From Candidatus Aminicenantales bacterium (GTDB lineage: Bacteria > Acidobacteriota > Aminicenantia > Aminicenantales > UBA4085), in NCBI GenBank assembly GCA_049515535.1, contig JBEKTZ010000001.1:268599-332598 (forward strand): 64,000 bases of DNA, written 5' to 3'. The notes beneath the pieces are model-generated. The model was not told the origin of the DNA. It worked only from the letters and a program-made list of their open reading frames with translations, and did not search any database. A program made the translations under genes and the position numbers. Below, piece after piece: positions 1-64,000 of the stretch (position 1 is the stretch's first letter; each line of letters begins with the position of its first letter).

Positions 1-229
1 CGCTGCGGGGGCCGCGATCATGGACATGGGAGTCGACGTCATTCCGCTGACGGCGGAGATCCTCCGGGCGAGCGGCTGGGTTCGCTCCCAGAGCGGCCTT
101 CTCGTGAACGATTCGCTGACGGTGGCGACGATGCGCGCCTGCGGGACCACGGCGCTGGCAACGAATGACGAAGATTTCGCCCGGATCGACGGAATCCGGC
201 TTTATCGTCCCACGGGCGGCGGCAAATAA
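1..229 (+). CDS. PIN-domain (VapC-like) toxin, 5'-truncated by window edge
   Basis: C-terminal PIN motifs LLVNDSLTVA and LATNDEDFARIDGI. Confidence 0.7.
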   Translation, partial: AAGAAIMDMGVDVIPLTAEILRASGWVRSQSGLLVNDSLTVATMRACGTTALATNDEDFARIDGIRLYRPTGGGK

Positions 230-237
230 GATATTCG

Positions 238-891
238 CTACAGCTTGGAGATGCCTTCCTTGATCGTATACCGGATGAGGTCGGCCTGCTTATGGATATT
301 AAGCTTCTGCATCAGGTTCCGGCGGTGGACATGGACGGTGTTCAGGTAGAGATTGAGTTTTTGGGCGATTTCCTTGTTCGTGCAGCCTTCGCCGATGAGT
401 TGAACGATTTCCCGCTCCCTTTTTGTCAGGCCGTTCCCCGCGCTCTTATCCTTGCGGGCGCCGACTTTACCCAAGAAGCCGTCCACAATATAGCTTGAGA
501 TACCGGGACTTAAAAAGAACCGGCCCCTGAAAACCTCCTGAATGGCCTGGATCACCTCTTCGGTTGCGTTTTCCTTCAGGATATAGCCTTTGACCCCGCA
601 GCGGAGAGCCCGATGGACGAAAATCCGGGAGTCGTGGATGCTGAGGATGATGATCTTGGTTTTCGGGTCCTTGCTGAGGAGCCGTTCAGCCGTCTCGATG
701 CCGTTGAGATGGGGCATTTCGACGTCCAGGAGATAGACGTCGACCGGGCTTTTCTCGGCGATCTTGAGGACATCTTTGCCGTTGATCGCCTCGTCGACGA
801 TCACGATGTCTTCCTTGCTTTTCTCGATGACCGCCCTGAGGCCGGCCCTGACGATGGGGTGATCATCCGCTAATACGACCCTGATGCTCAT
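238..891 (-). CDS. NarL/LuxR-family response regulator
   Basis: Receiver domain (LADDH, LLDVEMP, GYILK) plus LuxR HTH (LTKREREIVQLIGEGCTNKEIA). Confidence 0.95.
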   Translation of the reverse strand: MSIRVVLADDHPIVRAGLRAVIEKSKEDIVIVDEAINGKDVLKIAEKSPVDVYLLDVEMPHLNGIETAERLLSKDPKTKIIILSIHDSRIFVHRALRCGVKGYILKENATEEVIQAIQEVFRGRFFLSPGISSYIVDGFLGKVGARKDKSAGNGLTKREREIVQLIGEGCTNKEIAQKLNLYLNTVHVHRRNLMQKLNIHKQADLIRYTIKEGISKL

Positions 892-967
892 ATGGAAATT
901 TAATATTTAAAACAAAGCATTAATGCTGTAAATACCAAGAAGTGAGTAGTTCCCGATGTATTTAAAA

Positions 968-2287
968 TTACTTATCCGGGCTGGTGACGCCGCTCTCGAC
1001 CGGGATGGCGACGGAGACGGTCGTTCCTTTTCCCGGCGAGCTATGGATGGCGAACCTGCCGCCGACACAATCGGCCATCTCGTTCATGCTCCGGATGCCC
1101 AGGCCTATTTTCTTTGCTTTCAGCTTTTTATCCGGATGAAAACCTCGGCCGTCGTCAGTTATCTTCAGCCTGATAAAGCCGCCCCCAAAGGCCAGGCTCA
1201 ATGTGACTTTCTTCGCCTCCGCATGATGAATGATATTGTTCAGGGCTTCCTGAGCGATCCGGTAGATGATGGTGGACGCGTGATTTTGGATTTCATGCCC
1301 GTTCAGGCCGAACCGGAAAACGATGTTGAGGCCTGTTTTTTCAGCCGTTTCGGAATAATAATTTTTCAGGACCTCGGGAAGACTCAGCCTGTCGAGATCG
1401 GGCGGCCGCAAGTCCACGGCGCATTTTTTCAGCGCTGCGATATGCTGACTGACCAGAGACAGGCTTTCGTCGAGCCCCTGAAGCGCTGGGCTCGTCTGGC
1501 CGGCTTGAATCTCCTTCTGGACGGTATTGAGACGGCATTTCAGCAGCCCGGCCAGGGCTCCGGCCTCATTATGAAGGACGGAAGATAGGTTTTTGCGTTC
1601 TTCCTCGCGGACGCAGATCAGCCGGCGAGAAAAAGATTTCAGCTCTTTCTGGGAGGATCTGAGCTTCGCTCTTTGCTTCCGCAAATTCTCGGTGCTGATT
1701 TTGCGGGCCGTCACATCGCCGGCCATGGCCAAAATCAGGGTTTGTCCGTCGATCGTAATCGGAAAAACGCTAGACTCCAGGGTTCTCCGGCTTCCGTCCC
1801 GCAACTTCAGGTCGAATTCGTGATGACCGACGGATTTTCCGGAGCCGGCGCGGGCAAAACGATGGCGGACCTTGCGGACTTGTTCTCGGGTAAGGATCTC
1901 CAATTCAAAAGTGTTTCTGCCGATAATTTCCTCCCGGGTATAGCCGGTGAGCTCCACGGCAGCCTTATTGGCCTCGATGATTGTCCCCCGCATATCAAAA
2001 AGAAAATGAGCGACCGGCGCGAACTCAAAAATGATCGGAAGGACTTCTTTGGAGGTCTGCAGTTTTTGCCAGGAGAATTGGAAGGGAATCGCGGACTCGG
2101 GAAGTGTTTTTTCGGAAAGCGGGATGATTCGAGGCGAAGTGGGGGCATAAGCCTGGGAAGGAGTGTGCGAATAAGGTTTGGAAGAAGGGGCGGCTTTTTG
2201 AATTACGCTGGAATTCTGCATTTCGCCTAATTCTCGGCCAAATGGCCCCGCAAATCGTTCTCTATGTAGAGATGGGCAATTCGACAA
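968..2287 (-). CDS. PAS-domain sensor histidine kinase (HisKA_3, NarX/UhpB type); start uncertain
   Basis: PAS (ANKAAVELTGYTREEIIG), H-box EEERKNLSSVLHNE, N-box QEALNNIIHH, DDGRGF and GLGIRSM boxes; adjacent to cognate regulator. Confidence 0.9.
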   Translation of the reverse strand: MSNCPSLHRERFAGPFGRELGEMQNSSVIQKAAPSSKPYSHTPSQAYAPTSPRIIPLSEKTLPESAIPFQFSWQKLQTSKEVLPIIFEFAPVAHFLFDMRGTIIEANKAAVELTGYTREEIIGRNTFELEILTREQVRKVRHRFARAGSGKSVGHHEFDLKLRDGSRRTLESSVFPITIDGQTLILAMAGDVTARKISTENLRKQRAKLRSSQKELKSFSRRLICVREEERKNLSSVLHNEAGALAGLLKCRLNTVQKEIQAGQTSPALQGLDESLSLVSQHIAALKKCAVDLRPPDLDRLSLPEVLKNYYSETAEKTGLNIVFRFGLNGHEIQNHASTIIYRIAQEALNNIIHHAEAKKVTLSLAFGGGFIRLKITDDGRGFHPDKKLKAKKIGLGIRSMNEMADCVGGRFAIHSSPGKGTTVSVAIPVESGVTSPDK

Positions 2288-2481
2288 TGGTTAGGATAGT
2301 TCAACCCGCTGAAAATGCATTGAATATCTGACTTTTGGGAAATGAGAAAACAATGCCCTAAAAACATTTTCATATACCCCGCATCCACAAGAACATATGT
2401 TAGTTATCATGTTTTCAATAGGATGTCAACTGTTTTTTTAAATATCAGGGAGACACAATACCCATTTCCTTATTTCCAGTG

Positions 2482-2538
2482 GAAATTCGGAGACACGAAC
2501 CTAATTCAAGAGAATTAGCGATCATGTCACCGAATTTC
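2482..2538. repeat. REP-like imperfect inverted repeat (GAAATTCGGWGACA family)
   Basis: gaaattcggagacacgaacctaattc / gaattagcgatcatgtcaccgaatttc arms with 4-nt loop; related half-copies at ~2448-2469 and ~2555-2572. Confidence 0.75.
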
Positions 2539-2667
2539 AAATCCGGTATCTTGCGGAAATTCGATGACACGGAAGTGACACATGCCTAGCCCGACTCATT
2601 GCGGCGGAAGGATTTCCAGTCCGGGCGTGAGGGCGTCCTATTCTATGCCTCCTGATTATGAGCCGTC

Positions 2668-2695
2668 TTGACACTACACATATTATGTGTATAAT
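2668..2695 (+). promoter_or_regulatory. Sigma70 promoter with palindromic operator for the RHH-RelE operon
   Basis: TTGACA (2668-2673)-16 nt-TATAAT (2690-2695); perfect 8-bp IR TACACATA-T-TATGTGTA at 2675-2691. Confidence 0.85.
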
Positions 2696-2724
2696 CGGTG
2701 TATTCCACTCAGGAGACGAACATC

Positions 2725-2949
2725 ATGCAGGTCCGGCATAACATCACCCTCGACGAAGAGATTTCCACGGAGTTGGAGACGGCGGCCCGGGAGCTCGGCG
2801 AAAAAAAGAGCTATATCATCGAAAAAGCGCTGACCGTGTATTTCGACCTTCTGGATCTGAAGCTGGCCAAGAAAAGGATCAAGGATCTCGAAAAAGGCCG
2901 GGACAGGCTCCTGGATGCCGAAAAGGTCTGGAAATCTCTGGGCATTTAG
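2725..2949 (+). CDS. Ribbon-helix-helix antitoxin (RelB/CopG-like)
   Basis: NITLDEEISTELETAARELGEKKSYIIEKAL RHH pattern; AGGAG RBS before ATG 2725; directly upstream of RelE-like gene. Confidence 0.85.
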   Translation: MQVRHNITLDEEISTELETAARELGEKKSYIIEKALTVYFDLLDLKLAKKRIKDLEKGRDRLLDAEKVWKSLGI

Positions 2950-2951
2950 CG

Positions 2952-3221
2952 GTGTATGAGCTCAAGTTCCTCGGCCGAGCGATGGACGATCTTAAAAGGA
3001 TCGACAAGCCTCACCAAAGAATCATCAAAGAGAAGCTGCTGATATTGGCCGACAATCCCGAAGCCCTCAAGGATAACATCAAGCGGCTCGCCGCGGGCGA
3101 GGATTTCTTCCGGCTGCGGGTCGGCAGCTACAGGATCATCTTCAAGAAGGAAGACCGGCGGCTCCTCATCCTGATCGTCCGCATCGGCCATCGGAAAGAA
3201 ATTTATCTGTCGCTGAAGTAG
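2952..3221 (+). CDS. relE: RelE/ParE-family toxin
   Basis: MYELKF...FRLRVGSYRIIF...IVRIGHRKEIY RelE signature. Confidence 0.9.
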   Translation: MYELKFLGRAMDDLKRIDKPHQRIIKEKLLILADNPEALKDNIKRLAAGEDFFRLRVGSYRIIFKKEDRRLLILIVRIGHRKEIYLSLK

Positions 3222-3318
3222 AACAAAAGAAGAAGGCCTGCAAATTCTCCATCATATAACCTTGGTATTGATTCTTTGGACTTCCTCGGATAAAATAAAA
3301 CCAGAAAAGGAGTTGTCG

Positions 3319-3612
3319 ATGAGATCGCTTTCAGATATCTCTAAAACTCTCGAAAAGCAAAAACCACAACTCCAAAAATCCTTCGGAGTGAGCGAAATCG
3401 GGATCTTCGGCTCCTACGTCAAAAACAGACAAAATCAAAATAGCGATATCGATATACTCGTTTCTTTCGAAAAACCGATCGGATTATTCGCGTTCGTCAG
3501 GCTAAAAAATGAACTCTCCTCTCTCTTCGAATGCAAAGTGGACCTCGTCATGAAAACCGCCCTTAAGCCGAGGATCGGCAAAAACATCCTGACTGAGGTC
3601 CTCTATGTCTGA
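3319..3612 (+). CDS. Minimal nucleotidyltransferase (MNT) antitoxin
   Basis: [15 protein letters not shown] (GS-x10-DxD), KVDLV; AAGGAG RBS before ATG 3319. Confidence 0.9.
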
Positions 3613-3952
3613 AGGCCCTCCATTTTTTGATTTCTTGATCGATGTTTTGGAGACGATCGAGAAAATTGAGAATTTTATCGCAGGATTTGATTTTGACAAA
3701 TTCTCAAAAGATGAAAAAACGGTCTTTGCCACAATCCGGGCCATCGAAATCATCGGAGAAGCGGCCAAACATATTCCCTCGGATATCAAGCAAAAACATC
3801 CTGAAGTTCCCTGGAAGGAAATGGCTGGAATGAGAGACGTTTTAATCCATGAATATTTCGGCGTCGACGTGAAGACTTTATGGCAAACGCTTCAAGAAGA
3901 TATTCCGTTCCTTAAGCCTCACATCAAAAAAATATTAAAAAGTCGCGAATAG
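3605..3952 (+). CDS. HEPN (DUF86/HepT-like) RNase toxin
   Basis: [29 protein letters not shown] (Rx4HxY); overlaps MNT stop. Confidence 0.92.
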
Positions 3953-3995
3953 CGGAGGATCGCCTCTACGGGACCCTAAAACGGCTCTACGAATT

Positions 3996-4118
3996 ATTTG
4001 GTGACATACAATCATTTACCGAATTGCACGTTTTTTTTCGATTCATAATCGGCCCCCGAAGGTCGTTGAATTCTTCTGCCGATCCGCATTTCGGTAATTT
4101 GGTTGTGTGTCACCGAAT
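3996..4118. repeat. REP-like inverted repeat pair, same family as 2482-2538
   Basis: atttggtgacatacaatcatttaccgaa (3996-4023) inverted against ttcggtaatttggttgtgtgtcaccgaat (4090-4118). Confidence 0.7.
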
Positions 4119-4198
4119 TCCAGATGAGCGGCGGGGCTCGATCCGATCTCCACCTCGTCCCGATTCGTGCGGCCAAAAAGCAATGGGTAAGAAGGATC

Positions 4199-4228
4199 TT
4201 GACAAATTCGCCACGGCGTGGCTATAAT
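4199..4228 (+). promoter_or_regulatory. Sigma70 promoter, probably leaderless
   Basis: TTGACA 4199-4204, 18 nt, TATAAT 4223-4228, ATG at 4235. Confidence 0.75.
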
Positions 4229-4234
4229 CTAACC

Positions 4235-5521
4235 ATGTTACGGAGATATCTCACGGACCAGGTCGCGGAGTCCCTACGCCATTTTCCCGTCGTTCTTCTA
4301 ACGGGCGCCCGTCAGGTCGGCAAATCGACGCTGGCCCAGGGATTGATCGGGCCCTCCTGGAAGGCGCGCTACCTGACTCTTGACGACCGCAACATCCTCG
4401 ATTCCGCCCTCCGCGACCCCGATGGGTTGATCGCCGGGCTGGATGGCCCGGCCGTCCTCGACGAAGTCCAACGCGCGCCCGACCTCCTGCGGGCGATCAA
4501 GAAGAGCGTGGACGAGGACAAAAAGCCCGGCCGGTTTCTTCTCACCGGTTCGGCCAACCTCCTGACCTTATCGCAGGTTTCCGAAAGTCTGGCCGGCCGG
4601 ATTTCCATCCATACCCTTCTTCCCTTCTCCTGGGCGGAAAAAAACGAGCGGCCCGAACCGTCGACGATAAACCGCCTGTTTCACGCCGGATCGGCCGCGA
4701 ATGTCCTGAAATCTTTCTCGGGTACAAGCGGCGCCGGCAGCGTCTCCCGTACCGCCCGAGGCAACCGCAAGAGCGAAATCATCAGAGAAATCATGTGCGG
4801 CGGTTTTCCGCCGGCTTTTCTCATGAACTCGGATCGGGCCAGGGGCGAATGGTTCGCCGCCTACCGCCAGACCTACCTGGAGAGAGATCTTCTTAACATC
4901 CGGGCGATCGAACACGTTCCCGATTTCAACCGGCTTCTGACGCTCGCCGCGCTGAGAACGGGACGTTTGGTCAATCTCTCGGACCTGGCCCGGGACAGCG
5001 GCCTGGCCTTTACGACGTTGCGCCGCTATATGAATCTGCTCGACGTAACCTATCAAGTGTCCTTCCTGCCGCCCTTTCAGGCCAACATCGGAAAACGGCT
5101 GGCCAAGACCCCCAAGCTTTTTTTCCATGACACCGGAATGGCCGCTTATTTCGCCGGATTGGACGATTGGCAGGCCTTGGAAAAACAGGGGTTCACCGGA
5201 TCGTTCGTCGAGTCCTGGGCGGCCTCCGAAATCCGCAAACTGATGAGCCTCGCCGATCGCCGCCTGAGTCTTTTCTTTTGGCGGACACAGACCGGGCAAG
5301 AGGCCGATTTCCTTATCGAACGGGCGGGGAAGCTCGTCGCCGTCGAAGTGAAATGGGGAAGCCGCGTCGAGGACTCGGCCGTTCGCAACCTGGAGCGGTG
5401 CATGGCGGATCTCAAGGACGCCGTCCAGATCGGCGTGATCGTTTATGGCGGAACCGACATCATCGCCTTGAGCTCGAAGGTCGTCGCCGTCCCCTTCCCG
5501 GTTTTCTTCGGGATGGAGTAG
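4235..5521 (+). CDS. AAA_14 ATPase with DUF4143 C-terminal domain
   Basis: GARQVGKS Walker A, LDEVQ Walker B, LTGS, KTPKLFFHDTG, FWRTQTGQEADF, AVEVK. Confidence 0.9.
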   Translation: MLRRYLTDQVAESLRHFPVVLLTGARQVGKSTLAQGLIGPSWKARYLTLDDRNILDSALRDPDGLIAGLDGPAVLDEVQRAPDLLRAIKKSVDEDKKPGRFLLTGSANLLTLSQVSESLAGRISIHTLLPFSWAEKNERPEPSTINRLFHAGSAANVLKSFSGTSGAGSVSRTARGNRKSEIIREIMCGGFPPAFLMNSDRARGEWFAAYRQTYLERDLLNIRAIEHVPDFNRLLTLAALRTGRLVNLSDLARDSGLAFTTLRRYMNLLDVTYQVSFLPPFQANIGKRLAKTPKLFFHDTGMAAYFAGLDDWQALEKQGFTGSFVESWAASEIRKLMSLADRRLSLFFWRTQTGQEADFLIERAGKLVAVEVKWGSRVEDSAVRNLERCMADLKDAVQIGVIVYGGTDIIALSSKVVAVPFPVFFGME

Positions 5522-5657
5522 CGCGGCGCACGCGGTAGAAAGTCAAGACTTTTTATCGGAGGCCTGGTTATTAGTCAACGGCAGAAACATGAGGAGGAAA
5601 ATTAACCGACGCCCGCGGGCTTGTTTCATGGAAACGAAAATCTTCCGAGCCCGCCGG

Positions 5658-7445
5658 TCAGCCGATCTCTTCTTTATAAAGGGCCTCGATGAGATTCCGG
5701 TACTTCTTTTCGACGACGTTCCGCTTGATCTTCTGGGAAGGCGTCATTTCGTCTTTCTCGATCTCGAAGTCCCGATCGAGAACCACGATTTTCTTGATCT
5801 TCTCGTAGGACGCCAGGTAGGGCGTGGCCCGGTCGATCTCCGCCCTTAAAAAAGAAACGATCTGTTCGTTCTTGACGAGCTCGGCCCGGCTGGCGAAGGC
5901 GATCTTGCTCGAATTCGCGTATTCCTCGAGCTTCTCGAAATTGGGAACGACGAGGGCCGAAATGAAGCGTCTCCGGTCGCCGATGACCACGGCGCTCGTG
6001 ATGTAAGGATTGAGCTTGAGGATGTTTTCGATCGGCTGGGGGGCGATGTTTTTCCCGCCGGCCGTGACGATGAGGTCTTTCTTGCGGTCCGTGATCGCCA
6101 GGAAGCCGTCCTCGTCGAGGACTCCGATATCCCCGGTCTTGAACCAATCCCCTTCGAAGACCTCCGCGGTCTCGGCCGGCTTTTTATAATAGCCCTTCAT
6201 CACGTGCGGGCCGCGGGTCAGGATCTCGCCGTCCGGGGCGATCTTGACCTCGATGCCGGGCATGGGCTTGCCCACGGTTCCGAACCTCAGGTTCTCGAAC
6301 GTATTGATGGTGATGGCCGGCGAGGTCTCGGTCAGGCCGTAGCCTTCCATGATGACGAGACCCGCGGCGTACAAAAATTCGGCGATGTCCTTGGAGAGGG
6401 GAGCCCCTCCGGAGACGAAGAACCGAACGCGGCCTCCCGTCTTTTCGACGATCTTGGCGTAAACCAGCTTATGGTACAATTTCCTCTTCATTCGCATCCA
6501 TCGCCCGATCTGCTGCTTGGCGATCTTCCGCCGGCCCCACGCCTTTCCGGCGTTCATCGCCCGGTAGAAAATCTTCCTCTTCAGGCCCGAGCTGAGGAGG
6601 ACGTTGTCCATGATCTTGGCGTACATTTTCTCGAAGACGCGGGGCACGCTGACCATGATGTGCGGCCGGACCTCGAGGAGGTTCCGGGCGACCGTGTCGA
6701 TGCTTTCGGCGTGGGCGATGCTGCAACCCTTGAAAATATAAGCGAACGTCACCATCCTCTCCAGGACGTGGGAAAGAGGCAGGAACGAAAGAACAGTGTC
6801 TTTCGCCGTAAATTCCAGGAGGTCGGCGGCCGTCGTGACGTTGCTGACGAAATTGCCGTGGGTCAGGATGACGCCTTTCGGCACCCCTGTAGTGCCCGAC
6901 GTATAGATGATGGAGGCCTCGTCCTCGGGCTTCAGGCTGAAAGCGATTTTTTCAAACAGGACTGGCTCGTCCCGGTCGATCCTAGCCCCCCGCTCGATGA
7001 CCTGACCCATCGTCAGGCAGCCTTCCGGGGCTTTATCGGCGAAAGTAATGAAATGCTTGACCAGCGGAAGTTCGGCCCGCACGACCGCGAGCTTGGACCA
7101 CAGCTCGGTATTGGAAAAAACGACAAATCGGGCGTCGGAATCGTTGATGATATACTTCACCTGCTCCGGGACGAGCGTGGTATAGACGGGGACCGTGATG
7201 CCGCCCTGGCAGATGCAGGCGAAGTCGGTCATCGTCCATTCGGGGCGGTTTTCGGAAAGAATGATGAGCTTATCGCCCTTGGCCATTCCCAAATCGCGAA
7301 GCCCGAGGCTGAAATGCCTGATCTTTCGGCCGAATTCCTCCGTCGAGATAGGAGCATATCGCCCCTCGTTCTTGACGAGCATGTAATCGGCTTTTGGATA
7401 GCTTTTCAGGGAGTTGAGCAGAAGCTCAGAGAGCGTGTTGACCAT
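5658..7445 (-). CDS. fadD: Long-chain fatty acid-CoA ligase (AMP-dependent synthetase)
   Basis: YTSGTTGVPKG, EGYGLTET, WFKTGDIG, DRKKDLIVTAGGKNIAP. Confidence 0.9.
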   Translation of the reverse strand: MVNTLSELLLNSLKSYPKADYMLVKNEGRYAPISTEEFGRKIRHFSLGLRDLGMAKGDKLIILSENRPEWTMTDFACICQGGITVPVYTTLVPEQVKYIINDSDARFVVFSNTELWSKLAVVRAELPLVKHFITFADKAPEGCLTMGQVIERGARIDRDEPVLFEKIAFSLKPEDEASIIYTSGTTGVPKGVILTHGNFVSNVTTAADLLEFTAKDTVLSFLPLSHVLERMVTFAYIFKGCSIAHAESIDTVARNLLEVRPHIMVSVPRVFEKMYAKIMDNVLLSSGLKRKIFYRAMNAGKAWGRRKIAKQQIGRWMRMKRKLYHKLVYAKIVEKTGGRVRFFVSGGAPLSKDIAEFLYAAGLVIMEGYGLTETSPAITINTFENLRFGTVGKPMPGIEVKIAPDGEILTRGPHVMKGYYKKPAETAEVFEGDWFKTGDIGVLDEDGFLAITDRKKDLIVTAGGKNIAPQPIENILKLNPYITSAVVIGDRRRFISALVVPNFEKLEEYANSSKIAFASRAELVKNEQIVSFLRAEIDRATPYLASYEKIKKIVVLDRDFEIEKDEMTPSQKIKRNVVEKKYRNLIEALYKEEIG

Positions 7446-7473
7446 GTTCCCTCTTTTTTTTTAGAGTAAGCTG

Positions 7474-7561
7474 ATTCTAGTTTCGGCCGGGGCGGCTGTC
7501 AAGCGAAAAGGACTGACCCCCTAGCCCGAATTTGACACCCGCGCCTCTTCTCTGCTATATA
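7474..7561. promoter_or_regulatory. Divergent sigma70 promoters for fadD (-) and kinase (+)
   Basis: Minus: TTGACA(7502-7497)-17-TAGAAT(7479-7474); plus: TTGACA(7532-7537)-18-TATATA(7556-7561). Confidence 0.65.
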
Positions 7562-7583
7562 AATTCTGGGAATAAGGGGAAAA

Positions 7584-10376
7584 ATGACCCTATCAGGGAA
7601 CCTCATCAGTCATTACCAGATCCTCCGCCAACTGGGTAAAGGCGGCATGGGCGAGGTCTGGCTGGCCCATGATACGGTCCTTGACCGTCAGGTCGCGATC
7701 AAATTTCTCCCGGAGAATCTTCAAGCCGATCCGACCACCAAGGAACGCTTCCTCCGCGAGGCGAAAGCGGCGGCGGCCCTCGACCATCCCTTCATCTGCA
7801 AGATCTATGAGACCGGAGAGAGCGGCGGCCGGACCTATATCGTCATGGAATACGTGGAGGGCTGCAACCTTCAGGATAAAATGAAGGAAGCGGAGATCTC
7901 CGCGCGCGACGCCCTCCAGATCGCCCTGGAAGTCGCCGAAGCTCTGGAAGTCGCCCATGCCAAGGGCATCGTCCACCGCGACCTGAAGCCGGCCAACATC
8001 ATGTGCACGCCGCAGGGCCACGCCAAGGTCATGGACTTCGGCATCGCCAAGCGCATCCTGCCCGGACCGGAATCCGCCCAGGCCACCTTGACCCAAACGG
8101 GGGTCACCGCCCAGGGCATGATCATGGGCACTATCGATTACATGTCGCCCGAGCAGGCCAGGGGCGTCCCGGTGGACGGCCGGAGCGACATCTTCTCGCT
8201 GGGTGTCATTCTCTACGAAATGCTGTCCGGAAAACATCCTTTCGCCAAGCTGACCCCGATCGAGACCCTGACCTCGGTCCTCAAAGACCCCGTCCCCTCA
8301 TTCGTGGTCAAGCCAAAGAATATCAATCCAGCCGCTCACTATATCATCAAGAAATGCCTGGCCAAGAAGCCCGAGGACCGCTACGCGACTATCAAGGAAT
8401 TCTCGGCCGAAATCAGGAAAGTCCGGGACGAGGTTGTGGGCAAGGGCTGGATCTTCCCGCGAAGATGGCAGGCGATTGCGGCGGCCGCTCTGGCCGTGCT
8501 CGTCGTCTTTCTAGTTCTCTGGCGTTTCGTTTTTCAACCGAGAGGGCCGTCGGCAAAGTCCGCTCCGGAGCCGGTCTCCGTTCTCGTCGCGGACTTCGAT
8601 AACCGCACCGGCGAGACCGTCTTCAACGGCGCCGTGGAACAGGCGCTGATCCTGGGCCTGGAAGACGCCTCGTTCATCAACATATATAAACGCGAAGACG
8701 CCCGGAAAAAGGCCGGCCAGCTCGACCCGAACTCCGGGGGGAAGCTCGACACAAAACTCGGCCAGCTCGTCTGCCGCAGTGAAGGCATCCCCGTCCTCGT
8801 CGAAGGGTCGATCGAAAACGGACGGTCGGGTGACTATAGGGTCAAAGTCAAAGCCGTCGATCCGGTGAGTTCCACGGTGATCACCGAGAAGGAAAAAAAG
8901 GTTTCCAAAAAAGCCGATGTGATGAATGCCGCCGCAGCCCTGTCCCTGCCGCTCTGTGAAGAGCTTGGCGGCAAAGGCTACGAAGCGGCCGGCCAGCTTT
9001 CCGTCGAAACGTTCACGACATCTTCGCTCGAAGCGATGAACGCCTATGCCCGGGCCCAGGAATCGATCAAACAGGGAAAACGGCCGGAGGCCATCGAGGA
9101 GTACCAGCGGGCCATCAAGGAGGACCCGAACTTCGGCCGGGCCTACTCCGGATTGGCCGTGGCCTTTCAGAACGCGGGGGAGCTGAAAAAAGCCGCGGAA
9201 TATCAACAACTGGCCCTGGCCCGGCTCGACAGCATGAACGACCGCGAAAAATTCAGGACCCGCGGAATTTGGTACCTGATGACCAAGAACTATCAAAAAG
9301 CCATCGAAGAATTCAGCGCTCTGGTCGGGCGATTTCCCGGAGATTCGGCCGGTCACAACAACCTGGCCTATGCCTACTATATCGCCCGGGACATGGCCAA
9401 GGCCGTTGAACACGGGCTTCATTACGTTAAAATCTATCCTAAAAACATCAATGGACAGGGCAACCTGGCCTGGTACGCGATCGGCGCGGGCGACTTTTCC
9501 ATGGCTCTTGTCCAGGCCAAAAAAGCGCTTGAGCTGAACCCAAAATTCGAGAAAGCCTGCGTCTGCGCCGCTCTCTCCGAAATCGGCCAGGGACGGAGCG
9601 ACGAAGCAGAGGCCTGGTATCAAAAGCTCGAGCCCCTCAGCTTTCTTGGAGCGTCGTTGGCGGCTATCGGCCGGGCCGATATCGCCCTTTACGAAGGCCG
9701 GCTGTCCGCTGCGGCCAAGATCCTCGAAAATGGCCTCGAGGCCGACCTGAAGAATAACAAACCCGATATGGCCGCCGAAAAATGGATCATGCTCGGCCAG
9801 GTCAGGCTCGGCCAAGGGCAAAAATCAAAAGCTGTGGAAGCGGCCGACCGGGCGATTGCCTTGATACCGGAGGTCAATATCGCCTTCCCTGCAGCCGAGA
9901 TTTACAGCGAGGGAGGAAAAGACGAGAAGGCCGCGGCTTTGGCCAAAGACCTCGAGGCAAAATTGGAGCCGGAGCCGCGCGCTTACGCCAAGCTCATCGA
10001 AGGCCTTTTAGCCGAAAAAAAAAGCCGGACGAACGAGGCCATCACGGCCTTCATAGAAGCCCAAAACATCGTCGATACATGGATCGGCCGCTTGGCCCTA
10101 GGCCGGGCTTATCTAAAAGCCGGAGCATTCGCCGAAGCTCATTCGGAACTCGAAAAATGCGACAAACGGCGCGGCGAAGCGGCGGCGGTCTTTCTGAACG
10201 ATATCCCGTCGTTCAGATATGTGCCCCAAGTTTATTATTATTTGGGCCGGGCCCAGGAGGGACTCAAGAGTCCGGCAGCCAAGGAATCTTATCAAAAATT
10301 CTTAAAAATCAAGGAGAAGGCCGAGGCGGGCGATTCCATGGTCGAGGACGCCCGGAAGAGGACCAGCAAACCATAA
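7584..10376 (+). CDS. Hanks-type Ser/Thr protein kinase with TM segment and C-terminal TPR repeats
   Basis: LGKGGMGEV, VAIK, HRDLKPANI, DFG, YMSPEQ, SDIFSLG; TM AAAALAVLVVFLVLW; helical TPR-like repeats. Confidence 0.93.
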   Translation: MTLSGNLISHYQILRQLGKGGMGEVWLAHDTVLDRQVAIKFLPENLQADPTTKERFLREAKAAAALDHPFICKIYETGESGGRTYIVMEYVEGCNLQDKMKEAEISARDALQIALEVAEALEVAHAKGIVHRDLKPANIMCTPQGHAKVMDFGIAKRILPGPESAQATLTQTGVTAQGMIMGTIDYMSPEQARGVPVDGRSDIFSLGVILYEMLSGKHPFAKLTPIETLTSVLKDPVPSFVVKPKNINPAAHYIIKKCLAKKPEDRYATIKEFSAEIRKVRDEVVGKGWIFPRRWQAIAAAALAVLVVFLVLWRFVFQPRGPSAKSAPEPVSVLVADFDNRTGETVFNGAVEQALILGLEDASFINIYKREDARKKAGQLDPNSGGKLDTKLGQLVCRSEGIPVLVEGSIENGRSGDYRVKVKAVDPVSSTVITEKEKKVSKKADVMNAAAALSLPLCEELGGKGYEAAGQLSVETFTTSSLEAMNAYARAQESIKQGKRPEAIEEYQRAIKEDPNFGRAYSGLAVAFQNAGELKKAAEYQQLALARLDSMNDREKFRTRGIWYLMTKNYQKAIEEFSALVGRFPGDSAGHNNLAYAYYIARDMAKAVEHGLHYVKIYPKNINGQGNLAWYAIGAGDFSMALVQAKKALELNPKFEKACVCAALSEIGQGRSDEAEAWYQKLEPLSFLGASLAAIGRADIALYEGRLSAAAKILENGLEADLKNNKPDMAAEKWIMLGQVRLGQGQKSKAVEAADRAIALIPEVNIAFPAAEIYSEGGKDEKAAALAKDLEAKLEPEPRAYAKLIEGLLAEKKSRTNEAITAFIEAQNIVDTWIGRLALGRAYLKAGAFAEAHSELEKCDKRRGEAAAVFLNDIPSFRYVPQVYYYLGRAQEGLKSPAAKESYQKFLKIKEKAEAGDSMVEDARKRTSKP

Positions 10377-10441
10377 CTCAGAGGCCCTCTATATCAGAAT
10401 ATCATCTAGCCCCTCGCGCCATAACTTTACAGGCGCCAAGC

Positions 10442-13400
10442 CTATCTTATCTTTCCCGGTAGCACACCGATATTTGGCATGTAGTCGAGACAACCTGTGT
10501 ATCCACCACCTCCCAGCGAGGCAGAAGATATGACCTTGAAATTCAGCCTGCCATCATCATTATTAAGCAGAGATAAGGGTATCTTAGCTTCCATGCCATT
10601 GGTCTGCAAGGTGAGATTGACGAAGCCGACAAAGGTAAAATTGTTGCAACTTCCATTATATATATAAACGCTTGCCTGGAGAGGAGAGTAGTTTGGCTCC
10701 ATATTTACAATAAACTCGCTTCCTAGCAGTGAGGCATCATCAATGCAGCCTGCATTCACACCCGGATGCCCGGTTGAGGGATTCTGGTCCGTATCAAGCA
10801 TGAACTGGGCACAAGACGAAGCGGGACCGAAAGAGCCGGCTGCAAATTGAACATTCAGAACCAGGTCCGTACCCGTCACGGTACCAGTGGCAGATACAAG
10901 GTCAGGAGATGTAACACCGGGGTATGGAGAAGTATCGCCAGCCGGATCTGTCACAAAACCGAACAACTCTGTGTATGTAGTAAAAATTAAATCTGTGCTT
11001 TGTGGATCTGCGATTCCAGTACAACCATACATTGTTCCTGCAGGGTAAGAGTTAGGGCTGCCTGCATCATTTCCCATCCAGGTCAAAATACGGCTGTCAG
11101 TGGAAGTCCATTCTATGACGTAGGTATTTCCAGCAGTAACTCCTATCGGCACTGGAAAATAATAAAATACTTCTGTGGAGTTTGAATCATGAACATAAGT
11201 CACCGCTGTCCCAATAACTGTGCCAGAAGGGCTGTCAGCTCTGATTTTAACTGTAGAGTTAATCCCACCTGCAGGGAAGCCTCCTCCTGCTCTTAACCGA
11301 AGTTTCACAGCAGTAAGAGGATTAAGTCCGGGTTTGAAGGATTGAAATAATGCTCCAGGAGTTGTGCCACATCCATAACTGGTTCCAGTCGCTATATCAT
11401 TCACTTGATCGGGGTGATATGGAGGCGGGGAAATGACATTAAAAGCAGTGGAGACAGCCTGAGTCAAATTGCCTGATGTGCTCTTTAGAGTAAAGGCTCC
11501 TGCAGTATCTAGGCTTACATCATCAAAGGTGGCAATACCACCTGCCGCTGCTTTTGATAGAGTCCCATGCAAGGTGCCAGTTCCACTATTCACTGCGATA
11601 TTCACTACATTTGTGGCCGTAGTCACCAGATTATTGTTACTACCCAGTATTTTGACGGTAAATGAAGGAATAGCAGAATCGACAAACGTACTAGTCGGCT
11701 GTTGATCAAAAGCCAGCTTAACAGCAGTTTCCACGATTGCGCTTACTGTAAAAATAAATGGAGTCAAGGTGGTCCCAACATAATGATTGACCGAATCATA
11801 GGCACCAACCTGCCAAGTGTAGTTCGTCCCCACCGTCAGGGCCGTGGTCACCGCATAACTCGTTGTCGTGCTCGGCCCTTGCTCTACCAGGGTCCAAGGA
11901 GAGGTGATATTCACCTGAACAGTATACCTCGCCGCCTGAGGATTGGCCTGCCAGGTCAAAGTCGGCTTTAAGACGGTCACGGTCGAAGCGTTGGGAGGCG
12001 ACACCAACGTCATCTTCTTCGGCAAATCAATATCATGTGTGAGATTGGTCCCGGATACTTGAATCGGCTGGCTGATCGAGCCGACGTATTCAGAACTCGG
12101 GCCGATAGCTTTTACTTCATACGAGCCGTTTGCCACGGAGGAAAAGCTGTATCGACCGCTCGTGTCCGTTGTCGTTTGTTGGATCGGCGGTTCCGCCGGC
12201 GGTGACGAATAAAGCTTAACGGCTACGCCGCTCAGCCCTGTCGTCGAGTAAAAGACCGTGCCCGAAACCGTATAGGTGGGAGGAGGGATCAGGAGGCTGA
12301 AAGCCTTCGGCGCGGTCTGCGGAGTCGGCGTTGAAGAATCGACAACCTTGATTGTGAAATTAAATGTACCAGCGGCTGTCGGTGTGCCGCTGATAGCTCC
12401 CGTGTCGGCGTTGAGCGATAACCCGGCGGGCAGTGAGCCTGAGGTTTTGCTCCAGGTGTAGTGAGGCTTTCCGCCAAGGGCGACAAGGTACACGTTGTAG
12501 GCTGTATTCAGCGTTCCGTTGGGAAGAGAACTATTCCAAATCGTGAGGGTTGTAATGGGGCTGGAGATGGGCGGAGTTGGATGAGGATCATTTTCATTCA
12601 CGGAATTCACGGCCTGGCCCGTGGTCACGCCTGTAATAGGAGTCTTCGTCGGGTCGAACTTAACGTTGTCGTATTTATTCGGGTCATACACCCTCAGCGT
12701 AATATAGGCTTTATCGCCCGGCGCCAGCCAGAGGGTGGCGTTCTCAATGTCGGGGTTCTCGATGTCCGGGTTCTCAATATCCGGGTTCTTGCTATCCGGA
12801 TTGAAGATGATGGGATTGATGATGTTGGCGATGAGCTCGTCATGGTGCTTCAAAGTCAAAAGGCAGGAGTTAGAGAGCGACGTCGCCGCCGGCGACGTGT
12901 GCACCCGGTAGATCAGAAGCTGGAACCCAAAGCCGGGATACTGGCTCCCCTTAAAGCCGGCCGAGATCATCTTGAACGCGTAGGCCGAGGCCGTATTCCC
13001 CGTATTCGCCACCTTCCAAGTGTAGTCCCTGATCGAGCCGTTCTCGATATCCGGGTTTGTGATGTCCGGGTTCTCGATGTCCGGGTTCAGCCAGCCCGGG
13101 TTCTCGATGTCGGGATTCTCAATATCCGGGTTCTCGATGTCCGGGTTCTCAATATCGGGATTGACGATGTCCGGGTTTTCGATATCCGGGTTCTCGATAT
13201 TCGGGTTGAGGACATTGACATTTTCAATATCCGGGTTCTCGATGTCGGGATTCTCAATATCCGGGTTATGAAGTTCGTTGTTCTCGATATCGGGGTTCTC
13301 GATGTCCGGGTTCTCGATATCCGGGTTGAGAACAACATAGCCTTTAAGCCCTCCGCTCACCGGGTTGCCGTTCGGGCCGCTAATCTCCCCCACGTCCACC

Positions 13401-15469
13401 CGGATCGAGCCAAAAAGTATACTGCCCGTGGCAAAGACGGTCCGGGAAACCGATGAATAACGCGCCACCTCCACTTCCAAGGTGGTCAGAGGCGTAAATT
13501 GCTTAAAGGACGCCGTCACTCCCGTCACCGGCACAATGGTCAACCGGAACCGCCTCTTTAGACTCGTCATGTTCTTCACGAAGACGACGAAGGTGTGCTT
13601 GTTCGCCGACCTGTTCAAGGGCTTCGTATTGACCGGCGAGCCGACGATGAGACCCCGAGTGAGGCTGGCCATATAGACGTCCTGGTTCCGCATGCTCGTC
13701 TGGCCGGGCAGACAGGTCGTCGCTGATTGAAACAGCGGGTCCTGCGTCGAGTAGGGAGGCACGTAGTTGCTCCAGTTGCCGTCCTTGGGCGGCTTGACGT
13801 TCCGGTTGTCCGTCCAAGCCACATGAAAGACAGGCGACTGATTTCCGTCGGTGTTGTACGTCCAGCCTCCGCCAGAAACAGGCAAAAACATCGGCGCCGG
13901 CGTGAGGTCCACATAGTCGCCGTGGAAAGGCCTCGTCCCTTCCTTGAACATGGGATAGTTCGGCGGGCTGAACTGGACCTGATGGAGCTGGCCCTTTGCA
14001 TCCGTCAGATGCAGGTAGCGGGAAACTTGGGCAGACGCCTCGAACAAGGGGCTGGCCGAGGCGGCGGCTTGAGCAGCCCGGACGTCTATGGTGTGCCGCT
14101 TTTCTTGGCCGGGCTCGTCGCTGATGTAGCTATGCCAATGTTGAGAAATATCGTACCTCTGATCATACCAGACGGCGGTGACCTTGCCCGCTGAATAAGA
14201 GAGCGCGGGCATGAACTGGTGGCCCGGCCCGCTGTGGTTGTCCACAGCCTGAGGAGTCGACCAGTTCTCTCCGCTTGCGGAAGTCGAGACCACGATCCGC
14301 GCGTCTCCTCCCGGCCCGACGCCCCGCTGGGCCCAGGCAAGATAGACGATCCCGTTATGGTCTACAGTGAGGGCCGGGTAGGTGTTCGTCCGGAAAGACG
14401 TGCCGGTCGTCCCCTGGTCAAAGGGCTGGACAGCCGCCACCGCCTGGGGATTGCTGAACTTCTTCCCGCCGTCCGTGGAATAGCAAAACATGATCGCGTG
14501 GCCATCATTGCCATGGGCGAACCGCCGCCAGGCCACATAGATATATCCGGTAGCCGGCGAAATGGCGATCGTTACCCCCTGATTCACGTGGGAGCTCTCC
14601 GACAGCTTGGTCGCTTTCTCCCATGTCGCGCCGCAGTCGATCGACCGGGCTAGATAGACCCGGCTGAAAGGATTGCTCGGGGCTTTGCCCGTGAAAATCG
14701 AATAAGCGAGGTAGACATTCCCAGCCGAGATCGTCTGGAACGGAATCCCCGAACCTTGGATCGTGACCCGCTTCGCCCCGCTCCGGGGTATGTCCACCGC
14801 CAGCCAGGGCTTATCTATGAACTGGCCTGCGTTGCCCTTGTCGATGATCTTGGCATCAATATATTTGATCGAATCAACGCTCTGGTTTTCACTATTGTTG
14901 TTATCGATGAGCCGGGCGACAAAAACAGAGTTCTCTGTCTGGTTCCGGTTGAAGGCCAGCCCGCTGTAATAAAACATGCCGCTCGTCCCCGCCTTGACCA
15001 CCGGGTCAGCCGCGGTTCCATAGGCTTTGAGCGGAGATGAGCTTCCCTGGCTTGTATAATCCAAGGGAAAGCCCGGAAGAAGCGAGCTCTTCCACGACTG
15101 GCCTCCATCAAAGGACTTGTATAAGCCCAGCCAGGCATCCCGCGCTGCCGCTCCCTCATAGCCCGGAATCTCTTCGTAGGGAATGAACATGTCCACGGTC
15201 CGATAGTCATTGGCCCCAGCCAGAATATGCATCGGATTCCGCGAGGAGACAGCGATCGAAGGCTCATTCTGCCGCTGCAGAAAAGGATCTCCCCACGGCA
15301 GCTGCTTGCCCGAAATCATATTGACGTTCCGGCCGGCGATTAAAGAGCCGTTTTGTTGAGCCGACATATCCTGATTGAATTGTTTGGTCGGACTCGATCC
15401 CATTCCGAAGAAACCGAACGAAGCTCCAAGAACGATAATCGCGGTAGTTAAGATGCGGCGATAGGACAT
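10442..15469 (-). CDS. Large secreted protein: sialidase/BNR-like propeller, NPDIE repeats, Ig-like and other beta-sandwich domains
   Basis: Signal peptide; Asp-box motifs SFDGGQSW, SIDCGATW, STDGGKKF; putative Ig motif GSLPAGLSLNADTGAISGTPT; TTTDTSGRYSF carboxypeptidase-regulatory-like motif. Confidence 0.8.
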   Translation of the reverse strand: MSYRRILTTAIIVLGASFGFFGMGSSPTKQFNQDMSAQQNGSLIAGRNVNMISGKQLPWGDPFLQRQNEPSIAVSSRNPMHILAGANDYRTVDMFIPYEEIPGYEGAAARDAWLGLYKSFDGGQSWKSSLLPGFPLDYTSQGSSSPLKAYGTAADPVVKAGTSGMFYYSGLAFNRNQTENSVFVARLIDNNNSENQSVDSIKYIDAKIIDKGNAGQFIDKPWLAVDIPRSGAKRVTIQGSGIPFQTISAGNVYLAYSIFTGKAPSNPFSRVYLARSIDCGATWEKATKLSESSHVNQGVTIAISPATGYIYVAWRRFAHGNDGHAIMFCYSTDGGKKFSNPQAVAAVQPFDQGTTGTSFRTNTYPALTVDHNGIVYLAWAQRGVGPGGDARIVVSTSASGENWSTPQAVDNHSGPGHQFMPALSYSAGKVTAVWYDQRYDISQHWHSYISDEPGQEKRHTIDVRAAQAAASASPLFEASAQVSRYLHLTDAKGQLHQVQFSPPNYPMFKEGTRPFHGDYVDLTPAPMFLPVSGGGWTYNTDGNQSPVFHVAWTDNRNVKPPKDGNWSNYVPPYSTQDPLFQSATTCLPGQTSMRNQDVYMASLTRGLIVGSPVNTKPLNRSANKHTFVVFVKNMTSLKRRFRLTIVPVTGVTASFKQFTPLTTLEVEVARYSSVSRTVFATGSILFGSIRVDVGEISGPNGNPVSGGLKGYVVLNPDIENPDIENPDIENNELHNPDIENPDIENPDIENVNVLNPNIENPDIENPDIVNPDIENPDIENPDIENPDIENPGWLNPDIENPDITNPDIENGSIRDYTWKVANTGNTASAYAFKMISAGFKGSQYPGFGFQLLIYRVHTSPAATSLSNSCLLTLKHHDELIANIINPIIFNPDSKNPDIENPDIENPDIENATLWLAPGDKAYITLRVYDPNKYDNVKFDPTKTPITGVTTGQAVNSVNENDPHPTPPISSPITTLTIWNSSLPNGTLNTAYNVYLVALGGKPHYTWSKTSGSLPAGLSLNADTGAISGTPTAAGTFNFTIKVVDSSTPTPQTAPKAFSLLIPPPTYTVSGTVFYSTTGLSGVAVKLYSSPPAEPPIQQTTTDTSGRYSFSSVANGSYEVKAIGPSSEYVGSISQPIQVSGTNLTHDIDLPKKMTLVSPPNASTVTVLKPTLTWQANPQAARYTVQVNITSPWTLVEQGPSTTTSYAVTTALTVGTNYTWQVGAYDSVNHYVGTTLTPFIFTVSAIVETAVKLAFDQQPTSTFVDSAIPSFTVKILGSNNNLVTTATNVVNIAVNSGTGTLHGTLSKAAAGGIATFDDVSLDTAGAFTLKSTSGNLTQAVSTAFNVISPPPYHPDQVNDIATGTSYGCGTTPGALFQSFKPGLNPLTAVKLRLRAGGGFPAGGINSTVKIRADSPSGTVIGTAVTYVHDSNSTEVFYYFPVPIGVTAGNTYVIEWTSTDSRILTWMGNDAGSPNSYPAGTMYGCTGIADPQSTDLIFTTYTELFGFVTDPAGDTSPYPGVTSPDLVSATGTVTGTDLVLNVQFAAGSFGPASSCAQFMLDTDQNPSTGHPGVNAGCIDDASLLGSEFIVNMEPNYSPLQASVYIYNGSCNNFTFVGFVNLTLQTNGMEAKIPLSLLNNDDGRLNFKVISSASLGGGGYTGCLDYMPNIGVLPGKIR
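12740..13327 (-). repeat. 15-bp tandem repeats encoding NPDIE pentapeptides (blocks 13040-13327 and ~12740-12817)
   Basis: Units like aacccggacatcgag with synonymous variation; 19 in-register N-initiated pentapeptides in the larger block. Confidence 0.95.
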
Positions 15470-15758
15470 GATAACCCCCTTAGATGGTTTTTTCGGCTGA
15501 TGGCGGGTCGGTTTTCAGAAAAAAGTGCGGACATCCTTCCCCGTAGAGTAGAAATATACGCCCCGGCATTACCTTTTCCCAAAAGACAAAAAAACTTTTG
15601 CCTTTTATATGTTACGGAATTCCCGTCTTCCCTATGGCCGAATTGTTACACAAGAAAATCGGCAAAGTCAAGCGTTATTTTCAATGGATTCAGCATCATC
15701 CGGCGGGGATGGATAGGGCTGCAAATATCTTTGAGGGGTCGGCTTTTGTTGATGAAGT

Positions 15759-15810
15759 GGGGTCGCGTTTAGACTTCCCACTTTTTAGTGGAAAGTGCAG
15801 ACCCGACCCC
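15759..15810. repeat. REP-like imperfect palindrome downstream of gyrA
   Basis: ggggtcgcgtttagacttcccact-tttt-agtggaaagtgcagacccgacccc. Confidence 0.65.
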
Positions 15811-15817
15811 GGGATTC

Positions 15818-18349
<2,532 letters not shown>

Positions 18350-18352
18350 GGT

Positions 18353-20788
<2,436 letters not shown>

Positions 20789-20812
20789 TCATATGTTCCG
20801 CCTGCTTTTTTG

Positions 20813-20841
20813 AAGATAAAATTATATAAAAATGAGGTCAA
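20813..20841 (-). promoter_or_regulatory. Putative gyrBA promoter
   Basis: TTGACC(20841-20836)-17-TATCTT(20818-20813). Confidence 0.55.
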
Positions 20842-20868
20842 AAAGTAAAGCTTTTTCGAGACTCGAAT

Positions 20869-20916
20869 CCACAATATTTTGTGGCGGCGGCAGCCGGATC
20901 TCACAATCTTTTGGGG
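20869..20916. promoter_or_regulatory. Tandem NrdR-box-like sites
   Basis: ccacaatattttgtgg (20869-20884) and tcacaatcttttgggg (20901-20916), 32 bp apart, resembling acaCwAtATaTwGtgt. Confidence 0.6.
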
Positions 20917-21072
20917 TCTCGAGCGAAATCACCGATTCCAAAAAAGAGGGCCGCGACTTTTCCCAAAAAAGCCCCGGCTTCCGCGGCGGAACGGCGGGGA
21001 CGCGGGGGGAGGAAAATTGGTCTTTTCGCGCTTTTTTGCTATGATGACGAGGCAGGCCATGGAGGTATCGCC

Positions 21073-22263
21073 ATGATGGATAAAGCCGTCCGGAGCCGCA
21101 AGCTCGCTTCAAAAATCTTGCCGTCGCTGGTCATGATGACCTTCGTTCTCGTCTGGTCCGGCTGCGCTCGAAAGACCAGGATTCCCGGGCAATTATTTGT
21201 CCTGGCCCAAGGGAACGTTTTCGTCATCACCCAGAACTCCATCCAAACGCTCGTCACGGACGTCGCGACGGCGGCCATGTCGCCGGACGGAAATTATTTG
21301 CTCTACGCCTTGAAAGACCAGACGTTCCTCCGGGATTTATCGACTGGACTCGACAAGTCCGTCCTGAACGAAAGCGCCCGGACGATGGGATGGAACGCCG
21401 ACGGATCGCGGTTCTTCATCATGACGGGCTGTGAAACCAATCGTCTCTTCGCCGGGAGAATCCAGGGCAACGTCATGAAAATCTTTCAGGGCGGGAAGGC
21501 CCTCTATGGCGCAGAAGACGATTCATCGACCGCGCAGGAAATGAGGTGCGGGGAGCTGGGTAGCTGCCTGTTCCTCGCGAAGAACACGCTCGTCTTTTCC
21601 GCGTTCGACGGGCCGATGCCGCGCCGGACCGACGAGGCGGAGATCTTCGCCAACAAAGCCTTCCTCGTCCAGCTCGACGCCACGCCGCTCCTCGTCAAGA
21701 CCACCGACTTCCCGAGCCAGGAACGATGGAAATTCGTGGACGTCTCCAAGGGAAACGATTCGGTCCTCTTGTCCGTGGAGAGGAACCCCGAGAATCTCAC
21801 GCTGTTCGAGCACTCCATTTACGTGACTCCCCTTTTTCATGAATGGAGCCAGCTCTCTTTTCAAAACGAGATCCAGCAGAATATCTACCGTTGGGAGAAC
21901 GGGAGCTGGGGCGTCGAAGGCGAATTGGCGCTGGTTTTTACGCCAAAGACGAATCGGCTGTTCGGCCTCGGAATTGAAACGACGGACAAGGGACCGCGGC
22001 AATATTTCATCCAGATCGACCCGGAAAGCGGGCAAACGGTGCGGGGAGCCGACATGGAATCCGGCCAGATCATCAATCGTCCGGTCTTCGATCCCGAAGA
22101 ACGGTACGCGGCCATCCTCATGCTGGTCGATCAAGGAACGCGAGAACATGTGACCATTCTTGACCTGCCGACCAACGAGCGTTTTTCCGCCTGGGAAATC
22201 AAGGCTCCCAAGGGATACGCGTTCGACGCGAAGCGCGACCGGCTGCTCGCCTGGATCCAGTGA
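21073..22263 (+). CDS. Putative lipoprotein, beta-propeller/TolB-like
   Basis: GGAGG RBS, lipobox VWSG-C, motifs MSPDGNYLLY and WNADGSRF. Confidence 0.6.
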   Translation: MMDKAVRSRKLASKILPSLVMMTFVLVWSGCARKTRIPGQLFVLAQGNVFVITQNSIQTLVTDVATAAMSPDGNYLLYALKDQTFLRDLSTGLDKSVLNESARTMGWNADGSRFFIMTGCETNRLFAGRIQGNVMKIFQGGKALYGAEDDSSTAQEMRCGELGSCLFLAKNTLVFSAFDGPMPRRTDEAEIFANKAFLVQLDATPLLVKTTDFPSQERWKFVDVSKGNDSVLLSVERNPENLTLFEHSIYVTPLFHEWSQLSFQNEIQQNIYRWENGSWGVEGELALVFTPKTNRLFGLGIETTDKGPRQYFIQIDPESGQTVRGADMESGQIINRPVFDPEERYAAILMLVDQGTREHVTILDLPTNERFSAWEIKAPKGYAFDAKRDRLLAWIQ

Positions 22264-22284
22264 TTCGCTAGGAAAGAGACGATC

Positions 22285-23280
22285 ATGGCGGCCAACCTGA
22301 CCCCCCAATACATGGAAGCGGATAAAAAACTCCGCACGGCCAAAACGCCTCAGGAAAAAATTGAAATTCTCGAGGAAATGCTGTCCCTCATGCCCAAGCA
22401 TAAGGCCACGGAAAAGCTCCAGGCCCAGCTCAAGTCCAAGATCTCCAAGCTCAAAGAAGAGATGGAGAAACAGCCGTCCGTAAAGCACGGGACGAGCTAT
22501 GTCATTCCGAAACAGGGCGCCGGGCAAATCGCCGTCGTCGGTCCGCCGAATAGCGGCAAATCCATGCTCATCAAAGCGCTGACGGGCGCGGAGCCCGAAG
22601 TTGGGGATTATCCTTTCACGACGCGCGCCCCGGCTCCGTATATGATGAAATTCGAGAACGTCCGCGTCCAGCTCGTGGACCAGCCTCCTCTGACGCCCGA
22701 TATCATGGAAAGCTGGCAAATCGAACTCATCAAGGTCGCCGATGCCGCGCTCCTCGTCGTGGACCTCGCGAACGCGGACTCGTCTTCCCTTCTTGAATCG
22801 CTCATCGGCAAGCTCAAAGAAAAAAAAGTCGAGTTCGTGCGGGAAGATTATGTTCCGCCGCCGGAAAGTCCGGGCCCGCCGCCGTTCAAGAAAAAGACGA
22901 TCATCGTCGCCAACAAGAGCGATCTCGACGCGGCGAAAGAAAATCTGGAGACCTTGAAATTTTTCTTCGAAGGCCAACTGACCGTCCTCCCCGTCTCGGC
23001 CGAGGCCGGCGACGGCTTGGAAGATCTGAAAAAAAGGATCTTCGGCTTCCTCCATGTCATCCGCGTCTACAGCAAAGCGCCCGGCAAGAAGCCGGACAAT
23101 AGCGAGCCATTCGTCCTGAAACGGGGAACGACCGTCATCGAGATGGCGCGGGCCGTCCACAAGGACTTCGCCGAGAAGCTGGCCTACGCCCGCCTATGGC
23201 GCGGAAGCGAATTCACGGGACAGATGATCAATCGCGAATTCGTCCTTGAAGACAAGGACGTCTGCGAACTCCATCTTTAA
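22285..23280 (+). CDS. DRG/OBG-family GTPase with C-terminal TGS domain
   Basis: PKHKATEKL, GPPNSGKS, YPFTT, DQP, NKSD, VSA; TGS LHVIRVYSK...VHKDF...LEDKDV. Confidence 0.85.
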   Translation: MAANLTPQYMEADKKLRTAKTPQEKIEILEEMLSLMPKHKATEKLQAQLKSKISKLKEEMEKQPSVKHGTSYVIPKQGAGQIAVVGPPNSGKSMLIKALTGAEPEVGDYPFTTRAPAPYMMKFENVRVQLVDQPPLTPDIMESWQIELIKVADAALLVVDLANADSSSLLESLIGKLKEKKVEFVREDYVPPPESPGPPPFKKKTIIVANKSDLDAAKENLETLKFFFEGQLTVLPVSAEAGDGLEDLKKRIFGFLHVIRVYSKAPGKKPDNSEPFVLKRGTTVIEMARAVHKDFAEKLAYARLWRGSEFTGQMINREFVLEDKDVCELHL

Positions 23281-23304
23281 TATCGAATCGGGTATTGTGT
23301 CTCT

Positions 23305-24855
23305 CTATTTCTTTTCCGGGCGGAAATTCACCGCGTCCTGGGCGCAGATGTCCATGACCGCCATGAAAAAGAGCTGAGCCGTGTCCTCCATGATCTCCGG
23401 GGTGATCAGGTCGATGCTATCCTTCGGAAGGTGGTAGGTCGCGTAAGGCACGGACTTGCCGTACGTGCCGAAGGTCAGGGACGGCACGCCCTTCCAAAAA
23501 AACCGGGCCGAATCCTGGCGCGGCCGGCCGGGGTAGGACGCGGCGCCGCCCGATACCTGCCGGTGAATGTACTTCTGATTGGCCTTTTCGATGAAATCCC
23601 AGAAGGCCGGATATGTTCTCGCTCCACTGGCCGAGATCTTGTCGCCCATGCCGGGCCCTTCCATGTTGATGAAAACGAGCGTTTTTTCCAACGGGAAGAC
23701 GGGATGCTCGCAGTAATAATCCGAGCCGGCCACGCCCTGCTCCTCGCTGCCGAAGAAAATGAACATCACGGACCGTTTCGGCTTGATGGCGCACTTGGCC
23801 ATGGCTTCGGCGACTCCGAGGCCCACGGCGACCGCGGTCGCGTTGTCGTTCGCCCCCGGCATGAGCTCCCAGAGCCGGCCCAAGTGGTCGAGATGCCCGC
23901 CGATGATGATGGCTTCGTCCTTGAGCTTCGGATCCGTTCCGGGAATGACGCCGATGACGTTATATCCGATCCCTTCGGGATGCCGCTCCGCCACGTTCTT
24001 GATCGTCATGATCTTGCCCGTGGCGAAAGACTGGGGCTTGAGATCTTTTTTGATCTTGGCCGTCGTGTCGGCATAGGTCCTGCCGGTCCCGGCGAAGACA
24101 TCGTTGACCACGGCCGGGCCGACATGATGATAGACGAATCCTTCACGATAGGAGTTGTTCGGATTGCCGATCGGGCCGTAATTATAAATCATGCCTTTGG
24201 CCCCGTGGGCGACGGCGTTCTCGAGCTTGTATTGATGGAAGGAATAAGGGCGCCATTTTTTGAAAACATCGGACGTGTCGCCGGCCGCCATCGGGACTTC
24301 GGGATCCATGAGGACGATCTTGCCTTTGACGTCCACGCCCGCATAATCGTCGTAACCCAGCTCGGGCGCGGTCACGCCGTAGCCGACGAAGACGACCTCG
24401 GCCGTGACCTCGCCGCCTGCGGTCGTCCCCCCGGGGATGAATTCCTCCTCGTATCGATAATATTTCTTGATCACGTCGTTTTTCAGGGGAATGTTGAGAG
24501 AGAGAAGTCCGCCTTTAAAAACGAGCGTGTAGGGATTCGGAAAAGCCTGGAGGTAAGTGCCCTTGTCACCCCCGGGTTGGACGCCCCATTGCTTGAGAAG
24601 CGAAATCACCCATTCGGCGCTGGCGTTGAATTCCGGTGTGCCGGTGAGCCGGCCGCCGAATTTCTCGGAGGTGAGCTCTTTGACATAGCCGTAAAGCGTT
24701 TCGCTCGAGATGAGATGCATGGCCTCGAGAAGCTTCTGCTCGTCAGTCAGCGGCGCCGGCGACTGGCCGCGCCGGGCCTGGACCGCAAACGTCGAGACGC
24801 CGGCCGCCAGGAAGACGAACACGAACAGAGCCGCTAAAATTTTCCTGTTTCTCAT
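23305..24855 (-). CDS. M28-family peptidase with PA domain, secreted
   Basis: Signal peptide; GGHLDHLG, GANDNATA, SEEQG, YHLPKD; PA insert VVFVGYG...VDVKGKIVL. Confidence 0.9.
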   Translation of the reverse strand: MRNRKILAALFVFVFLAAGVSTFAVQARRGQSPAPLTDEQKLLEAMHLISSETLYGYVKELTSEKFGGRLTGTPEFNASAEWVISLLKQWGVQPGGDKGTYLQAFPNPYTLVFKGGLLSLNIPLKNDVIKKYYRYEEEFIPGGTTAGGEVTAEVVFVGYGVTAPELGYDDYAGVDVKGKIVLMDPEVPMAAGDTSDVFKKWRPYSFHQYKLENAVAHGAKGMIYNYGPIGNPNNSYREGFVYHHVGPAVVNDVFAGTGRTYADTTAKIKKDLKPQSFATGKIMTIKNVAERHPEGIGYNVIGVIPGTDPKLKDEAIIIGGHLDHLGRLWELMPGANDNATAVAVGLGVAEAMAKCAIKPKRSVMFIFFGSEEQGVAGSDYYCEHPVFPLEKTLVFINMEGPGMGDKISASGARTYPAFWDFIEKANQKYIHRQVSGGAASYPGRPRQDSARFFWKGVPSLTFGTYGKSVPYATYHLPKDSIDLITPEIMEDTAQLFFMAVMDICAQDAVNFRPEKK

Positions 24856-25198
24856 CCTCTCCTCCTTTAAAAGATTTCAGATATTCATTTTTTATTATAA
24901 GCGTGAGGCGAAAGCAAGTCGTAAAAATATGAGAATTATTGATCAGCTGGGCGAAGGGGAAGAAGGCGAAGCGACCATAAGGAAATCTCGCCGCTGTGTT
25001 TCGGTTTTTTCGGGAAGCCGCGTTTTGCGGCCGGCGAGAACACCCGAGCGTAATTCCTCGGGTGAGAACATCCTCGAGATGACAGCAAGAATCCTGTTGA
25101 TCGAAAGAGAAATTCGTGCGAGCTACTCGCCGCCGAAAAAACCGAACGATGCAGGCGTTAAGATTTCCGCCAGGGAGCGAGCTTCTTCCCCGAGCCCT

Positions 25199-26041
25199 CT
25201 AAATGCGGACGGCGATGCCGGCGCGGAGGATAAAACCGTCCAAGATCCCGCCGTCGATAATGACGTGGATATTGTCCGTGATCTTGGCCTTGAGACCGAT
25301 GTTGAGTTGGACGAACGGGATGAACCAGAACGGGATATCCGAACTCTTCCCTTCCTGCAGGGCCTTATCGTCCGCTTCCTTGCGAACGTCTTTGAGCGTC
25401 TTCGTTCCGGAGTCCGTGTCGTGTTCCGTCGTTCCGTCGGGATTGTGCAAGTCGCCTTGGACGGAATACGTCAACGTCCCATCGTCCAGATAGCTTCCGG
25501 GAGAGATGCCCAGGCCGAACGTGATGAAGGGATGGATTCTGGCGCTCGGCAGGATATCCCAACGGAAACTGAAATGGAACGACAGAGGAGCAATTTTGAA
25601 TTCGCCCGATCCCTGTCCGTTGAAACCGGCGGACTTGACGATCCCGTTGTCCGTGTAATGGACGGACAAGTCGGCCGTGCCGTTAATACTGACCCACATG
25701 GATGTCTTTTCGACGGCGAGACCAAGGCTGAAAGAACCGTCCTGGCCCGCGGGATACCAGCGGAATTCAAATCCGAAATTGTGCCCGCCGGAATCGAAAC
25801 TCGCGGACGAATTGGCGCGATCCTCGATCACGTCCGGATGCTCGTTTTTGATGCTGTCGACCATCTGGTCCTTCAGGACGCTGGAAGCGGCCGAATCGAT
25901 CACCCCTTTGAGAAGATTCAGCCCCCATGAGCCGTAATGAAAGCTGAACTCAAAATTCCCTTGGGCCGAAAGCGTCGGACTCGTCAGGAGCAGAACCGCC
26001 GACACGAAAGACGCGACGAAAAGAAACCGCGTTTTCTTCAT
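25199..26041 (-). CDS. Putative outer-membrane beta-barrel protein
   Basis: Signal peptide, amphipathic beta strands, C-terminal RAGIAVRI. Confidence 0.6.
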   Translation of the reverse strand: MKKTRFLFVASFVSAVLLLTSPTLSAQGNFEFSFHYGSWGLNLLKGVIDSAASSVLKDQMVDSIKNEHPDVIEDRANSSASFDSGGHNFGFEFRWYPAGQDGSFSLGLAVEKTSMWVSINGTADLSVHYTDNGIVKSAGFNGQGSGEFKIAPLSFHFSFRWDILPSARIHPFITFGLGISPGSYLDDGTLTYSVQGDLHNPDGTTEHDTDSGTKTLKDVRKEADDKALQEGKSSDIPFWFIPFVQLNIGLKAKITDNIHVIIDGGILDGFILRAGIAVRI

Positions 26042-26161
26042 GGGACCCTCCTTTATCTAGAGGCAAATCCTTGCTTGATTTTATCTATACCACCGCACCG
26101 TTCGACCGTCAACTCCTTGAAGCCGTGAAGGCGGCCCTCTTCCATGCGCTGATTTGATACG

Positions 26162-26257
26162 TTCGACGGCGCCAAACCCCGATTTTTAAATCGGGGTAAA
26201 AAGCGCCGCTCAGTATTAACCCTGAGCATACCCCGGGCTTCAGCCCGGGGAGTCGAA
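26162..26257. repeat. Multi-hairpin palindromic intergenic element
   Basis: ttcgac/gtcgaa outer stem enclosing accccgattt/aaatcggggt, gctcag/ctgagc and ccccgggct/agcccgggg hairpins. Confidence 0.7.
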
Positions 26258-26330
26258 TGGGTTGATTTGCCCGCGGGATTCTGCTATCTTCTTTCCGTCA
26301 AGCCGCGAGCGATTGAAAAAGGAGGCTCCG

Positions 26331-26888
26331 ATGCTTCGCACGATTATCCCGGCGGTGCTGATGGCAACCGCCGTTTGCGGGTTCGCCCTTTTCGCCGCCC
26401 CGACGAACCCCGTCATCGTCCTGACGACGAGCAAGGGGGACATCACGATCGAGCTGGATCAGGCCAAGGCCCCGATCTCCGCGAAAAACTTCCTCGCCTA
26501 CGTGGACGCGCAATTCTATGACGAGACGATCTTCCATCGCGTCATACCGGGATTCATGATTCAGGGCGGGGGGCTCACGGCGGATTTCAAGGAGAAAATA
26601 GCCAAAGCGCCGATCAAGAACGAGGCGGCCAACGGCCTCAAAAACCTGCGCGGGACGATCGCCATGGCCCGGGGCGGCGCCTTTGACAGCGCGACCTGCC
26701 AGTTTTACATCAACCACGCGGACAACCCCAGACTGGACACTCAATATGCCGTCTTCGGCAAAGTCCTCAGAGGCATGGAGGTCGTGGACGCCATAGCCGC
26801 CGCGCCGACCGGAACGATCAAGGGCTACGAAAACGCCCCGCGGCAGACGATCACGATCGTGTCCGTCCGCCGCGCCGATAACAAATAG
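26331..26888 (+). CDS. ppiA: Cyclophilin-type peptidyl-prolyl isomerase, exported
   Basis: FHRVIPGFMIQGGG, NLRGTIAMAR, YAVFGKV; GGAGG RBS, signal peptide. Confidence 0.93.
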   Translation: MLRTIIPAVLMATAVCGFALFAAPTNPVIVLTTSKGDITIELDQAKAPISAKNFLAYVDAQFYDETIFHRVIPGFMIQGGGLTADFKEKIAKAPIKNEAANGLKNLRGTIAMARGGAFDSATCQFYINHADNPRLDTQYAVFGKVLRGMEVVDAIAAAPTGTIKGYENAPRQTITIVSVRRADNK

Positions 26889-26904
26889 GCGTTCCCATCA
26901 GGCC

Positions 26905-27150
26905 TTGACCCACGACAACGCAAAAAGATCGAAGCTCGGCGACACGCTGTTCGCCATCGTCCATCTTCTGGCTCTCGTCGGCCTGGTCATTTATGCCCTC
27001 GCGGCCCTCGTCCAGGGCAATACCCTGCGCTTCGCGGTCATCATCGGCGGTCTGGCCTTTTATTATGTCCTCGTCCTCCACAAACCCGTGCGCCGGGAGA
27101 TCGACCGCAAACGGAAACTGAAATCCGGAGGTCCCTCCCGCCGGCCGTGA
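26905..27150 (+). CDS. Small two-TM membrane protein
   Basis: Two hydrophobic segments; fills gap in co-oriented run. Confidence 0.5.
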   Translation: MTHDNAKRSKLGDTLFAIVHLLALVGLVIYALAALVQGNTLRFAVIIGGLAFYYVLVLHKPVRREIDRKRKLKSGGPSRRP

Positions 27151-27201
27151 CATCGGATTGAAACGAATCCGGGCGCGGCCGCGTTGACATCGTCGAATGC
27201 C

Positions 27202-28467
27202 ATGACTCTTATCAGAAGAAGAATCGCGATCCTGGCCGCGACCGCCGTCGTCCTGGCGGTCATTGCGGCCGTTCTCATGACCGGCAAAAAACGGCCGGAA
27301 ACGCCGGCTCCAAAACCGGCGCCGGCGCTCGCCGAAGCCGGGCCTCCGGCGCCGACGGTGTACGAGGAAACCATTCGCAAGGGCCAAACGCTCTCCGATA
27401 TATTGGCCGGCTATCATTTTTCAGCCGAAGAGATCCAGCGGCTCATTCGACAAATCCGACCCGTTTTCAGGCCGGACAGGATCATCGCCGGCCGCCGGAT
27501 GCGACTGACCATGGATGCCGACCTTATCGTCCGGTCCATCGAGTATCCCCTGGACGAGAAATATTTCCTTGTCGTCACGCGGGACGGATCCGATTTCAAG
27601 GCCGAAAAGAAAGATTACGTTTTCGCCACGGCCGTCCTCTATATCGACGGCATGATCGAGGACAATCCGATCAACGCCTTTCTTCAAAGAGGCGAAAAAG
27701 AAGCGCTGGCCATCCGCATGACCGACCTCTTCGCCTGGGACATCGACTTCTACACCGATCTCCGCCGCGGCGACGTCTTCCGGATGGTCTATGAGAAAAA
27801 ATACCTCGACGGAAAATTCTACGGTTACGGAGAAATCCTGACCGCGGAATTCGTCTGCCGGGGAAAGACATTCCAGGCTTTCCGCTTCGAATATCCGGAC
27901 CAGGCCAAACCCGGAATCAAGAAAGCCGATTATTTTGACCGGGAAGGAAAGTCCCTCCGCAAGGAATTCCTCCGCTCCCCCCTTCCCTACGGCGCTCCGA
28001 TCACCTCGCGGTTCAGCTACAACCGCTTTCATCCGATCCTCAAGATCTACACGGCCCATTTAGGCGTGGATTACGGAGCTCCCGTCGGAATGCCGGTGCA
28101 CGCCACCGCCGACGGAACCGTCATCTCGGCCGGCTCGAACGGCGCCGCCGGCAACATGGTCCATCTCCGTCACCGGAACAGCTATGAAACGATGTATCTC
28201 CACCTCAGCGGGATGTTCGTCAAGGCGGGCCAGAAAGTGTCGGGAGGACAGGTCATCGGGACGGTCGGCAATTCGGGCGAATCGACCGGGCCTCACCTGG
28301 ATTACAGGGTCAAACAAGGAGGGACATTCATCAACCCCCTCTCCTGGAAATTTCTGCCCGTCGAGCCGCTCCGTCCGGAATTCAAAGAGGCGTTCAAGAA
28401 GGACGTGGAGATCTGCGATCGCTTGCTTGACGCGCCGCTGATGTTGCGCGAAGCCTTTCTGCGCTGA
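27202..28467 (+). CDS. M23 peptidoglycan DD-endopeptidase (MepM-like)
   Basis: [35 protein letters not shown] domain. Confidence 0.92.
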
Positions 28468-28573
28468 AAAATTCGACCGGCGAGCGATCCGCCCGAACTC
28501 GTGTCCATCCGCCCCGAATCGATCGCGCCGTTTTTCGCTGTGTCAAAGGACCCGTTTTTTTGCTAGAATAGAT

Positions 28574-29062
28574 ATGCCCATGGCTCGAAAGAAACCATCC
28601 CGGACTTTCAGGAATCCCGTTCCGACCGTGGATATCATCATCGAAATCAAGGACAAACGAGGAAAACCGGGGATCATCCTCATCGAAAGGAAAAATCCTC
28701 CTCGCGGCTGGGCGCTCCCCGGAGGCTTCGTGGATTACGGCGAGACTCTCGAATCGGCCGCCGCGCGCGAGGCCGAAGAGGAGACATCACTCAAAGTCGA
28801 CCTCAAATATCAGCTTCATACGTACTCCGATCCAGGCCGCGACCCTCGCCTTCACACGATATCCACGATTTTCGTCGCCGCGGCGAAAGGAACGCCGAAA
28901 GCGCAGGACGACGCCAGGGACATAGGCATCTTCCAGCCCAAGGACATCCCTTTTCCCTTGGCCTTCGACCACAACAAGATCCTGGACGATTATGTCCGGC
29001 TTAAAAAAAAGAAAAAAATCGAGGCGGGAAAAACCGCGCGGAAACCGAGAGAACCATCATGA
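28574..29062 (+). CDS. NUDIX hydrolase
   Basis: [23 protein letters not shown]udix box, SDPGRDPR. Confidence 0.92.
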
Positions 29063-29313
29063 TCGACGAAGAAGCAAAACCCAAGAGTGAATCCCTGAAT
29101 ATGGACCTCAAGGAATTGACCCGCGTCTGGGGCCCGGTCGAAGCCGAGGTCATTAAAAATTTTCTCGAAAGTGAAGGTATCCCCTGTTTTTTCAAGGGTC
29201 TGATGCTTCAAACGCTCTATCCGTTCTCAGCCGACGGTCTGGGGGAGGTCAGAATATATGTCCCCGAAAAAGACTATGAAACGGCGAAATCCCTCATCGA
29301 AAAGCGCGAGTGA
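29059..29313 (+). CDS. DUF2007-like small protein
   Basis: [15 protein letters not shown]...[17 protein letters not shown] pattern. Confidence 0.75.
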
Positions 29314-29447
29314 AAATCCCAATTTTTCTTCAAATCCGCGTCTGAAGAGCCGTCAGCTCTGAATCTCCGCCCATAAAGTGATTCCTTTCAATGATTTTCC
29401 CATGATCTCGACATAGAAAAGTATTTCCGTTTTTCAGCTATTTTTGC

Positions 29448-29511
29448 TTGACTTCCCTGCCTTTTTCCATTATATTTTAAGCAAAATGGGATAAAAAGGG
29501 ACGAAATGGGA
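29448..29511 (+). promoter_or_regulatory. dcw promoter with three MraZ-type direct repeats
   Basis: TTGACT(29448)-17-TATATT(29471); TGGGA/AGGGA/TGGGA at 29487, 29497, 29507. Confidence 0.75.
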
Positions 29512-29973
29512 AGTTTATTGATAGGAAGTTACAAAGCAAAGCTCGACAACGGCGGGAGAATCAAGATTCCCGAAAAGTTCCGGGCCGCTATTGAGGAGCA
29601 GTCCGGAAAAGGGCTTTTCATAACCTCGCTGGAGGACGACTTCGTCCAAATCTTTCCCTTGCCCGTCTGGGAAAACATGATGAAGACTCCCGAAAACGGA
29701 ACTCGCTACCCCGATCCCGACGTTCAGGAATTCAATCGAAAAGCCAATCTATCGGGCAATCACGGTGAGATCGATTCGAAAGGCCGCATCCTCATCAACC
29801 AGGCGCTCCGCGAAAAAGCCGGCCTCCAAAACGAAGTCCAAGTCATCGGGGCCAATAATTACCTCGAAATCTGGGACTGCGGCCGCCTCGCCGAGAAAAT
29901 GGCCAAAAAACCGCTCACCTACGAGGACTTCAAGAATTATGCCAAGCTCATATCGAACAGGAAGCCGGAATGA
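29506..29973 (+). CDS. mraZ: Transcriptional regulator MraZ
   Basis: LDNGGRIKIP and IDSKGRILI repeats; first gene of dcw cluster. Confidence 0.9.
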   Translation: MGSLLIGSYKAKLDNGGRIKIPEKFRAAIEEQSGKGLFITSLEDDFVQIFPLPVWENMMKTPENGTRYPDPDVQEFNRKANLSGNHGEIDSKGRILINQALREKAGLQNEVQVIGANNYLEIWDCGRLAEKMAKKPLTYEDFKNYAKLISNRKPE

Positions 29974-30890
29974 GCGAAAGAGAACACATCCCCGTGTTGC
30001 TCGAAGAGGCCCTCTCCTACCTGGACATCCGGAGAGAGGGCACCTATATCGACGGCACGCTCGGGATGGCGGGCCACGCGACCGAAATTCTCAAGAGGAA
30101 TCCGCGAGCCCGGCTCATCGGCCTGGATCTCGACGAAACTTCGATCCTCAAGGCCCGGGAATATCTTCGCCCTTATGCCGATCGCGTCGATCTTTATCAC
30201 GCCGATTTCCGGTATCTCCCTGATCTCGACATCGACTTTTCGACGATCCGGGGAATTTTGCTCGACCTCGGAATGTCGTCCTTTCAGCTCGACGCCCCCG
30301 GCCGGGGATTCAGCCATACCCTGGAAGGGCCGCTGGACATGAGAATGGATTTCCGGAACAAAATGACGGCAGCCAAGATCCTCGACAAATACTCCGAATC
30401 CAAGCTGGCCAAGATCTTCCGGGAGTTCGGCGAGCTCAAACAGGCCAATAAGCTCGCCCGGAAGATCGCTACGATCCGGCGGACGCAGAAGATCGAGAGC
30501 ACGACCCAATTGCGGGCGATCGTCGAAGAGGTCTGCCATTGGATCCCCCAGAAAGGAAAAGTCCACCCCGCGGCCAAGGTCTTTCAAGCCCTGCGGATCG
30601 AAATCAATCAGGAACTCGATAGGCTCGGCGAATTCCTGGAACGGGCCGTCCGACTTCTTCCTCCCGGGGGGCGGCTCGCGGTCATCTCGTTCCACTCCCT
30701 CGAGGACCGCATCGTCAAACACACTTTGGCCCGCCTGGCGCACCCGGAAAACGGGGACAGCCTCATCGATATCCTGATGAAAAAGCCCGTCGCGGCGACG
30801 GAGGAGGAGATCGCCCGCAACCCCCGGGCGCGCTCGGCCAAATTGCGGGCGGCCGAAAAGAAATCCTATGGTCCGAAAAAAATTCAATAG
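29970..30890 (+). CDS. rsmH: 16S rRNA m4C1402 methyltransferase
   Basis: HIPVLLEE, DLGMSSFQLD, FQALRIEIN, SFHSLEDR, NPRARSAKLR. Confidence 0.97.
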   Translation: MSEREHIPVLLEEALSYLDIRREGTYIDGTLGMAGHATEILKRNPRARLIGLDLDETSILKAREYLRPYADRVDLYHADFRYLPDLDIDFSTIRGILLDLGMSSFQLDAPGRGFSHTLEGPLDMRMDFRNKMTAAKILDKYSESKLAKIFREFGELKQANKLARKIATIRRTQKIESTTQLRAIVEEVCHWIPQKGKVHPAAKVFQALRIEINQELDRLGEFLERAVRLLPPGGRLAVISFHSLEDRIVKHTLARLAHPENGDSLIDILMKKPVAATEEEIARNPRARSAKLRAAEKKSYGPKKIQ

Positions 30891-31155
30891 AAAAGAGATC
30901 GCTTTCGGGGTCCTGGCCAGCCTCATGACGATCCTGACCCTGACGTTCTACCTCTGGCACATCACAGAAAACGTCCAGCTCGGATATGACATCAGCCGCG
31001 GCGAGAGCCAGGTGAAGACCCTCCAGGAGGACATCAAGAAATTAGAGACGAAAAAGTCCGCGCTCCGCGCCCTTTCGCGTATCGAAAAAAAAGCCAGAGA
31101 AGAGCTGAAGCTGGCCGATGTTCGCGAAGACCAGATCATCTATGCGGATCACTAA
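30868..31155 (+). CDS. ftsL: Cell division protein FtsL
   Basis: Single TM plus coiled coil, RIEKKAREELKL; between rsmH and ftsI. Confidence 0.8.
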   Translation: MVRKKFNRKEIAFGVLASLMTILTLTFYLWHITENVQLGYDISRGESQVKTLQEDIKKLETKKSALRALSRIEKKAREELKLADVREDQIIYADH

Positions 31156-31170
31156 TCCACGGCTGACGAC

Positions 31171-32934
31171 ATGAACATCGCCAATATGCATTTCCAGAAA
31201 AAGGTCCGGAAAAGGACCAGGATCCTCGTCCTCGTCTTTGCCGTTTGGGCCTGCGGGATCTTCCTTCGCCTCTTCCAGCTCCAGGTCTTGAATCATGCTC
31301 GTTTGAGCGCCCAGGTCATCGCCCAGAACCAGGGCGAGATCGACATCTACCCGAGACGCGGCACGATCTTCGATAGGAAAGGCGAAATCCTGGCTCAAAG
31401 CGTTCCCACTCAGACCGTCTATTACGCGCCATCGCCCGGCGAGCCTTTGGAACTCCAGATGAAGCCGGTCCTTGCCCTCGAATCTCTCCTCGAGCTCGGC
31501 CCCAAGGATATCGAAAGGGTCAAAACCGCCCTTCAAAACGGATCGAATCACATCCCGGTCAAGAAAAAACTCGAAGTCGAGGCGGCCGAGAAGGTCATGA
31601 GCCTCAAACTGAACGGAATTTATACCCGGGAAGAAACGAGTCGCTTCTATCCGCAGGGTTCCCTGGCCGCCCATGTCCTGGGCGGCGTCGGGGCCGAACA
31701 CAAAGGTCAAAGCGGCCTGGAGTACCTCTATGATTACGTCCTCAGCGGGAAAAAAGGCCGGCAGATCATCCTCCGGGATTCGCGCCGGAGAGAGTACCAC
31801 TTCGAAACGCTCGAGGAATCCCAGGAAGGCGGCGATATCGTTCTCACCCTCGACAAAACCATCCAGTATATCGCCGAACAAGCCCTCGACAAGGCCGTTC
31901 GCGAGCACGACGCCAATTGGGGGACGGTGATCGTCGCCAACCCCGGGTCGGGCGAGATCCTGGCCATGGCCAGCCGTCCGACGTTCGACCCGAACAACTA
32001 TCCTCCGGAATCGGCGGAGGCCGAAATCAATCGGGCCATCCGTCATCTCTTCGATCCCGGCTCCATGTTCAAGATCGTGACAGCTTCAGCAGCGCTCGAA
32101 AACCATCGGGCGGCCATGACCGATACCTTCGATTGCCGCAAAGGCGCGATCGAGACCGCCGGCACGCCCATCCGCGACCACAAGAATTTCGGCGTTCTCG
32201 CTTTTCCCGACGTTTTCAGCAATTCGTCCAACGTCGGGACCGTTCAGATCGGCCGGCGCGTCGGACAGGAATTCCTCTACCAAACCATCAAGCTCTTCCG
32301 CTTCGGCTCCAAAACCGGCATCGAGCTGCCCGCCGAGGCCGCCGGCAAAGTCCATCCGCTCAAGGAATGGACGCGCCGATCGCTGGATTCCGTATCCATC
32401 GGATATGAGATCTCGGTGACGGCGCTCCAAGTCCTTCAGGCGATGAACGTCATCGCCACCCGGGGGAGCTATGTTCCTCCGCGGCTCATCAAGGGCGTCC
32501 TGGGCTCTCCGGAGCCGGCCAAAAAGAGAGGCCCCGAGTCCGAGCAGGTCATTTCCGGGAACACGGCCGGGCAGGTCGTATCCATTCTGGAAAAAGCCGT
32601 CCTCGAAGGGACCGGCAAGGAAGCCCAGGCCAAAGGCTATACCGTGGCCGGGAAGACGGGAACGACCCAAAAATACGACCCGGAGATCCAGGCCTTTTCG
32701 ACGTCGAAGCACATCGCTTCGTTCGCGGGATTTGTCCCCGTCGAAAATCCGATCCTGTCCATTATCGTGGTCCTGGACGAGCCGAAGACGGACGAATATT
32801 ACGGCGGCCAGGTCGCGGCCCCCGTGTTCCGCGAGATCGCGCAGCGCGTCCTGCTCTATCTGAACGTTTTTCCTCAATCCGGGCCCGTCCGGACCATCAT
32901 CGCGGCCAACCGCGGGGGAGACGGCGAACGATGA
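31171..32934 (+). CDS. ftsI: Class B penicillin-binding protein FtsI
   Basis: RGTIFDRKG, RFYPQG, SMFK, SSN, KTGT. Confidence 0.93.
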   Translation: MNIANMHFQKKVRKRTRILVLVFAVWACGIFLRLFQLQVLNHARLSAQVIAQNQGEIDIYPRRGTIFDRKGEILAQSVPTQTVYYAPSPGEPLELQMKPVLALESLLELGPKDIERVKTALQNGSNHIPVKKKLEVEAAEKVMSLKLNGIYTREETSRFYPQGSLAAHVLGGVGAEHKGQSGLEYLYDYVLSGKKGRQIILRDSRRREYHFETLEESQEGGDIVLTLDKTIQYIAEQALDKAVREHDANWGTVIVANPGSGEILAMASRPTFDPNNYPPESAEAEINRAIRHLFDPGSMFKIVTASAALENHRAAMTDTFDCRKGAIETAGTPIRDHKNFGVLAFPDVFSNSSNVGTVQIGRRVGQEFLYQTIKLFRFGSKTGIELPAEAAGKVHPLKEWTRRSLDSVSIGYEISVTALQVLQAMNVIATRGSYVPPRLIKGVLGSPEPAKKRGPESEQVISGNTAGQVVSILEKAVLEGTGKEAQAKGYTVAGKTGTTQKYDPEIQAFSTSKHIASFAGFVPVENPILSIIVVLDEPKTDEYYGGQVAAPVFREIAQRVLLYLNVFPQSGPVRTIIAANRGGDGER

Positions 32935-34397
32935 CCTTGAAAGACCTATTCAAAGACGTCACGGTCCTCGCCGGCCTGGGCGACGAGACGGTCGACATCC
33001 AGGGCATCACCTATTCCTCGAAGGCCGTGAAACCGAATTTCCTGTTCGCCGCGCTGAAAGGCGAAAAAAGGGACGGGTTCGACTTCGTCCCCGAGGCCCT
33101 CAAGAACGGCGCCGCGGCGGTCCTCTCGGACAAACCGAAACCCTCCGGTTTGGATGTGAGCTGGATCCAGGTCTTCGATCCCCGCGAGGCTTTGGCTTTA
33201 TGCTCGGCGAACTTTTACGACAATCCCTCTTACAAAATGAAACTCGTCGGCATCACCGGGACCAAAGGGAAGACGACCATCACGTTCATCCTGGAATCCA
33301 TCCTGAAAATCGCGGGATATCGTCCGGGCGTCATCGGGACGATCAACTACCGGGGGCCGGACTTTGAGCTCAAGGCCCAGCGGACGACGCCGGAAGCCCC
33401 CGATCTCCAGAACATGCTCAAGACCATGTTCGACACTGGCGTAACGCACTGTTTGATGGAAGTCTCCTCGCACTCGCTCGATCTGAAGCGTGTCTCGGGC
33501 ATCAGTTTCGACGTGGCCGTTTTCACCAACCTCAGCGGCGAGCACTTGGACTACCATCACACCATGGATGAGTATTTCGCCGCTAAGAAAAAGCTGTTCA
33601 TGCAAAATTCCAAAAAGCGAACCGCGGTCGTCAACGAGGACGATCCCTGGGGAAAACGGCTGATCGCCGAGCTGCCGATGAACACCATCACCTTCGGGTT
33701 AGAGCCGGCGGCGCTCGTCCGGAGCGAGAAATTCAAGCTGAACGGCCCCGGCCTCGAAGCCCTGGTCAAGTATCCGGGCGGACAGGCGACCATCACTTCG
33801 TCTCTCTCGGGCAAGCACAATCTCTACAACATCCTTGCGGCTTTTTCCGTGGCCCTGGCCCTGAACGTGTCCCCTCAGGTCATCCGGGACGGCATCGCCG
33901 CATTGAAGCAGGTGCCGGGACGGTTCGAAAAAATCGAGAACGATTTCGGTTTGAATATCTACGTCGATTACGCCCACACCGACAGCGCGCTGCGGAGTCT
34001 TCTCGAGACCGTGAAAGAGCTCAAGCCCAGCCGCATCCTCCTGGTCTTCGGCGCCGGCGGCGACCGGGACAAGTTCAAACGGGAACGCATGGGCGAGATC
34101 GCCGGCCTGTTCGCCGACTGGACCTTTATTACCTCGGACAATCCCCGCTCCGAAGATCCCATGGACATCATTCGGGAGATCGAAAAAGGCGTCCTCAAAA
34201 CGGGCTCGAAAAAATACAGCCTCGAGATCGATCGCCAAGAAGCGATCGCCAAGGCCCTCGCCTTCGCCAAAAAGGGAGATTATGTCCTATTCGCCGGCAA
34301 GGGTCATGAAAGCACGCAGGTCATCAAAGACCGGGTCATTCCGTTCAACGACGGCGACGTGATCCGGGAAATCCTCGCGAAAATGGGAACGGCCTAA
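32931..34397 (+). CDS. murE: UDP-MurNAc-tripeptide ligase (meso-DAP type)
   Basis: GITGTKGKTT, MEVSSH, DYAH, DNPR. Confidence 0.96.
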   Translation: MTLKDLFKDVTVLAGLGDETVDIQGITYSSKAVKPNFLFAALKGEKRDGFDFVPEALKNGAAAVLSDKPKPSGLDVSWIQVFDPREALALCSANFYDNPSYKMKLVGITGTKGKTTITFILESILKIAGYRPGVIGTINYRGPDFELKAQRTTPEAPDLQNMLKTMFDTGVTHCLMEVSSHSLDLKRVSGISFDVAVFTNLSGEHLDYHHTMDEYFAAKKKLFMQNSKKRTAVVNEDDPWGKRLIAELPMNTITFGLEPAALVRSEKFKLNGPGLEALVKYPGGQATITSSLSGKHNLYNILAAFSVALALNVSPQVIRDGIAALKQVPGRFEKIENDFGLNIYVDYAHTDSALRSLLETVKELKPSRILLVFGAGGDRDKFKRERMGEIAGLFADWTFITSDNPRSEDPMDIIREIEKGVLKTGSKKYSLEIDRQEAIAKALAFAKKGDYVLFAGKGHESTQVIKDRVIPFNDGDVIREILAKMGTA

Positions 34398-34399
34398 GC

Positions 34400-35788
34400 A
34401 TGGCGGAATTGAGATTGGACCGGATCGCGGAAACGACGGGAGGAACGATCCTCCAGGGATCGCCGACATCGGTATTCCGCACGTTCAATATCGATTCGCG
34501 CGGGACGAAACAGGGCGAGCTTTTCTTCGCCATGGTCGCCCGGCGCGACGGTCACGATTACGTCGCGGCCGCGGCCGAACGGGGCGCGGCCGGGGCCGTG
34601 ATCTCGCGTCCCGTCCCGTCGCCCGGCAAGGATTTCGCCCTTCTTCTCGTGCCGGATACGACGGCGGCTCTCCAGGCGCTGGCCAAGGACGCCCTCGCCG
34701 GACGGAACATCAAAATCGTCGGCGTCACGGGAAGCGTCGGCAAGACGACGACCAAGGAATTCGCGGCCGCGCTGCTTTCGACGAAATTTCAGGTGCTCAA
34801 GTCCGAGGGCAATTTCAACAATCATCTGGGCTTGGCCCTGACCCTGCTCCGGATCGAGCCGCGGCACGACGCCGCCGTCCTCGAGATGGGCATGAGCGCT
34901 TCCGGCGAGATCCGGACGCTCACGGCCATCGCCCCCCCGGATGTGGCCGTGATCACCAACATCAACCCCGTCCATTTGGAATTTCTCAAGACCATGGAGG
35001 CCATCGCGGCGGCGAAAAAGGAAATTCTGGACGGAATGAAAGAGGACGGTATCGCCGTCTTGAACGGAGATGACCCGTTTGTCGAGCAGATCGCCCAGGA
35101 GTGGAAAGGCCGGAAGCTGTATTTCGGCCTGTCCCAGGGTTGCGATATTCGAGCCGAAAACGTCCAGAGAATGGGATACGACGGATTCAAGTTCGACGTG
35201 ATCTCCGGCAAGGAAAAACGCCGGATCCGTTTTCCCTTTTTTTCGGAAACCTATATCTACAACCTTTTAGCCGCCCTGGGCGTCGCGCGCGTTCTCTCCC
35301 TTCCCGTCGACAAGCTCGAGGAAGCGATCCAGGGACTCAGGCCCTATGCCCACAGAGGCATCCTTCTTCGCCTCACCAAAAGCATCGTCGTCATCGACGA
35401 CTCCTATAATTCGAACCCCCGGGCCCTCGAGGCCGCGTTGCGCAGTTTCGCCGCGCTTCCGGCCCGAAGGCGCGTCGCGGTGCTCGGCGATATGCTCGAA
35501 CTGGGCGACTCCGCCGCCCTATTCCACGAAGAAGCCGGCGGATGGGCCGCCAAAACAGGTTGGGATCTTCTCATCACGGTCGGGCCGCTGGGCCGCTATA
35601 CGGCGGAAGGCGCGCGCGACGCGGGGATGGGACAGGGAAGGATCTTCTCCTTCGCGAGCAGCTCAGAAGCGGCGGAAGGCATCCCCTCCCTCCTCCGGGA
35701 TGACGATCTCGTCCTGGTCAAAGGATCCCGGGGGATCGAGACCGAGATGATCGTCGAGAGATTGAGAGACGTTTTCAAGGAGACATGA
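34400..35788 (+). CDS. murF: UDP-MurNAc-pentapeptide ligase
   Basis: TGSVGKTTTKE, NFNNHLG, DDSYNSNP, LVKGSRG. Confidence 0.96.
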   Translation: MAELRLDRIAETTGGTILQGSPTSVFRTFNIDSRGTKQGELFFAMVARRDGHDYVAAAAERGAAGAVISRPVPSPGKDFALLLVPDTTAALQALAKDALAGRNIKIVGVTGSVGKTTTKEFAAALLSTKFQVLKSEGNFNNHLGLALTLLRIEPRHDAAVLEMGMSASGEIRTLTAIAPPDVAVITNINPVHLEFLKTMEAIAAAKKEILDGMKEDGIAVLNGDDPFVEQIAQEWKGRKLYFGLSQGCDIRAENVQRMGYDGFKFDVISGKEKRRIRFPFFSETYIYNLLAALGVARVLSLPVDKLEEAIQGLRPYAHRGILLRLTKSIVVIDDSYNSNPRALEAALRSFAALPARRRVAVLGDMLELGDSAALFHEEAGGWAAKTGWDLLITVGPLGRYTAEGARDAGMGQGRIFSFASSSEAAEGIPSLLRDDDLVLVKGSRGIETEMIVERLRDVFKET

Positions 35789-35789
35789 C

Positions 35790-36890
35790 GTGCTCTATTT
35801 GTTGCTCGTGCCGCTGAAAAAATTCGTGACTTTTTTCAATGTCTTCGGCTACATCACGATCAGGACCGCGCTCTCTGGTATCACCGCGCTCATTTTGACC
35901 TTTCTTCTCGGCCCGACGCTCATCAAGATCCTGAAAAAAAACCAAATCGGCCAGGAAATCCGGCTCGAAGGGCCGCAGTCCCATTTAACGAAAAAAGGAA
36001 CGCCGTCCATGGGCGGCCTCCTGATCATCGGCACGACGCTGATTCCGACGCTCCTGTGGGGCAACCTGAGCAACAGCTACGTCTGGCTCGGCATGGGCAC
36101 GATGTTCTTCTTCGGGCTGATCGGCTTCCTGGACGACTACCTCAAGATCAAAAAAAGAAGATCCCTCGGCCTCATCGCCCGGAACAAGTTCGTCCTTCAA
36201 TTCATCCTGGCGATCGCCTTCGCCCTGATCGTCCTCTATCTCGGATACGCCCTCGGACCCAGGAAAGGATTCGATCTCAAGCTCTATCTTCCGTTCTTCA
36301 AGAACTGGATCCCTTATCTCGGCTGGCTCTATCTCCCCTGGATCGTTTTCATTCTGGTCGGCTCCTCGAACGCGGTCAACCTGGCCGACGGATTGGACGG
36401 GCTGGCCATCGGATTGACGTTGATCAGCGCCACAGCTTTGACGGCGCTGACGTATATCGCCGGCCATAAGATATTTTCCGGCTACCTGGGAATCGCTCAG
36501 GTTCCCCAAGCCGCGGAGCTGACCGTGTTCGCCGGCGCCCTGACTGGCGCCTGTCTCGGATTCCTTTGGTTCAACTCGCACCCGGCCCAGATCTTCATGG
36601 GCGATGTCGGAGCGCTGTCGCTCGGCGGGACGCTGGCGGCCCTGGCCATCCTCATCAAGCAGGAACTCCTTCTTTTCGCCGTGGCCGGAGTTTTCATTAT
36701 GGAGCTGCTCTCCGTCGTGCTTCAAGTCGGCTACTTCAAGCTGAGCGGCGGCAAGAGGATCTTCAAGATGGCTCCTCTCCATCATCATTTCGAACTTTTG
36801 GGCTGGCCCGAAGAAAAAGTCGTGATTAGGTTCTGGATCCTGGGCATCATTTTCGCTCTGTTCAGCCTGGCCACGGTGAAGTTGAGATGA
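35790..36890 (+). CDS. mraY: Phospho-MurNAc-pentapeptide transferase
   Basis: KGTPSMGG, NAVNLADGLDGL, FMGDVG, APLHHHFE. Confidence 0.97.
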   Translation: MLYLLLVPLKKFVTFFNVFGYITIRTALSGITALILTFLLGPTLIKILKKNQIGQEIRLEGPQSHLTKKGTPSMGGLLIIGTTLIPTLLWGNLSNSYVWLGMGTMFFFGLIGFLDDYLKIKKRRSLGLIARNKFVLQFILAIAFALIVLYLGYALGPRKGFDLKLYLPFFKNWIPYLGWLYLPWIVFILVGSSNAVNLADGLDGLAIGLTLISATALTALTYIAGHKIFSGYLGIAQVPQAAELTVFAGALTGACLGFLWFNSHPAQIFMGDVGALSLGGTLAALAILIKQELLLFAVAGVFIMELLSVVLQVGYFKLSGGKRIFKMAPLHHHFELLGWPEEKVVIRFWILGIIFALFSLATVKLR

Positions 36891-38260
36891 CCATGGAATT
36901 GAGCGGCAAAAAAATCCTCGTCGTCGGCCTGGGAAAGACGGGCGAAGCCACGGCAGACTTCCTGCTGCGGCGCGGCGCCCGGGTGAAGATCAGCGAAAAG
37001 AAAACGGCGGGCGAGCTCGGCGACCGGACCCGGAAATGGGCGGAACGCGGGGCGGTCGTCGAGGCCGGCGGGCATCAATTGGCCTCGTTCCTCGAAGCCG
37101 ACGTCATCGTTCCCAGCCCCGGCGTGCCGCCTCTCCCCGAATTCCAAGCGGCTCGGGAGAGGGGGATTCCCATCCTTTCCGAGATCGAGATCGCTTATCG
37201 TTTTTTAAAAGGCACGATCGCCGGCATCACCGGCACGAACGGCAAATCGACGACCACGACCCTCCTTCACAAGATCCTCAAGGAGGCGCGAAGCCAAGCC
37301 TATCTCGCCGGAAACATCGGGACGCCGCTCATTTCATTCGTGGATAAAAGCCGGGACGACCATATTTATGTCACGGAAATCTCGAGCTTTCAACTCGAAT
37401 ATATCGACGCTTTTCGCGCCCACGTGGCGCTCGTTCTCAACGTCTCGCAGAACCACCTGGACTGGCACGGCACGCTCGAAGATTATTTCGCCGCGAAGAA
37501 AAAGCTCGTCACCGCGCAAGGCCGAGGCGATAAGGCCATCTTGAACCGCGACGATGCCCTGGTCTGGGGCCTGGCCGAGGCGGCCGGATCGGACGTGTTC
37601 GGTTTCACCCGGAAGCGGATTTTGCGGCGCGGCTGCTTTGTTCGCGGCGGCCGGATCGTTTTGCGGGACGCGGCCGAGACTCCGGTCATGCCCGTCTCGG
37701 AAGTCCGGCTGCCCGGCCTCCACAACCTGGAAAACGTCCTGGCCGCCTCCGCGGCCGCTTTTCAGTTCGGGGTCGCCCCGGCCGCCATGCGCAAATCCAT
37801 CAGGACGTTCCAGGGTCTCGAGCATCGTCTGGAACGCGTTCTCACGGTGCGCGGCGTCGCCTTCGTCAACGACTCGAAAGCCACGACCGTGGACGCGACG
37901 CTCAAGGCGATCGCCAGCTTCGACCGGCCGATCGTCCTCATCCTCGGGGGCAAGGATAAGGGGTCGGATTTCACGAAGCTCGGCCGGTCGTTGAAAGCCC
38001 GGGTCAAGAAGGCCGTCCTCGTCGGGGCGGCCAAGGAAAAGATCCGGAAAGCCCTGACCGGGGTCGTCCCGATGGAAGACGCCGGCTCATTCCACGAGGT
38101 CGTGCCGCGCGCGTTCGCGGCCGCGGCGCGGGGCGACATCGTCCTCCTCGCTCCCGCCTGCACGAGTTGGGACATGTTCAATAACTTCGAGGAGCGCGGC
38201 CGGACGTTCAAGAGCGACGTCAGAAAACTGGCGAAGAAAATAAAAATGGGGAAAGCCTGA
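36887..38260 (+). CDS. murD: UDP-MurNAc-L-Ala:D-Glu ligase
   Basis: GTNGKSTTT, EISSFQLE, EHRLE, NDSKAT, APACTSWD. Confidence 0.96.
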   Translation: MTMELSGKKILVVGLGKTGEATADFLLRRGARVKISEKKTAGELGDRTRKWAERGAVVEAGGHQLASFLEADVIVPSPGVPPLPEFQAARERGIPILSEIEIAYRFLKGTIAGITGTNGKSTTTTLLHKILKEARSQAYLAGNIGTPLISFVDKSRDDHIYVTEISSFQLEYIDAFRAHVALVLNVSQNHLDWHGTLEDYFAAKKKLVTAQGRGDKAILNRDDALVWGLAEAAGSDVFGFTRKRILRRGCFVRGGRIVLRDAAETPVMPVSEVRLPGLHNLENVLAASAAAFQFGVAPAAMRKSIRTFQGLEHRLERVLTVRGVAFVNDSKATTVDATLKAIASFDRPIVLILGGKDKGSDFTKLGRSLKARVKKAVLVGAAKEKIRKALTGVVPMEDAGSFHEVVPRAFAAAARGDIVLLAPACTSWDMFNNFEERGRTFKSDVRKLAKKIKMGKA

Positions 38261-38263
38261 GCC

Positions 38264-39373
38264 ATGGAGATCTTCAGGTCCTACGGATTCGACAAGGTGC
38301 TGTTCTTCACGACCCTCGTCCTGATCACGCTGGGCCTGGTCATGGTTTTCAGCGCCTCGGGCGTATCGGCGGCCGAAAAATATCAGCAGCCGTTCTATTA
38401 TTTCTTCCATCAGTTGATCGGGGCCGCCGCCGGACTGTTTTTCATCCTGTTCATGCTCTCGGTCGAAAGGCCCATGTACCAGCAGGCGGCTTTCATTTTC
38501 GGGCTCCTGCTGGTCGCCTTCGGCCTTCTCTTGCTCTGCTTCATGATGCCGTCCGTTGCCAAGACCAACCGATGGCTGGTCTTCTTCGGCTTTCGGTTCC
38601 AACCCTCGGAGCTGGCCAAGATCAGCCTGGTCCTGTTCCTGGCTTGGTATCTCGACCGGCGCAAGGAGAAGATCCAAGAGCCTAGGGTCCTTCTCGTCCC
38701 CCTGGGCGTGGTCTTTCTTTTCACCCTATTGATCCTCAAAGAACCGGATTTCGGAACGGCGGCGCTGACCTTCTCCATATGCGCGGCCCTCTTCTTCATC
38801 GGCGGCGTTCGCCTGAGATATTTCGCCGTTCTGGGGCTTTTCTCCTTGCCCGTTTTCGCCTACTACGTCATTTCGGCGGGCTACCGCCTCGACCGGTTCC
38901 TCGCCTTTTTCTCGCCGGGCAAGGACCTTCAGACTCTCAATTTTCAGGTCACTCAATCCAAGCTCGCCCTCGGAGCGGGGGGCCTCCTGGGCGTCAGTAT
39001 CGGAGAGAGCGTCCAGAAGATGTTTCTGCCCTGTCCGCACACGGATTTCATATTCGCCGTCATCGGCGAAGAGATGGGACTGATCGGGACGCTGGCCACC
39101 CTTCTTCTCTTCGTCATTTTCGTCTGGCGGGGCATCGCCATCTCGATGAAAGCGGCGAACGCCGTCAGCCAGCTCGCGGCCGCCGGATTGACGATCCTCA
39201 TCGCCGCCCAGGCCCTTCTCAATATCACCGTCGTCCTGGGGTTGAGCCCGGCCAAGGGGGTTCCCCTTCCCCTGCTCAGCTTCGGCCGGTCGTCGCTCCT
39301 GACGACCATCTTCGCCGTCGGCATTCTTCTCCATATCTCCCAGAGAAAGACCATCAACCGGGGTCCCACATGA
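38264..39373 (+). CDS. ftsW: SEDS peptidoglycan polymerase FtsW
   Basis: FQPSELAK, EPDFGT, HTDFIFAVIGEE, KGVPLPLLS. Confidence 0.95.
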   Translation: MEIFRSYGFDKVLFFTTLVLITLGLVMVFSASGVSAAEKYQQPFYYFFHQLIGAAAGLFFILFMLSVERPMYQQAAFIFGLLLVAFGLLLLCFMMPSVAKTNRWLVFFGFRFQPSELAKISLVLFLAWYLDRRKEKIQEPRVLLVPLGVVFLFTLLILKEPDFGTAALTFSICAALFFIGGVRLRYFAVLGLFSLPVFAYYVISAGYRLDRFLAFFSPGKDLQTLNFQVTQSKLALGAGGLLGVSIGESVQKMFLPCPHTDFIFAVIGEEMGLIGTLATLLLFVIFVWRGIAISMKAANAVSQLAAAGLTILIAAQALLNITVVLGLSPAKGVPLPLLSFGRSSLLTTIFAVGILLHISQRKTINRGPT

Positions 39374-40455
39374 GAGAAAAACGCGTGATCATCGGAGGAG
39401 GCGGTACGGGCGGGCACCTTTATCCCGCGCTCGTGCTGGGACAAAAGCTCCGGGAAAAGGATCGCGACCTTCGGTTGACGTTCGTCGGGAGCCGACGCGA
39501 GTCCGAACAAAAGATCATGGCCCATCATGAGGTCGCCTTTATCCCCATGCCCATCGAAGGCTTGAAGGGCAGGGGTTGGCGGAGCCTGAAAGCCCTCGGC
39601 CTCCTGCCGGGCGCGTTCATCAAGTCCCTCCGGCTCCTGGCCCGCATCAAACCGGACCTCGTCGTCGGGGTCGGCGGTTACAGTTCCGGCCCGCTCGTGC
39701 TGCTGGCCGCGTGGCTGGGGATTCCGACCGTGATTCTCGAACAGAACGTGCGGCCCGGATTCACCAACCGGCTCCTCCTCCCCTGGGTCAAAAAGGCCGT
39801 GGCCGCCTTCGAGGCCGCCCTGCCCTATTTGAAGGGCAAGGGCGTATTCCTCGGCAACCCGGTTCGCCGGGAATTCTATGTCCTTCCGCCCAAAGAGCGG
39901 ACGGATCGGCTGACGCTTCTCATTTTCGGAGGGAGCCAGGGCTCGCGTTTTCTCAATCGGGCGGTCGCGGCGACGCTGCCTCTCCTCATCAAGGCCAGGG
40001 ACTTCCTGACGATCCATCACCAGACCGGCAAGATCGATTGGGGTTGGGTGAAAAAAGCCTACGATCAAAACGGCTTTTCCGGGGCGATCGTCGCGCCTTT
40101 CTTTTTTGACATGCCCGACCGTTTCCGGGCCGCGGACCTCGTCATCGGCCGCGCCGGGGCGACGACTTGCTCCGAGCTCATCGCCTCCGGGAGAGCCTCG
40201 ATCCTCATCCCCTTCGCCAAGGCGGCCGATGATCACCAGGCCGCCAACGCTCGGGCGCTGGAGAAAGCCGGGGGGGCCGTGGTCATTCTGGAAAGCGAAT
40301 GGACGCCCGGGCTTCTGGCCGAAAAGATCGTCCATTTCCTCGAACATAAAGACGGCATCTCGGTCATGGAAAAAAACCTGGCCTCCTTGAAAAAAGACGG
40401 GGCCGCCGACGCGATCGCCGGTCTGTGCTTCGAACTGATGGAGGCCCGCCGCTAG
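39370..40455 (+). CDS. murG: Lipid I N-acetylglucosaminyltransferase
   Basis: GGGTGGHLYP, GGYSS, EQN, GGSQGS, HQAANA; ATG 39370 overlaps ftsW stop. Confidence 0.96.
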   Translation: MREKRVIIGGGGTGGHLYPALVLGQKLREKDRDLRLTFVGSRRESEQKIMAHHEVAFIPMPIEGLKGRGWRSLKALGLLPGAFIKSLRLLARIKPDLVVGVGGYSSGPLVLLAAWLGIPTVILEQNVRPGFTNRLLLPWVKKAVAAFEAALPYLKGKGVFLGNPVRREFYVLPPKERTDRLTLLIFGGSQGSRFLNRAVAATLPLLIKARDFLTIHHQTGKIDWGWVKKAYDQNGFSGAIVAPFFFDMPDRFRAADLVIGRAGATTCSELIASGRASILIPFAKAADDHQAANARALEKAGGAVVILESEWTPGLLAEKIVHFLEHKDGISVMEKNLASLKKDGAADAIAGLCFELMEARR

Positions 40456-40464
40456 GAGAAACTC

Positions 40465-41856
40465 ATGGTCAAGACCTCATACCGAAAACTGAAACACATC
40501 CACATGATCGGCATCGGCGGGACCGGCATGAACGGCATCGCGGAAGTGCTCATCAACCTCGGCTACAAAGTCACGGGTTCGGATATCCAGGCCAACGACG
40601 CCACGCGGCGGCTGGTCAAGAAGCTCAAGGCCAGCGTCTCGATCGGCCATAAGGCCGAGAACATCAAAGGGGCGGACGTCGTCGTCATCTCCTCGGCCAT
40701 CAAAGAGGACAACGTCGAAGTCCGGGAGGCCCGGCTGCGGAAAATTCCCGTCATCCCGCGCGCCGAAATGCTGGCCGAACTCATGCGCATGAAATACGGC
40801 ATCGCCGTTGCCGGTTCCCACGGCAAGACGACGACGACGTCCATGATCGCCACGATCCTGGACCGGGCCGGCTTCGATCCGACGATCATCGTCGGCGGAC
40901 GGTTGAACACGATCGGCGCTCACGCCAAGCTGGGCGAGGGCGAGTTCTTCGTCGCCGAGGCCGACGAGAGCGACCGTTCCTTCCTCTATCTCTCTCCGTT
41001 CATCGCCGTGCTCACCAACATCGACGAGGAACATCTCGACCATTATCGGAACGTCGAAGAGATCAAAAAGACTTTCGTCCATTTCGCCAATAAGGTGCCT
41101 TTCTACTGCCCGATCATCCTCTGCCTCGACGACCCCAACCTGCAGAGCATCATCCCCCAACTCGAGCGCCGCGTCATCACCTACGGGTTCTCGGCCCAGT
41201 CCGACATCTTCGCCCGGGACATGCGATTCGATGGATTCACCAGCACGTCCACGATCTTCCACAAAGGCCGCAAGCTTGGACGGTTGAAGCTGAACGTTCC
41301 GGGCAAGCACGGTGTTCTCAACGCGATGGCCTCGACGGCCGTGGGCCTGGACCTGGATATCCCTCCCGCGCTCATCCTAGAAGCGCTCGAAAGCTACTCG
41401 GGAACGGGACGCCGCTTCGAGCTCAAAAAAGAAACGCGGAAGGTGATGATCATCGAGGATTACGCCCACCATCCCACGGAGATCAGGGCGACGCTCGACG
41501 CGGCGAAACGCGGCTGGCCGCGCCGGGTCGTGGCCGTTTTCCAGCCTCACCGCTACACTCGGCTCTCGTATTTGATGACCGAGTTCGCCACGTCCTTCAA
41601 CCAGGCGGACGTCTTGATCCTTACCGAGATCTATCCCGCCGGCGAAGAGCCGATCGCCAACGTTTCGGGGGCGGTGCTCTTCGAGGAAGTGAAACGATTC
41701 GGCCATAAAGACGCGCATTTCGAGCCGGACATGAAAAAGATCGCCGGACTTCTCAAAAAAGTCGTCCGCGCCGGTGATATCGTCCTATTTCTGGGCGCCG
41801 GCAACATTTACAAGGCCATACCGGACTTTATTGAAACCTTGGAAGGAAAACGGTGA
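40465..41856 (+). CDS. murC: UDP-MurNAc:L-Ala ligase
   Basis: GIGGTGM, GSHGKTTT, EADESD, DYAHHPTE, FQPHRY. Confidence 0.97.
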   Translation: MVKTSYRKLKHIHMIGIGGTGMNGIAEVLINLGYKVTGSDIQANDATRRLVKKLKASVSIGHKAENIKGADVVVISSAIKEDNVEVREARLRKIPVIPRAEMLAELMRMKYGIAVAGSHGKTTTTSMIATILDRAGFDPTIIVGGRLNTIGAHAKLGEGEFFVAEADESDRSFLYLSPFIAVLTNIDEEHLDHYRNVEEIKKTFVHFANKVPFYCPIILCLDDPNLQSIIPQLERRVITYGFSAQSDIFARDMRFDGFTSTSTIFHKGRKLGRLKLNVPGKHGVLNAMASTAVGLDLDIPPALILEALESYSGTGRRFELKKETRKVMIIEDYAHHPTEIRATLDAAKRGWPRRVVAVFQPHRYTRLSYLMTEFATSFNQADVLILTEIYPAGEEPIANVSGAVLFEEVKRFGHKDAHFEPDMKKIAGLLKKVVRAGDIVLFLGAGNIYKAIPDFIETLEGKR

Positions 41857-42701
41857 ACCGATCCGCCATCGCCTCTCCTCACGCCTTGCATTTCCAGCGA
41901 GGGGAGGGAAAAGCCCGCCTGAAAAAGGATCCCCGGAGAATGCCCGCCAGGCTCCGGCAGATCTTGCTCACGGTCGGCCTCGCGGCGCTTTCGTTCTTCG
42001 CCGTATATGAGATTTTTCTCTTCGTCATTTCCTGGAATAACCTGGACGTCAAGGATGTCCAGGTCTTCTGCGCCGACGCTGCGGTCAAATCCGAAGTCGC
42101 CCGGATGGTCGGAAACGTCCGCTGGGGCAACATCCTTCTCCTCGATCTCTCGCGGATCAGAAGCCGGATCGAATCTTATCCCTGGGTCAAGGAAACGCGC
42201 CTGCGCAAGGTCTTTCCGGGGTCCGTAAAGATCGAGGTCACCCCCCGGGTGCCGGTCGCTCTTCTCCAGGGGGACGGCCTGGTCCCGATCGACGGGGAGC
42301 GGGTGGAACTCGGAAGAGCCGTCCGCGAAGATTACCCGGGCCTCCCCGTGCTTTTCGATACGGGCGGTTTCCGCGAAGACCGCCGGGACAAGCTCGACCT
42401 GGCGTGGAGCTGCCTGGCGGACCTTTCCGCCGCCGAAAAAGCCGACGTAGAGATCCTCGACCTGTCCGATCCGAACGACGTCATCTTGAAATTCCGCTCG
42501 GATCCGACGCGGCTCAAGCTCGGCGACGGCCTGTTCGCCCGGAAGATCGCCTTTTACCGGGAGAACAGGGCCCGGCTGGCGAATGAGTCCGGTCCGCCGG
42601 AATTCGCGGACCTTCGCATAACGGACAGGATCTATTTCGTTCCGGCCGGATCGATCAAGCGCGGGCAGGGGATCACCCAACCGGACAAGGAGAGACGATA
42701 A
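41853..42701 (+). CDS. ftsQ: Cell division protein FtsQ/DivIB
   Basis: TM then POTRA-like (PWVKETRLRKVFP), C-terminal ADLR; precedes ftsA. Confidence 0.85.
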   Translation: MNRSAIASPHALHFQRGEGKARLKKDPRRMPARLRQILLTVGLAALSFFAVYEIFLFVISWNNLDVKDVQVFCADAAVKSEVARMVGNVRWGNILLLDLSRIRSRIESYPWVKETRLRKVFPGSVKIEVTPRVPVALLQGDGLVPIDGERVELGRAVREDYPGLPVLFDTGGFREDRRDKLDLAWSCLADLSAAEKADVEILDLSDPNDVILKFRSDPTRLKLGDGLFARKIAFYRENRARLANESGPPEFADLRITDRIYFVPAGSIKRGQGITQPDKERR

Positions 42702-43924
42702 TGCCAAAAAACGGTTACGTCGTCGGCATCGATATCGGCACAAAAAAAGTGACGGCCATCATCGGCGAGATTACCGAAGAGCGCAAGGTGGAGGTCATCG
42801 GGATCGGCACGGCCGATTCGAAGGGACTGCGCAAGGGCGTCGTGGTCAACCTCGACATCACCTCGGCCGCCATCAAAAAAGCCCAGGAAGAAGCCGAACT
42901 CATGGCCGGAGTGGCCATCAACTCGGCCCTCATCGGCATATCCGGCGCCCACATCAAGAGCTTCAACAGCCGGGGCGTGATCGCGGTTTCCGGCAAGAAC
43001 CGCGAGATCGGGCGCGACGACATCCGCCGCGTCATCGAGCAGTCCAAGGCCGTCTCGATCCCGCCCGACCGGGAAATCATCCATATCATTCCCCAGGAAT
43101 TCGTGGTGGACGAACAGGACGGGATCAGGGACCCTCTCGGGATGAACGGCATCAAACTCGAAGTCAACGTCCACATCGTCACCGGCGCCATCACGCTCGT
43201 CCAGAACCTCCGGACCTGCGTCGAGCGGGCCGGCATCAACATCGAGCAAATCGTCCTCAACCAGATCGCGACGAGCGCCGCCGTCCTGACCCACGATGAA
43301 AAGGAATTGGGCGTGGGACTCATCGACATCGGCGCCGGGACGACCGAGGTCGCCATCTTCGAGCGGGGAAGCCTGTGGTACACGGCGATCATCCCGCTGG
43401 GCGGCGACAATTTCACCAACGACATCGCCGTCGGGCTGCGGACGCCCATCCCCGAAGCGGAAAAGATCAAGAAGAAGTTCGGATGCGCCGTCGGCCCCAG
43501 AGGGGACGAGCAGGAAACGGTCGAAGTGCCGTCGGTCGGCAAGGGCCGGAAACCGCGCGTCTTATCGCGACAGCTCCTCGCCGACATCATCGAGCCCCGC
43601 GCCGAAGAAATTTTTCGCCTGGTCGACAACGATATCAAGCGGATGGGCTACGAAAAGTCCTTGAACTCCGGAATCGTCTTGACCGGCGGAACGGCCCTCC
43701 TCGACGGCCTCGAAGAGGTCGCCGAGGAAATCTTCGACCTGCCCGTCCGCCGCGGGGATCCGACGGGCGTCGGCGGGCTGGTGGATCGGGTGAGCACTCC
43801 CGATTATTCCACGGCCGTGGGGCTGCTTCTCTACGGTCACACCCTCATGAAGGAAAAGGGAATGACGAAGGACAGAAAAAAAGGATTATTCGCTAAAATC
43901 AGGGATATTTTCAGGGAAGAATAG
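42701..43924 (+). CDS. ftsA: Cell division protein FtsA
   Basis: [20 protein letters not shown]-terminal amphipathic helix. Confidence 0.97.
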
Positions 43925-43932
43925 GAGGGATT

Positions 43933-45162
43933 ATGGGCCATGATCCAGCGAGCAAATTGAAGTTTCATCTCGTCGAAGAGACCTACAGCGCCAAGATCAG
44001 GGTGGTCGGCATCGGCGGGGGCGGCGGCAACGCTCTGAACCGGATGATCGAGTCCGGGATCGAGGGCGTCGATTTCATCGCCGTCAACACCGACCTGCAG
44101 GCGTTGAACAACAGCAAAGCTCCCAACAAGATCCAGATCGGGAACCAACTGACCAGGGGACTGGGATCGGGCGGGCAGCCTGAGAAGGGCAAACAGGCCG
44201 CCCTCGAAGATACGGAAAAGCTTCTCGGCCTTCTCGAAGGCTCGGATATGGTCTTCCTGACCGCGGGATTGGGCGGCGGGACGGGGACGGGCGCGACGCC
44301 CATCATCGCCAACCTGGCCGCGGAACTCGACGTTCTCTGCATTGCCATTTGCACGCTTCCCTTCGAATTCGAGGGGAAAGTCCGGGGACGACAGGCCGAA
44401 GAAGGTTTGAACGAACTGAAGTCGGCCGTGGACACCGTCATCGCCATCCCCAACGAGCGCCTGCTCCAGACGGTCAATATAGAGACCTCGATCGAAGACG
44501 CATTCAAAATGGCCGACGACGTTCTCCGCCAGGCCGTCCAGGGCGTCTCCGATCTGATCACGAAACCCGGTCTGATCAACCTCGACTTCGCCGACGTCAA
44601 GTCCATCATGAAAGGGATGGGCATGGCCTTCATGGGCACGGGCATTGCCTCGGGCGAGAACCGGGCGGCCGAAGCGGCGAACAAGGCCATCTGCAGCCCG
44701 CTCCTCATCGACACGTCGATCGAAGGCGCCAAAGGCGTCCTCATCAATATCACCGGCGGCAAGGACCTCACGCTCCATGAAGTCCACAAGGCTTCGCAGC
44801 TCATCCATAAGCTGGCTCATCCCGACGCGAACATCATCTTCGGAACGGTCATCGACGCGGGCATGAAGGACATGGTCAAGGTCACCGTCATCGCCACCGG
44901 CTTCGAGCGGGGTTTCGAACGCCACGCGAACGTTTCCGCCAAACCCGTCCAGGCCCGGCAGATCCACAAGAAGACGCCTCCTCCATTCCCCGTTCCAGGC
45001 TACTCCGAAACGCCGCCTTTCCCGTTCGAGCCGGCCGGCACCGAACGGCGCGAGCCCGCGCCTTCGTGGACCCAGCCGTCATGGGATAAAGAGTGGGATT
45101 CCTTCGAATCGCCCTCCTATATCCGCAAGAATCACTCCCAGATCCGAAAATATCCTTCATGA
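43933..45162 (+). CDS. ftsZ: Cell division protein FtsZ
   Basis: GGGGGNA, GGGTGTG, NLDFADV, C-terminal FESPSYIRK. Confidence 0.98.
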
Positions 45163-46442
45163 TGAAAAAAGCGGATTGCGTCGTCGCCGGCTGCCGCCAG
45201 CTTTTGACCTGCGCGGGAAGCATCCCTAAAAGGAAGGACGCGCTCAGAGACGTCGGCCTCGTCGAAAACGGCTGGATCGCCGCGCATGAAGGACGCATCG
45301 TCTTCGTCGGCGACGAACGCGATTTCCGCCGCGACGTGGAATTCGAATGCGGCGGCCTCTGGATCGACGGCCGCGGATTTGTCGGGCTCCCCGGCTTCGT
45401 CGACTCGCACACCCATCTCCCCTTCGCCGGGGACCGCGCCGAAGAATTCTCGCTCAGGCTCAACGGTTGGACCTATCAGCAACTCGCCGAGAAAGGCATG
45501 GGGATCCGCTCGACCGTCAGGGCCACCCGCCGGATATCGAAAGACGACCTGCGCGACGCCTGTCTCAAACGCCTGGACCAAATGCTCCTTCACGGGACGA
45601 CGACGGCCGAAGCGAAAAGCGGCTACGGTCTCAACGTGGAGGACGAGATCAAGCAGCTCGAGGCGCTCCGCGAGGCGGATGAAAGGCATCCCATCGATAT
45701 CGTCCCGACCTTCATGGGAGCCCACGAAGTCCCCGACGAATTCCAGACGCGGAAAGAGGGCTATATCGATCTTCTTCTCCAGAAGATCATTCCCGAGATC
45801 CGCCGGCGGGGCCTCGCCAGATTTTTCGATGTGTTTTGCGAAAAAGGCGTGTTTTCTCTAGACGAGACGAAAAGGCTGACGGAGGCGGGAACGTCGGCCG
45901 GCTTTCAGATCAAGGTCCACTCCGACGAATTCACCCCGCTCGGCGCCACGGAGCTGGCCGCAAGGATCGGCGCCGCCTCGGCCGACCACCTGATCGCGGT
46001 CACGGACTCGGGCATCGAGGCGCTGGCCAAAAGCGAGACCGTCGCCACACTCCTCCCCGGCGTTTCGTTCTTTTTGATGCTGGACAAGAAGGCGCCGGCG
46101 CGGAAGCTGGTTGAGGCGGGCGCGATCGTGGCCCTGGCTTCGGATTTCAATCCGGGGACCTCGATGACCGAATCGATGCTCTTTATCCTTCAGCTCGGCG
46201 TCTTTTCGCTCCGCTTGAGCATCGAGGAAGCCCTCAACGCGACGACGTCTAACGGCGCTTTCGCGATCCGGATGCAGGACGAGGTCGGAAGCTTGACGAT
46301 CGGGAAAAAAATGGACCTTATCCTATGCGATATTCCCGATTACCGTTACCTCGTTTATCATCCCGGCGTCAACCCGATCACGCACGTCATCAAAAGGGGG
46401 ACGCTCGTCGTCAAGGACGGCCGCCCCGTTTACGCGACCTAA
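45159..46442 (+). CDS. hutI: Imidazolonepropionase
   Basis: [32 protein letters not shown]; start at ATG 45159 or 45162. Confidence 0.93.
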
Positions 46443-46470
46443 GCCCCTAATCCCTTTTCCCATATCCCCC

Positions 46471-46496
46471 AACCCCCCCGCAACGGGGGGTTCTTT
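46471..46496. terminator. Hairpin between convergent hutI and permease
   Basis: ccccccg-caa-cgggggg followed by ttcttt. Confidence 0.6.
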
Positions 46497-46526
46497 CCCG
46501 GAAAACCTCCGGCTCTCGTCAAAGCG

Positions 46527-48089
46527 TCAAGAGGCCCGTCGCTTTTTCCACGCGGCCGAGAAAAAGAGAATGATGATGACGACGTTGGCCAAGACCGTGA
46601 CTCCGGACAATATCGTCGTCCAGGCCGTCGGATCCGGGCTCGTCTTGAATATTTTTTCCCACAAGCCGGCCAGAAAATTCAATAACGGAATATGGATCAG
46701 GATGACGGCCGCATCCCACGCGAGCAGCCCGATGAGGAAGACCGTGGCATAGAACGCGCCGATCTTCTTTCCGATTTTATGCTGCCAGTAAACGAAAGGA
46801 GACAAACCCATCAAAATGATGACCAGGCCGGCCACGGCGTTGCCGAACTGGTTGAGGAGCGAGTTGATCGAAATATAGAGCGCCGCCAGGATGAAGACGA
46901 TCGGCGTCACCGGATAGCCCCAGGTCTTATAGGGCCGCGGCAAGTCGGGTTTTTTCCGGCGCAGAATGATCACCGCGGCGACGGTCAAACCGAAGAAGAT
47001 CCACTGCCCGAACACGACGTAGGTGAACAACTGCTCGAACGTGCCGGACAGGCTCAGGATGATGCTCCACACGCCGATGGCGATGATGGAAATGTGCGGG
47101 GTCTTGAATGTCGGATGGACGGCCGCGAGCTTCTTGAAGAATAAGCCGTCCTTGGCCATGGCGAAATAGACGCGCGGCGAGCAGAGGATGTTCTGGTTCG
47201 CGGCGCCCATGATCGAGAAGAGGATGATGAACGAAACGATCGACGCGGCGATGGGACCGATGGCCGAATTCATGGCGTCCGCGGCGACCCTCGCCGAGCC
47301 GGCGATGGCGCTCGTCGGCATGACCCACATATAAGCCAGGTTGGCCGCCAAATAGAGGGCGATGACGACCGCCATGCCGATAAACAGGCCCATGGGGAGG
47401 TTTCTCTGAGGGTTTTTAGTCTCACCGGCGCTGTACGTCGCCGATTCCCATCCTTTATAGGCCCACAACGACGCGACCAGGGCGATTCCAAAGGGACCGA
47501 GAAGGCCCCTGAGCCCTTGGGGCGCGGGGGTCACGAAATTCGCCGGATTCCCCTTCCCGAAGATGAAGACGATCCCGCAGATCCCGGCCAGGGCGACGAA
47601 CTTGATCGCAGTCAGGAGATTCTGGAGATTCGCCCCCCACCGCGTCCCGATGTAATTCACGAGCATCAGGAACAGGATGAGCCCGGCGCTGATGAGTTTT
47701 TGGAGGAGCGGCGAGAGGACGAAGAAATGGGTGAGATACTTCGAGGAGAAAGCGACGGCCAGCGTCGCGATCGCGCCGGCGTCAATGACCAGGAACAGCG
47801 TCCAACCGAAGAGGAACGAGATCATGGAGCCGTACGCTTCCCGGAGATAAACATAAATGCCGCCGGCTTCCGGTATGGCCGCGCCGAGCTCGGCGAAGGA
47901 GAGCGCGCCGAAGAAACTCAGAAGCCCGCCCACGACCCATACGGCGAGGATCACGAGCGGCGCGCCGAGGCCCGCGGCGATGGTCGACGGCACGAGGAAA
48001 ATGCCCGAGCCGATGACCCCCCCGACGACGATGCCGACGATATCCCAAAGGCCAAGAACTCTCGGAAGGCTGTGTCCCTGTTTGTCCAT
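46527..48089 (-). CDS. APC-family amino acid permease
   Basis: IGSGIF, AELGAAIPEAGGIYVYL, GETKNPQRNLP, LPRPYKTWGYP; many TM helices. Confidence 0.93.
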   Translation of the reverse strand: MDKQGHSLPRVLGLWDIVGIVVGGVIGSGIFLVPSTIAAGLGAPLVILAVWVVGGLLSFFGALSFAELGAAIPEAGGIYVYLREAYGSMISFLFGWTLFLVIDAGAIATLAVAFSSKYLTHFFVLSPLLQKLISAGLILFLMLVNYIGTRWGANLQNLLTAIKFVALAGICGIVFIFGKGNPANFVTPAPQGLRGLLGPFGIALVASLWAYKGWESATYSAGETKNPQRNLPMGLFIGMAVVIALYLAANLAYMWVMPTSAIAGSARVAADAMNSAIGPIAASIVSFIILFSIMGAANQNILCSPRVYFAMAKDGLFFKKLAAVHPTFKTPHISIIAIGVWSIILSLSGTFEQLFTYVVFGQWIFFGLTVAAVIILRRKKPDLPRPYKTWGYPVTPIVFILAALYISINSLLNQFGNAVAGLVIILMGLSPFVYWQHKIGKKIGAFYATVFLIGLLAWDAAVILIHIPLLNFLAGLWEKIFKTSPDPTAWTTILSGVTVLANVVIIILFFSAAWKKRRAS

Positions 48090-48099
48090 GGACCTGAGA

Positions 48100-49425
48100 T
48101 TACCTCATTTCGTTCCTGTTTTCCAGGTTTTTCCGTCGCGCGTATAAGAACAGATCGATGAGCCGGGCGCGATCAAGCGTCTCCGTTTCCACGGCAAAGG
48201 CCGAAGAACGATAGAGATTCCAGTTGTTCCTGATGTCCGCGGGAAGATGAAGTCGATCATAGAGCGGACTCCCCGGCGGGATATAAAAGACCGACGGCCC
48301 GACGAGAACGCCGAGGCTCCATAGATATTCCATGCCGGCCCGGATCTCTTCGACCGACTGGCCCGGAAGTCCCATGATGACATAGACCGTCACGAAAAAT
48401 CCCTGACGGCGGGCCGCCCGAATCAAGCGCTCGAAATCCTCTTTTTCCACCGGCCGATGATAGCGTTCCTTGATCTCCCCGCTCCGGGTGACATACGACA
48501 GATTGAGTTCGCGGAATCCGGCCGCAGCCATGTCCGGCAGCAGGTTTTCGTCGAGAGTCATCGAGCAAAGCCCATTCATGGCCGTCAACTCGATGTTCTC
48601 GAGCGTTTTGTCCTCTTTGATCGCCTTCAATAATTCCAGAAACCACGGCCTGTCGAAGGAAAGGTTGTCGTCCTCGAAATTGAAAACGCGAACGCGCCGA
48701 TGGAGATAAGCCGCGCGCATCTCGTCCAGCACGCCCTCGACGGGCCGGTAGCGGATCGTCCGGCCGAACATGGAGTGCACGCCGCAGAAATCGCAACGGA
48801 GCGGGCAGCCGCGGCCGCCGATGAGACTCAGATAATTCCTTTGGCCGATCTTGTAGAGTTCCGCCGGAACGAGATCGTGAGCCGGCCGCGTCAAGGTCCA
48901 GTCTCCACCCGATTCGTTCCGGGGAATTCCCAAAGCCTTCAACACGTCGGGAAGGCATTCTTCGGCCGGACCGGCGAAAACATGATCGATCTCCGGCGTC
49001 CGCCGCTTGATCTCTTCCGGAAAGGCGGTGGCATGATGCCCTCCGACGAAAATCGGAAGCCCGAATTCACGCTTGATCCGTCGGGCCAGTTCCTCGACGC
49101 TTTGGTAATAGGCCGTGAACTGCGAGGAGATGCCGATCGCCTCCGGCCCGAATTCCCTGATCCTCCGGATAATCTCTTCCTCGGAGAGGCCGAATCGATG
49201 ATAGCCTTTGAAGAACAGCGGCTCGCGCAAATAGGGTTCGAGATAGGCCATTTCGCGGGGGACGGGCTTGGGGCGCTTCCGGAGCGGAGACAGACAATCC
49301 AGGACGCGGACCTCGCAACCCGCATCCCGAAGCGCGCTCGCCGTATAGAGCAGGCCGAGAGGATAGAGCCGGATGGGCGTCGCGTAAAAATCCTCGAACG
49401 GGGGCTGGATGAGGAGAATTTTCAT
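48100..49425 (-). CDS. Cobalamin-binding radical SAM protein
   Basis: MKILLIQPP, PLGLLY, GGHHAT, RGCPLRCDFC, EDDN; start 49425 or 49449. Confidence 0.9.
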   Translation of the reverse strand: MKILLIQPPFEDFYATPIRLYPLGLLYTASALRDAGCEVRVLDCLSPLRKRPKPVPREMAYLEPYLREPLFFKGYHRFGLSEEEIIRRIREFGPEAIGISSQFTAYYQSVEELARRIKREFGLPIFVGGHHATAFPEEIKRRTPEIDHVFAGPAEECLPDVLKALGIPRNESGGDWTLTRPAHDLVPAELYKIGQRNYLSLIGGRGCPLRCDFCGVHSMFGRTIRYRPVEGVLDEMRAAYLHRRVRVFNFEDDNLSFDRPWFLELLKAIKEDKTLENIELTAMNGLCSMTLDENLLPDMAAAGFRELNLSYVTRSGEIKERYHRPVEKEDFERLIRAARRQGFFVTVYVIMGLPGQSVEEIRAGMEYLWSLGVLVGPSVFYIPPGSPLYDRLHLPADIRNNWNLYRSSAFAVETETLDRARLIDLFLYARRKNLENRNEMR

Positions 49426-49540
49426 CCGCGATGCTCCGGAAGGAATCATGCGTACAGTATAGCGTTGTGACTTTAAATATGAAAATATTTGAAAATCATA
49501 TAAAATGATCCTCAGCATGAATTCACCGGAAAGGCTCTCG

Positions 49541-51031
49541 ATGAAGAAAAAAGCTTTGATTCTTGTTTTCTTGTCGCTGGCTTTAAGCGTATTATCGTTT
49601 GCCGGCGGAGACCAGGACACCAATTGTTATACGATCGTCGTCGGCAAGAAAGCCAGCGCCGACGGGTCGGTCATCGTCGGACATAATGAAGACGACTCGG
49701 GAAACATCATCGTCAATCTCCGGAAAATCAAGGCGCGAAACTACGGTTCGCCTCAGCGCGTCGACCTCGGTAAAGGCGCCGTTTATGAAACGGACGGAAC
49801 GACCAGGGAATTCTTGTGGATCGAAGCGACAACCCAGGAATTCGCCGACAGCTTCATCAATCAGAACGGACTCCTCATCACCTCGGACAGCTGCTCTTCC
49901 AAGGAGACGAAAAAGGATTTCACGGATGGCGGAATCGGATATATGCTCAGAAGGATCGTCGCCGAGAAGGCCCCCTCCGCGAAAGAGGCGGTGAGAATCG
50001 CCTCCGAGCTTGTGGAAAAATACGGCTATACGGGCTCGGGAAGGACTTACATATTCGCCGATAAAAATGAGGCTTGGATGATGGCGATCATCAAGGGCCG
50101 GCATTGGTTCGCCCAGAGGGTCCCCGATGACGAGATCGCCGTCATTCCCAATTATTATACGATCAGGAAAATCGACCTGAACGACAAAGACCATTTCGCG
50201 GGCAGCCGCGATATCGTCGATTATGCCCGGAAAAACAGCTGGTACGATGAAACCAAGGACGGTCCGTTCGATTTCAAGACGGCCTTTTCCCGCTCCCGCG
50301 GCTCGGACCCGGTCTTCGACGGCAATACTCTTCGCCACTGGAGAGGTTTGAACTATTTCGACGATAAAAAACACGAGATCGGCGATCCTTATCCTTTCTC
50401 CTTCAAGCCCGGGAAAAAGGTCACCGCGGAATCGCTCATGAACATCCTCCGGGATCATTACGAAGGAACGGAATACGACGATACGGACGGCTACCGGCTC
50501 GGCACGCCGAACAAGACGAAACACAGATGCATCTGCACGGCTTCGACGATCGTCTCATTCATCGCTTCCCTGAACGCCGATCGCCCCGAGCCGATCTCCA
50601 TCTCTTTGTGGATCGCCCTGGGGAAGCCCGACACGACGGTCTATCTGCCTTTGTATTATGGGGTTGAAAACCTGCCGCAGAGCGCGGGACTGGGGGCCGA
50701 TATCCACGATTATCCGCTCTTCTATAAACAGCATTTCGACGATGCCGAATGGAAAGCCCGGAAAGATCAACTTCTGCACACGAATGTTCTGCGGCTTCAG
50801 AAGATCGCCGAAGCGGATTACGCTCATATGCGGGAAAGGATAGACCGGGAATGCTCCCCCGTCGAAAAAGAATTTGTGGAAAACAAGGGGAAATTCGAAT
50901 CGGAAATTTCGTCCCTATATGCGAAAGACAAAAAAGAAGCGCAGAGAAGGCTGACGGCCTATGTGACGGGCGCGTTTGATAAAATCAACAATCTCTACGA
51001 AAGAATATTGAAGACGTTCCCCGGAAACTGA
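49541..51031 (+). CDS. C69-family dipeptidase, secreted
   Basis: Signal peptide then CYTIVVGKKASADGSVIVGHNED; AQRVPDD; LRDHYEGT. Confidence 0.88.
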   Translation: MKKKALILVFLSLALSVLSFAGGDQDTNCYTIVVGKKASADGSVIVGHNEDDSGNIIVNLRKIKARNYGSPQRVDLGKGAVYETDGTTREFLWIEATTQEFADSFINQNGLLITSDSCSSKETKKDFTDGGIGYMLRRIVAEKAPSAKEAVRIASELVEKYGYTGSGRTYIFADKNEAWMMAIIKGRHWFAQRVPDDEIAVIPNYYTIRKIDLNDKDHFAGSRDIVDYARKNSWYDETKDGPFDFKTAFSRSRGSDPVFDGNTLRHWRGLNYFDDKKHEIGDPYPFSFKPGKKVTAESLMNILRDHYEGTEYDDTDGYRLGTPNKTKHRCICTASTIVSFIASLNADRPEPISISLWIALGKPDTTVYLPLYYGVENLPQSAGLGADIHDYPLFYKQHFDDAEWKARKDQLLHTNVLRLQKIAEADYAHMRERIDRECSPVEKEFVENKGKFESEISSLYAKDKKEAQRRLTAYVTGAFDKINNLYERILKTFPGN

Positions 51032-51112
51032 TCCGCCCTTGGGCAGCGGGACATTTCAAAGCCCGGTTTTTCCGGGCGAAGTATTTTATGAAGTCGGAAG
51101 AACTTGTTTTCC

Positions 51113-52015
51113 CTAAGATGTGCTTTCCGGACGTTTTCCGGTTTGCGCCGGATGGATCTTAAGGATTTTTTGCAGAATATCGAACCAAAATGGCGCTCCA
51201 AAAGACACGGCTATTATCGTAAATAGCAGTCCCAATATTTTCATAAACCAATCTCCAGGGCCATGGGGAAGTTCGGACCAACCCAGTGGTAGAGGCAGCG
51301 TTTGAAGATCTTTCTGAAGATCTTTTATTCTTTTCACTGAAGAGGATAGTCCATCTGTCTCATTCTTCTCGGCCACGGCCGATGGCTTTATCATTTCTTC
51401 GGCCTTCGTCGCAATGGCCGTTCGTACAGGTGCGTCATATAAAAGATTTTTGGCGATCATAAAGGTATCGGCATTGAATAAAACGACCAATCCGACAGCG
51501 AAAAGAGCGATGATGAATTGCACCTTCCTCTTGTACCAGCCGGAGACCCGTTCCATCATGTCGTTAAACCATTTCTCGATATTTTCTTGCAACGGATTCT
51601 CTGGAGCTGGGCCGCGCTGAGATCCCGCTTCATTCATGAGCACAAGCAAGGTTTTTTTCAGCCTGCTATTGGAAAGCTCGTTGACGGCGCTTCGTATTTC
51701 TCCGCCTCTTGACAAGCTGGTGCCGCCTTTGCTAATCATATCGGTCAGAGCCATGGCAAACGTGCGGGCCGGAATATAAGACGGATTTTTTTCACCGTTC
51801 TTCAGCGACGTTATTAAGCTATGCTCATAAAAGTTCTTAGCTTCATGGAGGCCCTTGGGATCGTTTAACAGATTTCGGATTCCTTTTTCCAGATTTTTAG
51901 CCCGCAGGGATAATAGCGAAGCCATTATCTCATTGAGAGCGGAACACATCAGGCTGAGCAGCCAATAGATGAAGATAATGCCGATTGCGACTTCAAGTAT
52001 TTCCGAGCCAAACAT
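51113..52015 (-). CDS. Conserved hypothetical membrane protein
   Basis: TM segments; motifs PSYIP, RVSGWYKR, LPLGW, GAPFWFD; GGGGG RBS. Confidence 0.7.
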   Translation of the reverse strand: MFGSEILEVAIGIIFIYWLLSLMCSALNEIMASLLSLRAKNLEKGIRNLLNDPKGLHEAKNFYEHSLITSLKNGEKNPSYIPARTFAMALTDMISKGGTSLSRGGEIRSAVNELSNSRLKKTLLVLMNEAGSQRGPAPENPLQENIEKWFNDMMERVSGWYKRKVQFIIALFAVGLVVLFNADTFMIAKNLLYDAPVRTAIATKAEEMIKPSAVAEKNETDGLSSSVKRIKDLQKDLQTLPLPLGWSELPHGPGDWFMKILGLLFTIIAVSFGAPFWFDILQKILKIHPAQTGKRPESTS

Positions 52016-52084
52016 TGAAATCCCCCCTTCTCTCCCTAAATTTATTATCTGACGCGGGCGTCATGATTCCTTTCTCGAGCACGT

Positions 52085-52408
52085 CTATACGAACTTCGTG
52101 GCAATTTTCAGAAGATCATCCAATATCGACACGACCTGTCCTATTTGCGCAATCACCTGGGCTGTATGGGCTAAAACCTCAGTGATCTTGCTGATTTTCT
52201 CGTTGACATCGCTCATCATGGTGTTCGCATTCGTCACGGCTGCTGTGCCTTCTTCAAACTCCGCGGTCAGCAAATTCAGCAAGCATCCCCGCAGCCGTTT
52301 TCCCAAGGCCCGGAATTCATTTTGATCGGAAACATGAACTCCCGCATCCATGGAGAGATCAAAGCAGCGTCCGGTCAACTGGGTAAGGATCGCAAAGTCA
52401 ATTTTCAT
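52085..52408 (-). CDS. Small alpha-helical hypothetical protein
   Basis: Start 2 nt after upstream stop; GGGGA RBS; amphipathic helices. Confidence 0.65.
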   Translation of the reverse strand: MKIDFAILTQLTGRCFDLSMDAGVHVSDQNEFRALGKRLRGCLLNLLTAEFEEGTAAVTNANTMMSDVNEKISKITEVLAHTAQVIAQIGQVVSILDDLLKIATKFV

Positions 52409-52410
52409 GC

Positions 52411-53394
52411 TTATTCCCCCTTCTTTAGATCGCGGATTTGATTTATGGCCGTGGACAGCTCCTGGACATGGTTCTTGAAAGTTTCCAAAGCCGATAAAAA
52501 CTCAGCAAAGGTTTGAAGTCCCTTTGGCGATTCCGCGTACTTGACCAGGCTTTCATGAGCCGCCCTCATCGTCTGAATCAGATTGACGGGGTTCGCATTC
52601 ATGGCCGTATCGTAGCGCGCGACGAGGACGCCAATTTCCGCGAGCATCTGCTTTCTCTGCTCGAAGCTTGAATTCAAACGGCTGTTGTAATATCCCATTC
52701 GAAGACTCAGCTCTTCCTTGAGTCCCGTCGATTGGAGGGGCGTGATCACGTCGATGAAATCTTTTTCGAGGAGGCTGAGAACGTTCCGCACGGCCGGGGC
52801 TCCCTTTTCAATGGCGATCTTAATTTGCGCATCCCTAACGCCGTTCAGATAGATATTGCCGATGACGCCGATAATCGTTCCGACGGGGCCAAAATAATTC
52901 TTTGCGGAAGAATCTCCGACGGCGCCCAACTTTTCAAATGTCGTTTGGAGATTGAAAAGATTGTCGCCAAGGATTTTCGCGCCTTCCGAAAACTGCTGAG
53001 GCGCGTCGCTCCCGGCTAAATCGCCGAGCAGCTGGGCATAAGTTCCAAGCAAGACAATCGCATCCGTGCGGGCTGCTATCGATTTAGCGCTGAACGGCCC
53101 TAAAAGGGCGGTCGGTTTGCCGTTATTGGTCAGGCTGACGGTCATTTCCTCCGGCGTGGAGCCATACAATCGCTCATCCAGATAGATCTCCCGCTCAAAA
53201 TTATTAAGCTCGGTATAATAACTCCCGATCAGCAGACTCGAAGCGTTGATGCAATCCCTGAATGAGGTGATCGGCTCGGTAAAACGGGCGGTAACGCAAC
53301 TGCTCAATAGAGACAGGGACAATAAAACCAAGACAGCGGCGGAGCAGCCTATGGTTCTTTTATCAATCATCCGGGGTGGTTTTATTTTTGCCAT
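52411..53394 (-). CDS. Hypothetical alpha-helical lipoprotein
   Basis: AGGAGG RBS; lipobox LLSS-C; helical body. Confidence 0.7.
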   Translation of the reverse strand: MAKIKPPRMIDKRTIGCSAAVLVLLSLSLLSSCVTARFTEPITSFRDCINASSLLIGSYYTELNNFEREIYLDERLYGSTPEEMTVSLTNNGKPTALLGPFSAKSIAARTDAIVLLGTYAQLLGDLAGSDAPQQFSEGAKILGDNLFNLQTTFEKLGAVGDSSAKNYFGPVGTIIGVIGNIYLNGVRDAQIKIAIEKGAPAVRNVLSLLEKDFIDVITPLQSTGLKEELSLRMGYYNSRLNSSFEQRKQMLAEIGVLVARYDTAMNANPVNLIQTMRAAHESLVKYAESPKGLQTFAEFLSALETFKNHVQELSTAINQIRDLKKGE

Positions 53395-53618
53395 ATTTTT
53401 ATTACCTCCTTAATGGTGATAAACCAAATGTCCGTCGTTCTTCTTCCCTTTCGTTCATAATAAATAGATTCTTTTCTAACGATGGATATCCGGCGAAATT
53501 AAGTCAACAGATCATCCGTCATTTATGGTCATTTCATTGTTTTTAACATTAATTCAATTTATTTCATGTTTGTCCGACTCATAATTATGAATCCATAAGA
53601 TTTTAGGGGAGTCTTATC

Positions 53619-53810
53619 ATGGAGACGACGGAAAGACTCGATTCCTGGAAAGATATTGCAAAATATATCAGACGAGATGTGGGAACATGTGTTAAATGGG
53701 CGAAACGTTACCACTTGCCCGTTTATCACATTGATAAGGGTTCGCCTCGTTCCAGAGTATTTACGTTCAAATCAGATATTGACCAATGGTTTAAAGACAA
53801 AACAAAATAA
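53619..53810 (+). CDS. Small HTH protein (MerR/Xis-like RLDSWKxIA domain)
   Basis: RLDSWKDIAKYIRRDVGTCVKW...LPV; GGGGAG RBS. Confidence 0.65.
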   Translation: METTERLDSWKDIAKYIRRDVGTCVKWAKRYHLPVYHIDKGSPRSRVFTFKSDIDQWFKDKTK

Positions 53811-53842
53811 TATCAGCGCAGAACCTCGGATAGGAACGTCCG

Positions 53843-54321
53843 CTAATAATACCTATCCATCGCCCGGTACTGAATGGCTTCGCTCAAATGGGAGGGGCTG
53901 ATATCTTTCTCCCCGGCCAAATCCGCGATCGTCCGGGCGACCTTGAGCGACCGGTCATAAGCCCTCGCGCTGAATCCCAGCCTATCCACAGCCGCCTCGA
54001 GCAGCTTCTCCCCTTCCCGGCCGATGCGGCAGAATATCTTCACCTCTTTCGGTCCCATCTGAGCATTGGCATAGATCCGCCGGCCCTCGAATCGCTCGAG
54101 CTGTCTCAGCCTGGCCCGGCCGACCCGGTTTCGAATCTCTTCCGAGCTCTCTCCCTCGGTCTTCGAGATGATGTCCTGGAACTTGACGCCGGGGGCCTCG
54201 ACCTGAATGTCGATGCGGTCAAGGAGCGGGCCGGAGATCTTCGCATAATACCGGCTCCTCTGAGCCTCGGTGCATTCGACATCCGGGCTCCCGGGACTCC
54301 GAAAAACGTCCTCGCAGGGTT
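53843..54321 (-). pseudogene. comM: 3' fragment of comM/YifB (Mg-chelatase-like AAA+ ATPase) cut by element insertion
   Basis: KISGPLLDRIDI, SARAYDRSLKVARTIADL, HLSEAIQYR; similarity ends at the expected AAMNPC motif (reads TQPC). Confidence 0.9.
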
Positions 54322-54324
54322 GCG

Positions 54325-54753
54325 TTGCCAAGTTGCCATTTGACTTTAAAGGCCCAGAAACCGGTTCACAGGGAGAAATACCCTGATTTCCTACGAACTT
54401 GGGGCGATCACATTAAGACCCGAAGGCTCGATTTGAAGCTCACCAAGCGCCAACTTTCCCTCAAGTTTCATGTTGACGATACAACGATATATCTTTGGGA
54501 GAGGAATAAAGTGAGGCCGTCCCTTGTCCAGATTCCGAAGATTATTGAGTTCTTGGGACGAGATCCGTTTGAGAAAAAAACCGATAATTTAGCCGACCGA
54601 ATTAAAGATTATAGACGGATTCGCGGATTATCTAGAAAAAAACTCGCTGAACAATTAGGAATCGACCTATCGACTCTGAAGGGATGGGAAACTGGAAAAC
54701 ACCAGCAATCAAAGAGATTTCAAGAGAGAGTTTTGAATCTTATTTCTGAATAA
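54325..54753 (+). CDS. Double XRE-HTH protein at the element junction
   Basis: Two HTH_3-like units (RRLDLKLTKRQLS...TIYLWE; RRIRGLSRKKLAEQLGI...TLKGWETG). Confidence 0.8.
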   Translation: MPSCHLTLKAQKPVHREKYPDFLRTWGDHIKTRRLDLKLTKRQLSLKFHVDDTTIYLWERNKVRPSLVQIPKIIEFLGRDPFEKKTDNLADRIKDYRRIRGLSRKKLAEQLGIDLSTLKGWETGKHQQSKRFQERVLNLISE

Positions 54754-54837
54754 AAGTCGGCCTCTTGTCCGCGTCAAGCCGCAGACAAGAGGATTGCATT
54801 CATCATAAATATATTATAGCACAAAATTTCTTGTCAA

Positions 54838-54871
54838 CAAAAAAAGGGTTATGTTTTTCATAACCCCTTTT
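54838..54871 (-). terminator. Intrinsic terminator
   Basis: gggttatg/cataaccc stem with A/T tracts right after the stop of 54870-55406. Confidence 0.7.
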
Positions 54872-55406
54872 AGTAATCAATAAATGTACCGTCCTTTTTG
54901 AGCATGAATCGTGCCATGGTGGAGGAACTATTTGCGTCGGGGAATCCCTGCATTGTATTGACCATAATCTTGGCCAACTCTTGAGTAAATCCCGTCTCCA
55001 CAACTTTCAATGTGAATTTGTAGCCCACAAGGTTGGTTCCTTTGTCTACGCCATCGTATCGAGCTGGATCGTATGCTAAAATACAATATGTCCCGGCCGC
55101 ATACTTTTTGTTGAGTCTGCCCGTGAAATTATAATCATTAACTCTTGTGGAGTCAAGTACCCGATCATAATTTCCGCCACCATATAAATCAAAACACACA
55201 CCTGGAGTATCAACCAACTTTTTCACATCTACTACCCCAACTCTCGTGTATGCGTATTCTAACGTGTAATAACTGGCTGGTTCGGGCGGTTGAGGCGTTG
55301 TGGGGGCTTTATCGCAGACAGCGAGAATTAGAACACCGGCAAAAACAGCGAAGGCAGTAATAATCAGCGCTCCAAGCCAACTGATTAATCTTCTCACTCC
55401 TATCAC
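54870..55406 (-). CDS. Hypothetical exported protein/lipoprotein
   Basis: Hydrophobic N-terminus then C-D-K and Pro-rich linker; beta-rich body; start 55406 or 55397. Confidence 0.6.
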   Translation of the reverse strand: MIGVRRLISWLGALIITAFAVFAGVLILAVCDKAPTTPQPPEPASYYTLEYAYTRVGVVDVKKLVDTPGVCFDLYGGGNYDRVLDSTRVNDYNFTGRLNKKYAAGTYCILAYDPARYDGVDKGTNLVGYKFTLKVVETGFTQELAKIMVNTMQGFPDANSSSTMARFMLKKDGTFIDY

Positions 55407-55454
55407 CTCCTATCACTCGCCCTCGCAAGCCCTCAACATTGCGAAAGTATTTAT

Positions 55455-56105
55455 TTATTTGGATATCAAGAGATCCTTCTCTCTAGCAGCAATTTCCTCA
55501 AAAGTCACGTTGGGATTTTCCTTGTACATTGTCATAAATAGATTTGTATTTTTTAATATGAACCGAATAATATATTCTGGCTTGATTCCCTTATTGCTGT
55601 GCCCCAAGTCTCGTCTAATAGCAAGGAAGAGATCAACCATTTTTATCATGGATTTCGCTTTTGGGGTATTGCCTTGTGATGTTAATTCCGCATTCCACTC
55701 CGCATAAGTTTTTATCACTCTGGGACCAGACCAAAGAACTAATTTGCGATGAGTTTCATGAAGAAAAGGTACTAAGTTCCCAGTCTTTTTGCTTTGTTGA
55801 TCATCGCCTGAAAAGATTTCAAATAGCTTTTTAAGAAAATCATCATAAAGACCGATTTTTTTATCTCTATGCGCAACTTCCCTGTCTTTCTTTGCTTCAA
55901 AATAACGGGCAAGCACAACCGTAAAAACTGAAGATAAAACAGCTATTACGCCAGCTATTATCGCAGCTGAAACTTCGGGTACGGAAGCGTTCAGAAGTTG
56001 AAAGAAAAAGGCACCTATTTTATACAAGCCATAAAAGATGAAAATGATTATTGCGAAGAAAAATACCAAAATTAAAGATGTTTTCCATTTATTCTTTGAT
56101 TTCAT
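55455..56105 (-). CDS. Hypothetical protein with two N-terminal TM helices
   Basis: 216-aa ORF, two hydrophobic segments then soluble helical domain. Confidence 0.65.
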   Translation of the reverse strand: MKSKNKWKTSLILVFFFAIIIFIFYGLYKIGAFFFQLLNASVPEVSAAIIAGVIAVLSSVFTVVLARYFEAKKDREVAHRDKKIGLYDDFLKKLFEIFSGDDQQSKKTGNLVPFLHETHRKLVLWSGPRVIKTYAEWNAELTSQGNTPKAKSMIKMVDLFLAIRRDLGHSNKGIKPEYIIRFILKNTNLFMTMYKENPNVTFEEIAAREKDLLISK

Positions 56106-56283
56106 TTTCTATCCCCCATCGGTAACCCTCGGATTGTATTATAACAAAATACCATGTTTATTTTCTCATCCTCTTCAACGCCTGAAGGATGACCTGCGCC
56201 ACGGCTTCCCGTTTCGCTTTCTTCTTGTTTATTTTCTGCTTATTATTTCTGAATTATGTCTTATATCTATAATCTCATTCTTC

Positions 56284-57051
56284 CTAGTCTTGTTTTCTGC
56301 CGCTTTCTTTTGGAATATTGCTATTTCTATGAACAGTCGTTTCAATATCTATTAATCCCCCAGCCTCGTTTTCCTTTTTTATTGGTTGGACAATACTCTT
56401 CATCTGGTGCAATAAATTGTTAATAGTCTTAAACCCTGAATACATCGGTCCGAACAAGAAATAAATTATCATTCCAGAGAAAATAAGGCTTGAATTAATG
56501 CTTAGCAAGAATAATTCATCATTCCGGTTTACCATGTTTTTATTTATGTCTAGCATTTTCGTGTACCAAGTCATGAGCGCACCCGCATAAACGATTAATA
56601 CCGTAACCATTAATTGTTTCACGGCAGAGATAGCCTCTTTCAGATATTCAATCTGCACTGTTGACTCATAAGTCATCTGACGCGGATCAAGAGAATATGT
56701 ATCTAGTTTATCTTGAATTGCAATAGTTGCTATTGACATAATTATGACATAGCCACAAACCACTGTTATATTCATATGGGGAATCTCAGGTGTAAATATT
56801 GGAAGCGTCAAGAGATATGCAAAACCAAATGGGATAAGGCTCCAATACAATTCACGGATACGTTTGGTTTTTTGAAGAATTATTAGTTCAGATATTACGA
56901 GAATTACAATGATTGGGATAGTTAAAAATTGAAAAGGGTAATATCTTGCCCCATAACTGACATGGGAGGTCAGCTTAGGATCAATAAATATAGGGGCTAA
57001 AATGGAAATAATATACCCCACAAAATACGCGAAAAAAAGAACGCGTTTCAT
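56284..57051 (-). CDS. Hypothetical polytopic membrane protein
   Basis: 255-aa AT-rich ORF with about six hydrophobic segments. Confidence 0.6.
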   Translation of the reverse strand: MKRVLFFAYFVGYIISILAPIFIDPKLTSHVSYGARYYPFQFLTIPIIVILVISELIILQKTKRIRELYWSLIPFGFAYLLTLPIFTPEIPHMNITVVCGYVIIMSIATIAIQDKLDTYSLDPRQMTYESTVQIEYLKEAISAVKQLMVTVLIVYAGALMTWYTKMLDINKNMVNRNDELFLLSINSSLIFSGMIIYFLFGPMYSGFKTINNLLHQMKSIVQPIKKENEAGGLIDIETTVHRNSNIPKESGRKQD

Positions 57052-57252
57052 CTTCTCAGATCTTCGAAATTACTATCGTTAATATATATTATAGATCGGC
57101 TTTTTTCAATTTCACAATTAAATTAACCTAATATCGTTCTGCATTATTAGCCGAAAGCCAAGGGGGAATTACTATATCGCTCGATAAATTATTTATCTTT
57201 CTTACGTTATCTGAGATTTGAATCAAAGCATATTGCTCCTACCATTTGGTAA

Positions 57253-59439
57253 TTATTCCTTCTCCCTCATTCTCTTCATCGCCTGCAAAATCACATTCGC
57301 CACGGCCTCTCGTTTAGCTTTTTTCTCGTCCTCGCTCGCCGCTTGGTATTGAACTTTGACCTTATAACCCTTGACCCTTTCTTCCTTGGTCAATTCGGCG
57401 GCGGATTCTTCTTCAAGGAACATTAACAGCTCTTCGGGCTGAAAGAAATAAATCTTTTTTTGTTCTGATTCCGCGATATTTTTAGACGCGAGAGCCTTGA
57501 TACTTTCTAACGTTTTTTTATCTGGCGAGCAAACTATAACCTTCTCATAACCGGCCGCCAGACATTTCTTAATATTCTTAAGCTCCTGATCTTCTGTCGA
57601 GGTTATAGAGATTTCACAAGCAATCTTTCTTCCGTCCCGCTCAAGGCTGACATCTACCTTGCCTGATCCGTCAAGAACGGGAAGCTCGATTGTAGCTTTG
57701 TATCCCTTGTCCTCTGCGATCTTCTTAATAAGATTCTGAAGATACCGATGCTGAGAAACGGATTTATCTTTTAGAAGCGCGGGCTCTACTTTAGGTTGTT
57801 TTTTTTCTTCGGGAATCTCTGGGACTTTTTCTTTCGGAGGGACAGCGACTTTTGCTATTTCTGTTTCTTTTTTTTGTATTTCTTTCTTATATTCTTTTCT
57901 GTACGGTTTCGCTCTTTCGCTAATTTGTGTCTCTCTCGCCATGCTTTCGGCGGCGAGCTTTTCCCGCTCCACAACATATTTCCGACCAAAGGGAATAGAT
58001 TTAAACCATTTCTCAAACTGCTCTTCTGTCTGCCCAAGTATCTCGGTAAATACCTCTTGGGCGGTTTCAATATAAACCGTATTAATGGGAATAACGCCGC
58101 CCTCGATTTTATGCTTTACATAGCAGATTCTCGGTTCAAGGGTCTGAAGCTCTTTGAAATGCTGCTCCCATTCTTCGCTCAAGCTCCAAAAAACAGGACT
58201 CAACTTCCTTACGGTCTTGACTTCCTGGCCCGAATACTCGAAGGCTTCTTTGGCGAGTGTTTGGGAATCGTATCGGTTGAGCCGAAAATAAACTTGGATT
58301 CCTGTATTTCCTAAAATCAGGCTTCTTAGCTCTTCAGGGATCTGCGCCAAGGTCTGATGGGCCATGATTAAAGAAAGACCGTATTTCCGGGCTTCGGACA
58401 AAATAACCGAAAACGACTCGCTGGCAAAACTTTGAAACTCGTCGATGTACATATAAAAAGGAGTTCGTTTCTTTTGCGGAAGGTCTGAGCGCGAGAACGC
58501 GGCCATCTGGATTTTCGCCATAAATAAGGAGCCCAAGAGATCGGCTGAATCCTTGAGCTTGCCCTTGTCGAGTTTTATGAGGACGATCTTTTGATTGTCA
58601 ATCGCTTCTCGCATATTAAAAGAGCTTTTCGGATGAGACAAAATGTATCTTATCCTATCATCCACAAGAAAAGCGTTGATCTTATTCAGCGTACTTTCTG
58701 CCCAAAACGCCCTCATCTTGGGCGTCCAGGAATTAAAAACTTTGAAATACTGCCGTGTAACGGGATTGCGGATATTCAATACAACGCTTTCTCGGAAGTA
58801 GTAATCCGTAAGCAGAAGCGGAAGCTCTGCCAGAGTCATATTGTTTTCCGAAAGCGCGATAAAAGAGTTTATCAGCATCTCTTCCATCCTCGCGCCCCAG
58901 GAATCCTTCCAAATTGTCTTTAACGCGCCGACAAGCTCGCCAGCAAGCTCAGCTTCGGAAATGCCGGGGATTCTCTCTAATGGATTGAACGTGACCGTAT
59001 AATTCGGGTCTGTTGGGTCAATAAGAATAACCTTGTCTGTTATCTCCGAATCGTCCGGGCTGTATTGCAGGATCAAAAAGCCTTTAACGTCTTCGATTAA
59101 ATCGCCGTGCGGATCAATAACTCCGAAGCCGTTTCCTTTCTCAATATCCTGCTTAATCAGGTATTCTAGAAATTTTGTCTTGCCCGTTCCGGTAGCCCCG
59201 ACAACGTATAAGTGCGTAGCTCGGTCTTTTTCAGCGATTTTAGCCAGCTGGAATTCGTCTTTGTTTTCGGAATAGTACCAACCGAGGTTAAGAGTTTTTT
59301 CGGATTCTTTGTCGGATTTATTTTCGATCTGATTTATAGATTCTTCTTCAACGGGTTTTTGTTCAGCTTTTTCTTCAGGCGGAGCGGACTCGTTGGGATC
59401 TTCGAAAAGCTGAATCATTTTCCTTTTGAATAGACCCAT
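57253..59439 (-). CDS. VirD4/TraD-like (type IV coupling protein-like) ATPase with C-terminal extension
   Basis: THLYVVGATGTGKT, VIDPHGDL, FNPL, YIDEFQ, SEARKYGLSLIMAHQ, LGNT. Confidence 0.85.
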   Translation of the reverse strand: MGLFKRKMIQLFEDPNESAPPEEKAEQKPVEEESINQIENKSDKESEKTLNLGWYYSENKDEFQLAKIAEKDRATHLYVVGATGTGKTKFLEYLIKQDIEKGNGFGVIDPHGDLIEDVKGFLILQYSPDDSEITDKVILIDPTDPNYTVTFNPLERIPGISEAELAGELVGALKTIWKDSWGARMEEMLINSFIALSENNMTLAELPLLLTDYYFRESVVLNIRNPVTRQYFKVFNSWTPKMRAFWAESTLNKINAFLVDDRIRYILSHPKSSFNMREAIDNQKIVLIKLDKGKLKDSADLLGSLFMAKIQMAAFSRSDLPQKKRTPFYMYIDEFQSFASESFSVILSEARKYGLSLIMAHQTLAQIPEELRSLILGNTGIQVYFRLNRYDSQTLAKEAFEYSGQEVKTVRKLSPVFWSLSEEWEQHFKELQTLEPRICYVKHKIEGGVIPINTVYIETAQEVFTEILGQTEEQFEKWFKSIPFGRKYVVEREKLAAESMARETQISERAKPYRKEYKKEIQKKETEIAKVAVPPKEKVPEIPEEKKQPKVEPALLKDKSVSQHRYLQNLIKKIAEDKGYKATIELPVLDGSGKVDVSLERDGRKIACEISITSTEDQELKNIKKCLAAGYEKVIVCSPDKKTLESIKALASKNIAESEQKKIYFFQPEELLMFLEEESAAELTKEERVKGYKVKVQYQAASEDEKKAKREAVANVILQAMKRMREKE

Positions 59440-59479
59440 TCGCTTGAGTATATTCTACACAAAAAAAGAAGGAATTACC

Positions 59480-60004
59480 TTAAGAAATTCCCAGAAACCC
59501 TTTGGATTTGCGGTCGATCTGTGAGGTATCTTGACCCTTCCCCGTCATCATTTTTTCGATCGCCTTCAGCATGCAATGATGAACAACGGTCGCGTAAGCG
59601 TTCAGGTCCTGCTGTTGAAAAATATCGAGGTTCAGGGAAAGGGCTTTGTCCGAAGCGCCGCTGGTCAGGACATTGGAGAGCTTTTTCGAAAAGAAGCCCG
59701 GCTCGCAAGTCATAAACCAGGAGATGTCTAAGGCTTTTCCGTAATCCCTCGCCCCGATAAACATCCGATAATCGCCCAGAGCGTCGTTTTCGACCATCAA
59801 ATAGCTTCGCTCGTTGCCCAAGATGCCCTTGAGCCAGCTCGGCCTGACCTTAACACGATCAAAAGTGATGCCCGGAGCTTGCATTTCTTTAACATTGGCT
59901 TCAGTATCCGTGTAAATCTGCTCTGCCAGACCCTGGGCATCCTCGACGATCATAGACCAGCGATCTATGATCTTCTCGTCTTTAAGCGTGATTTTTCCAA
60001 ACAT
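59480..60004 (-). CDS. Hypothetical element backbone protein
   Basis: AAGGAGG RBS before ATG 60004; co-oriented upstream of the VirD4-like gene. Confidence 0.7.
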   Translation of the reverse strand: MFGKITLKDEKIIDRWSMIVEDAQGLAEQIYTDTEANVKEMQAPGITFDRVKVRPSWLKGILGNERSYLMVENDALGDYRMFIGARDYGKALDISWFMTCEPGFFSKKLSNVLTSGASDKALSLNLDIFQQQDLNAYATVVHHCMLKAIEKMMTGKGQDTSQIDRKSKGFLGIS

Positions 60005-60051
60005 AGGAGCCTCCTTTTTTAAGTTCTCGCTCGCCCGTTCCGTCCCCGAGC

Positions 60052-60078
60052 AAAAACAAAAAAGGGACGCCACCCTTT
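60052..60078 (-). terminator. Intrinsic terminator-like hairpin
   Basis: Minus strand AAAGGG-tggcgt-CCCTTT then TTTGTTTTT. Confidence 0.6.
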
Positions 60079-60157
60079 ATATTGCTAATTTCTATGAATA
60101 CCTATTCCCATTGGCGCGGATTCTACAGGAAGCGATTATTAAAAGGCAAGGACTATT

Positions 60158-60226
60158 TCACTTGCTCGTTTTGGATAAAGATAAAGAGACTCGCTGCTCC
60201 ATAAAAGATAGTCTTCCTTCTTTCAT
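60158..60226 (-). CDS. Unannotated 22-aa ORF MKEGRLSFMEQRVSLSLSKTSK, candidate radical SAM substrate peptide
   Basis: Read by hand; GGGGAGGAAAGGTCTATT precedes ATG; starts 57 nt downstream of rSAM stop. Confidence 0.5.
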   Translation of the reverse strand: MKEGRLSFMEQRVSLSLSKTSK

Positions 60227-60283
60227 AATAGACCTTTCCTCCCCATATATTTTTTCGTATAATACTCTTTATAATTATAATAT

Positions 60284-61369
60284 TTACGGTATTTCTTCCG
60301 TAACTCCTCTTAAGCCATCACCATATATGTCGTCAATACTATAATTCCTCAACCCAGCAATTTCTTTAATTTCATCAATATGTTGATTGATTGTTGTTAT
60401 TAAATATTTTGTTAATTCGCAATAAACCCTTTTCTGGTCCACGGAATACTCCAAGAGGCATTTTCTGCATCGTCCCAAACAAATGTTTGTAACCTCGCAT
60501 TTCCTGCAATCCTCAAAAATATCCTCATGAGTTTCCTCAGGCATGTTTTGGGTGCCATTATTAATATTTCCCAGTATCCCCTTTTCCGATCCTATATACT
60601 CATCGCAAATATAAATACTGCCATCTAATCCGATCGCTTTGTAATGATTCGTCGTCCCGCAACGAAACGATTTTCCATTATTGTTATAATCAAAAACTAG
60701 AGAGGAAACTATGACCTGGAAAGGAATAATTTTGAGTATCTCGCCTTTCTTAAAATGATCTAACCACAAATCAAATAATTCAGATACACCCTTTTTATAA
60801 TTTACGATGAATTTTTCTTTGTTCTCGAAACTTGGCTTGTTGACGAGTTGCCAATATACAGCGTCGACTTCTTTTAGAATGTTGTTGGCTGAAGAATAAA
60901 TATCGGTTTCTTCTTCTACTGTTATTCTTCCGATCACCGTAGAATAAAGCTGCGGTTTCATCTTTTTAATATTGTCGATAATGACTTTATACGTTCCTTT
61001 TCCTCTGTATTTTTCATGTGCCTTTTGATCACCATCTAAGGATACGAGTATCACGTCCAAACTATTTAGCACTGAGAGCGGAACGCGATCAAGCAACAAT
61101 CCATTTGTATAGACGGCGAAAGAGGCATTTATTGGAGATAGCCTCCTAATGAACTCACCCATTATTTTTGGCTTAAGCAACGGCTCGCCGCCAAAAAATA
61201 CCACCCGGGTTTCTTCGTTTTTATCCTTTTCTTTTATAATATATTTAATTATTTCTTCGATTCGTTTTCTTGATAAATTAAGTTTTTGGTCATTCGATAA
61301 GACCTCTTTTGCTAAACAATACGTACAGCGCATATTGCAGTTATAAGTTAAAAAAATGTAATATTCCAT
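60284..61369 (-). CDS. Radical SAM/SPASM enzyme (resembles putative peptide-modifying AF0577/TIGR04084-like family)
   Basis: CNMRCTYC, FFGGEPLL, YTNG, SLDG; SPASM cysteines FRCG...ICD...CRKCEVTNICLGRC...YC; C-terminal EEIP. Confidence 0.85.
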   Translation of the reverse strand: MEYYIFLTYNCNMRCTYCLAKEVLSNDQKLNLSRKRIEEIIKYIIKEKDKNEETRVVFFGGEPLLKPKIMGEFIRRLSPINASFAVYTNGLLLDRVPLSVLNSLDVILVSLDGDQKAHEKYRGKGTYKVIIDNIKKMKPQLYSTVIGRITVEEETDIYSSANNILKEVDAVYWQLVNKPSFENKEKFIVNYKKGVSELFDLWLDHFKKGEILKIIPFQVIVSSLVFDYNNNGKSFRCGTTNHYKAIGLDGSIYICDEYIGSEKGILGNINNGTQNMPEETHEDIFEDCRKCEVTNICLGRCRKCLLEYSVDQKRVYCELTKYLITTINQHIDEIKEIAGLRNYSIDDIYGDGLRGVTEEIP

Positions 61370-61389
61370 ATCTTATTGACTTTTTAAAT

Positions 61390-62046
61390 TTATTTTCTTT
61401 TTGCTTGAGCCTCGATTCTTTGACGTGCTGGAGCTTGCCTCATACCAAATTCGTCCTTTTTATAATAATTATAAACTGTTACTTTTTGCCCGTGTCGTAT
61501 CTTATACTCGCCGATATCTAATAACTCGGCTGCCCCCCTAGTACCATTTCTCTTTGTTTCTTTCGCTAAATCTTCATGTACCAGAATCTGGTTTTTTCTC
61601 GCCAAACCCATCATTCGATTTGCCATGTTAATTCCAAATCCAAATAAGTTGTTACTTTCGTTCAAATCTACGTACCTGATGTTAGGACCTTTTGCAATTC
61701 CCATTCTTATCGGTATCTTTTTTTTGAGGAGCTCATTATATATATTCAGAGCCATGTCCAGAACGGCTGATGAATGGAAATCAAGCGGATTGAATCCTAT
61801 CGCGTACCCGTCCCCTGTTGGGATTAGAATTAAATGGTTGTGCTTATCTCTTTCATCCCAGTCATAATTACCATAAAGCAGAGAATTTAACACTTTTTCA
61901 ATCGCTTCAATAATTTCTTCCATTTTTTCATTTGTAGGTATTTTGGTGAATCCAACAACGTCAAAAAAAACAACAGTATTGCAAACAGGAAAATGTCTCG
62001 GGATTTTGCCTCTCACATAATCAAAAGGGTCCGTTTTAGTCGTCAT
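61390..62046 (-). CDS. Standalone class III nucleotide cyclase-domain protein
   Basis: FFDVVGFT, PTGDG, IRMGIAKGP, GINMANR, NQILV; GGGGGAGG RBS before ATG 62046. Confidence 0.85.
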   Translation of the reverse strand: MTTKTDPFDYVRGKIPRHFPVCNTVVFFDVVGFTKIPTNEKMEEIIEAIEKVLNSLLYGNYDWDERDKHNHLILIPTGDGYAIGFNPLDFHSSAVLDMALNIYNELLKKKIPIRMGIAKGPNIRYVDLNESNNLFGFGINMANRMMGLARKNQILVHEDLAKETKRNGTRGAAELLDIGEYKIRHGQKVTVYNYYKKDEFGMRQAPARQRIEAQAKRK

Positions 62047-62097
62047 ATTTGCCTCCCCCAATCTAGAACACGTTACGTTCGCTCTCTTACTTCATGA

Positions 62098-62126
62098 AGT
62101 ATAGAAAAAATTAAATGGCTAGTCAA
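62098..62126 (-). promoter_or_regulatory. Sigma70 promoter for the cyclase-rSAM cassette
   Basis: TTGACT(62126-62121)-17-TATACT(62103-62098). Confidence 0.75.
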
Positions 62127-62142
62127 GGGCTTAAAAATGGCT

Positions 62143-62637
62143 TCAAAACGGTGGTGACCATAAATTCACCACAGCCAACGCTACTGCCTCGAACATCCGA
62201 ATAAAATAAAGGTTCTTTTGGACTTTCTCTTTCCCTAAATTGGGAGAGAGTGCAGGATACCGCCTCACAATCTCCTCGATCAGATTCTTTTTATTCAGCT
62301 TCCCGCCTTCGATAAGAGACTTCTCGATTTCTTTAATCGAATACTGACAGACCTTCAGGCCCTTTCGCCGCGCAACGTCTTTAATCTTTTTGGCTACTCT
62401 TAGTAACTTCCCCGTCCTCCTTGCGGGATGGAGTTTTTTAATTGCCAAGACGTTCGGCTGGTATCGGTCGATTATTTCGGAGACGATTCCGATAGCCTTC
62501 TTAATTTTCCCCTCCTTCCACTTCCCCGCCAGGACCTTGATTCCCCAGTCCATAAGCTCTTCGCCGTAGAGGATGGCGAAGCCAAGATATCTCGTTCCGG
62601 GATTAATCCCGATTATTCTTAGAGGTTCTTTTGTCAT
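62143..62637 (-). CDS. RuvC-fold protein with altered catalytic residues
   Basis: IIGINPGTRYLGFAIL, YSIKEIEK, NKKNL, FEAVALA. Confidence 0.7.
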   Translation of the reverse strand: MTKEPLRIIGINPGTRYLGFAILYGEELMDWGIKVLAGKWKEGKIKKAIGIVSEIIDRYQPNVLAIKKLHPARRTGKLLRVAKKIKDVARRKGLKVCQYSIKEIEKSLIEGGKLNKKNLIEEIVRRYPALSPNLGKEKVQKNLYFIRMFEAVALAVVNLWSPPF

Positions 62638-63100
62638 ATCGTTTTAGTAGTCGTCGTATCGGTTTTAAATTATTAAAACCTTCCGTCCCGTTATTCTTGT
62701 TAATTAATTTTATTTCTTTATTATTGTTTATGTTCCCTGGTGTCTCATCCCTTGTATCTCTTTTGTCTCTTACCTGTATCTCGTTTGGCGTATACGGCTT
62801 TAAAAGAAAATATATACAGCGGCCTCTCGTCTTTCGAACTCTCACAAGCTTGAGGTCTTTCAGTATTCTGACTTTTCGGTTAACAGTTTTTCTGCTGAGC
62901 CCTATCCGATCAGCTATCGTCTTTTGAGTCGGAAAGCACGTCTGGCTCTTGGAATTCGCATAAGAGGCCAAGACGTTATAGACCCCGATCCCCGAGCTTC
63001 TAAGAATACGACCGTAATGATTTATAACGGGCTTGCTTACCCAATACCAGTTTTTATCACCCAAGCTTCGTATTTCATTTTCTCGTTTTTCGTTATTCAT
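62603..63100 (-). CDS. Winged-HTH (HTH_36-like) replication-initiator-like protein
   Basis: VYNVLASYAN...CFPTQKTIADRIGLSRKTVNR. Confidence 0.7.
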   Translation of the reverse strand: MNNEKRENEIRSLGDKNWYWVSKPVINHYGRILRSSGIGVYNVLASYANSKSQTCFPTQKTIADRIGLSRKTVNRKVRILKDLKLVRVRKTRGRCIYFLLKPYTPNEIQVRDKRDTRDETPGNINNNKEIKLINKNNGTEGFNNLKPIRRLLKRYDKRTSKNNRD

Positions 63101-63255
63101 AGTTTCAGTAAAACTTCTTACCCCAGACGTGCTCGCAGATGATTTGAGCGACGAGACAAAGATTCCGCCTCATTTCGTCTATGGATTTACAAGATAGCCC
63201 CCGCATTTTGAGAATGCGGCGATACTTTTCATATATGTCTGGGCGTGTCTTTCTT

Positions 63256-63534
63256 TTAGTCATGCTTTCGTCTCAAATATTCTTCTCTCTCCATAATCTT
63301 TCTCTTAATCATCCGGATCAAAGGGAAAAACAAGGCATCTACCAATACGCTGTATATGCCCGACAATTTGATCACGTTAGTCAAGCTCGGCAGGCAGATG
63401 CCTTTTTCCCATCGGGAGATCATTCCCGCACTCTTAAGATTCAGGATTTCCGCGACATCCTTCTGCTTCAATCCTACGGCTTTTCTGTATCTCCTCAGAT
63501 TATTTGGAATCATTTTTATTTCGACCTTTTTCAT
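63256..63534 (-). CDS. XRE-family HTH regulator
   Basis: NNLRRYRKAVGLKQKDVA...ISRWEKG; AAGGAGAG RBS. Confidence 0.85.
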   Translation of the reverse strand: MKKVEIKMIPNNLRRYRKAVGLKQKDVAEILNLKSAGMISRWEKGICLPSLTNVIKLSGIYSVLVDALFFPLIRMIKRKIMEREEYLRRKHD

Positions 63535-63802
63535 GCTCTCCTTGGTTTAATGGTTATACTTTTCAGAATAGGCCGAGCGCGAAGACAAAACAAGACATGA
63601 AAATTTGCCTTTTCAGGCAATTTTTAGGTAAATTTGTTAAAAAGATGTGGAGAATATTAAAAAACCACCGAAAATTGACAAAGTAATAGCGAGCTTTCAC
63701 AAAGACTCTGTTTTTATTTTTTAGGAGAATATTTACAATTTACAAAAAGCATTTTCCAAGAAAGAGTTTTCCGAGAAAGAGAGATTATTATTGGTGCTTT
63801 TA

Positions 63803-64000
63803 TCAGTCGAATCTGAAACCGAAAAGACCGCCATCTTCTCTTGCGTCAGTCAACCTTGTTGACATAACGTATTTGCCTATATCAAATGTTGCTTGTGCTT
63901 CAACTTCGGCAAGTTTATCAGAATTCATAGTAACAATATATTGAAATCCCAATTCTGTCGCCAACTTAGCTCCTAGCATAAGGGCTGTGCCTACTTGACG
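63803..64000 (-). CDS. 3' end of DUF2326 / ABC-three-component (Lamassu-type) ATPase; not in ORF track
   Basis: Hand translation RQVGTALMLGAKLATELGFQYIVTMNSD...RLTDAREDGGLFGFRFD-stop. Confidence 0.75.
   Translation of the reverse strand, partial: RQVGTALMLGAKLATELGFQYIVTMNSDKLAEVEAQATFDIGKYVMSTRLTDAREDGGLFGFRFD

What the first reader, a model, noticed from the sequence alone, without database searches (positions are those of the whole stretch)
60158..62126. Self-contained cassette: atypical class III cyclase + radical SAM/SPASM enzyme + small peptide on a mobile element
Seen: an AT-rich cassette between backbone genes of the comM element, with its own promoter (TTGACT-17-TATACT), a sensor-less class III cyclase, an rSAM/SPASM gene 20 nt downstream, a 22-aa ORF, then a terminator-like hairpin. 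The cyclase keeps both metal-binding Asp (DVVGFT, GDG) and the N/R pair (INMANR), but reads IPTGD where adenylyl cyclases have KxxGD, so its nucleotide specificity is non-canonical. Known: standalone class III cyclases make antiphage signals in Pycsar, and SPASM rSAMs usually modify peptides or proteins. I know of no described system pairing the two. Inference: a nucleotide-signalling/defence module, or a RiPP-like pathway in which the cyclase fold acts as a nucleotidyl-transfer enzyme.
Basis: partly seen in the sequence, partly recalled or inferred. Interest (0 to 1): 0.85.

Follow-up and report, generated by a model that had tools for sequence, protein, structure and literature searches.

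The report
Cyclase plus radical-SAM gene pair
A small nucleotide-cyclase gene and a radical-SAM enzyme gene travel together as a rare two-gene unit that sits among anti-phage genes in unrelated bacteria, so it is probably an undescribed defence module whose chemistry is still unknown.

Summary
On the minus strand lie a 218-aa stand-alone class III cyclase (61390-62046) and, 20 nt downstream, a 361-aa radical SAM/SPASM enzyme (60284-61369). A promoter-like site precedes them, and a 22-aa ORF and a terminator-like hairpin follow.

The two enzyme genes form a conserved unit. In 9 distinct related loci with flanking sequence, a radical SAM gene is adjacent in 8, and in none of 56 loci with more distant cyclases. 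Their divergences are correlated. No other neighbour and no small peptide is conserved.

The pair is rare: 4 loci in 185,579 species genomes, and 1 of 401 genomes of its own phylum. It sits beside known defence genes in most loci. Here it lies on a ~30-kb island that splits comM.

The cyclase keeps its catalytic residues but has Ile/Asn where adenylyl cyclases have Lys/Asp. Close relatives are fused to TIR domains. The radical SAM enzyme is a bacterial offshoot of the mainly archaeal TIGR04084 family and resembles anSME and CteB without a leader-peptide-binding domain.

Best reading: a new two-enzyme, nucleotide-based defence module. The mechanism is inferred, not shown. The RiPP reading with the 22-aa peptide is not supported.

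The parts
62098..62126 (-). Promoter-like site TTGACT-17-TATACT, about 45 nt upstream of the cyclase ATG
   Evidence: It is the best of 10 consensus matches in the region, but the number of matches does not exceed the shuffles. Function is not shown.
61390..62046 (-). Stand-alone class III nucleotidyl-cyclase-fold protein, 218 aa, with no sensor domain. Metal Asp D29 and D79. Asn140/Arg144 sit at the transition-state positions. Ile75/Asn133 sit at the base-specifying positions.
   Evidence: PF00211 38.9 bits against a cut-off of 21.9. AF2 model pLDDT 92.6. Top Foldseek matches are guanylyl and adenylyl cyclase catalytic domains, E 3.7e-12.
60284..61369 (-). Radical SAM/SPASM enzyme, 361 aa, a TIGR04084-like bacterial branch. 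It has no RRE domain and ends in a conserved TEEIP.
   Evidence: Radical_SAM and Fer4_12. TIGR04084 205.9 bits against a cut-off of 225, aligned over the full length. Cys motifs and tail. Model pLDDT 89.4. Top structural matches are anSME, ChlB and CteB.
60158..60226 (-). 22-aa ORF (MKEGRLSFMEQRVSLSLSKTSK). Probably not part of the system.
   Evidence: Present. No similar ORF lies downstream of the radical SAM gene in L003, L004, L005, L006, L008 or L011, by inspection. The 3' region is not unusually structured, z +0.77, and has no Rfam match.
60061..60078 (-). Terminator-like hairpin followed by a T run, closing the two-gene unit
53843..54331 (-). 3' fragment of comM (162 aa). It marks one boundary of the ~30-kb island that carries the pair. 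The island runs past the end of the window.
   Evidence: Mg_chelatase_C, E 2.2e-33. The N-terminal 349 aa lie at G000:C1:353167-354216, next to a large serine recombinase. comM frames of 507-551 aa occur in 11 of the 17 relatives that had a match.

Best explanation
The cyclase and the radical SAM/SPASM enzyme form a horizontally mobile two-gene operon. It is most likely an undescribed anti-phage or anti-mobile-element defence module, carried here as cargo on a comM-integrated defence island.

The mechanism I think most likely is a two-enzyme nucleotide pathway. The cyclase-fold enzyme, probably a homodimer, uses an NTP. Its base pocket differs from both ATP- and GTP-specific cyclases. The SPASM enzyme then performs a radical modification on that nucleotide product or on its precursor. 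The result would be a modified nucleotide that either poisons phage replication, as viperin products do, or acts as a signal.

Shown: the genes, their folds, the conserved catalytic residues, the conserved adjacency, the co-divergence, the rarity and the defence-type neighbourhoods.

Inferred: the defence function, the enzymatic coupling, and the nature of the substrate and product.

My odds: defence module about 0.6. The nucleotide-pathway mechanism within it about 0.3 overall.
For: **Adjacency.**
- Of the loci with a cyclase at least 33% identical, 10 are distinct (L003 and L007 are identical). L001 ends 27 nt after the cyclase match.
- Of the other 9, 7 have the radical SAM gene directly downstream on the same strand. 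The gap is 2-27 nt, or the genes overlap.
- One locus (L002) has a 27%-identical radical SAM gene directly upstream. One locus (L010) has none.
- None of the 56 loci L012-L067, which hold more distant cyclases, has a radical SAM match.
- Eleven further cyclase/radical SAM protein pairs share identical longest-contig lengths.

**Co-divergence.** The Mantel correlation of pairwise distances is r 0.65 over 18 pairs and 0.72 without L002. None of 5000 permutations reached these values.

**Only the two genes are conserved.** Six window neighbours, including the 22-aa ORF, have no tblastn hit in L001-L067.

**Rarity and patchiness.**
- 4 loci in the genome collection of 185,579 species, in Desulfobaccales, Paludibacteraceae, Desulfomonilia and Oscillospiraceae.
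- 1 of 401 genomes of the window's own phylum.

**Defence neighbours at PADLOC E <= 1e-6.**
- L002: TIR/ThsB-like and PDC-S60.
- L003: HerA and a type II methyltransferase.
- L005: HNH, E 4e-89.
- L006: a Ppl/AriA-like ATPase and HEC-05/GmrSD.
- The window's island: ABC-3C/PDC-M68, Ppl-like, Cas4-like, and a Schlafen-type helicase with MazG-like.

**Close cyclase relatives are fused to TIR domains** (P0008, P0182, P0197).

**Catalysis is kept.** D29, D79, R114, N133 and R144 are invariant in the 30 aligned homologues, and K184 is nearly so. N133 aligns with the second base-specifying position of a rhodopsin guanylyl cyclase.

**Precedents, recalled from general knowledge.** Viperin with its adjacent nucleotide kinase, MoaA, QueE and BlsE are radical SAM enzymes that act on nucleotides or nucleosides. 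BlsE and viperins appear among the structural matches.
Against: - No experiment and no expression data exist. No RNA run holds the stretch.
- The cyclase matches no PADLOC model. The radical SAM enzyme matches pVip models only over its N-terminal core.
- Two loci lack a strong defence neighbour. L004 has only a Pfam PIN_12 protein. L011 has only a weak HEC-09 match.
- No copy was found in phage or plasmid records or in viral contigs.
- The closest characterised relatives of the radical SAM enzyme act on peptides or proteins, not nucleotides: anSME, CteB, PapB, QhpD and the SCIFF maturase.
- The radical SAM enzyme is colinear with the archaeal TIGR04084 family, tail included, with no extra domain. 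So its chemistry may have nothing to do with nucleotides.
- One close cyclase (L010) has no radical SAM partner.
Confidence: 0.5

Rival explanations
1. Maturase and substrate. The SPASM enzyme post-translationally modifies the cyclase-fold protein itself, for example by a cross-link or a side-chain oxidation. This would arm or regulate it, as anSME does for sulfatases and QhpD for QhpC. The pair could still be a defence module.
For: - All the nearest characterised relatives modify peptides or proteins.
- Like anSME, the enzyme lacks an RRE leader-binding domain. Its alignment to CteB starts at CteB residue 101.
- No separate precursor peptide is conserved, so the cyclase is the only conserved candidate substrate.
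- The gene order is substrate first, then maturase, with tight coupling.
- The cyclases have a clade-specific loop, YxWxE...N70, with an invariant Trp.
Against: - The cyclases have no invariant Cys or Ser of the kind anSME- or PapB-type enzymes use.
- The YxWxE loop is also present in TIR-fused relatives and in the L010 cyclase, which has no radical SAM partner.
- The conserved C-terminal GNPxxP tail is shared with thousands of kinase- and TPR-fused cyclase domains, so it is part of the fold and not a core peptide.
- Strict conservation of the catalytic residues shows that the cyclase is an enzyme and not merely a scaffold.
Confidence: 0.2
2. Signal plus effector, following Pycsar, CBASS and Thoeris logic. 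The cyclase senses infection and makes a cyclic nucleotide. That nucleotide switches on the radical SAM enzyme, which acts as the effector, for example by SAM depletion or by damaging a macromolecule.
For: - Partners are swapped in a modular way within the cyclase clade: TIR fusions (P0008, P0182, P0197), a HEAT fusion (P0189), a radical SAM gene in the operon, and a membrane protein after the L010 cyclase.
- Stand-alone cyclases are the signal makers in Pycsar (recalled).
Against: - The radical SAM enzyme has no recognisable nucleotide-sensor domain and is colinear with its archaeal relatives.
- No cNMP-binding domain lies in any neighbour scanned.
- Two of the three TIR fusions have lost a metal-binding Asp. 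There the cyclase domain acts as a sensor or scaffold, not as a signal maker.
Confidence: 0.15
3. Not defence. The pair is a small metabolic or biosynthetic cassette, for a modified nucleotide, a cofactor or a natural product, that happens to ride on mobile elements.
For: - The radical SAM enzyme's wider family is common in methanogens and other archaea, where it is probably housekeeping.
- L004 and L011 lack strong defence neighbours.
- L010 places a related cyclase next to SAM decarboxylase and DUF3326 genes.
Against: - The pair has a patchy, rare distribution across unrelated phyla.
- Defence genes lie within 8 kb in 4 of the 6 loci with usable flanks, and in the window's own island.
- Relatives are fused to TIR domains.
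- No further biosynthetic genes are conserved.
Confidence: 0.1
4. RiPP pathway. The 22-aa ORF is the precursor peptide, modified by the SPASM enzyme, with the cyclase fold acting as a nucleotidyl-transferase tailoring enzyme.
For: The ORF exists with a Shine-Dalgarno-like site, directly after a SPASM enzyme. PapB-type maturases are the second-best NCBIfam match, at 147.7 bits.
Against: - No similar small ORF follows the radical SAM gene in the 6 other distinct loci inspected.
- The peptide has no tblastn hit in L001-L067.
- It has no Cys.
- The enzyme has no RRE domain.
Confidence: 0.03

Closest known systems
Pycsar (PycC pyrimidine cyclase plus a cNMP-activated effector)
   Same: A small stand-alone class III cyclase-fold enzyme with non-purine-type specificity positions, in a short operon found in defence islands.
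   Different: No PADLOC PycC model matches. The partner is a radical SAM/SPASM enzyme with no cNMP-binding, TM or TIR effector architecture.
Prokaryotic viperins (pVip), often paired with a nucleotide kinase
   Same: A radical SAM enzyme paired with a nucleotide-processing enzyme in defence contexts. The N-terminal core matches pVip models at E 1.2e-18.
   Different: The match covers only residues 5-131. NCBIfam viperin_w_prok scores 59.8 bits against a cut-off of 180. This enzyme has a full SPASM domain with two auxiliary-cluster motifs, which viperins lack (the viperin architecture is recalled).
TIGR04084 (rSAM_AF0577) and the anSME/CteB/PapB-type SPASM enzymes
   Same: Full-length colinear match to TIGR04084, positions 1-347 of 347. 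It shares the ...E(E/I)IP C-terminus with the archaeal members. anSME and CteB are the best solved-structure matches.
   Different: It scores below the family cut-off (205.9 against 225). It is bacterial, mobile and always next to a cyclase. It has no RRE domain and no precursor peptide. The TIGR04084 family itself has no known function; I found no paper on it.
PAACC systems (ParA-associated cNMP cyclase), bioRxiv 10.64898/2026.10.19.760177. I read passages and section 32.
   Same: A cyclase domain with intact catalytic residues is proposed as an immune effector that makes a toxic nucleotide. One listed context is a three-gene neighbourhood with HSP90 and a radical SAM enzyme.
   Different: PAACC is described as a previously unrecognised domain, whereas this cyclase passes Pfam PF00211. 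No HSP90 or ParA gene lies in any locus scanned here. Whether the two families are the same could not be tested, because the preprint's sequences and supplements were not available.
The large 'PTGDG' branch of class III cyclase domains fused to kinases, TPR or WD40
   Same: It shares IPTGDG, DxNxxxN, GxGIN and the C-terminal GNPxxP. It has 2659 representatives at E <= 1e-10.
   Different: Those are multidomain chromosomal signalling proteins with no radical SAM neighbour (0 of 56 distant loci). The present clade is small and stand-alone, and has the extra YxWxE loop.

Membership tests
Class III nucleotidyl cyclase (PF00211) | Sequence and fold of the cyclase homology domain | tested here: met
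   PF00211 38.9 bits against a cut-off of 21.9. Top Foldseek matches are GC/AC catalytic domains, E 3.7e-12, TM 0.65-0.85.
Class III nucleotidyl cyclase (PF00211) | Two metal-binding Asp, plus transition-state Asn/Arg and a phosphate-binding Arg/Lys | tested here: met
   D29, D79, R114 and R144 are invariant. K184 is nearly invariant. N140 is present in most sequences. The assignment of D79 rests on its position at the hairpin turn in the model and on motif comparison, which is inference.
Class III nucleotidyl cyclase (PF00211) | Purine-specifying pair: Lys/Asp for ATP, or Glu/Cys-Ser for GTP | tested here: not met
   A hydrophobic residue (Ile75) and an invariant Asn133 occupy these positions. 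N133 aligns with the second specificity position of a rhodopsin guanylyl cyclase. The Ile75 assignment comes from motif comparison.
Pycsar | PycC-family cyclase | tested here: not met
   No PADLOC family at E <= 0.01 for the cyclase.
Pycsar | Adjacent effector with a cNMP-binding domain fused to TM or TIR | tested here: not met
   The partner is a radical SAM/SPASM enzyme. No cNMP-binding domain appears in the neighbours scanned.
Pycsar | Production of cCMP or cUMP | not testable with these tools
   Needs an enzyme assay.
Prokaryotic viperin (pVip) | Full-length match to viperin models, including the NTP-binding C-terminal part | tested here: not met
   The PADLOC pVip match covers residues 5-131 only. 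NF038283 scores 59.8 bits against a cut-off of 180.
Radical SAM/SPASM enzymes | CX3CX2C, a GGE SAM-binding motif and the seven-Cys SPASM motif | tested here: met
   C11/C15/C18. G60-G61-E62-P63 is invariant. C237, C255, C288, C291, C297, C301 and C317 are invariant. Pfam's own SPASM model PF13186 did not reach E 0.01.
TIGR04084 (rSAM_AF0577) | Score over the curated cut-off | tested here: not met
   205.9 bits against a cut-off of 225, but the alignment is full-length, 1-347 of 347 (205.5 bits). It is a near member: a divergent bacterial branch that shares the C-terminal tail.
RiPP maturase systems (sactipeptide, ranthipeptide and similar) | A conserved precursor peptide gene next to the maturase | tested here: not met
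   No shared small ORF downstream in the 6 other distinct loci. The 22-aa peptide has no hit in L001-L067.
RiPP maturase systems (sactipeptide, ranthipeptide and similar) | An N-terminal RRE (leader-binding) domain | tested here: not met
   The protein starts at the radical SAM core. Its alignment to CteB begins at CteB residue 101.
PAACC systems (2026 preprint) | Membership of the PAACC cyclase family, with ParA, PanA, TIM-B or HSP90 partners | not testable with these tools
   No PAACC sequences or profile were available. None of those partner genes was seen in the loci scanned.

The most novel reading that the evidence does not exclude
The pair is a new kind of antiviral nucleotide factory. 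A class III cyclase-fold enzyme with an Ile/Asn base pocket and a SPASM radical SAM enzyme together make a radical-modified nucleotide, cyclic or SAM-conjugated. This would be either a chain-terminating or toxic analogue, or a new immune second messenger. It would be the first link between SPASM radical chemistry and cyclase-based immunity.
Probability: 0.25. Interest if true: 0.85.

Novelty: new variant of a known kind. Interest (0 to 1): 0.62.

Why it matters
Nucleotide-based immunity (CBASS, Pycsar, Thoeris, type III CRISPR, viperins) is a main theme shared by bacterial and animal antiviral defence. A conserved cyclase plus SPASM radical SAM unit would add a new chemistry to it.

It would also give a first functional handle on two unstudied groups. 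One is TIGR04084-like radical SAM enzymes. The other is the very large 'PTGDG' branch of cyclase domains, whose nucleotide specificity is unknown.

The unit is only 1.8 kb and two genes, so it is easy to clone and test.

Tried and rejected
- **Complex prediction** of the radical SAM enzyme with the cyclase. The result was no verdict (score 0.00, under the mark). I use it as evidence neither way.
- **Expression.** No RNA holder is listed for the stretch. The only run is a DNA run that may be the source of this assembly. I did not use read laying, so co-transcription is untested.
- **Phage, plasmid and viral searches.** The cyclase had no match in plasmids, phages or viral contigs. The radical SAM enzyme had no match in plasmids. 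In viral contigs it found only distant relatives, with best-segment identity of at most 35%.
- **Cyclase C-terminal tail (EFGNPxxP) as a hidden core peptide.** Rejected, because the tail is conserved across the whole PTGDG family, including kinase and TPR fusions.
- **Radical SAM C-terminal TEEIP as a cyclase-docking tail.** Rejected as specific to the pair, because the more distant 370-404-aa homologues, which resemble the mainly archaeal clusters, end in CEIIP.
- **Divergent ~100-aa ORFs upstream of the cyclase** in L003, L004 and L005 as a third component. Rejected, because they are not similar to each other. The L004 one overlaps a tRNA-Pro.
- **RNA and repeats.** Rfam found nothing at 59900-62300. 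The 3' region folds no better than shuffles. No flanking repeats bound the cassette.
- **Literature.**
  - 'TIGR04084': 0 papers.
  - 'Pycsar' with 'SPASM': 0 papers.
  - 'AF0577': only accession-number noise.
  - The combined radical SAM, cyclase and defence searches gave nothing on this pair except the PAACC preprint.
Full report
**What is there.**

Three ORFs lie in a row on the minus strand of the window.
- Cyclase: 61390..62061 from a TTG. The ATG at 62046 follows GGGGGAGG and gives 218 aa. This is identical to the database gene call P0001.
- Radical SAM gene: 60284..61369, 361 aa, starting 20 nt after the cyclase stop.
- A 22-aa ORF at 60158..60226.

The flanking signals are as follows.
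- A TTGACT-17-TATACT site lies at 62126..62098, and a hairpin with a T run lies at 60078..60061.
- Promoter-like matches are no more frequent than in shuffles: 10 found against 8.3 +/- 3.1 expected. The promoter is therefore a consensus match only.
- No terminator-like site separates the pair from the upstream RuvC-like gene.
- G+C falls to 0.33-0.39 across the pair, against 0.42-0.50 beside it and 0.585 in the backbone.

**The island.**

The 162-aa ORF at 53843..54331 is the C-terminal part of ComM. The N-terminal 349 aa lie at G000:C1:353167-354216, next to a 500-aa large serine recombinase. So a ~30-kb element splits comM.

comM was searched in 20 relatives, and 17 had a match. In 11 of those 17 the open frame is 507-551 aa, against 351 aa here.

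The island also carries the following:
- a second serine recombinase;
- two TraD/HerA-like ATPases;
- an ABC-3C/PDC-M68 system that begins at window 63803;
- a Ppl-like PHP-SMC protein;
- a Cas4-like nuclease;
- a Schlafen-type helicase with AbiO/Nhi-like matches, next to a MazG-like gene.

**The cyclase.**

It passes Pfam PF00211 at 38.9 bits, above the cut-off of 21.9. Its AlphaFold model has pLDDT 92.6. The best matches among solved structures are guanylyl and adenylyl cyclase catalytic domains, such as 3et6 at E 3.7e-12.

In an alignment of 30 homologues the invariant residues are D29 (FFDVVGFT), P76-T77-G78-D79-G80, R114, D127, N129, N133, G136, G138, A142 and R144. K184 is nearly invariant.

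So the metal, transition-state and phosphate positions are kept. The base-specifying positions are Ile75 (by motif comparison, an inference) and Asn133. N133 aligns with the second specificity position of a rhodopsin guanylyl cyclase.

A whole-library profile search found 4375 representatives at E <= 1e-3, 2659 at E <= 1e-10 and 53 at E <= 1e-30.

I aligned the window protein with 15 of these hits: five close-tier fusions and ten short proteins from the distant tier. The alignment shows that IPTGDG, DxNxxxN, GxGIN and the C-terminal GNPxxP are features of the whole large branch. Pfam scans of 30 of the 150 listed hits show that this branch includes proteins fused to kinases, TPR and WD40.

The close tier has an extra YxWxE loop. 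It includes three TIR fusions (P0008, P0182, P0197) and a HEAT fusion. Two of the TIR fusions have lost a metal-binding Asp. All 30 stand-alone proteins keep both.

No PADLOC model, PycC included, matches the cyclase.

**The radical SAM enzyme.**

It has CX3CX2C, GGEP and the full seven-Cys SPASM pattern, all invariant in 32 homologues.

Its family matches are as follows.
- The best match is TIGR04084 at 205.9 bits over the full length, just under the cut-off of 225.
- Next come PapB, anSME and other peptide maturases.
- The viperin model scores far below its cut-off.
- PADLOC pVip models match only residues 5-131.

The model has pLDDT 89.4 and is closest to anSME, ChlB and CteB. By sequence the alignment to CteB starts at CteB residue 101, so there is no RRE domain.

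The nearest large clusters in the ESM Atlas are archaeal, mostly Methanobacteriota. Of the 120 listed homologues, 118 end in ...E-x-(I/L/M)-P, including the more distant 370-404-aa ones. The tail is therefore a family trait.

**The pair is a unit.**

I ran tblastn with both proteins against 67 fetched loci.
- A radical SAM match occurred in L002-L009 and L011.
- None occurred in L012-L067, the 56 loci with more distant cyclases.
- L013, one of those 56, holds only a cyclase fragment.

Among the loci with a close cyclase, L003 and L007 are identical, and L001 ends 27 nt after the cyclase match. Of the other 9 distinct loci:
- 7 have the radical SAM gene directly downstream, with a gap of 2-27 nt or an overlap;
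- L002 has a 27%-identical radical SAM gene directly upstream, ending in TEYTA;
- L010 has none. Its cyclase is followed by a 411-aa membrane protein, then SAM decarboxylase and DUF3326 genes.

Further support for the pairing:
- Eleven more cyclase/radical SAM pairs share identical longest-contig lengths. This is an inference of co-location, not a direct observation.
- Pairwise distances of the two proteins correlate: Mantel r 0.65 for 18 pairs and 0.72 without L002. None of 5000 permutations reached these values.
- Two caveats apply. Some pairs may be near-duplicates, and relatedness inflates such tests.
- The other window neighbours and the 22-aa peptide have no hit in L001-L067.
- No similar small ORF follows the radical SAM gene elsewhere (by inspection).

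**Distribution and context.**

The pair is rare and patchy.
- There are four loci in 185,579 species genomes, in Desulfobaccales, Paludibacteraceae, Desulfomonilia and Oscillospiraceae.
- Only the window's own genome scored among 401 genomes of its phylum.
- Nothing was found in plasmid or phage records.
- Viral contigs held no cyclase and only distant radical SAM genes.

Neighbours in the related loci:
- L002: integrase, a TIR/ThsB-like protein, a transposase, HipA, and a PDC-S60-like phosphoesterase.
- L003: HerA, a type II methyltransferase and a second radical SAM gene.
- L005: an HNH protein (PADLOC E 4e-89).
- L006: a Ppl/AriA-like ATPase and GmrSD/HEC-05.
- L004: a PIN_12 protein, and a tRNA-Pro about 530 nt upstream.
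- L011: a NYN protein with a weak HEC-09 match.

**Interpretation.**

Four lines of evidence fit a defence module better than a metabolic one: tight conserved pairing, patchy spread, defence-island neighbourhoods and TIR-fused relatives. The mechanism is open.

I favour a two-enzyme nucleotide pathway, because catalysis is strictly kept in the cyclases linked to a radical SAM gene, and because radical SAM enzymes that act on nucleotides are known (viperin, MoaA, BlsE; recalled).

The strongest rival is that the SPASM enzyme modifies the cyclase protein, since its nearest characterised relatives all act on peptides or proteins. A signal-plus-effector scheme is less likely, because the radical SAM enzyme has no added sensor domain relative to its archaeal relatives.

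The RiPP reading with the 22-aa ORF is not supported.

**Literature.**

I found nothing on this pair.

The nearest item is a 2026 preprint that defines a ParA-associated cNMP cyclase (PAACC). It lists, among other contexts, a three-gene neighbourhood with HSP90 and a radical SAM enzyme, and proposes a toxic-nucleotide effector role (passages and section 32 read).

I could not test whether the two cyclase families are the same. No HSP90 or ParA gene was seen in the loci scanned here.

Noticed in passing
window 53843-64000 and G000:C1:322930-353166 (L068, L069): A ~30-kb island splits comM. It has two large serine recombinases and carries several defence-type systems. These are ABC-3C/PDC-M68 (starting at window 63803), a Ppl-like PHP-SMC protein, a Cas4-like nuclease, a Schlafen-type helicase with a MazG-like gene, two TraD/HerA-like ATPases that match PADLOC 'mad8', and a DUF932 gene.
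   Followed up: partly
P0008, P0182, P0197 (proteins): Close relatives of the cyclase are fused to TIR domains. In two of the three, the first or both metal-binding Asp are replaced (D29 to S; D29 to G and D79 to N). There the cyclase domain probably acts as a sensor or scaffold. Their gene neighbourhoods could not be fetched.
   Followed up: partly
L010:733-4549: A 39%-identical cyclase has no radical SAM partner. It is followed by a 411-aa multi-pass membrane protein with a coiled coil. That gene overlaps a SAM decarboxylase gene, which is followed by a DUF3326 gene.
   Followed up: partly
ESM Atlas output for P0001: Two clusters of phage (Uroviricota) proteins of 522-593 aa combine ankyrin repeats with a cyclase-fold domain that is structurally similar to this one (TM 0.76-0.77). 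They could be phage counter-defence or mimicry proteins.
   Followed up: no
The genome search rows: Six of the 17 relatives with a match have comM frames of only 370-470 aa. They may carry other insertions at the same comM site, or the contigs may end there.
   Followed up: no
L013:375-533: A cyclase fragment, 46% identical over residues 116-206, lacks its N-terminal half and has no radical SAM gene nearby. It looks like a decayed copy.
   Followed up: no
L003:10002-10880 (minus strand): A second, unrelated 292-aa radical SAM gene lies convergent to the cyclase/radical SAM pair. A 430-aa unknown, a HerA ATPase and a DNA methyltransferase sit beside it. This may be a separate system.
   Followed up: no
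G000:C2:302105-302635: The same genome holds a second, distant PTGDG-type cyclase domain in a 397-aa frame (E 7.8e-21 to the profile). It is presumably a chromosomal signalling protein.
   Followed up: no
window 48100-49623 (minus strand): A B12-binding radical SAM protein (507 aa) lies in the chromosomal backbone outside the island. It is unrelated to the finding.
   Followed up: no
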